The notes below the pieces were generated by a model that saw only the letters and a program-made list of their open reading frames with translations, was not told where the DNA came from and did no database searches. A stretch of 26,388 nucleotides of DNA from Candidatus Micrarchaeota archaeon (lineage in GTDB: Archaea; Micrarchaeota; Micrarchaeia; Norongarragalinales; SBBD01): NCBI GenBank assembly GCA_038046605.1, contig JBBSVW010000086.1:1-26388 (forward strand), read 5' to 3'. Position numbers and translations under genes: made by a program. How positions within the stretch are numbered: position 1 is the stretch's first letter; the number at the start of each line of letters is the position of its first letter. This document shows, piece after piece, positions 1 through 26,388 of the stretch.

Positions 1-96
1 CTTTGGATATTCACCCTGCTTATTAAAGAACATTTTCTAAGGGAAATGGAGCCGGGAAAAAAAGGTAAAACAAGGTTAATGCAGGTGCAATAAAAC

Positions 97-576
97 ATGG
101 ATATATTCTCGCATATCGCATGGGCGTACCTTTTATTCTTCAGCGGAAGGGAGGACATGCTGCAGGGGCTGTTTTTCGGGATTTTTCCGGATATTGTCTT
201 TGTGGCCGTTGCGGTGCTTCTTTCAATTAACATGTTTGCAAGGAGCCGGGAGATTTCGGGGAATAAGCTATTTCCCATGGTTCGCAAATTCTATGCAGTC
301 TCACACAGCTTCATTACCGCCGCCGCATTTGGTGTTTTGGCATCGGTGCTATCCGGCGGATTTTACTTTCCCATTTTAGGCTGGTTTTTGCACATCCTGC
401 TTGATTTGTATACGCATAAGGGATCGCCAGTTGAGCCGCAGATGCCGTTTTACCCTTTTGAAAAGCCCGCTGTAAAGGGGTTCATTTGGTGGAGAAACCC
501 ATATTTCACAGCTGCAAACTGGGCGGCGATAATCATTGCCTATGTTTGGAAATTTGGGATGAAATTGCCATTTTGA
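97..576 (+). CDS. Membrane-bound metal-dependent hydrolase-like protein (YdjM-type)
   Basis: Hydrophobic 159 aa ORF with motifs near the family pattern: N-terminal SH, FPD, SHS, HILLD, and P-x-P-F-Y-P. Confidence 0.7.
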   Translation: MDIFSHIAWAYLLFFSGREDMLQGLFFGIFPDIVFVAVAVLLSINMFARSREISGNKLFPMVRKFYAVSHSFITAAAFGVLASVLSGGFYFPILGWFLHILLDLYTHKGSPVEPQMPFYPFEKPAVKGFIWWRNPYFTAANWAAIIIAYVWKFGMKLPF

Positions 577-612
577 AGGGATTGGATGCATTCCCAACTT
601 AGGGTGGAAAAA

Positions 613-1044
613 ATGAGGAATCTTAATGTGCTGTTGTTTTCCGGGATTGCAATCATAGGAATCTTCTTATTCGGTTGCACCAATAGTACCAGCCCGGAGG
701 TGCAGCCAATTTCCCTGCTTTTGTCTAATCCAGATGGTTTTTTTGATAGGACCATAGTTGTCGATGGGGAGGCGCAACCACGTCGGATAATGACCTGCAC
801 CGAAATGTATTGCCCCCCAACACAATGCTGCAATACTTGCGGCGGGATGCTGGCCTTAACTGATGAAGACGATGAATTGGCCCTTGTTTTTGAGGAATTC
901 GGGGAAACCAAATGCAGCGGCAACGAATGCGACTTGAAATGCAAACCCCTTGAGAACGGAAAAAAATACAGGGTAACGGGCAAATTCCTAAGGTCGGATG
1001 GAACTTATTACCTGAAAGTCGCCAATTATATAGGGGCAAAATAG
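613..1044 (+). CDS. Cys-rich putative lipoprotein, possible OB-fold
   Basis: ATG at 613 follows GGGTGG. Hydrophobic leader ends LFGC; contains CTEMYC..CCNTC and a C-terminal YRVTGKF strand. Confidence 0.65.
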   Translation: MRNLNVLLFSGIAIIGIFLFGCTNSTSPEVQPISLLLSNPDGFFDRTIVVDGEAQPRRIMTCTEMYCPPTQCCNTCGGMLALTDEDDELALVFEEFGETKCSGNECDLKCKPLENGKKYRVTGKFLRSDGTYYLKVANYIGAK

Positions 1045-1098
1045 GCAGCCAATATGGTTTTTTAACTGTTGCTTCCCTAATAATATCACTGATTCTTA

Positions 1099-1839
1099 AT
1101 GGAATTCATTTCCGAGGTAGTGGAGATTAGGGACTACCGCGATGAGGATAAGGTGCAGATGCGCACGGTAAAGGTCAGGCTTGCCCCGGATGCGAAATTC
1201 GACTATAAGGCGGGCCAATTTGCAATGCTTGCAATGGATGGCTTCATGCTTAGGGCAACCCCAAATGCGCTCAAATGGACCTCATACAGCATCGCCTCCT
1301 CGCCCAATCAGCAGGGTATTTTGGAATTCGTATTCAAAATCAAGGAATCCAATGGCTTTTCGCAATTTGTCAGGGACAATTTGCAGCTTGGGATGAAACT
1401 TAAAATCAGGGGGCCGTTTGGGAATTTTGTAAACGAAAAATCCATGCCCCATTTGATACTGGTGGCAACTGGCGCTGGAATAGCGCCAATAATTGGGATG
1501 ATACGTTTTCTTTTGCAAAACGGCTCTGCCCCCAAAACCACGCTCGTATATGGGTTTAGGAACTCCAATTATTTCGTCTACAAGGAGGAACTGGAGCAGT
1601 ACGCAAAGACCAACCAGAATTTCACCCTTGTTTCAACCTGCTCAAAGCCCGATTCCAAATGGCAGGGAAGGAAGGGGTATGTGCAGGAATCGCTCAAGGA
1701 TATGAGGTATGATGATCCGGGAAATACGCAGGTTTTCATTTGCGGAAACCCAATCATGGTATCGGAGGTAAGAAGGCTGATGCACGAAAAGGGGCTCCCG
1801 ATTGGGAATTTGCATATTGAGCAGTGGGAAGGGGCGTAA
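1099..1839 (+). CDS. FAD/NAD(P)-binding oxidoreductase, ferredoxin-NADP reductase-like
   Basis: Motifs YKAGQF, SYSIAS, GPFGNF, VATGAGIAP, FICGNPIMV and terminal EQW. Confidence 0.9.
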   Translation: MEFISEVVEIRDYRDEDKVQMRTVKVRLAPDAKFDYKAGQFAMLAMDGFMLRATPNALKWTSYSIASSPNQQGILEFVFKIKESNGFSQFVRDNLQLGMKLKIRGPFGNFVNEKSMPHLILVATGAGIAPIIGMIRFLLQNGSAPKTTLVYGFRNSNYFVYKEELEQYAKTNQNFTLVSTCSKPDSKWQGRKGYVQESLKDMRYDDPGNTQVFICGNPIMVSEVRRLMHEKGLPIGNLHIEQWEGA

Positions 1840-1974
1840 AGGGCGCAACTGATTAAAATTACGGAAAAAAAGCAGTTTAGCCCGGGTAATAAAAGGCTGA
1901 TAAATATTTGGGGGCGCTAAAAAAAATTATTCGGCATAAGAAAAAAAATATATAAAAATGCCGCCGTATCGATA

Positions 1975-2126
1975 TATAGCGGTTAAGTAAAATATTGGAA
2001 CTATGAAATATTACGCAGACGCCCGAAGCGTCTGCTAATGCTAAGAAGCCTCGCAGGCTTCTGACGCAAAACCGCTATATGAGAATAAGGCAACAAAATG
2101 TTCCAATAATTGCCTTATTCGCTATA
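1975..2126 (-). repeat. TATA-bounded double-palindrome element (MITE-like), copy 1, inverted, with a ~57 bp twin-hairpin insertion
   Basis: Reverse complement TATAGCGAATAAGGCAATTATTGGAAC...TGCCTTATTCTCATATAGCGGTTTT...TATTTTACTTAACCGCTATA matches the copies at 18019 and 19799. Confidence 0.9.
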
Positions 2127-2159
2127 AAATTTTAAAAAACGCAGTAACAATAATATAAA

Positions 2160-2184
2160 ATATAAAAAACCCCAATAAGGGTTT
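2160..2184 (-). terminator. Putative terminator after the small basic ORF
   Basis: Minus strand reads AAACCC-TTATTG-GGGTTT followed by a T-rich tract, directly at the stop of 2183..2290. Confidence 0.45.
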
Positions 2185-2290
2185 ATTCGTGCCGCTTCCT
2201 TCTCGACGTCTTTGAGGTTTTGCGGAACTTGATCTTCTTAAGCCTCCTTGCCAATTCCTTGCGGCGCCTCCTTGCCTTGGTTTTCAACAT
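2183..2290 (-). CDS. 35-aa highly basic peptide (not in ORF track)
   Basis: Manual translation MLKTKARRRRKELARRLKKIKFRKTSKTSRRKRHE*. GAGGTG RBS at 2299-2304 on the minus strand; terminator-like sequence downstream. Confidence 0.75.
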   Translation of the reverse strand: MLKTKARRRRKELARRLKKIKFRKTSKTSRRKRHE

Positions 2291-2455
2291 CAAAAAAACA
2301 CCTCAAAATGTTAGTTTGCCTATTAGGGGGATTGATTTATTTAAGGCTTGGGAAAAGGAATTGAAACCGGCAATTCCGGAAAAGTAAGGAATTGACCGGA
2401 AAAAGGGGGGCTGGATAAATAGCGAAACCGGGGCTTAATTGGCAAATCCCAATAA

Positions 2456-3004
2456 TCACTTTTCCTCGGAGGAATAAGCCCGCCATCTTGTTTTAATGAA
2501 CGAGGCGATGAGGAGGGGGCCAAAGATGCCGCCCAGGAGGAAATCGCTTTGCGTTGCAATCCAGGCAAATGAGAGGATCGCGGAAAACTTGACATAATTG
2601 TGCGTTGCGGCTGAAAAATAGTAATCAAGCGATATGAATATTTTTCCCTTCACGCGTTTTGGCATAAGCTCCATTTCCCGCATGTGCGTCAAATGCTCGA
2701 AATTGATCGATAGGTACATGAACATGGCAAATCCGGCGGCAAAATCATACCAGAATTTGTCCTTCGGATAAAAGTAGAGCGCGGAAAGCAGTATTATCAG
2801 GAATAGCAGGAAGGAAAAATGCCTCCAATCCTTAAAGCCGTGTGCAACGTCCTTTTGCCATCTGGGGTTTGCCTCGTAGCTTTCAAGCACCATGAACCTG
2901 CGGCCAAATCGCAGGTAATTATTGTATGCCCAAACCGTCAGGTAGGAGTCGAAAAATTTGAGGAAAACCAGTATCGGGATCAGGAAGGTCAATTCGACGA
3001 ACAT
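2456..3004 (-). CDS. Hypothetical integral membrane protein (DUF5658-like D-x-x-x-T...EANP motif)
   Basis: Several hydrophobic segments; FFDSYLT and EANP motifs. Confidence 0.6.
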   Translation of the reverse strand: MFVELTFLIPILVFLKFFDSYLTVWAYNNYLRFGRRFMVLESYEANPRWQKDVAHGFKDWRHFSFLLFLIILLSALYFYPKDKFWYDFAAGFAMFMYLSINFEHLTHMREMELMPKRVKGKIFISLDYYFSAATHNYVKFSAILSFAWIATQSDFLLGGIFGPLLIASFIKTRWRAYSSEEK

Positions 3005-3017
3005 GGTGCTTACCCTT

Positions 3018-3293
3018 TTATTGCTTAAGCCTATTGGCTACTTGCCTTGCGTGCTGCGCAAGATGCGATCTGTACTTGCGATGCTGATGGGAAGTGAAAA
3101 AGAAGGCCATGAATGAGGCAACCATCACCGCCCCAACGGCCTCAAGCGGGAAATCCGTTGGGCGCATAATTGGCTTTCCCCCGAAAAAATTGTAGGTGAA
3201 AATAAGCAGGTACGAAAGGGCAAGCACAAGAAAGGTCTTAACGCCGGCATCAATGAGCCGGTTTTCATACCAAACGCCGAATAATCTTTCCAT
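3018..3293 (-). CDS. Small hypothetical membrane protein with two TM segments
   Basis: ATG at 3293 preceded by GGAGGTG; two hydrophobic stretches and a basic tail. Confidence 0.65.
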   Translation of the reverse strand: MERLFGVWYENRLIDAGVKTFLVLALSYLLIFTYNFFGGKPIMRPTDFPLEAVGAVMVASFMAFFFTSHQHRKYRSHLAQHARQVANRLKQ

Positions 3294-3492
3294 ATGGCAC
3301 CTCCCTTCTATCACTCAAGGGGCGCTTATAAATTTATTCATATTGGGGGGATTTGGAAAAAAGGGCAAAAAACTCATCCGTGGGTTAATGATGGCGATGG
3401 ATTGGGCCCTGCATTACCAAAAGCAAACATTTAATGAAGGGATGTGAAAATGCAATAAAGCCCATTTCAATCAAATATTGAGCAGATATTGG

Positions 3493-4221
3493 TTAAATAT
3501 CATCGCTTCCCTTTCTTGAAACCCGCGAGAATGCGCTGTAAATCAGGAGCATGAATATGAAAATTCCGGCCAGCAATATGAATGTGGTGATCCGGTAGTC
3601 CTTGAAGGCACCCTGCGCGCTTACCTGATCGCCGGTTATCTCAAGGAGCTTTACGCCGTCAAGCTCGGAAACACCCTCACTAAACTTATCGACATCCAGC
3701 ACCTTGGATGGCTGGAATTCAATTGATATTTTCTTTTCGGCAGCAAACCCGGCAACAGCCCGGGTGCATGCGTTGTTATCCGCCATATTGGTTATTTTAT
3801 CAAGGGTTGCATCTTCCGAGAATTTCACGCCGTATTTTTCGAGGCCCAAAACCAGCTCATTTTGGGAATTGATCTCGTCAAAGAGCCTTTTTGCCTGCGA
3901 TTCGGATTCCAGGCAGGCAGAGCGCACAAGTGCGGATGGGGCGATTTTAGATATGCAGTTGTTCCATTCGGATAGGGGGATTTGCCAGTACTCATTATAA
4001 AAGCTCCCGGGCCGGAACTGTGCTATTTCAGGGCAGTTTTCACGGACCAAATCCCGTGGGCCCCCAAGCCCGTAATGCGCCTGTATCACAAGCAGGGGCG
4101 ATGCAATTAGGAGCGGGGTTGATTTGAGCTCTATTCCATACGAATAGGCATCGAAGGCAAAAAATAGGGCAACAATGAGGATTATGAAGCCGGCAATGAA
4201 GCCAAGGGACATAGTTATCAT
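3493..4221 (-). CDS. Hypothetical membrane-anchored protein
   Basis: 242 aa ORF with N- and C-terminal hydrophobic helices and a Cys-containing central domain. Confidence 0.65.
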   Translation of the reverse strand: MITMSLGFIAGFIILIVALFFAFDAYSYGIELKSTPLLIASPLLVIQAHYGLGGPRDLVRENCPEIAQFRPGSFYNEYWQIPLSEWNNCISKIAPSALVRSACLESESQAKRLFDEINSQNELVLGLEKYGVKFSEDATLDKITNMADNNACTRAVAGFAAEKKISIEFQPSKVLDVDKFSEGVSELDGVKLLEITGDQVSAQGAFKDYRITTFILLAGIFIFMLLIYSAFSRVSRKGSDDI

Positions 4222-4303
4222 TTATCCTAAGCGCAAAGTGGTATAAATATGTGAGGTAAAAAAGTTGGTTTTTAATGCGGGCCGTTTTACAATGATTTAC
4301 GCC

Positions 4304-4546
4304 CTATTTTTTCTTTTGGGTTTGGGCGTTAGCTTTTCGTAATTCATGTATGTGCTGTGAAAGGTCCGTCAATGTGTGCAAATCCCTCTCAACTGCTTTT
4401 TTTTGCCTTGGAATATTGGCATTTTCACCAAGGAAAAGCCTTGTTGCCTTATTGAACCCACCTCCCATTGAAATCCCCATTTCAGCGCATCTTGCCTTAA
4501 ATTGCCTAAAAAGGAGCTCGTCCAAGCGCCTTATCGTCACATCCAT
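4304..4546 (-). CDS. Ribbon-helix-helix (FitA/CopG-like) DNA-binding protein
   Basis: MDVTIRRLDELLFRQFKARCAEMGISMG fits the RHH pattern; GGAGG RBS precedes the ATG at 4546. Confidence 0.65.
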   Translation of the reverse strand: MDVTIRRLDELLFRQFKARCAEMGISMGGGFNKATRLFLGENANIPRQKKAVERDLHTLTDLSQHIHELRKANAQTQKKK

Positions 4547-4562
4547 ATTTACCGCCTCCATT

Positions 4563-4624
4563 ACGCATACAACGCATCTTTATCATATATTTATGCTATT
4601 GCAAACATAGCATATAACGCATAC
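4563..4624. promoter_or_regulatory. Candidate operator upstream of the RHH gene
   Basis: ACGCAT at 4563, 4572 and 4617, plus inverted repeat TATGCTAT(4592-4599)/ATAGCATA(4607-4614). Confidence 0.4.
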
Positions 4625-4706
4625 TGAGTATATTAATCTTTCGACTATGATGGTCTTGTACAAAAACTACCCCTGTTTTGGGGCTTTTAGGCAGAATTAG
4701 TAAAGG

Positions 4707-4892
4707 TTGCTGTTCCGCCCGATTTCCACCAAAGGCTGCTTATCGACCAACAGGCTGGCGGAAATTGAGGCAATCAACTGGAACGCAGCAGATGCGCACA
4801 TCAACAAACTGCATCGGTTAGGCTTGGTCAAGAAATGCCCGGTTCACAGGCATCATTCTGAGCAGTCCTACTGGCGGATAAACCGATATTGA
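4707..4892 (+). pseudogene. Possible truncated winged-helix protein
   Basis: LSTNRLAEIEAINWNAADAHINKLHRLGLVKK...YW resembles a wHTH. Only a TTG start, located just after in-frame stops. Confidence 0.3.
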
Positions 4893-4955
4893 AAGCAGAT
4901 TGTAAAGTTTTTTAAATTCCGCAACTTTTATTATTCCGTAGGTTTGGGTGATACA

Positions 4956-6110
4956 ATGAAGTTGCCATTGGTCTTATTGGTTCTTTTCGTTTCTGTTTTG
5001 CTCTTCGGCTGCACTCAAAAAACCGAACAAATTCCATCCCCAAGTCCAACGATTCAGACTGAAACATCAACTCCATCCGCAACCCCGATTGCGTCTTTGC
5101 AAGTTCTTTCTGATGAACCTGTCAAAGTTGTTACCAAATTTTTCGAGCTTGGAGAAGCGAAAGCCAATCCTGCGGCATTTAATCTGCTTTCTTCAAATTC
5201 GGTTATTAGGAAAGAGTTAACCCGAGGAACATATTTCAGATTCTTGATGGTTCCAAACGCCCGAACAGAAGGAGAGAATTCCAGTTTGGATAAAAACATC
5301 TTGGAAGTTGCAAAGTTAAAGGTGCTTTCTATTCGAGGAAACACAGCCTATGTAGGAATACTTCCAAAAAATGATACTAGCATCGAGGACTTTCAAATTC
5401 TTATTCCAAACAAGCAGGGAGTTATTGGAACGGTTATTGTAGTTCAGGAGAACGGCAAATGGCTGGTTGATGATATTATAGCATACCCTGATTTTGGTTT
5501 GGATGACCCGGGTTTGCTGCCAGATATTCTTGTTTTAAGTGATGCAGACCTCAAAGCTGAAAATTGCCAAAATCTTATGTCCACTTATTCCTATCCCGAC
5601 AAAGAAAAGTTAGTCCGCATTTGCAGGCAACAAATTGCCTTGCTTAAAGGAGATATTTCTGAATGCAAAACAATCGATGCCAACGGCTCTGAAAAACTTG
5701 ACTCTAATTGCGTGTTTGCGGTTGCAAAAGCGAAAGGAGACGCAACTATGTGCGAAAAAATTGACCCAAAGGCATACGGGCAATTGGGCTGGCTACGAAA
5801 TGACTGCCTGAAATATTTTGCAGAAAAAAATAATGACCCGAGCCTATGCGATAAGCTTAATCTTGCAGATGGGGTTGGCACGATTTGGGAGGAAAGAAAG
5901 GACATCTGTATGCTGCCGCTGGCCATACTTAACAAAGACGTTACGATTTGCGATAAAATGGTCGCTAAAAGAGAGGATAGAAGCTACCAATTTAATTGCT
6001 ATTTTCAGTTGGCAAGAATATTGAAACAACCCGAACTTTGTCATAAATTCCCCCCATATTTCAACATTACCTCGAACCTAAACCTGTGTCTTAATTCTTC
6101 GAAAGGTTAG
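4956..6110 (+). CDS. Putative lipoprotein with C-terminal Cys-rich repeats
   Basis: GGTGA RBS then ATG at 4956; LLFGC leader; Pro/Thr linker; repeated C-x-x-x-x-A-x-x-x-x-D-x-x-x-C units. Confidence 0.8.
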   Translation: MKLPLVLLVLFVSVLLFGCTQKTEQIPSPSPTIQTETSTPSATPIASLQVLSDEPVKVVTKFFELGEAKANPAAFNLLSSNSVIRKELTRGTYFRFLMVPNARTEGENSSLDKNILEVAKLKVLSIRGNTAYVGILPKNDTSIEDFQILIPNKQGVIGTVIVVQENGKWLVDDIIAYPDFGLDDPGLLPDILVLSDADLKAENCQNLMSTYSYPDKEKLVRICRQQIALLKGDISECKTIDANGSEKLDSNCVFAVAKAKGDATMCEKIDPKAYGQLGWLRNDCLKYFAEKNNDPSLCDKLNLADGVGTIWEERKDICMLPLAILNKDVTICDKMVAKREDRSYQFNCYFQLARILKQPELCHKFPPYFNITSNLNLCLNSSKG

Positions 6111-6140
6111 TTTTTTATAGAAAGAAAGGGCATGGATTGT

Positions 6141-6419
6141 ATGGCTTTGATTAAATTTTAGCCGGCAAAAACACTCACAATCATTTACACGATACTCTAT
6201 TCAATATGCTTCGTAGTGTTTCTCGTATTGGCAAAAAATGCCCTTTATGCTACTCTTTTTGGCTTCATAGCAATCATTACAATTACGGGAACCTATCTTA
6301 TGTGACGGGAGAAATTCGTCTATGCAGAATGGCTTTTTGCAATTGCAGGGATTCTGACCTTCCCGCTTGGAGGACCGCTTGCTGCTTGCGCAATGCCCCT
6401 TTGGGTTGGTCATTTTTAA
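6141..6419 (+). pseudogene. Disrupted small membrane protein gene
   Basis: One frame reads MALIKF*PAKTLTIIYTILYSICFVVFLVLAKNALYATLFGFIAIITITGTYLM*REKFVYAEWLFAIAGILTFPLGG..., with TAG at 6159-6161 and TGA at 6303-6305. Confidence 0.55.
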
Positions 6420-6475
6420 ATGGATCGCGGCATAACCATTCACTGATTTTCAATTCCAATATGTTTGGTGGTCAA

Positions 6476-7168
6476 ATGTCACGGGAGGTAGTAATGCCAG
6501 GGGAGCACCTTGGGATGGAGGAGGAGTTTTTTGGCAATGAGCTAACTGTTGCGGATAATGGAGACCTTTTTTCCACGGTTCTTGGGGAAAAAAAGCTTTT
6601 GAACCGGCAAATGCAGATAACCTCCCGCAAGGTCGCAAGGATGCTGCAACAGGGCGATTATGTGCTGGGCAGGGTGCATGATTTGTATGATTCGGTTTCC
6701 CTAATCATTATCGAAAGCGCCGACGGGATGAAAAAAATGAATCTGGCGCAGGAAAATAATGCCTTAGAAAGCGAAGATGGAATTAGGAATGCTACAGGCG
6801 GGGGATTGCAGGAAAAGCAAGCCTTGGGCGCTTTTCTTGGCAGCCCAATTACAATGGATATTGACATATCCCAGCGCAAGGCAATTGGAAGCACTTATGC
6901 TTACATAAGAATCACCGAACTTGTCCGCGGAGGCGGATATGTGCGCAATTTCCGGGAGCACATAAAAATCGGCGATCTTTTGCTTGCGCGGGTAATCGAG
7001 GTAAATCCCCTTGGCACCTACCTAAGCATTGCCGATGAGGGCCTTGGCGTCCTTAAGGCAAACTGCTCGCTTTGCAGGGGACATTTGTCCGAAAGGGGGC
7101 GGATCCTTGTTTGCAACGGATGCGGAAACAAGGAAAGCCGAAAGCTGGCGATAGTTTCACCGGAATGA
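6476..7168 (+). CDS. csl4: Exosome complex RNA-binding protein Csl4
   Basis: VMPGEHLG N-terminus; S1 domain (GDYVLGRV, IKIGDLLLARV); GLGVLKANCSLC...CNGCGNKESRKLA zinc ribbon; GGTGG RBS before ATG 6476. Confidence 0.92.
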   Translation: MSREVVMPGEHLGMEEEFFGNELTVADNGDLFSTVLGEKKLLNRQMQITSRKVARMLQQGDYVLGRVHDLYDSVSLIIIESADGMKKMNLAQENNALESEDGIRNATGGGLQEKQALGAFLGSPITMDIDISQRKAIGSTYAYIRITELVRGGGYVRNFREHIKIGDLLLARVIEVNPLGTYLSIADEGLGVLKANCSLCRGHLSERGRILVCNGCGNKESRKLAIVSPE

Positions 7169-7193
7169 ATGGGCCATAAAACTTGGCTTCTAA

Positions 7194-8651
7194 GTGGTAA
7201 AATTGGAATATTCCTTTAGGGAACTAATGGAGAAAGCAAGGGAAAAAACCAATTGGAATTATTTGGGCAAATGGGTCCAGCCACCGCTTTTCACCTCGTA
7301 TTGGCGAAATTTTGGCGAAAGGGATGGCTATTTGGCACTTGGCCTTCCGGAAATTTCCGGCAGCCTGCTTTACCTTGACGGGCATCACCTAATGCTTTCG
7401 CGGGAGGTTTTGTTGCTTGAGGAAGGCGCAACAAAGGCGCTTATTGAAGAGGATAGGGGATTTTTCCAGAAAATTTTCAGGGAATCGGATAGGATAACAA
7501 AAAATTACCTCAAATTCACGCAGGGGATGAAATTTGATGGATCAAGCGCGGGGGATGTTTTTAGGGAATTTTCAAGCAAAACCGATGAAATGTTTTGCCC
7601 ATGGATGGCTGCATTCCTTTTGGGCCCATTTGTCACAAGATTCCTTGATTTGGAACTTGAGAAGGAAAACCTCATCCAAATGGACCTGCTTTCCCACTTC
7701 AACCTGCCCAGGCCCACATTCCTAATTCAACAGGAACGGGAGGTGCGCGCATTCAAAAAGCAGTTTGAGGCTCTTGAAATTTCCCATATGCTTGAGGAGC
7801 CCCCAAAACGCGCCATAACAATGCTCATGAACACCCATCCGCAGCTTGCCAGAGGCCTCAAATTCCACATGGCGGAATACGAATGGGTGGGAACGCACCA
7901 TTGCTGGGGGGATCCGTTAACCCCCGAAAGGCTGTTTTTTCAGATTAGGGAGGCAATAAATGCCCCAAGAGCCCAGAGCAGGGAAATAGCCATTTCAGGC
8001 AGGCTCGAATACCTCATTTCCTTGGTGAAGGAATTTGCGTATTGGAGGCAATTTTGCGCGGAATGCTCCGCAATTGGCCTATTCAGGGCAAGGGGGCTTC
8101 TAAAAGAGGCAGCAAGCCATTTGGGCATTGGCTATGATGATATTATTTGGCTGACAAAAGGTGAAATATCCAAGGCGCTTGAAAAAAATTCACGCCAGCC
8201 ATTGGCAAAAGTAAGGGGCCGGCGAAAAATTTACGGTTATTTTCCGGATGGGGAAGGGGAGGAGGTAATCGGGGGGGGAAAGGTAACCCAGCTCATAGCA
8301 CGGCTTGTGCCAAAATTCGATTTCGAGCAAAAGCAGCTTTATGGAACTGTTGGAAGCATGGGCGAGGCAAAGGGCAGGGTATTTGTCGCCTTCACCCCGC
8401 TTGAGGCAATCCCAATGAGAAAAGGGGACATTTTGGTTGTCCCCCAAACAACACCCGATTATGTGATGGTCATGAAGAAGGCGGCGGCAATTGTCACCGA
8501 TGAGGGGGGGATCACATGCCACGCCGCAATTGTCAGCAGGGAACTAGGCATCCCCTGCATCGTTGGGACAAAAATAGGGACCAGCATGCTAAAAACGGGC
8601 GATAGGGTTGAAGTGGACGCCAATCGGGGTATTATTCGCAAATTAGATTGA
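7194..8651 (+). CDS. Protein with a C-terminal PEP-utilising enzyme mobile (phospho-His) domain
   Basis: GDILV..TTPDY..AAIVTDEGGITCHAAIVSRELGIPCIVG. The N-terminal ~370 aa are unassigned; no PEP synthase ATP-grasp domain recognised. Confidence 0.85.
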   Translation: MVKLEYSFRELMEKAREKTNWNYLGKWVQPPLFTSYWRNFGERDGYLALGLPEISGSLLYLDGHHLMLSREVLLLEEGATKALIEEDRGFFQKIFRESDRITKNYLKFTQGMKFDGSSAGDVFREFSSKTDEMFCPWMAAFLLGPFVTRFLDLELEKENLIQMDLLSHFNLPRPTFLIQQEREVRAFKKQFEALEISHMLEEPPKRAITMLMNTHPQLARGLKFHMAEYEWVGTHHCWGDPLTPERLFFQIREAINAPRAQSREIAISGRLEYLISLVKEFAYWRQFCAECSAIGLFRARGLLKEAASHLGIGYDDIIWLTKGEISKALEKNSRQPLAKVRGRRKIYGYFPDGEGEEVIGGGKVTQLIARLVPKFDFEQKQLYGTVGSMGEAKGRVFVAFTPLEAIPMRKGDILVVPQTTPDYVMVMKKAAAIVTDEGGITCHAAIVSRELGIPCIVGTKIGTSMLKTGDRVEVDANRGIIRKLD

Positions 8652-8665
8652 TTCGCAAATCAAAT

Positions 8666-8822
8666 TAAGGGGGTAGTGGGCAAGCGTCTTGGGGGAAGTA
8701 TCCCCCGCTACCCTTGGAAGCATCCCCCTCCTAATTCGTAAATGAAATTAGGAAGGGTAAGGCAACCCGATAGGGAAACGTAGTTGCCCTTGGGGTTGGG
8801 GGATTATCCCCCTAGCGGTGTC
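8666..8822. other. Multi-hairpin intergenic element 1, ending CCCCCTAGCGGTGTC
   Basis: Stems GGGTAGTGGG/CCCGCTACCC, CAAG/CTTG, GGGGA/TCCCC, TCCTAATT/AATTAGGA, GGCAAC/GTTGCC and GGGGGA/TCCCCC. Confidence 0.75.
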
Positions 8823-8864
8823 GTGGAAGTCGACGCCAATCGGGGTATTATACGGAAGTTGTGA
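8823..8864 (+). repeat. Recoded duplicate of the 3' end of the PEP-domain gene (VEVDANRGIIRKL*)
   Basis: Aligns with 8607..8645: 13/13 identical amino acids, six nucleotide differences, all at third codon positions. Confidence 0.9.
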
Positions 8865-8915
8865 ATTGAAGCCATATGTTGCTAAATTTGGCAAAATATT
8901 TTTATCGAATGATTG

Positions 8916-9530
8916 TCATTGCTTGATTTTTATTGCCCCCTGCCTGACAATCTTTGGCGTTTTTCCCGTGCAATCAACTATTGTGCTTGGCGGGAAGGGA
9001 GGGATGTTGCCGCCATCAATTATGATATCCGCAACCTGCGCAAAATCCCTGATTGCAATTCCGGAGGAGTATATTTCCCCCGCGCCGGAAAGGTTGGCGC
9101 TGGTTGCAGTTATGGGCTTGTTGAAATTATAAGTGATTGCAATTATTGCGGGATGCGAGGAGATCCGGATCCCAATCGTTTTCCCTTTTGAAAGGTTATT
9201 GGCGAGTTTGAATGGAGTTTTCTTCTCAAGGATGAGGGTTAGGGGACCCGGAAGGTATTTTTTTGCAAGCCTTGAGGCAAGCGGGGTTAGTGCCGCGTAT
9301 TTTGATGCCATTTCCATATCAAATGCGAAAATGGATAGCGGTTTTGTAAAATCGCGCGCCTTTAGCCGGAATACTTTCTCAACTGCCTTGGGATTCGAGG
9401 CATCAGCAAGCATCCCATAGCTGGTTTCGGTTGGGGCAATTACTATTCCACCACCGGCAAGGGCATAGACACATTGCGAAAATGCGGTTTCATCTTCCAA
9501 ATTAAGGATTTTTGCGTGCATTTTTACCAT
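8916..9530 (-). CDS. tsaC: L-threonylcarbamoyladenylate synthase (TsaC/Sua5 YrdC domain)
   Basis: PTETSYG, K-x-R..KP, PGPLT, IGIRI, TATSANLSG and PSTIVD motifs. Start is ATG 9530 or 9521. Confidence 0.92.
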   Translation of the reverse strand: MVKMHAKILNLEDETAFSQCVYALAGGGIVIAPTETSYGMLADASNPKAVEKVFRLKARDFTKPLSIFAFDMEMASKYAALTPLASRLAKKYLPGPLTLILEKKTPFKLANNLSKGKTIGIRISSHPAIIAITYNFNKPITATSANLSGAGEIYSSGIAIRDFAQVADIIIDGGNIPPFPPSTIVDCTGKTPKIVRQGAIKIKQ

Positions 9531-9648
9531 CTTCGGACAATTTAGGCATCCCATTAGTGGGGGATCATCCTTAGGCAAAGAAAAAACAATTTTTGTCAGC
9601 AACCCCTTGCATCCGCCCCACTTATAGCCAATTAGTTGCACTTGCGGC

Positions 9649-10200
9649 TTAAAATAGCTCTCGCATCATGTCCGAAAGCGACTTGCGCATGCTTTCGTGC
9701 TTTTCCTCATGCCATTTGATGAACTCCTCTGCGAAGAGGATGGGGAGGAGGATGAGCGAATAGAAAAGCAATGCCACCCCCTGCGTTGTCACAAAATCGT
9801 ATTTTTCAATTGGCTGCGGGATAGGCAGGTCGGAAAACGAGTAGGCCGCATTCGTTAGGGGATAAAGCAGCCTGATATCGCCATAGAACATGTCCGCAAC
9901 CAGATGCCCGGTCAGCATTGCCAGCAAAACCAGGAAGAATTTTTGTGCCTCGATGCCGTAGGGCTTTTTGTTTCGTTCATAATGGTAGGCAAGGTAGAAT
10001 AGCAAAAGGGGCAGGAAAAATGCCACCCAAATGTTATGGAGGGGCTTGATATAGGACGGATCCCAGCCAAGGAAATGGTCGAAATCAATTGCAACGGCAA
10101 AGCTTGCGGCAAATATCACAAAGGGCAGCTTGTGCTTTTTGTGCAAATCAACCGCAAGGGCGGCAATTATTGAAAATATGAAGTGGAAGAGGGAATCCAT
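9649..10200 (-). CDS. Membrane-bound metal-dependent hydrolase-like protein
   Basis: MDSLFH.., IDFDH, LHN, GHLVAD and LLYP motifs. True start is likely ATG 10200; the longer ORF-track extension is antisense to nadM. Confidence 0.7.
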   Translation of the reverse strand: MDSLFHFIFSIIAALAVDLHKKHKLPFVIFAASFAVAIDFDHFLGWDPSYIKPLHNIWVAFFLPLLLFYLAYHYERNKKPYGIEAQKFFLVLLAMLTGHLVADMFYGDIRLLYPLTNAAYSFSDLPIPQPIEKYDFVTTQGVALLFYSLILLPILFAEEFIKWHEEKHESMRKSLSDMMRELF

Positions 10201-10318
10201 GGGAAATACCACATATTGCGGATTGGAATGGGGGCTCCCGAAGGGAAAACCCTTAAAATTCGCACGACAACATGTAATCCCGAGATGGTTTTTATTCATT
10301 TGCATCTTTAAGGTGTTC

Positions 10319-10855
10319 ATGGATAGCAAAACAATGGCGAGCGCAACGACGGATGCGAAGGATGGGAAAACCGCCCTTGTAATCGGACGGTTCCAGCCTT
10401 TCCATAGCGGGCATTTGGAAGCGGTGGAGGGGATCCTAAAAAGGCATTCGAGGCTGCTTCTTGCCATAGGCAGCGCGCAGGAGTCCCGCACCCCAAAAAA
10501 CCCTTTTTCTTCAAAGGAAAGGAAGGGGATGATTGCCGCTTGCCTAAAAAAACGGGGCATTTTGCCAAGGATAAAAATAATCCTGCTTGATGATGAAAAC
10601 CACCATGAGAGGTGGGTGAGGGGGGTTTTGCAAATCGCAAAGGATGCCGATGTTGTGTATTCCGGAAACTGGCTTGTGCAAAGATTGCTCGGGGGCAGGT
10701 ACGCGGTGCATACAATGAAATCGAGCGTAAAAATTTCAGCCTCGCAAATTAGGGAACTGATGAAAAAGGGGGATGAAAAATGGCAGCGATTTGTGCCCAA
10801 GGAAATTTCTGAATACATCCTCACGAAAGGGCTGGAGAAAATTTGGCCCTTTTGA
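10319..10855 (+). CDS. nadM: Nicotinamide-nucleotide adenylyltransferase (archaeal NMNAT)
   Basis: IGRFQPFHSGH, IGSAQES..NPF..ER, ISASQIR and W..VP motifs; AGGTG RBS before ATG 10319. Confidence 0.9.
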   Translation: MDSKTMASATTDAKDGKTALVIGRFQPFHSGHLEAVEGILKRHSRLLLAIGSAQESRTPKNPFSSKERKGMIAACLKKRGILPRIKIILLDDENHHERWVRGVLQIAKDADVVYSGNWLVQRLLGGRYAVHTMKSSVKISASQIRELMKKGDEKWQRFVPKEISEYILTKGLEKIWPF

Positions 10856-10983
10856 AATTGCCAATTATACCCAAATCAAGGGGCCGGACAATTTAGCATT
10901 GGGATTTAGGCGGAATCAGCTATCCAAATTACCTGCCTGAAAAATTTGGCGAAGGGAACCGCTGTTGAAATTACCAATATTTT

Positions 10984-11553
10984 TTAGGGCAATTGCTTCT
11001 TGAACCAATCCCCGAATTTCCTAACTGCAATTGCACGGTGTGAAAATTCGTTTTTTTGCGCTTTGCCCATCCTGCTAAGGCGAACCTTTTTCCCTTCCGG
11101 GATGAAGATTGCCTCATATGGAAGCTTGGGGTTTTGGAATTTTGGCGAATCCGGCGCATTTGTGATTTTGCCCCTGCAGATCCCCTGAAAAGTGCGCACG
11201 CTTTTCCCATCAAAGTATGCCACGATGGTTTTGAAATAAGCCCCCCGCTTTTTGCCCTTAAGAAGGGCCAAAATGCCCCCATACCCTATGGAGCGGAAAA
11301 CAAAGGAGGGGAAAACGCCGGGGAAACTCGGGTAGGCGGAAAAATATACTCCCGTGTCTTCCGCGATCACGGGCTTGTTGATTAGCATATGGGCGGTTTT
11401 CGCCTTCCCTATTGCCACCTGCCTTTGGTCCTCCGAACGGATTTCGGATAGGTCGGCTTTGAGGGCAATTGCCTTTATCCCCATCCGGGCCAGAATTTGT
11501 GAAACCTCAAGTATTTTTTCGGGATTGGAAGATGCGAAATGGATTGTTTTCAT
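10984..11553 (-). CDS. rdgB: Non-canonical purine NTP pyrophosphatase (RdgB/HAM1)
   Basis: FASSNPEK, AEDTG, FPG, IFIP and SHR motifs. Confidence 0.92.
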   Translation of the reverse strand: MKTIHFASSNPEKILEVSQILARMGIKAIALKADLSEIRSEDQRQVAIGKAKTAHMLINKPVIAEDTGVYFSAYPSFPGVFPSFVFRSIGYGGILALLKGKKRGAYFKTIVAYFDGKSVRTFQGICRGKITNAPDSPKFQNPKLPYEAIFIPEGKKVRLSRMGKAQKNEFSHRAIAVRKFGDWFKKQLP

Positions 11554-11649
11554 TTTGACGTGCCTCAAAGTGCCAAATGGTTATTGGCGCAACATTCCAG
11601 CAAACTAATCACTTGCTCAATTGCCCCCCCCTAGTTTATTCAAAACGCC

Positions 11650-14412
11650 CTAGCTGCCGCTTACATCCAGTGTACCCCTCCGTTTTGCGACATATTTTAT
11701 GATCTCCTCAACGACCAGTATGGAAGAACTTATGATGATGATGGAGGCCCATTCCAATCCCGAAAGGGGGACCGTCTTGAAAATCTGCTCAAGCGCGCCG
11801 GTTTGCACAATCAGGAATTGTGAAATAAACCCAACCAGCATTGCGCCAATTAAGTACCGATTATTGAATACGCCAATCTTAAGCAGGGGATCGTGATCAG
11901 CATGCCAGCTTAGGGCGATGAATAGCTGGAAGAAAACAAGGAGGCTAAAGGCAGCTGTCCGCGCTTTTTCCAAATTATCCGTTTCCATTTGGTACCAGAA
12001 CATCCCAAGGGTCACGATCGTTATGAATACTCCGATGAAAATCAGCTTTTCCAACGCATTCCGGGTAAGGACTGGCTTCTTGGGATCCCTTGGCTTCCTT
12101 CTCATGATCCCCTCAGCTTTGGTATCCATCGCAAGCGCAAGCGCGGGCAAGGAATCCGTCGCCAAATTCATCCACAGGATTTGTATTGGGAGGAGGGGCG
12201 AATCCCAGCCAACCATAATGGCTATGAAAATTATGAGCACTTCGCCAATGTTGCATGAGATTAGGTATTTTACCGATTTAAGTATGTTGTCAAAAATTAT
12301 GCGGCCTTCCTCTACGGCAGCAACAATCGAGGCAAAATTGTCATCCACAAGAACCATGTCCGCGCTCTCCTTTGCAACATCAGTGCCGGATATGCCCATT
12401 GCAACCCCAATATCGGATTTTTTTATTGCAGGCGCATCATTCACCCCATCCCCGGTCATTGCAACGATTTCGCCCTTTGCCTGCAGGGCGGAGACGATTT
12501 TCAGCTTGTGCTCGGGTGAAACCCGTGCATAAACGGATATCTCCTCGACTATTTTTTCAAATTCCTCATCTGGCATCCCTTCAAGCTCCCTTCCAGTCAT
12601 GACCTTGTTTTTGCCCTCCTCATAAATGCCCAATTCCTTGGCTATGGACCTTGCAGTAAGCTCGTTATCACCGGTGATCATTATTGTTTTGATCCCCGCC
12701 TGCTTGCAGATTGCTATTGCATCCTTTGCCTCCTGCCTTGGCGGGTCCATCATGGCTATTAGCCCAAGGAACACGAGCTGTAATTCCACCTCCCCAATTG
12801 AAAAATCCTTGCGCTTTTTGGTTTTGAGTATGCGCATTGCAAATCCAAGGACGCGAAGGCCCCTGGATGCATATTCCGCATTTTTATTCAAATAGAGCTG
12901 TTTTGAAAGGGCGTCCATTTTTACCGGGCATCCATCCTTCATAACCTGGGTTGATTTTTCAAGGATGAATTCAGGCGCCCCCTTCGAATATGCAACAAGC
13001 CCTGCTTCCTCCTCATCATAAATTACACTCATCATCTTCCTTGCAGAATCAAATGTGAGTTCCTCGATCTTTTTACGCCTCTTCTTTTCGGTTAGGTAAT
13101 CAAGCCCCGCCTTTTTCCCCGCCACAAGAAGGCACGCCTCAGTTGGGTCGCCAATTATCGATACTGTTTTGCCTAAGGAATTTAGGGAGGCATTATTGCA
13201 AAGGAGGGCGCAATGCATAAGCTCCTGGAAGTTTTGTTCATATTGGGCATCGATATTCAATCCGCTTTCGGCAATGATTTCGCCATTTAGCTCGAAACCT
13301 CCGCCTGTTACCGAATATGACTTGTTGTTTGTGAATATGCCACGGACGGTCATTTCATTGCGCGTAAGCGTTCCGGTCTTATCCGAGCATATGACCGTTG
13401 CAGAGCCAAGCCCTTCGGCAGCTGGAAGGCGCCTAATTATGGAGTTTCGCCTCGCCATTCGCTGAACGCCAATTGCTAGGGAAATTGTAACAACAGCTGG
13501 GAGCCCCTCAGGAATTGCTGCAACTGCAAGGCTTACGGCAATCAGGAAAAGTTCGAGTATTTTATCAAAATTTAGGCCGGCACTCAAATATGCGCGGGCA
13601 ATGCCGACAACGAACACAAGCGCCACTGCCCCAATTGCAATTTTCCCAAGCTGCTTGCCTAAAGCCTCCAATTTCTCCTGCAGGGGCGTTTGCTCATCCT
13701 CAATTGTCTGCACCAGATCAGCAATTTTGCCTATTTGCGTTTGCGCACCGGTAAAGCAGACTACCGCCCGCGCCTCCCCCTTGGTGACAAGGGTGCTCAT
13801 GAAAACCATGTTGCGCCAATCGTTCACAACTGATTTTTCGGAAATGATCAGGTCGGCTTTTTTGGAGGCAGGCTCGCTTTCGCCAGTTAGGCTTGCCTCC
13901 TCAATTTCTAGATTGTGGGATTCGAGAAGCCTGGCATCAGCTGGGACTTTGTCCCCTTCATGGAGGATAATGATATCTCCAGGGACAAGGTCTGCAGTAG
14001 GAATTTCCGATTCGATACCCATCCGGAGCACTTTTGCTTTGGGGGTGACCATTTTGCGAAGCGCTTCGATTGCCTTGCCGGCCTTATGCTCCTGATAAAC
14101 CCCGATGATGGCGTTTATCACTACGATTGCAATGATCGCAATCGAGTCAATGTACTCTGGCTCTGGCGAAAAATATGAGGCGATTGCGGAGATTATGGAT
14201 GCCGCAATCAGTAGGAGGATTACAAAATCCTTGAATTCGCCAATGAACATTTCAAGGATTGTTTTCTTCTTGCGTTCCTTTAGGGTGTTGGGGCCATATT
14301 TCAATAGGCGCAGCGAGGAATCGGATGCGCTTAGGCCCTCCCTTGTGGCATTTAGCCCCTTTAGCGCCTCTTCAACTGTAAGGGATTGGAAACCAGCGGC
14401 AGTTTGGGGCAT
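11650..14412 (-). CDS. Cation-transporting P-type ATPase, P2A (Ca2+) type
   Basis: TGES, IPEGLP, DKTGTLT, KGAPE, TGDN, GDGVNDAP and QILWMNLATD motifs. Confidence 0.95.
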   Translation of the reverse strand: MPQTAAGFQSLTVEEALKGLNATREGLSASDSSLRLLKYGPNTLKERKKKTILEMFIGEFKDFVILLLIAASIISAIASYFSPEPEYIDSIAIIAIVVINAIIGVYQEHKAGKAIEALRKMVTPKAKVLRMGIESEIPTADLVPGDIIILHEGDKVPADARLLESHNLEIEEASLTGESEPASKKADLIISEKSVVNDWRNMVFMSTLVTKGEARAVVCFTGAQTQIGKIADLVQTIEDEQTPLQEKLEALGKQLGKIAIGAVALVFVVGIARAYLSAGLNFDKILELFLIAVSLAVAAIPEGLPAVVTISLAIGVQRMARRNSIIRRLPAAEGLGSATVICSDKTGTLTRNEMTVRGIFTNNKSYSVTGGGFELNGEIIAESGLNIDAQYEQNFQELMHCALLCNNASLNSLGKTVSIIGDPTEACLLVAGKKAGLDYLTEKKRRKKIEELTFDSARKMMSVIYDEEEAGLVAYSKGAPEFILEKSTQVMKDGCPVKMDALSKQLYLNKNAEYASRGLRVLGFAMRILKTKKRKDFSIGEVELQLVFLGLIAMMDPPRQEAKDAIAICKQAGIKTIMITGDNELTARSIAKELGIYEEGKNKVMTGRELEGMPDEEFEKIVEEISVYARVSPEHKLKIVSALQAKGEIVAMTGDGVNDAPAIKKSDIGVAMGISGTDVAKESADMVLVDDNFASIVAAVEEGRIIFDNILKSVKYLISCNIGEVLIIFIAIMVGWDSPLLPIQILWMNLATDSLPALALAMDTKAEGIMRRKPRDPKKPVLTRNALEKLIFIGVFITIVTLGMFWYQMETDNLEKARTAAFSLLVFFQLFIALSWHADHDPLLKIGVFNNRYLIGAMLVGFISQFLIVQTGALEQIFKTVPLSGLEWASIIIISSSILVVEEIIKYVAKRRGTLDVSGS

Positions 14413-14518
14413 TCTTATCGGAACCAGTAAGGGAAAAAGGGTATTTATGAGTTTCCATGGAACAAATGCGGAATGATGAACAGCGTATGTGCAAACATAT
14501 ATCGGAAACGAAATTTGA

Positions 14519-15457
14519 TCAAACAGTTTTAACCGGGTTCATTTTAAGCTCTTGGCGTGATTTCCAGAAAAAGTACCCAATGATTGCAATCGTTGCAACA
14601 GGTGAAACCCAGGCGGGGATGTGGGCGCCAAAAGCGTCCATGATCATGACGGCCCCCAGGATGAAAATCGCGTACATGGCGCCGTTTTTCAGGTATTTGT
14701 ACTTCTTCACGTTTTCGACGTTGCGGATGGTCATTTCCCGAACGACGAAAGCGCCGATGCCATTGCCAATGAGGATTAGGGGGACGGATAAGGTGAATGC
14801 AAATGCGCCAATTACCCCATCAATTGAAAACGAGGCATCTATCACCTCCAAATAGAGGATTTTGCTCCAGTCACTCATCTTTCCGGAGCCATCCAGCATC
14901 TCCCTTTCCTTAAGCTCGGCGTTTTGCCTAAAGCCATGGGTGATGAAAAAAGCGGTGGAGCCAACGACTGCGGAAAAGGCCATCAGGGGATTTACCTGCA
15001 ACGAATACCAGGTGACAACCGCAAGAAAGATGGAAACAACCGCGTAAAACCAAACGCCGTATTTTTCAAATGCCACTTCCCCCTTCAAGCCGTAATTTTT
15101 CTTCTCCATGAATAGCCAATGGAAGAACAGGAAAATAAGGAAAACCCCACCGCCAACGAGGAGGATTGGCGCGGAGGCCTCGATGGATTTTGCAACCGCC
15201 GGATCGGCGCTAAACATGGCCGTGAATGCGCCTTCAATCCCAAGGGTAGGGTTTGATAAAAATATTATTGCAAGAGGAAGCAGGCCGCGCATCAGGAATA
15301 CCGCAATTAGAAGCCCCCAGAAAAGGAACCACCTTCTTGCCCATGGCGACATCTTGCGCAAAATCTCCGCATTGATGACGGCATTGTCGAAGCTGCTGAC
15401 GGATTCGAATAGGATTAAGCCTACGATAGTTAGAAGTGCGGGGAATAGGTCGAACAT
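14519..15457 (-). CDS. DUF475 / TerC-like integral membrane protein
   Basis: FESVSSFDNAVINA and LYLEVIDASFSIDGVIGAFA motifs; ATG at 15457. Confidence 0.85.
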   Translation of the reverse strand: MFDLFPALLTIVGLILFESVSSFDNAVINAEILRKMSPWARRWFLFWGLLIAVFLMRGLLPLAIIFLSNPTLGIEGAFTAMFSADPAVAKSIEASAPILLVGGGVFLIFLFFHWLFMEKKNYGLKGEVAFEKYGVWFYAVVSIFLAVVTWYSLQVNPLMAFSAVVGSTAFFITHGFRQNAELKEREMLDGSGKMSDWSKILYLEVIDASFSIDGVIGAFAFTLSVPLILIGNGIGAFVVREMTIRNVENVKKYKYLKNGAMYAIFILGAVMIMDAFGAHIPAWVSPVATIAIIGYFFWKSRQELKMNPVKTV

Positions 15458-15648
15458 AATTGCGCATACCGGTTGGTAAATATACGTGAGAAATAGGGAA
15501 GGGGGGATTTTTAATGTGTTTGCCTGCAATCAATGAAAAAAAGTAGTTCGATCATCATTCGCCGGGATTGCATGGAGCCCCCCCATTGCCAATATGGCGG
15601 CAATGATGCCCACTTTTTCACGATTTTAATATTTTTCTATTTATCAAA

Positions 15649-16200
15649 TTAATGGGCGCGGGCATTGCGCTCCCGTTCAATATCCCGCAATAACCTATCG
15701 GAACTCCCAGGATGGATATTGTCAAGAAGGGCCGTAATCTCCCGATTGCTCCTCCTATCGATTGGATTTTCCTTATCCAGGCCCATTAGCGCCCTTCTGG
15801 CAAAATTCTGGACCCTAATTTCGCGCTCGACGCGGAAATTCAACGAATCCTCAAGCATTACCCGCCCTGCCCTTCCTATTATCCCCTCCAATTTCTTACG
15901 TATTGTTTCAATTTCAGCATTGGGGCCCCTTTGCGCATCAAATCTAAATCTTTGGGCATGCGCGTATTGGATATGCGCCAAATCGCGCGCGAGATAACTT
16001 TTCAGCAAATCCAATTTGTACCCGATAACTGCAGTGCGCGCTTTTTCCAACTTTTTCAGGGTATCTTTAGAGGACGTTTTTATTATGGAAGCCGGAAGGA
16101 ACTCCAAATCCAGCCTTAAATACCGCTCAACATGCCTCTTGCGCAAGCCCGGAAGAAATGCAAAAACATCGGTTAGCCTGTTTGGCATGCGCATTATCAC
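15649..16200 (-). CDS. Hypothetical basic helical protein
   Basis: 183 aa ORF filling an intergenic gap; AGGTG near the start; exact start uncertain. Confidence 0.6.
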   Translation of the reverse strand: MIMRMPNRLTDVFAFLPGLRKRHVERYLRLDLEFLPASIIKTSSKDTLKKLEKARTAVIGYKLDLLKSYLARDLAHIQYAHAQRFRFDAQRGPNAEIETIRKKLEGIIGRAGRVMLEDSLNFRVEREIRVQNFARRALMGLDKENPIDRRSNREITALLDNIHPGSSDRLLRDIERERNARAH

Positions 16201-16318
16201 CTAAAAAAGCAAGTGCTTATGCTTAAGCATGCTTAATAATAATTATGTAAAATTAGAAATGGGGCGTTTAACCGCTGCCTGCCTGGAATTTCCCTGCGAG
16301 GCTTTCAACGCCTATTGC

Positions 16319-16840
16319 CTATCGCTTCCTTCCCTTAGACTTGCCCGCCTTGGCTTCTTTTGCCTCCTTTCCTTTGGGCTTCCTTCCAAGCTTGCTTGAA
16401 AATCCCGTCCGGATTCCGCTTGAGGCGATTTTCCTTTGTGAATTTGAGCGCATTGGCCTAAGTTTCACCGGCCCAACCTCATCAGAATCGCCCCTCTCCC
16501 GTTTTCCATTGGAAATAAGCGAAAAATTCATCTTTTCCATCTGCGCAAACTTTTTGCGGTCCTCGATGTCTGTTTTCAACTGCTTTATCCTTGCGCGCTT
16601 TATTGCAATTGCCTCCTCAACATCCTCAACGCCTAAAGAGTAGACTAGGTAATTTGAAAAGCGGATGGGATTAACACCAACTTGAGTCTTGACGTGCTTG
16701 AGATCCTCAGGAGAGGCGGTTTTTAGGACAACGGTTGAATTGCACTCCTCACAAGGCTTGTATTTCATGGAAGCTTCCCAAACCTGCTTTGCGTTGCAGC
16801 CGCCGCAATTGACAATGAATAACTTGACAGTCTCGTTCAT
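16319..16840 (-). CDS. Hypothetical protein with N-terminal zinc ribbon and Lys/Arg-rich tail
   Basis: CGGC...CEEC, central coiled segment and basic C-terminus; GAGGTG RBS. Confidence 0.75.
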   Translation of the reverse strand: MNETVKLFIVNCGGCNAKQVWEASMKYKPCEECNSTVVLKTASPEDLKHVKTQVGVNPIRFSNYLVYSLGVEDVEEAIAIKRARIKQLKTDIEDRKKFAQMEKMNFSLISNGKRERGDSDEVGPVKLRPMRSNSQRKIASSGIRTGFSSKLGRKPKGKEAKEAKAGKSKGRKR

Positions 16841-17173
16841 GATCCCACCTCAAGCATACCCCACAATAGTGTTATAGAACCCCCATGTCACCACTGTGCA
16901 GCAGTATATTATGGTATAACCAATATAAATACCTTGCTAAAATTTGCCCCAATAAGGGCATAAAATGCATTAATACGAAAAGGACAAATTGGGAAAAAAG
17001 GTGAATTAGCCCGGAAAAATGTTGCCCGGCGATTTAATCCGTTTTTTCACGATAAATAGTTACGCTTTACCCCTAAATATCCTAGGGGTTTAACTTAAAG
17101 CTCGCATTTAAAAGATTTAAGGGCTTGAACTTTGGAAGAGTGGCAAAATTAGTTTGATGAGGCGATTAATTGC

Positions 17174-17785
17174 ATGAAAGCGTACCTGCTAATGGTTTTT
17201 GCTGCGTTCCTGCTTTTTGGATGCACAAGCAATAATCCTTCCCCTTCAGCCTTGCCATCAACCCAATTGGTAGATACGCTTCCTCCCATTTCAACGATTA
17301 CTACAAATCCTGGTGATAAAATGGCGGTAGCAAAAGGGGATACGGTTTTCGTTTGGTATTTGGGAATTTTGGATGATGGCACAACCTTTGACACAAACAT
17401 TGTGGCAGAAGCAAAGAAAGCAGGTACTTTTGATGCGGGAAGGCCCTATGAGACCCTTGATTTCCAGGTGGGCGCTGGCCAGATGATAAAAGGATTTGAT
17501 GCGGGAGTTGTAGGCATGAAGGAAGGGGAGACCAAAACCGTCAAGATGGCAGCCAAGGACGCATATGGGGAACTAAGGGCGGATCTAATCCAAGTAGTTC
17601 CACTAGCTGATTTAAAGAAAGCTGGAATTAATGCCTCAGAAGGGCAGATCATTGGCACGAGCACTGGCGCAAGGGGGGTAATCCGGAAAGTTGATTCGCA
17701 GAACGCAACAATTGATTTCAACCACTTCCTTGCCGGGCAGGCCTTGACGTTCAAGATTACTGTTGAAAAAATAACTAAAGCCTAG
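17174..17785 (+). CDS. FKBP-type peptidyl-prolyl isomerase (SlyD-like, IF domain) with lipoprotein-like leader
   Basis: GDTV..Y.G.LDDGTTFDT, VGAGQMIKGFD, DAYG and IDFNHFLAGQALTF motifs; LLFGC leader. Confidence 0.92.
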   Translation: MKAYLLMVFAAFLLFGCTSNNPSPSALPSTQLVDTLPPISTITTNPGDKMAVAKGDTVFVWYLGILDDGTTFDTNIVAEAKKAGTFDAGRPYETLDFQVGAGQMIKGFDAGVVGMKEGETKTVKMAAKDAYGELRADLIQVVPLADLKKAGINASEGQIIGTSTGARGVIRKVDSQNATIDFNHFLAGQALTFKITVEKITKA

Positions 17786-17885
17786 GGGGGGATAGAAGCG
17801 ACATACCAAAGACGGAGTCTTTGTATGTTAGTAGACCTTAAAGGTCTACGTAACACGAGTAAGGGGGTCTCCCCCTTAGTGTGTC
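17786..17885. other. Multi-hairpin intergenic element 2, ending CCCCCTTAGTGTGTC
   Basis: Hairpins ACATAC-C-AAAGAC/GTCTTT-GTATGT (17801-17828), GTAGACCT/AGGTCTAC (17831-17849) and TAAGGGGG/CCCCCTTA (17860-17878). Confidence 0.75.
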
Positions 17886-17960
17886 AACCACTTCTTGGCG
17901 GGGCAGCAATTGACCTTCAAAATTACGGTTGAGAAGATCACTAAAGCTTTGGGGTGTTGA
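17886..17960 (+). repeat. Recoded duplicate of the 3' end of the FKBP gene (NHFLAGQQLTFKITVEKITKALGC*)
   Basis: 17886..17948 aligns with 17720..17782: 20/21 identical amino acids, 50/63 identical nucleotides, nine synonymous codon changes and one A-to-Q change. Confidence 0.92.
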
Positions 17961-18018
17961 AAGCAAGCGTGAAACAAAGTTCGCCCTTTGGCCAGACAAA
18001 ATGTTTGCAAAGTCGACT

Positions 18019-18111
18019 TATAGCGAATAAGGCAATTATTGAAACTTTTCCCTGCCTTATTCTCATATAGCGGTTTTTTTGAGTGATCCGTTATTTTACT
18101 TAACTGCTATA
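18019..18111 (+). repeat. TATA-bounded double-palindrome element, copy 2
   Basis: First 59 nt identical to 19799..19857; TATA at 18019, 18066 and 18108. Confidence 0.92.
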
Positions 18112-18223
18112 GAACTTCTGGCGATACCATCATGACCGCCATCCAATGCGCGCAGATATGGTTAAATACTTCTTCTTAATTACAATGTAGACGGGTCATT
18201 ACCAGCGTACGGGGTTGCTTTCG

Positions 18224-19213
18224 ATGGGGGGGCTTTTAGATAAATTACAAAATTTAGTACCAAAAAGCATTGGTTCCGCCATCACCAAGGCTAGTTTAAA
18301 TTCAAAAATATCGGAAATTCAGGCAGAAACAACAAAATTGCAGGAGTTTATCGATAAATTAGAGGCAGATAAGAAGAAAATACTATTGAAAGCAAATGAA
18401 AAACTATGCTTTCATGGTTTTTCGGATTTCTTACAAGAAAGAATGATAAGGGAATATTCGTCTGGTTTTGCAGGCTTCAGAGTGGCAAGAGGCGTATATT
18501 TAGGAGGCTCAAGCGGCTCTTCTGAATCCTTTCCAACACTTAAAAAAATAGACAGAGGCACCTTAACGGTAACCAGTAAGCGCATTATCTTTAATGGTAC
18601 ATACAAAAATATTGAAATTAAATTAGATAAAATCAATACTCTTGAACCATTTTCTAATGCAATTGAAATCGGCCAAGAAAATAAGCAAAAGACAATGGTA
18701 TTTACCACCGAATATCCTTTTTCAATTTTATATGCTGTTCAAGCTTCTTTAAATCCTAACGATATCTCAGAGGAAGCATCCTTAGCAATTAAGAGAGAAA
18801 TAAACAGCAAAATCGCTCTTGACTTAAAAAAAATGGAATTAAAGTCGCTTGTTCTTGACGAAGACAATATCAGAATATACGCGACATATTTCAGTTTACT
18901 TTTTAGGAAGCTAAATTCGATTATGTCAATTTACAGAGCTTTACCATCTTCAAAAACCGTATCTGGAATTGACAAGTTAGTTCAATCTATAGGTAATTTC
19001 GCTTCTGTACTTGAGGATATTAGTAATGCAACCGACGTTATTAGAAAACGAGAACCTCAAGGACTTAATGGAGACCAAAAATCTAAATATTACGAAAAAG
19101 GATGGGAAGAAATCGGAGTTAAGGAAAAATTAGTTAATGCTATTCGGATTTATGTAAGTGCTGCTGAAGAAAGCGGAATAGCAAAAATAACCTACGCCCC
19201 TAAACCATCATAA
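18224..19213 (+). CDS. Hypothetical protein with coiled coil and possible PH-like domain (AT-rich, probably foreign)
   Basis: Long ORF; IDRGTLTVTSKRIIFNG..IEIKLDKI resembles bacterial PH-like domains; visibly more AT-rich than neighbouring genes. Confidence 0.7.
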   Translation: MGGLLDKLQNLVPKSIGSAITKASLNSKISEIQAETTKLQEFIDKLEADKKKILLKANEKLCFHGFSDFLQERMIREYSSGFAGFRVARGVYLGGSSGSSESFPTLKKIDRGTLTVTSKRIIFNGTYKNIEIKLDKINTLEPFSNAIEIGQENKQKTMVFTTEYPFSILYAVQASLNPNDISEEASLAIKREINSKIALDLKKMELKSLVLDEDNIRIYATYFSLLFRKLNSIMSIYRALPSSKTVSGIDKLVQSIGNFASVLEDISNATDVIRKREPQGLNGDQKSKYYEKGWEEIGVKEKLVNAIRIYVSAAEESGIAKITYAPKPS

Positions 19214-19547
19214 CTTTTAATTGAAGATTATTAGGTAACACTGAGCAAATATTTGGAGTAAAGGTATAAGAAATGCCTTCAACCATTCCACTTAGGCCTA
19301 ATTGAGCACCAGAACAATTTACTTGAACTTCGGAGCTGATTCCCAAGGGTTTTCTTTCTCCATTTTCAAAATATTCTGGAGTTGCACAAAATCGCCCTCC
19401 ACTTTCAAAACAATGAAGGTAACTGCCAGTTTTATTTGCTGAAATAGGCTTAACCAGTATATCATGTTTAGTCGGGCGACCAATGATTACTACCGGTCCT
19501 TCTTTTCTAAGGAATTGATATTCTTTAATATCGCTTTTACTTGCCAT
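19200..19547 (-). CDS. Hypothetical protein (AT-rich)
   Basis: 115 aa ATG-start ORF convergent with, and overlapping by 14 nt, the preceding gene. Confidence 0.5.
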   Translation of the reverse strand: MASKSDIKEYQFLRKEGPVVIIGRPTKHDILVKPISANKTGSYLHCFESGGRFCATPEYFENGERKPLGISSEVQVNCSGAQLGLSGMVEGISYTFTPNICSVLPNNLQLKVMMV

Positions 19548-19798
19548 AAGAGCTAACCAACAATTTACTTAGACGATATTTTATTTTAGGCGAATTAGTA
19601 TTAAATGCTTCAGGTAGGTCTGTCGAATCGACTTGCATCTGATGTTCACTCAGTCTGTATCAGACTTCGTCAGATCAACACTTTTTTCGGTCAATGAACA
19701 CTAGCATAAAAATGCCTATTTAAAGCTATCTCCAGACCCCTCGTATTTCCGCTTATCTGCCTAGGAAATTGGGTAGATTAGGCAAGAAACGTGGAAAC

Positions 19799-19891
19799 TA
19801 TAGCGAATAAGGCAATTATTGAAACTTTTCCCTGCCTTATTCTCATATAGCGGTTTTATTTGAATGGTCCTTTATTTTACTAACAGCTATA
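19799..19891 (+). repeat. TATA-bounded double-palindrome element, copy 3
   Basis: Direct repeat of 18019..18111; both copies are 93 bp. Confidence 0.92.
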
Positions 19892-19911
19892 AAACCCATA
19901 TAATTTGTTGC

Positions 19912-21282
19912 CTACCATTCAATTGAGTTAAACGCCCTTTGCACGACCTCCGAAAGCGAAGGGTGGGCATGCACCGAATTGATGATATTATCAACAGTTC
20001 CGTTTCCGGATTTCATGGCTACAACCACTTCATGGATCAGGATGGATGCGTGCGGGCCCATTATGAAGCACCCAAGGATTTTTCTGCTCTTCCTATCCGC
20101 AAGCACCTTTACAAAGCCGCTCCTATCTTTCAGGGATGTGCCCATTGCGGTATTTTTATAGTAATATTTTCCAACCGCAAAATCGGCGCCATCTGCTTCG
20201 AGCTGCGTTTGCGCCTTCCCAACGCCGGCTATCTGCGGGGAGCAAAATGCCGCAAAGGGCATGGCGAAATAATCAGCTTTCACCTTCCCTTTGGGGTTTA
20301 GGATATTATGGGATACCGCCTGCGCCTCGAGGTTGGCGGAATGCTTGAATAGGAATTTCCCAACTATATCCCCGAATGCAAAGATGCCGGGGACATTTGT
20401 TTGCAAATACGGATCCACTTCAATAAAGCCCCTCGAATCCATTTTTACCCCGGCCTTGCCCAAATCAAGGATATCCGAATTTGGCGCCCTTCCTGTTGCA
20501 ATAAGCAGTTTTTCCGCGGTTATTTTTACCAATTTTGAACCGTTTTGCCTGCCTTCAATAACCATCCTGTTTTTTTTGCCGGAAACCTTGCGCGCCTCAA
20601 AGCCCATCCGCAAGTCAAATTTTATTCCCATTTCCTTTGTGAAGGCAATGGAAATATCCCTATCAACCCCCTCCATCAGGTGCTCATTCCTTTCAACAAT
20701 CGTCACTTTGGTCCCAAGGGATCCGAAAAAATGGGCAAGTTCAGCGGCTATATACCCTCCCCCCAATATGATAAGGCTTTTTGGCTGGGTTTTAAGCCGA
20801 AGCGCCTCATCGGATGTAATGTATGGCACACTTTTTAGGCCTGGAATTATAGGTATGGATGGCCTTGTGCCGGCGCAAATTACAATCGTATCGGAGGCTA
20901 TTATTTCCTTGCCCACTTTTAACATTTTTTTCCCGATAAATTTGCCCTCATCCTTGAAGAGGGCATATTGCTTATATGCCCTGACCGCCTTTTCAATTTG
21001 CCCAGACTCCCCATCCACTATATGCGAAGCGTTTTTGATTATCGAGGCAAAATCAATCGAAACACGCTTTGGATTGATGCCAAACATATTAGCCTCATTG
21101 ATCGTTTGCGCAACATCCGCGGAATGGAGTATGATTTTGGATGGGATGCAGCCGCGGTTCAGGCAAGTTCCCCCAAGGGGCCCCTTTTCAATTATTGCCA
21201 CTTTCATGCCACGGTATGCCGCATCGGCCGCAACATCAAGCCCGGAGCCTGAGCCAATTATTATAAGGTCGAATTTTTTCAT
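19912..21282 (-). CDS. Class I pyridine nucleotide-disulfide oxidoreductase (dihydrolipoyl dehydrogenase / mycothione reductase-like)
   Basis: IIIGSGSG, GGTCLNRGCIPSK, LGGGYIAAE, FAFGD and HAHPSLSE motifs. Confidence 0.92.
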   Translation of the reverse strand: MKKFDLIIIGSGSGLDVAADAAYRGMKVAIIEKGPLGGTCLNRGCIPSKIILHSADVAQTINEANMFGINPKRVSIDFASIIKNASHIVDGESGQIEKAVRAYKQYALFKDEGKFIGKKMLKVGKEIIASDTIVICAGTRPSIPIIPGLKSVPYITSDEALRLKTQPKSLIILGGGYIAAELAHFFGSLGTKVTIVERNEHLMEGVDRDISIAFTKEMGIKFDLRMGFEARKVSGKKNRMVIEGRQNGSKLVKITAEKLLIATGRAPNSDILDLGKAGVKMDSRGFIEVDPYLQTNVPGIFAFGDIVGKFLFKHSANLEAQAVSHNILNPKGKVKADYFAMPFAAFCSPQIAGVGKAQTQLEADGADFAVGKYYYKNTAMGTSLKDRSGFVKVLADRKSRKILGCFIMGPHASILIHEVVVAMKSGNGTVDNIINSVHAHPSLSEVVQRAFNSIEW

Positions 21283-21369
21283 TCAAATCAACATGGGATA
21301 AAACGGCCATTTAAGCATGGTTAGGAGTAAGGGCATAATACCATCAATTTGTTGCATGCATACCTTTTT

Positions 21370-21513
21370 TTAGCAAAACTCGCACACCGGTGCTTTGATG
21401 GGGTTCTTATGGTCGAAGATGTCGCAGCACTTCTGGCAGCAGAAATTCTTCCTGCCTTCGGTTACCTTTTCCTTCCCTATGTTTTTTCCGCAGTTATCGC
21501 ATTCAAGCCCCAT
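21370..21513 (-). CDS. 47-aa Cys-rich metallothionein/TRASH-like peptide (not in ORF track)
   Basis: MGLECDNCGKNIGKEKVTEGRKNFCCQKCCDIFDHKNPIKAPVCEFC*; GGTGG RBS; same strand as its neighbours. Confidence 0.8.
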   Translation of the reverse strand: MGLECDNCGKNIGKEKVTEGRKNFCCQKCCDIFDHKNPIKAPVCEFC

Positions 21514-21579
21514 CAAAACCACCCGTTTAATGAAACAGAATTAATCGGTTGAAAACCAGCCTATCTTTTTCCCCCAAGA

Positions 21580-21939
21580 TCAACTTATGTCAAGATGGGT
21601 CCTATACATATAAGCCGCATCCTTATTCCGCTTGGCCATTTCCTTTGAAATGAATGCAGATATAGCCCTCGAATCCACGGATTGCCTCCCCAGCAAATGC
21701 TTGCCAAGCTCCAGCACAACCGCATTGGCGATTTTTTCAGCCTCCACTTCGGATAAATGCGAGCTTTTCGAAGCCCAATATATGCTCCCATATGCTTTCC
21801 TTTCATCAAAGGCCTCGAAATGGCCCTTCCGTTTCACCACAAGAAGTGGAATTTTTGGATGCGGGGATGCCTTTTGGATTTTATTGGCAGCTCTTGCAAC
21901 CTTTTTGGTTTTTCCACCTGTTTTTTTGCGTCGTTCCAT
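21580..21939 (-). CDS. Stand-alone ATP-cone domain protein with basic N-terminal extension
   Basis: VVKRKGHFEAFDERK...DSRAI...AAYMY pattern. Confidence 0.8.
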   Translation of the reverse strand: MERRKKTGGKTKKVARAANKIQKASPHPKIPLLVVKRKGHFEAFDERKAYGSIYWASKSSHLSEVEAEKIANAVVLELGKHLLGRQSVDSRAISAFISKEMAKRNKDAAYMYRTHLDIS

Positions 21940-21951
21940 TATAATCACTTT

Positions 21952-22662
21952 TCATCCGAAATTAATAGTGCCGTTCGCAATAAAAATGAGCATCCAGCCA
22001 AGTGCTATCAGCAGAAGGCCGGTAAAGAGGCGCATGTAGCCGCGGTTTTGCTCCTTCCACATCTTTAGGTCTGTGATTTTCATGCCAAAATATGCAAGGA
22101 AGAGGATGATGATGAGCGGCAGCACAAAAACAAAATTATACAGGAGCATCAAAAGGAAAGCCTCGATATTGAAGCCCTGCCTCAAAACAGTAATGATCGC
22201 AAGGTAGGGCGCACCGGTGCAGGGTAGCTCAACTGCGGATACGAACGCGCCCAGAAAGACCATTCCCGGAACCGTCAGGTTTTGCGCGTAGCCGTGTATC
22301 CGCTTGGCCATCTCCGGCGGAATTGCCAGCGAAAAACCCTGGCCATACCAATAGAAATCCTTGATCTCAACCAGGCCCGCGAATACCACTATTGCCCCGA
22401 CGAAAATAGAGATGTACTCTGCAACGGACTGAGGAATGGTTGTAAAGAAGGCAATCAGCCCAAGCCCGGCAATAAGATAGGTGATGTAGACCGCGCTTAT
22501 GTACGCAAAACCCAGCACCAGCATCCGATCCCTTTTCAGGTTTGTGGCTATGACCGTGGAAATAAGCAGTATGAGCACACCTATCGCACAGGGGTTGATG
22601 GAATCAATTGCCGCAGTGATTAGGACGGTCATTATTGTTGGGATGTTCGCTTCGACTGCCAT
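21952..22662 (-). CDS. CcdA/DsbD-like transmembrane thiol-disulfide transporter
   Basis: About six TM segments; DSINPCAI and ELPCTG motifs. Confidence 0.85.
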   Translation of the reverse strand: MAVEANIPTIMTVLITAAIDSINPCAIGVLILLISTVIATNLKRDRMLVLGFAYISAVYITYLIAGLGLIAFFTTIPQSVAEYISIFVGAIVVFAGLVEIKDFYWYGQGFSLAIPPEMAKRIHGYAQNLTVPGMVFLGAFVSAVELPCTGAPYLAIITVLRQGFNIEAFLLMLLYNFVFVLPLIIILFLAYFGMKITDLKMWKEQNRGYMRLFTGLLLIALGWMLIFIANGTINFG

Positions 22663-22747
22663 ATTATCACAGATTGCAAATTTTATTCATTGGATGGGAA
22701 TTTGGTCCGATTACATAATCATTTTTCCCGATAAATAAAACCATTAA

Positions 22748-23560
22748 TTATCCTGTTTCAAAAGCTATTTTCATAAAATCGCCGCAATTCGAAATGCAGA
22801 CGGAGCCAACGGGCGGCACGTTGAAATAAGGCTTCAGCACGTAATTATCCATTTCCGCACTCTCCACAAACTTATCGGGCAAGGCCCAATCCCGCAAATA
22901 CAAGCGAAGCTTGCCCGGCTTTCCGTTGGGGCAAAGGTCGCCGTTCCTGTAGGCAAGATGGGAGCCGTTTTCCAGTGGGACTGACATGGATTCCCCGCCG
23001 AGGCTTCCGCCAATCACCTTGAAAAAACCGCCCAGCGTCACATCCTTGCGTTCCACCACAATTCCCTCGACATGTATCCGGAAATCGTCATGATAATGGA
23101 AAGTGGGAGTCCCCACAAAATTAGCAGGGAGCTTGGAGGTCGGCAGGTTCGTTATCTTTTCACCGCACGCCCAGATTTCAAAATCAGCATGCCAATGAGC
23201 GGGCCCTCCGGAATAGGATATGAGGTTGAGGTACACTGTGCTTCCGCCGATATAAAGGGTTATCAGCACGACCGGCACCGCGATGAGAATGAAGAACGCC
23301 TTCTTTATTTTCGGCGTTAGGATGGAAGGAAAGAAAAGGGAAACTGCTACGATGGCTGCGATTAGGGCAAAATCGTACAGGGCCAAGCCAAAAGGATCCA
23401 CCGGAAGGTAGGAGGCGGGTTCGGAAGCCATGTGGCCACCATCTTCCTCATGCGCATCCTCGTCTGCTTCCATACCGTGCGCCCCAATAAGAAGCGTGAA
23501 TGCCACTAGGGATATAATTGCCAACTTTACTGATGCTTCAATTCTTATGGTGGGTGCCAT
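22748..23560 (-). CDS. Membrane protein with extracellular His-rich domain
   Basis: Signal/TM segments; HWHADF..CG, FHYHDD..IHVEG, TLG.FF and C-x-x-G motifs. Confidence 0.7.
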   Translation of the reverse strand: MAPTIRIEASVKLAIISLVAFTLLIGAHGMEADEDAHEEDGGHMASEPASYLPVDPFGLALYDFALIAAIVAVSLFFPSILTPKIKKAFFILIAVPVVLITLYIGGSTVYLNLISYSGGPAHWHADFEIWACGEKITNLPTSKLPANFVGTPTFHYHDDFRIHVEGIVVERKDVTLGGFFKVIGGSLGGESMSVPLENGSHLAYRNGDLCPNGKPGKLRLYLRDWALPDKFVESAEMDNYVLKPYFNVPPVGSVCISNCGDFMKIAFETG

Positions 23561-23678
23561 TTGTCACTGCCTTAATTATTTAATCAAATAGCCCTTCCCG
23601 GTATAAATAGGTATCTAAAACATATCGGCGCAATTGGAAATGGCACAAGGCAACAATTAGAATTTGTTCGCCGTCAAT

Positions 23679-24284
23679 TCAGCCCCCAATTGCCTTGCAG
23701 TTCTCCCAAGTTGCGCAAGTGGATTCATCCGGCGGCTCCCCCCTTTCGGGGCACTTTTTGGAGTAGATGCAGGCGTTATCAGATATTGATGCGAGCTGCA
23801 AAGCAATATCCGCCTTGCTTTCGCCCCCAAAACTAATCAAAAGTTTATCCAAATCCTTGAATTCGTATTCTCCGAATTGCAGATTTTGCCCCCCATTCAC
23901 AAAGAATTTGAGCGTTTTGCCCTCCGAGTTGCAGTATGCCTTTTTTTCATCCGTAACAAAACAAGTGGAGTTGAAAACCATCCCAATTGATCCGAAGAAC
24001 TCCTTTAGCCGGATTCCGGAAACGTGCTTGTGCAAAATTTCACCGTTCATATCATGCAGGTGGACAAAATTGCTCCTCAAATCGCCCTCTTCCGACATGT
24101 ATTTTCCATTGGTGAAATTGAATTGCTCGCCATCCAGGTAAACCTTGAAACCTGCGTGCTCGTGCACATCGCCAAGAAGGCCCAGAGGGGGGGAATTTTG
24201 GCTCCCCACGAATGCCAGATAGGCGACCGCAAGGAGAGTTGCAACCAAAAGAGCCAATGAAAGATTTCTTGAATTATTCACCAT
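23679..24284 (-). CDS. Membrane-anchored His-rich domain protein, likely paralogous to 22748..23560
   Basis: HEHAGF, VHLHD..ILHKH, L..FF..IG and D.D..LI.F motifs; Cys-rich tail; ATG at 24284. Confidence 0.7.
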   Translation of the reverse strand: MVNNSRNLSLALLVATLLAVAYLAFVGSQNSPPLGLLGDVHEHAGFKVYLDGEQFNFTNGKYMSEEGDLRSNFVHLHDMNGEILHKHVSGIRLKEFFGSIGMVFNSTCFVTDEKKAYCNSEGKTLKFFVNGGQNLQFGEYEFKDLDKLLISFGGESKADIALQLASISDNACIYSKKCPERGEPPDESTCATWENCKAIGG

Positions 24285-24413
24285 TCTAATCGCTCCCAAA
24301 GTGACATGTTAACGGCTTAATCTTTTTTAAGGCGCTTGATTTTGTTACCTGCAAAAACCCCCCTAAAATTCCTTTTTTCTCCCTTTTTTAATCCGCGCTC
24401 CCAAAAAATTAGC

Positions 24414-24806
24414 ATGTCGCCATTTTGGGATAATCTGGACCATGAGCCCGAAGGGCAAAAAAAAACAAAGGTTTTGGGGCCGCTTGAGCATGCCTTGAAT
24501 ACATTGCATAGGGATCTGCAGGCAAGTGCGCATTTCAAGTGGCTGTTAAGGATTGCCGGAGGGGCCCAAAGGATGGATTTCAAGAAAGTTGAGGATATTC
24601 AGGCGCATATCGCCATATTAACTAAAACCATACCTACCAGCGGCCAGGCAGGGGTTAGGCAAATAAAACCGGGTAGCAGGGAAGAGCAGGTCAATAAGAA
24701 TTTGATTCGCCTATATGAAGATGCGCATGCGTTTTTGGAGGAGCACAAAAATCACCTAAACGTAGAGGCAAAAATGGAAATTGAAAGGAGGCAGAAAGAC
24801 AAATGA
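24414..24806 (+). CDS. Hypothetical protein translationally coupled to aRF1
   Basis: ATG at 24414; its stop overlaps the aRF1 start (ATGA at 24803-24806). Confidence 0.65.
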   Translation: MSPFWDNLDHEPEGQKKTKVLGPLEHALNTLHRDLQASAHFKWLLRIAGGAQRMDFKKVEDIQAHIAILTKTIPTSGQAGVRQIKPGSREEQVNKNLIRLYEDAHAFLEEHKNHLNVEAKMEIERRQKDK

Positions 24807-26023
24807 GCCAGCAAAGCAAGGAGATGTATGAGTTCAAGAAGCAGATAAAGGCGCTAGCGGAGTTCCGGGGGAAGGGGACCGAGCTCATTTCGCTTTACAT
24901 CGGTCCATCCATGCAGGTTTCTGATTTCACGGGCAAGCTTCGCGATGAGTTCGGCCAGGCAAGCAATATCAAGAGCAAATCAACACAGCAAAATGTGCAG
25001 GGCGCAATTGAGCGGGTGCTTGCGTATTTGAAAATTCTTGGGCACAAGGCGCCCCCCAATGGCGTTGCAATTTTCTGCGGGAATGTTTCCAAACATGAGG
25101 GGAAAAGCGACATAGCACTATTCGCAATTGTACCCCCATCCCCCATGACCACCTCTTTTTATCGGTGCGAATCAACATTCCAAATCGAGCCATTGGAGGA
25201 GATGCTCGAGCAAACCGGTTCATATGGGCTTGTTGTGATGGATGGGAAGGAGGCAACAATTGCAATCCTTAAGGGAAAAACATTCAAAATCATACGCCAG
25301 TTGAATTCAACGGCGCATCAGAAGGTAAATAAGGGTGGGCAATCAAGTGCAAGATTCCAGCGTATCCGGGAGGAGGTCGTCGAGGTTTATTACAAGCGCA
25401 TTGGGGAAGCCATGGAACCCTACCTTGCCCTGAAGAATTTCAAGGGCGTAATTGTTGGCGGACCGGGCCCCGCAAAGGAGGATTTCATGAAACTTAAGCC
25501 CTACAATTACCAGCTAAAAGTGCTTGGAATGGTGGACACCGGCTATACGGATGAAACCGGCATCAAGGAACTGCTGGAAAAATCCGGCGAAATCATACAG
25601 GAGCAGGAAGCGATCAAGGAAAAGAAACTGATCAACGATTTCATGAAGGAAATTGCGACGGAAGGATTGGTTACATACGGATATTATGAGATTAAGGAGG
25701 CAATTGGCAAAAACCAGGTCTCCAAATTGCTGGTTTCTGAAAACCTCGATATCCATGCAATAAAATATTTGTGCGGCAAGTGCGGGAATTCGGAGGAGAA
25801 AATTGTGGAGGGAAAACTGGACCTGGAGCGCGAATCCTGCTCCAAATGCGCAACGCGCGTAAAAATCGATGAGTTGGCGGATATGCGCGACCTAGTTACT
25901 GAAATACAGGATGCAGCTGCCGCAAAGGGGGTCGATATCGAGCTCATCTCCCAGGAGACAACCGAAGGGGATCAGTTCTTTGGGACGTTCCATGGGCTTG
26001 GCGCATTCTTGCGCTACAAATAG
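24803..26023 (+). CDS. prf1: Peptide chain release factor aRF1
   Basis: GTELISLY, NIKS, YRC, GGQS, GGPG and GLGAFLRY motifs; CxxC..CxxC minidomain. Confidence 0.97.
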   Translation: MSQQSKEMYEFKKQIKALAEFRGKGTELISLYIGPSMQVSDFTGKLRDEFGQASNIKSKSTQQNVQGAIERVLAYLKILGHKAPPNGVAIFCGNVSKHEGKSDIALFAIVPPSPMTTSFYRCESTFQIEPLEEMLEQTGSYGLVVMDGKEATIAILKGKTFKIIRQLNSTAHQKVNKGGQSSARFQRIREEVVEVYYKRIGEAMEPYLALKNFKGVIVGGPGPAKEDFMKLKPYNYQLKVLGMVDTGYTDETGIKELLEKSGEIIQEQEAIKEKKLINDFMKEIATEGLVTYGYYEIKEAIGKNQVSKLLVSENLDIHAIKYLCGKCGNSEEKIVEGKLDLERESCSKCATRVKIDELADMRDLVTEIQDAAAAKGVDIELISQETTEGDQFFGTFHGLGAFLRYK

Positions 26024-26388
26024 GCGGTATTCTGGGCCTAAATAAATCCCAAAACTTTCAAATGGCAATTAATTCATTTTCTCCTAAAACAGCAAATACG
26101 TTTCAACCCTCAAAATCTATCGCTTTTAATACCCCTATTCCTAATTTCAACATGCAAGATCAAGCGCTTGGGGCAACCGAAGCAAATGCAATTAGGCTTC
26201 GCTTCAAGGAATACTACAAGCACAACACGAAGGCACCCAGCAGTTTGCACATGCGCGAATTCGGATTTGGGTTTGAAAAGAAGATTGATTTCCGGCACAA
26301 GGAGTTTCAAAGCGAGCTGGATTTGCTAGCGTTCATTGAAAGGGATGTGCCCCTATTCATGTCCTATTCGGCGGCTTACTATCGTTAT

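Follow-up and report, generated by a model that had tools for sequence, protein, structure and literature searches.

Hairpin-forming repeats at gene ends in a Micrarchaeota genome, many of them followed by a second, mostly synonymous copy of the gene end

Two genes in the window, by which we mean the whole stretch of 26,388 nucleotides that was analyzed, finish in the same arrangement: the end of the gene (Y1), a structured spacer, a hairpin followed by GTGTC, and a further copy of the final 13 or 21 codons (Y2). A first-pass annotation had described this order from the letters alone, and it is confirmed at both loci (Table 1). The window contains two matches to the junction GGGGG-loop-CCCCC-T(T)AG-N1-2-GTGTC, at 8798-8822 and at 17863-17885, and 100 dinucleotide-preserving shuffles contain none; both spacers open with TA(A)GGGGG..(T)AG. 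The two spacers are copies of one repeat family, hereafter E, which is small, non-coding, hairpin-forming and located at gene ends.

Table 1. Features of the two loci with an E element in the window
Feature	Position	Strand	Description	Evidence
Target gene 1	7194..8651	+	485-aa protein, C-terminal PEP-utilising 'mobile' domain	Pfam PF00391, E 6.9e-27
Y1 of locus 1	8607..8651	+	last 14 codons and stop, in frame with target gene 1	
E copy of locus 1	8652..8822	+	composite 171-nt form	R1 covariance model, 41.8 and 37.1 bits; motif match
Y2 of locus 1	8823..8864	+	displaced last 13 codons and stop; begins at the base directly after GTGTC	
Target gene 2	17174..17785	+	FKBP-type peptidyl-prolyl isomerase with FKBP26 IF domain	Pfam PF00254, PF22199
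Y1 of locus 2	17720..17782 (17720-17785 with stop)	+	present last 21 sense codons of the gene	
E copy of locus 2	17783..17885	+	103-nt three-hairpin form, ending in hairpin and GTGTC	R1 match 17853-17884
Y2 of locus 2	17886..17960	+	displaced 21 codons, 3 more codons and stop	

At locus 1, the gene belongs to a multi-copy family, with 17 matches in this genome. The E copy is built of two E-like modules (8651-8717 and 8734-8798) and the terminal hairpin with GTGTC (8798-8822). Across the 13 sense codons shared by Y1 and Y2, seven are identical, six are synonymous and none is non-synonymous, and Y1 is longer by an Asp codon ahead of its stop. The left arm of E is conserved and looks like the final codons and stop of PEP-utilising paralogues, a likeness also seen in Y1, whose last four 'recoded' codons match the left arm more closely than they match Y2. 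At locus 2, the first three bases of E (TAG) are the stop codon of the FKBP gene, leaving a spacer of 100 nt after the stop (17786-17885). This copy is one of 20 long variants and has a near twin on contig C28 with a compensatory change in hairpin 1. The 21 sense codons of Y1 and Y2 comprise 11 identical, nine synonymous and one non-synonymous pair (Ala/Gln), with no identical run longer than 9 nt. Y1 stops where Y2 continues for three more codons, and we read Y2 as the original end of the resident FKBP gene. Altogether, the changes affect 16 sense codons, 15 of them synonymously (6/6 at locus 1 and 9/10 at locus 2), as had been noticed before.

We compared the junctions with Logan contigs from two sequencing runs. 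A single contig of run X1 spans 15351-18048 with zero differences and contains the whole of locus 2, and a single contig of run X2, from a second sample, spans 17283-17923. At locus 1, contigs of both runs begin at 8704 and extend across the right junction, while the left junction is crossed by an X1 contig (8475-8683); among the X1 and X2 contig pieces listed, none bridges 8684-8703. Since X1 may be the source sample, only X2 counts as independent. An artefact made of strain chimeras joined across a repeat is scarcely credible. It is true that the samples contain related strains and that E is a high-copy repeat, but a second assembler reproduces the junctions without difference in two samples, the same architecture recurs in 42 of 84 copies from ten other genomes, some of them in 7-20 contigs, and a chimera would still require the duplication in both strains.

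Rather than the two-locus 'system' first proposed, E is one high-copy repeat family. In this genome of 1.6 Mb, the strict junction motif has nine matches at seven loci, nhmmer returns 79 matches and the covariance model R1 returns 89 (E<=0.001). All 11 genomes examined from the GTDB family f1 have matches at E<=1e-6, and the ten others carry 4-76 R1 matches each (76 in G002 and 54 in G005). By comparison, only 4 of 30 genomes from other families of the same order show any R1 match, with one or two each. Elements are complete units of 55-171 nt, and Rfam holds no match to them. The right end is exact and consists of a covarying hairpin in which a 3x3 internal loop separates two stems, the outer one closing on GTGTC or GTGTT. 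On the left, the boundary is loose, and a stretch of upstream sequence from the source locus would be taken along. Covariation in the 3' hairpin is strong: in 20 copies from this genome, 7 of the 13 pairs show compensatory changes. Across the 91 matches taken from relatives, the share of paired cells is 97.4%, as compared to 82.0% in shuffles and 45-65% in slid controls, and both-sided changes occur in 12 of 13 pairs; these values were reached by none of 500 shuffles, although the figures for relatives favour structure because that alignment is fitted to the model. The earlier view that something mobile has its defined end at the junction is supported.

Directly behind 62 of the 143 right ends examined, or about four in ten (20 of 59 in this genome and 42 of 84 in relatives), lies a copy of the upstream flank. 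The copies begin 0-8 nt past E, mostly at nucleotide 0 or 1, measure 14-102 nt and are 67-100% identical to the flank; since the maxima of shuffled controls (9-16) bracket the score threshold of 14, a few of the shortest may be due to chance. Nine of the 62 are exact and many others have one to three mismatches. Duplicated flanks also include tRNA ends and gene starts. At the 22 loci where a sense open reading frame ends at Y1, the changed codons are 60 synonymous and 31 non-synonymous, the latter including three loci of doubtful frame (C9, L155 and L175). The expected synonymous share for random single changes is 19% (binomial P = 5e-22), and third positions hold 76 of the 114 differing bases. 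This signature supports the proposal that the two copies were different functional alleles and not a duplication that decayed. Differences are also distributed as in a mosaic, with a mismatch density of 0.077 over the leftmost fifth of Y that increases to 0.16-0.19 at the right, and identical left blocks measure between 0-2 and 77 nt. Apart from one nearby on contig C42, no third copy of any Y was found elsewhere in this genome, which indicates that the donors are not paralogues within it.

The gene for a T2SSE ATPase is trailed by a whole array, Y1-E-Y2-E-Y3-E-Y4-E-Y5. Its displaced copies retain frame and stop, and pairwise comparisons return synonymous to non-synonymous counts of 7:1 (Y3/Y4), 7:2 (Y2/Y3) and 8:2 (Y2/Y4). 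As read from the sequence copies, neighbours are identical over their leftmost 6, 9 and 17 nt and diverge beyond. In G005, the closest relative at 91% protein identity, the ATPase gene end lacks E and is followed by the same downstream gene, which makes it an empty site; in G003 the site has one E, and the flank copy begins at the same codon. Other orthologous sites have been re-occupied by different E subtypes across species (C90, L194 and L170, with the same duplication start; C79 and L220). The divergence between Y copies (20-30%) equals the species-level divergence of the same gene between this genome and G005. Among metagenome contigs, a near-identical second strain that would let donor and resident alleles be distinguished was not found, the best match being 58% identical. 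The orthologous loci of both window genes in relatives have no E, but their divergence is too great for them to count as empty sites.

In agreement with the first-pass annotation, no cognate enzyme is visible. No parent element carrying a transposase was found, nor was any intermediate of E seen, either as a circle or as a linear unit. The genome, estimated to be 90.7% complete, returned no match to a tyrosine or serine recombinase, TnpB, a reverse transcriptase, Cas1 or the IS110 DEDD domain. It contains one Y1_Tnp (Y1 HUH) gene, which lies in a GC-rich island and is flanked by hairpins unrelated to E. Such a gene was found in only 5 of the 11 genomes with E, and not in G002 or G005. Searches for Y2_Tnp and Helitron-type enzymes gave no match, and the controls for both were also silent.

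In our judgement there is an even chance that E, a non-coding and structured repeat of a single Micrarchaeota (DPANN) family, is a non-autonomous mobile element that carries a gene end into the homologue of a diverged lineage. The moving unit would be the adjoining flank Y plus E; we infer it, as we do the way transfer ran and all enzymatic steps. This unit would install at the homologous flank of a target, with the right end of E joined to the target at p, the position matching the start of the carried flank, and the left junction formed within the homology. The outcome would be gene-Y1-E-Y2, where Y2 is the displaced resident end and Y1 is resident sequence in its variable left block and donor sequence beyond. 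E would spread between related lineages with the adjoining piece of gene included, successive events would pile displaced ends into arrays, and exact duplications would come from re-insertion inside one lineage. If a diverged lineage donated its version of the gene, most differences between Y1 and Y2 would be synonymous, since each had served as a functional gene end up to then, and selection for recoding is not needed. This proposal has its difficulties. No flank copy is detectable at 81 of the 143 right ends, so it fails to describe every copy, and exact duplications of 19-46 nt at unrelated new targets require an extra step outside it. Awkwardly, E subtypes differ between species at one orthologous site and within the array, which is hard to fit if Y and E always travel together.

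We consider it unlikely that plain insertion came first, with an unknown cut-and-fill process duplicating 14-102 nt exactly and later recombination or gene conversion with diverged strains replacing the gene together with some or all of Y1, so that Y2 is the fossil of an older allele. Exact and near-exact duplications do occur, the sharp breakpoints of the mosaic copies resemble conversion tracts, and the same samples hold many related contigs of 85-95% likeness. However, Y2 should then decay neutrally, whereas the displaced copies of the array differ synonymously and remain in frame; homologous exchange is expected to be rare at the species-level divergence that separates the copies; donor tracts without E should strike both halves of Y equally, whereas mismatches rise from left to right; and the same duplication start recurs across species. 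The idea that a circle of E and one Y enters a homologous gene end by a site-specific or homologous single crossover, with a recombinase acting in trans, is distinctly improbable. Its topology is identical, with a replacement end beside the gene and the resident end behind the element; boundaries inherited between species suit a unit with fixed ends, and the short identical block lies at the left of Y, where the crossover core would be expected. On the other hand, this genome lacks a match to either recombinase class, more than 60 different target sequences speak against a sequence-specific core, left blocks are too variable and at locus 2 too short for ordinary homologous crossover, such a crossover predicts no asymmetry between left and right, and double-stranded circles of 70-270 bp are difficult to form. 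The related suggestion of the first-pass annotation, remnants of integrative elements that restore the end of their target, had the topology right, but E copies are complete and not remnants.

Closest in logic among the early suggestions was a rolling-circle-type element with one defined hairpin end and the other end settled by homology. In this version E would be a terminator-type end for an HUH enzyme and upstream DNA would be co-mobilised, which suits an exact terminus a few bases from a hairpin and a loose side that carries flank, and the genome has its one Y1_Tnp gene. The enzyme is where the suggestion falters: the patchy distribution of that gene, with none found in G002 or G005, its unrelated hairpins and the blank Y2 and Helitron searches (with silent controls) make it very unlikely, and such elements, to our knowledge, make no target duplication. 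The early suggestion of an RNA scaffold with a guide, where an E-Y2 transcript directs cleavage of the unrecoded allele and a recoded Y1 escapes as in a natural homing drive with recoded rescue, fits poorly and is highly implausible. A covarying scaffold does lie directly 5' of a target-matching stretch, an A/T-rich box seen by eye in the left arm is a candidate archaeal promoter, and Y1 and Y2 differ at many loci. Nevertheless, the exact and near-exact flank copies would target themselves, 'guides' would measure 14-102 nt, the duplicated flanks include tRNA ends and gene starts, the arrays hold several displaced ends without guiding purpose, and neither TnpB nor an Rfam family was matched.

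E shares features with several known systems. Like MITEs and other small prokaryotic repeats (Correia, RUP, Sulfolobus SM), it is short, non-coding, high-copy, lineage-restricted and found at gene boundaries with flanking target duplication; unlike them, it has no terminal inverted repeats or transposase-bearing parent that we could find, its duplications vary from 14 to 102 nt where theirs are fixed at 2-10 nt, and its flank copies are often different alleles. REP and REPIN elements are likewise imperfect palindromes with a GTAG-containing head, present in dozens of copies mostly just outside genes. They are moved by RAYTs, which are Y1 HUH transposases, whereas the Y1 gene here is neither co-distributed with E nor flanked by E-type hairpins, and we know of no flank duplication at REPs. 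Helitron, IS91 and ISCR elements also place a GC-rich hairpin a few bases from one defined terminus and carry neighbouring host DNA, but they capture it downstream and E upstream, they are not known to duplicate their target, and they need a Rep enzyme. Target-primed insertion of SINEs and LINEs resembles E in the exact 3' end with a recognition stem-loop, the variable 5' extent with transduced flank and the target duplication of variable length; E differs in having longer duplications, no A-tail and no reverse transcriptase match. Orphan C-terminal modules behind rhs and cdiA genes also form arrays: a newly acquired end recombines into a conserved stretch, and the older ones are shifted downstream. 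Those ends encode different toxins with immunity genes, whereas the ends at E sites encode the same few residues and are a by-product of the element. Finally, prophage e14 and phage 21 replace the end of icd on integration. E differs from such icd- and tRNA-targeting integrative elements in being 55-171 nt long without genes, in the lack of an integrase match in its genome, and in its dozens of targets with an identical block of variable length. In these elements, as with E, the end beside the gene is borne by the element and differs synonymously, the resident end lies on the far side, and tandem integrations stack displaced ends as in the E arrays.

The gene ends at locus 1 and locus 2 share one architecture, which is present at both as the first-pass annotation had described it: a gene end (Y1), a spacer, a hairpin closing on GTGTC, and a second, displaced gene end (Y2). 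The synonymous bias claimed for the two copies was recovered as well. At locus 1, seven of the 13 sense codons are identical, six are synonymous and none is changed, while the 21 sense codons of locus 2 divide into 11 identical, nine synonymous and one changed; here Y2 is longer than the reading of Y1 by three codons. The window holds two matches to the junction motif, and 100 shuffles hold none. The assembly artefact named as the alternative is contradicted by Logan contigs of two samples, one of them possibly the source of the assembly, which carry the junctions with zero differences, and one Logan contig contains the complete structure of locus 2. No empty-site joint was found among the Logan contigs compared with the window, which is not evidence of absence, and no tRNA or tmRNA was found within the window. 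The observation is real and non-random, and is no artefact of assembly. The locus 1 product is one of the PEP-utilising swivel proteins, which combine a variable N-terminal part with a conserved C-terminal domain; these have 17 matches in the genome of the window (hereafter own genome), the locus 1 gene included. Relatives have as many as 30, frequently as tandem copies.

Coordinates of the two duplicated gene ends and of the sites of a second small module (C4, C5 and C79 are contigs of the own genome, G000)
Feature	Position	Parts
Locus 1 gene, PEP-utilising mobile domain protein	7194-8651	Y1 8607-8651, spacer 171 nt, Y2 8823-8864
Locus 2 gene, FKBP isomerase	17174-17785	Y1 17720-17785, spacer 100 nt, Y2 17886-17960
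Second module, window	8677-8733	
Second module, G000 C4	~10400-10550	
Second module, G000 C5	~3700-3850	
Second module, G000 C79	~35400-35560	

A genome-wide scan for the strict junction motif had been proposed, and it returned nine matches at seven loci in the 1.64-Mb own genome. The idea of a two-locus system did not hold up: looser patterns and profile searches revealed that both loci are members of a large family of hairpin-forming repeats, which we call E. There are 79 E hits by nhmmer in the own genome and 89 matches to R1, a covariance model built from 20 short E copies. E is found in all 11 genomes searched of the same GTDB family, with 4 to 66 matches each at E<=1e-6. Among 30 genomes of the order's other families, only four match at all. 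The short form of E measures approximately 55-66 nt and consists of a conserved left arm (TAA/TAG stops and a G-run), a short linker and a hairpin. In the hairpin, GACAC pairs with GTGTC as the outer stem, and a 3x3 internal loop separates it from an inner G/C stem. In the long forms (95-122 nt), two extra hairpins are set in at one fixed point; their sequence varies among copies while the pairing is kept. The element of locus 2 is such a long form and has a near twin with a compensatory change on contig C28; at locus 1, two E-like modules and the terminal hairpin together make up the 171-nt spacer. A second small conserved module lies within several E copies or just upstream of them; it has a G-run hairpin of its own and then a CCCTTGGAAGCA-like stretch, and its placement suggests that related modules are nested. 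On contig C73 (G000:C73, near 13.9 kb in the minus-strand view), a group of E copies that follows a gene end is broken by a stretch of N.

The hairpin covaries: compensatory changes affect 7 of its 13 pairs among the own copies, and both sides have changed in 12 of the 13 pairs among 91 matches from relatives. These 91 matches were aligned by fitting to the model; paired cells make up 97.4% of the alignment, compared to 82% in shuffles and 45-65% in slid controls of the hairpin alignment. No Rfam family matched the window at the gathering score, nor any of six short E copies at E<=5.

We examined 143 right ends of E, 59 from the own genome and 84 in 80 loci from ten relatives. A copy of the upstream flank follows the right end in 62 of them (20 in the own genome and 42 in relatives), the flank copy being a trait of the family; the remaining 81 right ends are without a flank copy. 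The highest-scoring shuffled controls reach the score threshold of 14, so chance possibly accounts for some few of the shortest copies in this count. Locus 2, missed in the automatic pass, was entered manually. The copies begin nearly always at the first or second base past GTGTC, span 14-102 nt and share 67-100% identity with their flank, nine of them being exact; exact duplications also occur at unrelated new targets. The stretch duplicated is most commonly the 3' end of a same-strand gene; gene starts on the opposite strand and the 3' end of a tRNA gene are the other kinds. Of 28 duplications with an assignable sense frame, 20 begin at a codon boundary, and the first base of the duplication is G or A in 52 of 63 (G in 36 and A in 16; own genome and extracted loci L152-L231). 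A hairpin in the target was rejected as the landing signal because the duplicated flanks are not notably structured (mean z of -0.6, and -0.15 around the junction).

The first-pass annotation had held the two copies to be different functional alleles rather than a decayed duplication, and the wider comparison sustains this. In 22 loci with a sense frame ending at Y1, the changed codons are 60 synonymous to 31 non-synonymous, when random single changes would be expected to be 19% synonymous, and 76 of the 114 differing bases fall at third codon positions. More than half of the non-synonymous codons (16 of 31) come from three loci with doubtful frames. The strongest case for copies as different working alleles is an array after a secretion-type ATPase gene on contig C73, where five gene ends alternate with four E copies (Y1-E-Y2-E-Y3-E-Y4-E-Y5) and the frame and stop are kept in all five. 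Its displaced copies differ by synonymous and non-synonymous changes in ratios of 7:1 (Y3/Y4), 7:2 (Y2/Y3) and 8:2 (Y2/Y4). Since these copies differ almost exclusively at synonymous sites and both members of each pair lie behind a stop, they cannot have diverged in place, and each must have served as a working gene end until just before it was displaced. Among themselves the copies of the array differ at 10-17 of 51 nt, a distance like that to the same gene in another species (9-14). Paralogues as donors of the alleles were rejected because BLAST of every Y against the own genome gave only local copies, with no third copy of any Y elsewhere save one nearby on contig C42.

The differences between Y1 and Y2 are polar. 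Mismatch density is 0.077 per base in the first fifth, beside the GTGTC junction, and rises to 0.16-0.19 toward the gene end. At several loci, C18 and L196 among them, a long left block is identical and almost every codon beyond it differs at the third position, and neighbours in the C73 array share identical left blocks of 6, 9 and 17 nt before they diverge. This polarity fits a Y2 that is wholly resident and a Y1 that is resident at its left and foreign at its right. It would not be expected if a circle had integrated into the chromosome by a plain single crossover, nor if the loci had undergone exchange with element-free alleles. We give roughly even chances to a mechanism in which the adjoining flank and E move as one unit, pair with the homologous flank of the target and displace the resident end. 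The exact 3' end of such a unit would be set by the hairpin. After pairing, the right end of the unit would be joined at the start of the pairing, and the left junction would be completed within the homology, restoring resident sequence over a variable left block; the resident gene end would remain behind E. Every enzymatic step of this scheme is one that we infer.

Comparison with relatives, which had been proposed as a search for empty sites, succeeded for the ATPase gene of C73. Its closest relative is in genome G005 (91% protein identity over the last 299 residues), and there the gene end is a clean empty site with the same downstream gene. At the same site genome G003 bears a single E, with a flank copy that has 5 differences in 51 nt and shares its starting codon with the copy in the own genome. 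At a gene start on contig C90, the flank copy of E starts at the same base in three species, the subtype of E being different in each; the copies mismatch at 13, 2 and 4 of 36 positions within genomes and at 7-13 between species. The start of the duplication is shifted by about 8 nt at another site (C79/L220). E insertions arise, vanish and recur at the same spot. The orthologous loci of the two window genes in relatives have no E, but at 44-57% protein identity they are too distant for comparison of the DNA, and the best identity of FKBP relatives is 55% in genome_contigs and 58% in metagenome_contigs.

There is a resemblance between E's conserved left arm and the final codons plus stop of the multi-copy PEP-utilising genes, and at locus 1 the last four 'recoded' codons of Y1 are closer to this arm than to Y2. 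Going by sequence resemblance, it is suggestive that the left arm may be a fossil of the flank taken from an early source locus.

The window had shown no cognate enzyme, and searches of the whole own genome, estimated to be 90.7% complete, extended this to the usual candidates. There was no match to Phage_integrase (PF00589) or Resolvase (PF00239), nor to Cas12f/TnpB (PF07282), RVT_1 (PF00078), IS110 DEDD or Cas1. Y2_Tnp (PF04986) and Helitron_like_N (PF14214) had no match either, in searches to which control genomes were silent too. With the tyrosine-recombinase family wholly without a match at this estimated completeness, the own genome has no XerA-like gene. Y1_Tnp occurs in 5 of the 11 genomes with E. 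Its single IS200-like gene in the own genome (1456-1902, minus strand, of the extracted locus L001, G000:C9:22797-26150) lies in a GC-rich island with GC-rich hairpins of its own, unlike E; this distribution and these different flanking hairpins led us to reject it as the mobiliser. Two DDE_Tnp_1 genes on other contigs have no visible link to E. Also in L001, at 472-1305 (minus strand) and 362-480, a reading frame with a LAGLIDADG_3 domain, possibly an intron-borne homing endonuclease, neighbours or lies within a tRNA gene, and the 3' end of that tRNA gene adjoins an E copy. A scan for long forms, loose and confined to the own genome, paired 64 of 90 left-end pattern matches with a right end within 400 nt; of the other 26, 13 have their next right end more than 400 nt away and 13 have none, and most of these look like chance matches that so loose a pattern allows, though a few are real copies, truncated or long. 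Viral contigs of IMG/VR had no match to two exact degenerate E patterns. By eye and against the known consensus, E showed no BHB intron, K-turn, H/ACA or C/D box, or core of a known self-cleaving ribozyme.

It is possible, albeit rather doubtful, that E represents a new class of mobile element in prokaryotes, one with no transposase of known kind, in which a 'gene end plus hairpin' unit crosses species-level lineages, finds the same gene by homology, swaps in a working end and pushes the resident end downstream. If so, E would amount to a natural analogue of a homing cassette with recoded rescue, and from its arrays of displaced ends the past transfers among DPANN archaea could be read. If the reading of flank and E as one moving unit holds, it shows how a tiny DNA parasite can invade essential genes at almost no cost. 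The cost to the host gene would be low in that E brings a working copy of the piece it displaces and its left arm provides stop codons, while its reverse strand can be read as an upstream frame ending on the real start codon. At one gene start (L251, G000:C90:12000-13800; 786-902 and 899-1327), the displaced 5' end and the reverse complement of E form a 38-aa upstream frame; its stop shares bases with the real start codon (ATGA), and this arrangement, judged from the reading frames, would permit translational coupling. The stacked gene ends would also show frequent DNA exchange among Micrarchaeota lineages that are 20-30% diverged, and E would point to a structure-specific cutting and joining activity in archaea without the usual recombinases. 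Annotation of DPANN genomes will be confused by the duplicated gene ends, the shortened or lengthened C-termini and the upstream frames that E creates.

Compared with known systems, E differs from MITEs, which require terminal inverted repeats and make short target duplications of fixed length: in the 20-copy alignment its left arm and right end are not reverse complements and the 3' half holds the sole inverted repeat, an internal hairpin, and its duplications are of variable length. REP/REPIN sequences with RAYT co-occur with a Y1 HUH gene flanked by the repeats, whereas Y1_Tnp is present in fewer than half of the E-bearing genomes and beside unrelated hairpins. Elements of the IS200/IS605 type combine TnpB with a scaffold and guide omega-RNA; with neither a PF07282 nor an Rfam match, the proposal that E is an RNA scaffold plus guide is not supported. 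Integrons need IntI and the attC core GTTRRRY, while the own genome has no tyrosine recombinase match and the ends of E read GACAC...GTGTC. DGRs act through a reverse transcriptase and adenine-specific differences, while here PF00078 is absent and all base types are changed, synonymously. CRISPR arrays have near-identical repeats and cas genes, whereas the E copies of a single array vary in both type and length and Cas1 has no match. E lacks what defines MITEs, REP/RAYT and TnpB-associated elements, integrons, DGRs and CRISPR.

Its nearest likenesses are to the two other models of the first-pass annotation, each of which holds only in its logic. A rolling-circle end would account for the exact hairpin end and the loose, flank-carrying side, as in one-ended or target-primed elements, which end alike; however, IS91, ISCR and Helitrons insert without target duplication, against the 62 of 143 right ends with a flank duplication, and the patchy Y1_Tnp does not favour this model. 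As an integrative element with its own gene-end copy, E behaves alike: like e14 and phage 21 it gives the gene a replacement end and leaves the resident end displaced behind the element, but those require an integrase, and the own genome is without a match to one. In the full-text literature we found no description of such an element; the MITE-like C/D sRNA elements of Pyrobaculum (PMC6009581) are different from E, and the portion consulted of a survey of archaeal insertion sequences (PMC13343696) does not mention the family. E is a family-wide and apparently undescribed mobile element with an unusual insertion signature, sharing with integrative elements the replaced gene end and with one-ended elements the exact hairpin end.

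Follow-up and report, generated by a model that had tools for sequence, protein, structure and literature searches.

The locus raises the question of why a gene for a protein with a PEP domain should carry its last 13 codons twice, the second time beyond its own stop codon. The gene lies in a 26,388-nt stretch of DNA (the window) from a Micrarchaeota genome of 1.64 Mb (G000), and the features concerned are as follows.

7194..8651, plus strand: PEP-domain gene with a 485-aa product (open reading frame; Pfam PF00391 at residues 409-479, E-value 6.9e-27)
8607..8651, plus strand: H1, the working gene end, VEVDANRGIIRKLD and stop (sequence reading, repeat listing)
8652..8822, plus strand: element E, a non-coding hairpin element that at 171 nt belongs to the largest size class (nhmmer modules, genome blastn copies, RNA fold)
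8823..8864, plus strand: H2, the spare gene end, VEVDANRGIIRKL and its own stop at 8862-8864, at offset 0 from the 3' end of the element
8916..9641, minus strand: Sua5/YciO/YrdC family gene, the convergent neighbour (Pfam PF01300; synteny in L022)

The sole recognised part of the 485-aa protein is its C-terminal PEP-utilising enzyme mobile (swivel His) domain. NCBIfam gave domain-only matches, each under the full-length cut-off, and tblastn counted 17 paralogues with this domain in the genome, the 7194..8651 gene itself included. No tRNA was found in the window.

The codons of H1 are GTT GAA GTG GAC GCC AAT CGG GGT ATT ATT CGC AAA TTA GAT TGA, and those of H2 are GTG GAA GTC GAC GCC AAT CGG GGT ATT ATA CGG AAG TTG TGA. 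Over the 13 codons shared (8823-8861 in H2) there are six synonymous differences and no non-synonymous one, all in third positions (GTT/GTG, GTG/GTC, ATT/ATA, CGC/CGG, AAA/AAG and TTA/TTG), while H1 has an extra codon, GAT, ahead of its stop, without counterpart in H2. This silent duplication had been described in the initial annotation, together with the 20-nt identical core (GACGCCAATCGGGGTATTAT) and the copy's own stop, and reading of the sequence bore out all of it. The probability that six random differences in 39 positions all fall on third positions was calculated here as C(13,6)/C(39,6) = 5e-4.

The pair also appeared in a repeat search of the window (repeat D7, 38 nt, 87% identity) and was compared with chance by aligning the last 75 nt of 2712 ORFs of at least 100 aa to the downstream 20-420 nt, the reversed target serving as control (99.9th percentile 13.5, maximum 19). 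H1/H2 scored 25.5, and 20 ORFs lay above the threshold versus one in the control. Logan contigs from other runs reproduced the junctions without differences. The X1 records cover 8475-8683 and 8704-13406, with no single Logan contig across 8607-8864, and a 264-nt record from another study (X7) covers 8803-9066, that is, the 3' end of the element, H2 and the downstream sequence. Contigs from four runs showed the same form throughout, with no joint over 8607-8864 or 17718-17884; the one joint seen in run contigs, 8676-8798, is another short copy of the element.

The sequence between the two ends makes the locus a member of a repeat family, a point that the initial annotation did not notice. The 10-bp repeat that it had recorded, ATTCGCAAAT, is indeed present at 8634-8643 and 8651-8660, and it proved to be the conserved leader of the element. 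Stop codons are supplied also by this leader and by the GGGGGTAG motif, and the TGA of the PEP gene (8649-8651) is leader sequence, lying inside ttGATTCGC (leader consensus from other copies). The 5' end of the element at this locus reads ..TTGATTCGCAAATCAAATTAAGGGGGTAG and the 3' end GGGGG-loop-CCCCCTAGnGGTGTC. It is a composite of the leader and 5' module at 8650-8681 (nhmmer E-value 0.0011; leader TTGATTCGCAAAnnAAnTAA, then the above motif), inner hairpin modules that recur at C4, C5, C10, C53 and C89, and the 3' module at 8795-8822, which ends GGGGGATTATCCCCCTAGCGGTGTC (nhmmer E-value 9.7e-5) and also matches a strict pattern. The 3' module is defined as a helix GACAC/GTGTC around a helix TAGGGGG-loop-CCCCCTA, ending ..GGTGTC; at the PEP locus the inner modules (helix AACCC/GGGTT) stand in place of the left outer-helix strand. 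The RNA fold has an energy of -69.3 kcal/mol (z -2.78).

In the core, a symmetric 3x3 internal loop separates a 5-bp from an 8-bp helix, an arrangement supported by covariation. In 37 copies, 97.1% of the cells of the two helices are paired versus 86.5% in shuffles, both sides have changed in 6 of the 13 pairs (a score reached by 0 of 500 shuffles), and the covariation score is 0.304 versus at most 0.073 in slid controls. At one core position there are 14 G.U pairs that would be mismatched in the opposite strand, which indicates that folding takes place on the sense strand. An archaeal bulge-helix-bulge intron, which has two 3-nt bulges on opposite strands with a 4-bp helix between them at the borders, does not match this core with its symmetric loop between 5-bp and 8-bp helices. 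Copies fall into classes of 56-70 nt (27 copies), 101-119 nt (13) and 150-181 nt (5); among the copies in the genome none is longer than 181 nt, and no autonomous form with an ORF was found.

About 55 copies are present in G000 (55 matches to the 3' module at E<0.01). The strict 3' pattern was found in 6 of 41 related genomes, all of family f1, with none in the reversed control. Across all GTDB species genomes it gave 21 records, 12 of them Micrarchaeota, Norongarragalinales or archaeon MAGs; the other nine, from unrelated genomes (mostly high-GC bacteria, and one Thermoproteaceae MAG), are assumed to be chance matches. The single pattern match in viral contigs lacks the 5' part and is likewise read as chance. 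Literature searches, supplements excluded, returned no published description of the element. Judged from these genome searches, it is a structured non-coding repeat family confined to one Micrarchaeota family. The host is an ultrasmall groundwater archaeon.

The position of H2 follows a rule of the family. A flank duplicate of 17-80 nt starts 0-6 nt past the 3' end of the element at 17 of 54 evaluable copies (scores 13.5-47.5 versus a control maximum of 11). The working gene end always lies on the leader side, and the spare end abuts GGTGTC and continues into the flank; H2 in the same way starts at the first base past the element and runs on into native flank toward Sua5. The right junction is exact at 0-6 nt, while leaders are truncated or extended and 0 to ~77 nt separate H1 from the GGGG core, depending on the locus. 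More than 20 unrelated gene ends serve as targets around one conserved 50-nt core, and the same layout occurs in G004, G005, G008, G009 and G010 at protein 3' ends, tRNA ends and one gene start. At gene starts the element is antisense, and one copy interrupts a tRNA-Gly gene in the T-loop. Behind the 54 copies the spare end always matches the adjacent gene, and no orphan end of a distant gene was found. By eye, no microhomology was evident between the 3' end of the element and the sequence ahead of the duplication. Note, however, that 37 of the 54 copies have no duplicate; duplication is thus not obligatory, which counts against the reading preferred below.

The proposal that the copy might be the remnant of a deleted tandem paralogue was rejected. 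H2 matches H1 at 33 of 39 positions and the 16 other paralogues at 26 or fewer, and its first base directly follows the conserved 3' end of the element, much as duplicates do at other loci (2 nt or less from it at 13 of 17). At the syntenic locus of G001, which is free of the element and shares the Sua5 neighbour, neither insert nor paralogue lies between the gene and Sua5. Comparison of both ends with paralogues and orthologues was informative for the former (H2 is the closest to H1 among 17 ends), while the latter, from G001 and G005, have diverged too far to decide. The related suggestion that the downstream copy is the displaced original end fits the layout of the whole family, and the same two orthologues did not settle which end is ancestral. 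By eye, the H1 tail (CGC .. TTA and the extra codon) is nearer to the G005 orthologue than the H2 tail is, which would fit H1 as the vertical copy and so counts against the preferred reading. A metagenome scan and the run contigs yielded no close allele of the locus free of the element.

The spare ends were then considered as coding sequence. At 18 loci with 242 codons, differences number 23/11/69 on codon positions 1/2/3, a count in which the second gene of C42 was entered 2 bases out of frame, so that its two 'position 2' differences read as third-position and silent. The third-position excess has a binomial p of 3e-12 against 1/3, and of 6e-6 against the 0.45 expected under free drift of the spare copy. 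Between spare and working ends pS is 0.51 and pN 0.053 (pN/pS ~0.1), and real orthologues of G000 in G005 and G001 have pS of 0.66-0.95 and pN of 0.2-0.3. Copies are identical at 6 of the 18 loci. From this codon pattern and the low pN/pS, the spare ends are, as read in their sequences, alleles that evolved as working gene ends and not decaying duplicates. Two spare copies count against the preferred reading, that of C9, with an indel and five non-synonymous differences, and that of C58, beside a toxin-antitoxin cassette, with several amino-acid changes.

A second case in the window comprises three features.

17174..17785, plus strand: FKBP-type peptidyl-prolyl isomerase gene (Pfam PF00254, PF22199; repeat D3), the last ~68 nt of which, 17718-17785, are the working end
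17786..17885, plus strand: copy of the element of the ~100-nt class, with three hairpins, ending ..GGGGGTCTCCCCCTTAGTGTGTC (fold, nhmmer)
17884..17960, plus strand: spare FKBP end, NHFLAGQQLTFKITVEKITKALGC and stop, its boundary to the element ambiguous by 2 nt

This copy folds at -40.4 kcal/mol (z -4.0, with 0 of 200 shuffles as good), matches the 3' module with an nhmmer E-value of 0.04 and has relatives at C28 and C31. At the PEP and FKBP loci alike Rfam gave only chance-level matches (E-value above 1), and none in the window at the gathering score. The two FKBP ends differ 2/1/9 by codon position, with the amino acid changed by one codon only. The FKBP end carries the element in both G000 and G005; by eye, element types and boundaries differ, which points to repeated new insertions and not to one circulating cassette, and this too counts against the preferred reading.

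Other loci show successive and recent events. At C73 (31336-31863), five copies of ..YLAKPLLKK* stand in frame, each with a stop, with four different types of the element between them, and units 2-4 have the same left boundary, GATTAC. In the C18 repeat the copies agree over the first 41 nt and differ at 12 of the 39 that follow, which places a breakpoint inside the repeat. Young insertions at C55, C76 and the kae1 gene of G005 have identical copies, with a new stop or tail supplied by the element in the upstream copy; at C18, too, element sequence has overwritten the stop or tail of the upstream copy. For the 81-nt spacer at G005 kae1, no second copy that could be its donor was found in G005 or G000, and the G000 kae1 flank aligns with neither G005 flank. 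Two toxin-antitoxin cassettes without the element also sit between duplicated gene ends, so that duplication may be general to insertion or recombination in this host and not a property of the element.

Neither a donor nor an enzyme came to light in the searches made. A metagenome scan with the 20-nt core, as a search for the donor of H1, returned only the window's own contig, and the run contigs had the same form only. Among the candidates searched in the family and in G000, there was no enzyme able to move the element. A site-specific tyrosine-integrase element was rejected: Phage_integrase (PF00589) had no match in G000, with the control positive in 14 of 14 genomes, and more than 20 gene ends unrelated to one another serve as targets. 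TnpB-type proteins and Cas1 had no match in G000. With non-LTR and SINE-like elements the family shares an exact 3' end, 5' truncation and variable target duplication; against target-primed reverse transcription of this kind, no cell-encoded reverse transcriptase (RVT_1) was found in 11 family genomes (68-97% complete). Y1_Tnp was present in five of six family genomes with the strict pattern and in none of five without it, these related genomes being non-independent samples. The Y1 genes are GC-rich, have their own different hairpins, differ between genomes and do not adjoin the element, and insertion without target duplication, as in IS200/IS605 or REP-like elements, is not what is seen at the 17 of 54 copies with 17-80-nt duplications. 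The Y1 transposase is no more than a lead for the mobility of the element. LAGLIDADG had 18 matches, some in ORFs of 190-312 aa and several in long ORFs; the long ORFs are probably inteins.

One interpretation of these data, which on balance is probably correct, is that the 258-nt feature at the PEP locus is the footprint of a small, non-coding, strand-specific element, H1 and H2 being two functional alleles of which H1, or at least its stop-proximal part, was imported with the element and H2 is the displaced resident. The order would be gene with H1, variable leader, hairpin core ending GGTGTC, H2 and native flank, and the PEP gene remains intact because its last 13 codons are present in full on the side of the leader. 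H2 would most likely be the resident end pushed downstream, while H1, or its stop-proximal part at the least, may have arrived with the element, or have been rewritten alongside it, from a diverged relative. The element would be copied or joined first from its exact 3' end, onto a break ~20-80 nt before the stop codon. The second junction would be set by homology if the incoming single strand has the element behind the end of the same gene, and would otherwise fall at a variable point in the leader. Against this reading, the differences at the PEP locus flank the identical core on both sides, a pattern that a single switch point does not give.

It could be, although this stronger version is doubtful, that the element is protein-less and addressed by homology, a single strand ending GGTGTC and carrying the end of its last gene serving as template where that gene is broken in another lineage. 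With each move a foreign working end would then be swapped in and the old end stacked behind it, a 50-nt hairpin would routinely exchange symbiont gene ends between species, and the arrays would be a record of past alleles.

A serious rival, albeit an unlikely one, is that the element, or any cassette, lands at a stop with a 17-80-nt host-derived duplication and carries nothing, the gene or the flank side being overwritten later by recombination with diverged relatives; the spare copy would then be a snapshot of an earlier working allele. The identical copies at 6 of 18 loci, the same duplication around toxin-antitoxin cassettes without the element, the identical 20-nt core between diverged parts at the PEP locus, the C18 mosaic and the independent strikes on FKBP in two species are all consistent with it, and insertion of this kind is published for restriction-modification genes (PMC2853133, as far as that account goes). 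However, a donor free of the element can replace H1 only as far as the element, or else deletes it, and the five-layer array at C73 would take about twice as many events. Recombination across 40-70 nt at 15-25% divergence should also be rare.

Considerably less probable is a cycle in which recombination between the repeats frees the gene end and the element as a circle or fragment, which re-enters by a single (ends-in) crossover at the homologous gene end of another cell. The same gene would always be struck and arrays would accumulate, in line with the common GATTAC boundary at C73 and with spare ends that match the adjacent gene without one orphan behind 54 copies; a dedicated enzyme would be unneeded, consistent with the missing recombinases. 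On the other hand, such a cycle predicts divergence on both sides of the crossover, and at C18 one side shows 41 bases without a difference. A circle of 100-250 bp does not form easily, the run contigs (from which rare forms would drop out) contain no circle or empty-site joint and no loose end, and the first duplication is left unexplained.

It is very improbable that the feature is used at the RNA level, the element and one repeat being excised from the transcript by an enzyme such as the tRNA splicing endonuclease, with both ends translated and both selected. The folding strand is the sense strand, as the G.U pairs indicate, a tRNA-Gly gene is interrupted in its T-loop, and in the sequences the removal of exactly one repeat unit always preserves the frame. 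Nevertheless, the core is not a bulge-helix-bulge, direct repeats do not create splice-site pairing, and the element is antisense at gene starts.

Decay in place, with a dead downstream copy drifting neutrally while the working copy takes synonymous changes only, is the simplest reading of a duplication, and the indels and amino-acid changes in the spare copies of C9 and C58 agree with it; it can nonetheless scarcely be credited, since it predicts ~45% third-position differences and a pN about half of pS where 67% and a pN/pS of 0.10 are observed, all six PEP-locus differences are silent, and five in-frame, stop-bearing copies persist at C73. Least credible of all is the scar of a lost, site-specifically integrated virus or plasmid, a deleted tandem paralogue or a two-strain assembly chimera: integrases are well known to regenerate gene ends (phage 21/e14 in icd) and genes with the PEP-utilising mobile domain often stand in tandem, but G000 has no Phage_integrase match, more than 20 different targets surround one conserved core, the sole viral-contig match is without the 5' part, H2 is closest to H1 and not to any paralogue, the junctions recur in other runs and studies, and the layout recurs in MAGs of other assemblies.

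If the preferred reading, import of a gene end with the element, is true, the layout represents a compact, enzyme-less (or trans-served) way of selfish entry into essential genes of minimal genomes without harm. The spare ends would be dated snapshots of alleles and a handle on between-species recombination in uncultured DPANN archaea. In the annotation of these MAGs, the finding accounts for orphan mini-ORFs, unusual C-terminal extensions and tRNA genes that are interrupted, and it calls for caution, as the 3' ends of genes may differ in ancestry from the gene bodies. Should nicking or priming occur at the exact 3' end of the element, a new nuclease or polymerase activity is to be found.

Several known systems share parts of this layout. 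Some integrative elements restore the target's 3' end, among them phage 21/e14 in E. coli icd and islands at tRNA genes with tandem accretion. As in phage 21/e14-type elements, the replacement end has silent differences, the displaced original lies downstream and successive layers build up at one site; those elements, however, have an integrase and one fixed attachment site, whereas here no integrase was found in G000, the targets are many and unrelated and the element is of 50-180 nt. REP and BIME sequences are small palindromic repeats moved by Y1 transposases (IS200/IS605-type, RAYT), REPs having a GTAG feature. The element resembles them in having a short, imperfect hairpin that folds on one strand, GTAG-like motifs next to the stem, tens of copies, an end that lies 10 nt beyond the hairpin foot on the 3' side and a location at gene ends. 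To our knowledge, target duplication has not been reported for REPs, and, unlike in the pairing of REPs with Y1, the Y1 genes of the present genomes are of the ordinary IS200-like kind, have different hairpins of their own and do not adjoin the element.

Restriction-modification genes insert with long, variable target duplication (Furuta et al. 2010, PMC2853133). On that account (PMC2853133) the likeness lies in target-derived direct repeats of tens of bp, often over a gene 3' end, without transposase or integrase, and the two toxin-antitoxin cassettes in the present host are laid out in the same way. The inserts outlined there have near-identical repeats and kilobases of genes, while the element has a conserved hairpin, one exact end and allele-like repeats (PMC2853133). 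The mobile endonuclease ORFs (mORFs) of fungal mitochondria, as outlined in PMC3630166, form gene hybrids in Allomyces atp6 and in Glomus atp6, atp9, cox2 and nad3; they encode a LAGLIDADG or GIY-YIG endonuclease, are ~1 kb long, and bring a foreign C-terminal part while leaving the native one downstream. Unlike mORFs so described, the present element is 50-180 nt long, non-coding and structured, has ~55 copies and is found also at tRNA ends, at gene starts and in arrays (PMC3630166). The two are alike in their insertion into the 3' part of a gene, with an in-frame replacement C-terminal part followed by the element and then the native C-terminal part, and in copies that have diverged in DNA and are near-identical in protein, and for both, transfer between species has been inferred (PMC3630166).

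Six of 13 codons differ between the end of the PEP gene at locus 1 (H1) and its downstream copy (H2), and every change is silent and in the third position; an identical core of 20 consecutive bases is retained, and the gene end is longer than the copy by one codon before the stop. The silent-only duplication described in the initial annotation, including the copy's own stop codon, was confirmed. The relevant features of the window are:

7194-8651: PEP gene, 485 aa, with a C-terminal PEP-utilising mobile domain
8607-8651: H1, the working gene end; final codons GTT GAA GTG GAC GCC AAT CGG GGT ATT ATT CGC AAA TTA GAT TGA
8652-8822: E, a small non-coding hairpin repeat element, here 171 nt
8823-8864: H2, the spare end; codons GTG GAA GTC GAC GCC AAT CGG GGT ATT ATA CGG AAG TTG TGA
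8916-9641 (-): Sua5-family gene, the convergent neighbour
17174-17785: FKBP gene; downstream come a 100-nt E copy and, after it, a repeat of the gene's final 22 codons that differs by one amino acid
17718-17960: the duplicated FKBP end, across the 100-nt E copy

The PEP end pair is far above chance. When the final 75 nt of 2712 open reading frames (ORFs) were aligned to the sequence 20-420 nt downstream, the PEP pair reached 25.5, where the control went no higher than 19, and the threshold was passed by 20 ORFs and one control. The feature at locus 1 is real, and its junctions recur in contigs from other public runs. The 10-bp repeat ATTCGCAAAT, reported as flanking the stop codon, is present at 8634 and 8651; it represents the gene's own I-R-K codons matching the conserved leader of E, within which the current PEP stop codon falls. 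The genome (1.6 Mb) encodes seventeen PEP-domain paralogues, several in tandem, that have only the C-terminal PEP-utilising mobile domain, their N-terminal 400 aa giving no Pfam match. No Pfam family (E<=0.001) was assigned to the window ORFs at 4944-6110, 6206-7168, 9649-10824 and 18215-19213 (320-391 aa).

The 171 nt between H1 and H2 are not spacer; both ends recur genome-wide. E has the sequence ..TTGATTCGCAAATCAAATTAAGGGGGTAG.GGC at the 5' end and ACACG.GTAGGGGG-loop-CCCCCTAGAGGTGTC at the 3' end, and nhmmer (E<0.01) located 55 3' ends and 47 5' ends in the 1.64-Mb genome. Forty-five module pairs fell into three size classes, 56-70 nt (n=27), 101-119 nt (n=13) and 150-181 nt (n=5), and none was longer than 181 nt or carried an ORF. 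The locus 1 copy belongs to the largest class, and the inner hairpin modules that make up its mosaic are found elsewhere too. When 37 minimal copies drawn from six genomes were aligned, they supported a core of two helices, one of 5 bp (GACAC/GTGTC) and one of 8 bp, with 97.1% of cells paired and both-sided change at 6 of 13 pairs; the observed score was reached by 0 of 500 shuffles, and slid controls scored far below it. The strand as written is the one that folds, since the G.U pairs of the core, of which a single position has 14, would turn into mismatches on the opposite strand. No Rfam family matched E. Of 41 related genomes, 6 had the strict 3' pattern, and these belong to one family; across all GTDB species genomes it returned 12 records from Micrarchaeota, Norongarragalinales or unnamed archaeon MAGs and 9 further records, presumably chance matches, from unrelated organisms. 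Most copies have a leader that can be read as the last six codons of an ORF (ATT CGC ARA ... TAA), and it may be a fossil of a PEP-domain gene end because it resembles the ends of such genes, for example on contigs C60 and C68. A second family of repeats, about 95 nt long (TATAGCGAATAAGGCA...CATATAGCGG) and unrelated to E, lies at 2068-2127 (-), 18018-18112 and 19799-19895 of the window and recurs at roughly 13 other genomic sites (86-98% identity).

The end duplication is a property of the E family. A duplicate of the upstream flank begins 0-6 nt past the last E base in 17 of 54 evaluable copies, and within 2 nt in 13 of those 17, with hit scores of 13.5-47.5 against a control maximum of 11. 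Anchored instead on genes, the analysis found a hairpin element enclosed at 17 of the 20 ORF ends with a downstream duplicate. No duplicate was detectable at 37 of the 54 copies, many of which adjoin the stop codon of a convergent gene, that stop sometimes being completed by E. The order of working end, leader (variable, 0 to about 77 nt), E core and spare end is kept whichever gene end is involved, and relatives show the same layout at a ribosomal-stalk-like gene, at kae1, at tRNA 3' and 5' ends and at one gene start. In the related genome G005 the FKBP orthologue is arranged likewise, but its E type and border are different; the corresponding end holds an E remnant in G001 and is empty in G002, G003, G004 and G006. 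Given the unlike E types and borders, one and the same gene end has thus received new insertions repeatedly. Within the window genome, tRNA-Gly(GCC) (contig C31, 7713-7806, -) has its T-loop interrupted by an antisense E copy and spacer; genome-wide, ARAGORN reported no more than 13 tRNAs, six of which contain introns of 74-233 nt with a different type of hairpin.

Codons of spare and working ends were compared at 18 loci (242 aligned codons), six of which carry identical copies. Differences at codon positions 1, 2 and 3 numbered 23, 11 and 69 (pS 0.51, pN 0.053), the third-position bias being slightly understated as one locus was entered out of frame. The expectation for in-place decay of a dead spare copy beside a constrained one, about 45% third-position differences, was rejected (p 6e-6). 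The end pairs resemble alleles from lineages more closely related than the species sampled, because true orthologues in G005 and G001 show greater divergence (pS 0.66-0.95, pN 0.2-0.3). The strongest single case is an array on contig C73 (31336-31863), where a gene end and four more copies, all in frame and each with a stop, give five differently coded versions of the final 11-17 codons (..YLAKPLLKK*) with four intervening E copies of different subtypes. Judged on their coding, the spare ends look like working alleles, exceptions being an indel on C9 and several amino-acid changes in the spare end on C58.

The best match of H2 is the PEP gene's own end (33 of 39 positions), against at most 26 of 39 for each of 16 paralogues, and the syntenic G001 locus has neither an insert nor a paralogue ahead of Sua5. 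The alternative that the copy is the remnant of a deleted tandem paralogue, present full-length in relatives, was rejected on these grounds. As to which copy is ancestral, the G001 and G005 orthologues, with several amino-acid differences in the end stretch and mixed signals by eye, are too unlike to choose between H1 and H2. No closer strain at this locus was found among public run contigs or in a metagenome scan. That the downstream copy is the displaced original end is plausible but unproven, and is supported indirectly by young insertions, in which the stop or tail of the upstream copy is built from E sequence and the downstream copy runs on into the flank.

The 3' junction of E is exact and its 5' side ragged, with truncated leaders and extra sequence in some copies, such as the 81-nt spacer at kae1 in G005, of which no second copy was found. 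A breakpoint on contig C18 lies within the repeat (41 bases identical, then 12 of 39 differing), the spare end always matches the adjacent gene, and folding is strand-specific. These data fit copying or joining that would start from the 3' end of E where the DNA is broken upstream of the stop codon, with the far junction settled by homology where the template carries the same gene's end. Such a step resembles SINE target-primed insertion; no reverse transcriptase was found in 11 family genomes, so that a DNA template would be needed. The window genome gave no match to an integrase, TnpB-type protein or Cas1. Among the family genomes, 5 of the 6 that have the strict E pattern also carry Y1 transposases, compared with 0 of the 5 that lack it, but these genes look like unrelated IS200 copies. 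On contig C9 (22797-26150), a GC-rich IS200-like Y1 transposase gene adjoins a free-standing LAGLIDADG ORF; the genome has 18 LAGLIDADG_3 matches, several within ORFs of 880-1222 aa, which are probably inteins. The duplication step may be part of how the host takes up DNA and not a trait of E, because two toxin-antitoxin cassettes without E also sit between duplicated gene ends:

C31, ~12965-13670: ParE-like/RHH cassette, gene 3' end copies either side with an identical run of about 30 nt
C58, ~9044-10560: AbiEii/AbiEi toxin-antitoxin cassette, diverged gene 3' end copies either side

One interpretation of these data, which we modestly favour, is that the upstream end was imported together with E. 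A plain long target duplication, with allele replacement only later, appears unlikely. Pop-in of a circle or fragment is more doubtful still, and little weight falls on the other readings.

REP elements offer a parallel, as does the regeneration of gene ends carried out by integrases. Wherever it could be tested, E fell short of a defining feature of an integrative element, a retroelement, an IS200-type element and a bulge-helix-bulge intron, and no published description of it was found in the literature searched. Twice in the window, at the PEP and FKBP genes, an undescribed small element comes paired with a second gene end written in different codons and in this way leaves the gene intact. 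The next nearest described layout is an insertion that duplicates a long stretch of its target (PMC2853133). The nearest is the hybrid gene that mobile endonuclease ORFs of fungal mitochondria create, where a foreign C-terminal is followed by the ORF and the native C-terminal lies downstream (PMC3630166), an arrangement that by analogy would also favour the downstream PEP copy as the resident end.

Follow-up and report, generated by a model that had tools for sequence, protein, structure and literature searches.

A gene-less, hairpin-forming repeat element separates two synonymously diverged copies of an FKBP gene end in a Micrarchaeota genome

Introduction

How does a gene come to carry, behind its own stop codon, a second copy of its last codons that encodes nearly the same peptide in a different spelling? 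This question is raised by an FKBP-type peptidyl-prolyl isomerase gene of a Candidatus Micrarchaeota archaeon. The gene lies on contig C86 of the assembly labeled G000 (1.64 Mb, 106 contigs, 90.7% complete), and the whole contig of 26,388 nucleotides, referred to as the window, was analyzed. A sequence-only reading had described the 3′ end of this gene as duplicated and recoded after a three-hairpin spacer.

Integrative elements that replace gene ends are known, such as e14 and phage 21 at icd of E. coli and the CIMEs at fda of Streptococcus, and in fungal mitochondria C-terminal duplications accompany mobile ORFs, as in Allomyces atp6. Similar to the FKBP locus, the insert in these systems lies between the working end and a displaced copy that has diverged synonymously; the two differ because each evolved as a working end in a lineage of its own.

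Results and Discussion

The FKBP Gene Carries a Second, Recoded Copy of Its 3′ End

The features discussed below are collected in Table 1. The FKBP protein matched the Pfam families FKBP_C (1.8e-15) and FKBP26_IF, the insert domain (6.6e-06, at 26.4 bits slightly below the 27-bit cut-off), and residues 52–199 of the query aligned from end to end with an archaeal FKBP of known structure, 1ix5_A (E-value 3.1e-29). As this alignment covers the repeated tail, the tail is part of the fold and is strongly constrained.

The tail occurs in two direct copies of 71 nt, the copy in use (t1) and the spare one (t2), which are 80% identical and are spaced by 166 nt, so that t2 lies in frame +1 relative to the gene. 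The t1 copy translates to NHFLAGQALTFKITVEKITKA and the t2 copy to NHFLAGQQLTFKITVEKITKALGC, each followed by a stop. Over 21 codons, nine synonymous codon changes and one replacement (GCC to CAA) were counted, exactly as in the sequence-only reading, and the nucleotide differences at codon positions 1, 2, and 3 were 2, 1, and 10, respectively. The 11-nt identity noted earlier (TCAACCACTTC) was found at the start of both copies, as was the likeness through the stop (GCC TAG GGG in t1 vs. GCT TTG GGG in t2), and no indel interrupted the pair over 66–71 nt, either here or in the closest congener, G005. The local alignment score of the pair was 71, vs. a median of 15.5 and a 95th percentile of 20.5 for mismatched element-flank pairs (n = 300). 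The t2 copy has no start codon; it lies in an open frame (17880–17960) that is preceded by TAG (17877–17879) and closed by TGA (17958–17960). Repeat, translation and fold thus bore out the description of a duplicated and recoded 3′ end.

Logan contigs from two groundwater samples of one study bridged the tail-spacer-tail layout with 0 differences, that of sample X2 covering 16000–18048 and that of sample X1, which may be the source sample, covering 17283–17923. Since contigs from two samples span the locus, the repeat is not an assembly chimera, as the first reading had considered, and the duplication of the FKBP gene end is confirmed. Among the contigs of three runs (depth 5–7, assembled into contigs that drop rare variants), no spacer-less or recombined joint was found. 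The predicted C-terminal peptides are ...ITVEKITKA from t1 and ...ITVEKITKALGC from t2; as had been anticipated, a deletion between the two copies would swap the C-terminus, yielding ...QQ..KALGC in place of ...QA..KA.

Table 1. Positions of the features in the 26,388-nt window.
Feature	Position	Strand	Evidence or content
Tail-E-tail locus at the end of ORF 7194–8651 (second in the window): E copies and spare tail	8648–8864	+	
FKBP-type peptidyl-prolyl isomerase gene, 203 aa, lipoprotein-like signal peptide	17174–17785	+	ORF, Pfam, structure alignment
Tail copy 1 (t1): last 22 codons, stop TAG (17783–17785) and GGG; copy in use	17718–17788	+	Direct repeat, translation
Element E, three-hairpin variant, subfamily alpha, ends GTGTC	17787–17885	+	Covariance model, fold
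Hairpins of E	about 17800–17829, 17831–17849, 17854–17883		Fold
Tail copy 2 (t2): spare FKBP end, adjoins the 3′ end of E, frame +1	17884–17954	+	Direct repeat, translation
Repeat family R2, left copy, about 96 nt, TATAGCG...CGCTATA, MITE-like; not part of E	18019–18112	+	BLAST
AT-rich cargo between the copies of repeat family R2	18113–19798	.	ORFs 18215–19213 (+) and 19200–19547 (−)
Repeat family R2, right copy, direct orientation	19799–19893	+	Direct repeat, BLAST

The Spacer Is a Copy of a Repeat Element Confined to One Micrarchaeota Family

The FKBP spacer of 100 nt contained no ORF and no mobility gene. It folded into three hairpins with a minimum free energy of −43.2 kcal/mol (z −3.66), and 0 of 200 shuffles were as stable. 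The spacer is one copy of a repeat, named element E here, that is small, lacks genes, forms hairpins, and is confined to one Micrarchaeota family (f1). The element begins with a 5′ module of the form ATTCGCARARnTAAATAA, which has stop codons in two frames and holds a TAA or TAG immediately before a G run. The core then consists of the G run, TAGAGGC, and an imperfect hairpin (GACAC-GAG-TAGGGGG...CCCCCTA-nAG-GTGTC). The FKBP copy represents a longer form, in which two extra hairpins are placed between GGCGAC and ACACG, and is 80% identical over 103 aligned columns to another copy in the same genome (G000:C28:123-224). As E copies of subfamily alpha start with TTAG-GGGGG, the TAG that closes t1 may belong to E, and the original protein would then have ended in ...KALGC.

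A covariance model (R1) was built from 20 copies of the short form, mini E. It gave 94 matches in G000 and 5–82 per genome in the rest of the family (10/10 genomes); outside the family, one weak match each was obtained in 4 of 30 genomes. Another covariance model (R2), for the three-hairpin form, detected 22 copies in G000 and 17 in G005, the form being present in 8 of the 11 family genomes, G000 included; the FKBP copy, which is itself included in the model, scored 91.4 bits (E-value 7.9e-18). Rfam returned only a 9-bit chance match in 17600–18150 and no match at four other E loci.

The fold was further supported by paired changes. In the alignment of three-hairpin copies, 13 of 30 consensus pairs were changed on both sides yet still paired, and in the basal helix of mini E, 5 of the 6 copies with GGCAACAC (the A-variant) showed the matching GTGTT end (T). 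At an orthologous E locus in two species, G000 and G005, the outer part of E was 49/50 identical while the flank was 104/130 identical, and the inner two-hairpin module was exchanged. Because E is conserved at this orthologous site far beyond neutral DNA, it does not appear to be junk, and it may have a function.

Two readings of the 5′ module were discarded. A string (ATTCGCAAA...) that seemed to be a tail remnant traveling with E was recognized as the element's own 5′ module, which precedes most full copies. The module (GTAAATAA) was also considered as a mobile promoter, an idea that was dropped, as its match to the TTTAAA/TTTATA motif that the genome has near −30 was weak.

Element E Adjoins Duplicated Ends of Protein and tRNA Genes

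To survey similar layouts, the 450 nt downstream of each of 3564 ORFs were searched for a repetition of the 25 C-terminal residues. This tail scan gave 20 hits, and 15 of the 16 loci inspected held an E-type hairpin element in the spacer. In most of those 15, E fills the gap as far as the spare tail, and two of them (C29 and C42) carry a related second element family. In an element-first search, a direct repeat above the 95th percentile of the control abutted 16 of 59 mini E copies; for the three-hairpin form, with copies drawn from nine genomes, the count was 11 of 45. About a quarter of the E copies thus adjoin a direct repeat of 14–89 nt, often a gene or tRNA end, and the downstream repeat copy begins 0–6 nt past the GTGTC of E. 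At FKBP, the direct repeats abutting both ends of E are 71 nt long, above the 30 bp used in the test for target duplication. No flanking repeat was found at 43/59 mini and 34/45 three-hairpin copies, so the duplication is either not obligatory or usually erased.

The window itself holds another such locus (Table 1), where two or three E copies (8648–8716 and 8731–8822) are followed by a spare tail at 8823–8864 (VEVDANRGIIRKL and a stop). The 12 codons compared there showed 5 differences, all synonymous. In the ORF-end cases, the repeat began at a codon start in 8 of 11, two of the 8 sharing one t1 and one offset case being a tRNA-like false ORF. This codon-phase bias was not used as evidence, and it may follow from a purine preference, since the first base after E was always a purine (24 copies).

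The 3′ ends of tRNA genes are duplicated around E like those of protein genes. Further, in tRNA-Gly(GCC) on contig C31 of G000, a mini E lies within an 81-nt intron in the T-loop and forms the inner helix of the intron, the whole being a canonical bulge-helix-bulge (CCGGG/TTCA/AAT/GACACA...TGTGTC/TGAA/AAT/CCCGG). The drawing of this tRNA by ARAGORN was implausible and was replaced by the intron reading, which was checked in a motif scan. ARAGORN reported only 13 tRNAs in the genome, a number consistent with many tRNA genes being interrupted.

Recurrent Use of Particular Gene Ends

A second FKBP tail was absent at 18 of 19 other FKBP loci, all orthologous and from other species; the exception was G005. 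Two full FKBP genes in tandem, which the first reading had named as an observation that would refute it, were thus not found in these relatives, none of which has a second gene or tail behind the first except for the tail-spacer-tail of G005. A second, weak FKBP match in G011 was rejected as a tail copy, as it reflects a part of the insert domain that is repeated internally and in frame. A protein database search gave a best non-self match of 69% identity, hence no E-less allele from the same species, and a scan of metagenome contigs with FKBP gave a best match of 58% identity, hence no close relatives.

In G005, whose FKBP is 70% identical at the protein level, a tail is followed by a three-hairpin E of about 100 nt and a second tail at a spacing of 168 nt. 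The second tail is in frame 0, with two stops between the tails, and t1 stops at the element's own TAA, one codon short of the end seen in t2. Over aligned columns, the G005 element is 50% identical to the FKBP copy of G000 and 75% identical to the G000:C79 copy. Judged from sequence identity, the two FKBP elements look like separate arrivals, because orthologous E copies can stay almost unchanged; replacement of an ancestral copy is also possible.

A more extreme array was found at a conserved gene of 778 aa on contig C73, where five tails, all open and each closed by a stop, are separated by four E copies of different subfamilies. The orthologue in G003 has one E and one spare tail that starts at the same codon, and the orthologues in G002, G004, G005, and G006 have no E and no spare tail. 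The FKBP end is a preferred landing site of E: in the sister species, another E subfamily occupies nearly the same position behind FKBP, and in G000 four E copies with five tails have gathered at the C73 gene end.

The Two Tails Differ Almost Only at Synonymous Sites

If t1 were constrained and t2 neutral, most differences would have arisen in t2, about three quarters of these would change a residue, and about 60% of all differences between the tails are expected to be non-synonymous. Among the changed codons, 1 of 10 at FKBP of G000 and 2 of 10 at FKBP of G005 were non-synonymous. Further, five ORF-end loci that were ascertained at the nucleotide level and anchored on E (drawn from 16 pairs, with six gapped pairs and five without an ORF end left out) showed 5, 2, and 26 differences at codon positions 1, 2, and 3, respectively, with a binomial p of 8e-5 vs. 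a generously set third-position share of 0.45. In these loci, 24 changed codons were synonymous and 4 were non-synonymous (4/28).

Any two of the four FKBP tails in G000 and G005 are practically equally distant from each other, and all four encode nearly one peptide. In codons for the same residue, the third-position identity was 11/19 and 11/18 within the genomes and 8–12 of 18 between them, matching the 0.3–0.7 found between species in a conserved gene. As the FKBP tails have diverged like orthologues at synonymous sites while the peptide is nearly unchanged, duplication in place followed by neutral decay is rejected as the source of the recoding; with synonymous sites already at the between-species level, a neutral copy would be unrecognizable. 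A diversity-generating retroelement, for which mismatches would be limited to the adenines of one copy and would mostly be non-synonymous, was rejected as well, as A stands in t1 at 4 and in t2 at 3 of the 14 differences and 9 of the 10 changed codons are synonymous.

Across loci, synonymous divergence resembles a continuum from identical to saturated in a heterogeneous set: the tail pairs of C55, C76, C42, and C79 are identical or nearly so, and at C29, C88, C103, and C18 the t2 copies show many replacements. Read by eye, tails three and four of the C73 array are identical over their first 17 nt and show 10 differences in the 34 nt that follow, and the differences in the tail pair of the G003 orthologue are confined to the first 33 nt. 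These mosaics fit a tract-like exchange, being too short for proof.

A Proposed Origin of the Spare Tails

The explanation favored here, with a probability of roughly 0.55, is that a member of the E family inserted at the FKBP gene end with target duplication and that the two tails acquired separate histories via recombination. In detail, E would enter with a long target duplication across the gene end (about 66–71 nt at FKBP). One complete gene would survive, ending in t1 and in a stop codon that lies at, or within, the 5′ edge of E, and t2 would stay behind E beside the original downstream DNA, as a part of the untranslated 3′ region. The duplication at insertion and the polarity of the copies, by which t2 would be the original one, rest on species-level orthologues. 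Identical repeat boundaries in independent events could instead mean that a gene-specific cassette carries its own tail, so that no target duplication would be involved.

The recoding would then arise because t1 and t2 evolved separately as working gene ends, one of them having arrived by recombination with a diverged lineage. Either the 3′ part of the gene would have been overwritten up to E, the best-conserved anchor nearby, or E would have arrived together with a foreign tail. Within the favored explanation, such recombination is given about an even chance. Recombination between lineages so diverged is expected to be rare. In searches for a donor, the FKBP tails of seven species included none near t1 or t2 (10–23 differences in 60 nt), and the C73 tails of six species included no near-identical donor for the array, its fifth, shortened tail being left out. 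Both genes that flank the C73 array group with one and the same sister species, hence no sign of a recombination breakpoint, and a window scan along FKBP revealed no clear mosaic. The continuum of synonymous divergence fits a long joint evolution of the tails under constraint as well as it fits import.

Such joint evolution is the core of the main alternative, namely that t2 is under purifying selection because it is used, through removal of E and one tail from some transcripts, through E-less revertants, or through some other expression. We consider this doubtful. The t2 copy is intact and differs from t1 almost only synonymously in both species despite saturated synonymous sites, the five C73 tails are all open and stop-terminated, the pooled synonymous excess survives nucleotide ascertainment, and a range from identical to saturated is what ageing under constraint should produce. 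The conservation of the orthologous E copies points in the same direction, as does the mini E that builds the inner helix of the tRNA-Gly intron, and ultrasmall archaea possess a splicing endonuclease of broad specificity, as reported in PMC3239211. However, read-through is excluded, as t2 has no start codon and is in frame +1 in G000 but in frame 0 in G005. The bulge-helix-bulge scan, for two 3-nt bulges with a 4-bp helix between them, which recovered the tRNA-Gly control and gave about 0.9 motifs in shuffles, found 0 strong motifs at FKBP of G000 and 4 at FKBP of G005, removing 52, 50, 175, or 97 nt, and none of them excises an in-frame unit. Moreover, the direct repeats are unable to pair with each other, the stop position reads TTG in the G000 t2, many replacements do occur in the t2 copies at C29, C88, C103, and C18, and second-order selection via rare deletions would probably be too weak if E persists so long. 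That E is a new class of gene-less mobile cassettes in DPANN archaea, situated at gene and tRNA ends, whose differently spelled spare ends are selected and used, is a tentative proposition that we hold to be improbable, and the same applies to the ways in which they might be used, with the broad-specificity splicing machinery removing E and one copy from the RNA or with regular reversion.

Far less probable is that t1 and t2 are the attL/attR scar of a larger integrated element (virus, plasmid, or island) that inserted at the FKBP 3′ end, supplied a replacement for this end, and was mostly deleted later. Elements of this kind classically leave recoded duplicates of gene ends, as e14 and phage 21 do at icd, the 11-nt identical core begins both tails, and an AT-rich cassette lies 58 nt away. 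Yet an E of about 50–100 nt fills the gap at more than 15 G000 loci and at FKBP of G005, an outcome that random deletion would not produce every time, the tyrosine recombinase family PF00589 had 0 matches in the 90.7%-complete G000, and the cassette, which lies outside both tails, has another dispersed repeat at its boundaries. The scar of a larger element is thus unlikely. Scarcely credible, too, is a plain target-site duplication in place with a decaying spare copy, in which the synonymous pattern would be chance plus ascertainment: the identical or nearly identical pairs, the first detection of the loci by protein similarity, which favors conserved pairs, and the many E copies with no detectable repeat, as if repeats decay, speak for it, but the shares of non-synonymous codons given above, far below the expected 60% or so, the lack of indels in either species and the between-species level of synonymous divergence speak against it.

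Should the insertion of E with duplication be correct, ultrasmall archaea would carry tens of tiny elements that can land on the ends of essential genes and tRNA genes and leave the genes unbroken. The spare ends would record either recombination across lineages or some use of the copy, and in either case they would help to follow gene flow among DPANN populations that have not been cultured. As E builds a tRNA intron in G000, it also bears on how archaeal tRNA introns spread; if the spare copies were in fact used, one element family would link the interruption of mRNA with the gain of tRNA introns. For annotation, tail-E-tail loci should not be labeled as frameshifts, pseudogenes, or att sites.

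Comparison with Known Mobile Elements

None of the systems compared here joins a family of gene-less hairpin elements with long duplications at many gene and tRNA ends and with spare ends that are recoded. A literature search outside subscription journals found no published description among the papers listed; those on long target duplication concerned bacteria or eukaryotes where they named an organism, and one that came up for target-site duplication in Micrarchaeota dealt with Tn7. The elements that replace gene ends encode, or derive from elements with, an integrase or homing endonuclease and use one target gene. In contrast, E has no genes, no integrase match (PF00589) was obtained in the 90.7%-complete genome, and many gene and tRNA ends are involved.

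REP/BIME and MITE repeats (Correia, RPE) are small, structured, non-autonomous, present in tens of copies, and situated mostly just behind genes, and E resembles them in size, structure, and copy number. MITEs have terminal inverted repeats, short, fixed duplications, and autonomous relatives, whereas the duplications at E vary from 14 to 89 nt and the E copies inspected included no autonomous form. REPs accompany RAYT Y1 transposases. An origin of E from REP/RAYT or IS200/IS605 elements was not supported, as the Y1 transposase (PF01797) does not track E: it was found in 4 of the 10 other family genomes vs. E in 10 of 10, and the sole Y1 transposase of G000 sits in a GC-rich IS with unrelated hairpins.

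Transposing tRNA introns have been described in Thermoproteales (Fujishima et al., 2010, summarized in PMC4090602). According to this summary, near-identical short sequences occupy many tRNA positions within one order, by a mechanism that is unknown at the DNA level. The mini E in the T-loop bulge-helix-bulge intron of tRNA-Gly resembles them, while at FKBP and other protein genes, E differs in lying behind the stop codon, having no splicing motif, and being flanked by long duplications.

The closest parallel in the mode of insertion is offered by bacterial restriction-modification units, for which insertion with long, variable target duplication was described (Furuta, Abe and Kobayashi, 2010, PMC2853133; Nobusato et al., 2000, as cited in PMC2853133). 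Like E, these show direct repeats of more than 30 bp and of variable length, contain no transposase or integrase in the insert, and can have a repeat that overlaps a gene 3′ end, as stated in PMC2853133. The same study describes them as kilobase gene units in bacteria with near-identical repeats, and no archaeal case passed its screen, whereas E is non-coding, 50–100 nt long, present in tens of copies per genome, and associated with many recoded repeat pairs.

The Region Downstream of the FKBP Locus

An AT-rich cassette bounded by repeats, reported earlier at 58 bp from the locus, was found again. The stretch has a GC content of 0.33–0.37 vs. about 0.47, begins 58 nt past the TGA of the t2 frame, and is bounded by direct repeats of 62–83 nt (18019–18100 and 19799–19881). 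Neither ORF of the cargo (Table 1) matched Pfam or PHROGs, and four neighboring ORFs had no PHROGs match. The suggestion of an integration hotspot held in part: the FKBP end of the sister species carries another E subfamily, but the ends of the cassette are not att sites. At least three insertions of small repeats have thus taken place downstream of FKBP, which agrees loosely with the suggested hotspot.

The boundaries of the cassette belong to a dispersed family, repeat family R2 (not to be confused with the covariance model of that name), for which 20 BLAST rows corresponded to roughly 17 genome copies with sharp ends. A joint from 19864 to 18087 with 4 extra letters, seen in sample X2, was considered as a circle and rejected, since it lies inside repeat family R2 and is best read as another copy of that repeat. 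Read by eye, the flanks of repeat family R2 are mostly of TA type. Some copies, such as that at 2068–2127 of the window, carry a nested two-hairpin module that resembles the inner module of the long E.

Gene ends with spare tails and the position of E

Two further gene ends carried spare tails, that is, repeats of the gene's last codons lying behind the hairpin-forming element E. At the locus at 7194-8864 of the window, two or three E copies stood between the tail VEVDANRGIIRKL and its repeat, which lay 171 nt downstream; each of the 5 changes that distinguished the two tails over 12 codons was synonymous. At the second locus, on contig C73, the tail DY[RK].WVD.YLAKPLLKK* was present in five copies, with four E copies drawn from different subfamilies lying between them; the [RK] site was R in the working copy and K in the spare copies, as in five other species.

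In 8 of the 11 E loci studied at ORF ends in this genome (G000) and its relatives, the first base of the duplicated segment was also the first base of a codon. The base immediately 3′ of E was a purine in every one of a set of 24 E copies. These biases may reflect a target preference, or may be a sign that the reading frame matters.

Coordinates of the repeat, tRNA and transposase features
Feature	Location	Strand	Remark
Second tail-E-tail locus	window 7194-8864		same kind as FKBP locus
Five-tail array at gene end	G000:C73:31336-31863		conserved 778-aa gene
Orthologous E pair (L254)	G000:C56 ~240; G005:C13 ~6553
R2 copies in window	18019-18112; 19799-19893; 2068-2127(-)		dispersed repeat
R2 copies with nested two-hairpin module	window 2068-2127(-); G000:C68:5685-5835; G000:C9:5321-5471
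tRNA-Gly(GCC) with intron	G000:C31:7649-7806	(-)
Y1 (IS200-type) transposase	G000:C9:24252-24698	(-)	only one in G000

Orthologous E and the modules nested in repeats

The L254 E was compared between G000 and its closest congener, G005. Its outer 50 nt were identical at 49/50 positions and its flank at 104/130, while about half of the 44 bases of the inner two-hairpin module differed; the E2-type element directly upstream was also nearly identical. A similar module, GCGTCAGAAGCC..GGCTTC..TAGCAGGCGC..GCGCCTGCGTAA, was found nested within some copies of the second repeat family, R2. Its resemblance to the inner two-hairpin unit of long E copies suggests the existence of a third small module, one that uses other repeats as insertion sites.

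R2 itself was a MITE-like dispersed repeat of ~96 nt, with termini TATAGCG...CGCTATA, ~17 copies across the genome and, as read by eye, TA-type flanks at most copies. Two directly oriented copies flanked a 1.7-kb AT-rich segment of the window, whose two ORFs had no match in Pfam or PHROGs.

tRNA genes and the Y1 transposase

Only 13 tRNAs were detected in the whole genome by ARAGORN. The tRNA-Gly(GCC) contained, in its T-loop, an 81-nt canonical bulge-helix-bulge intron enclosing a mini-E, and its 3′-end was abutted by a full three-hairpin E. The Y1 transposase was located in a GC-rich island carrying its own GC-rich hairpins, which looks foreign to the host genome of 45% GC.
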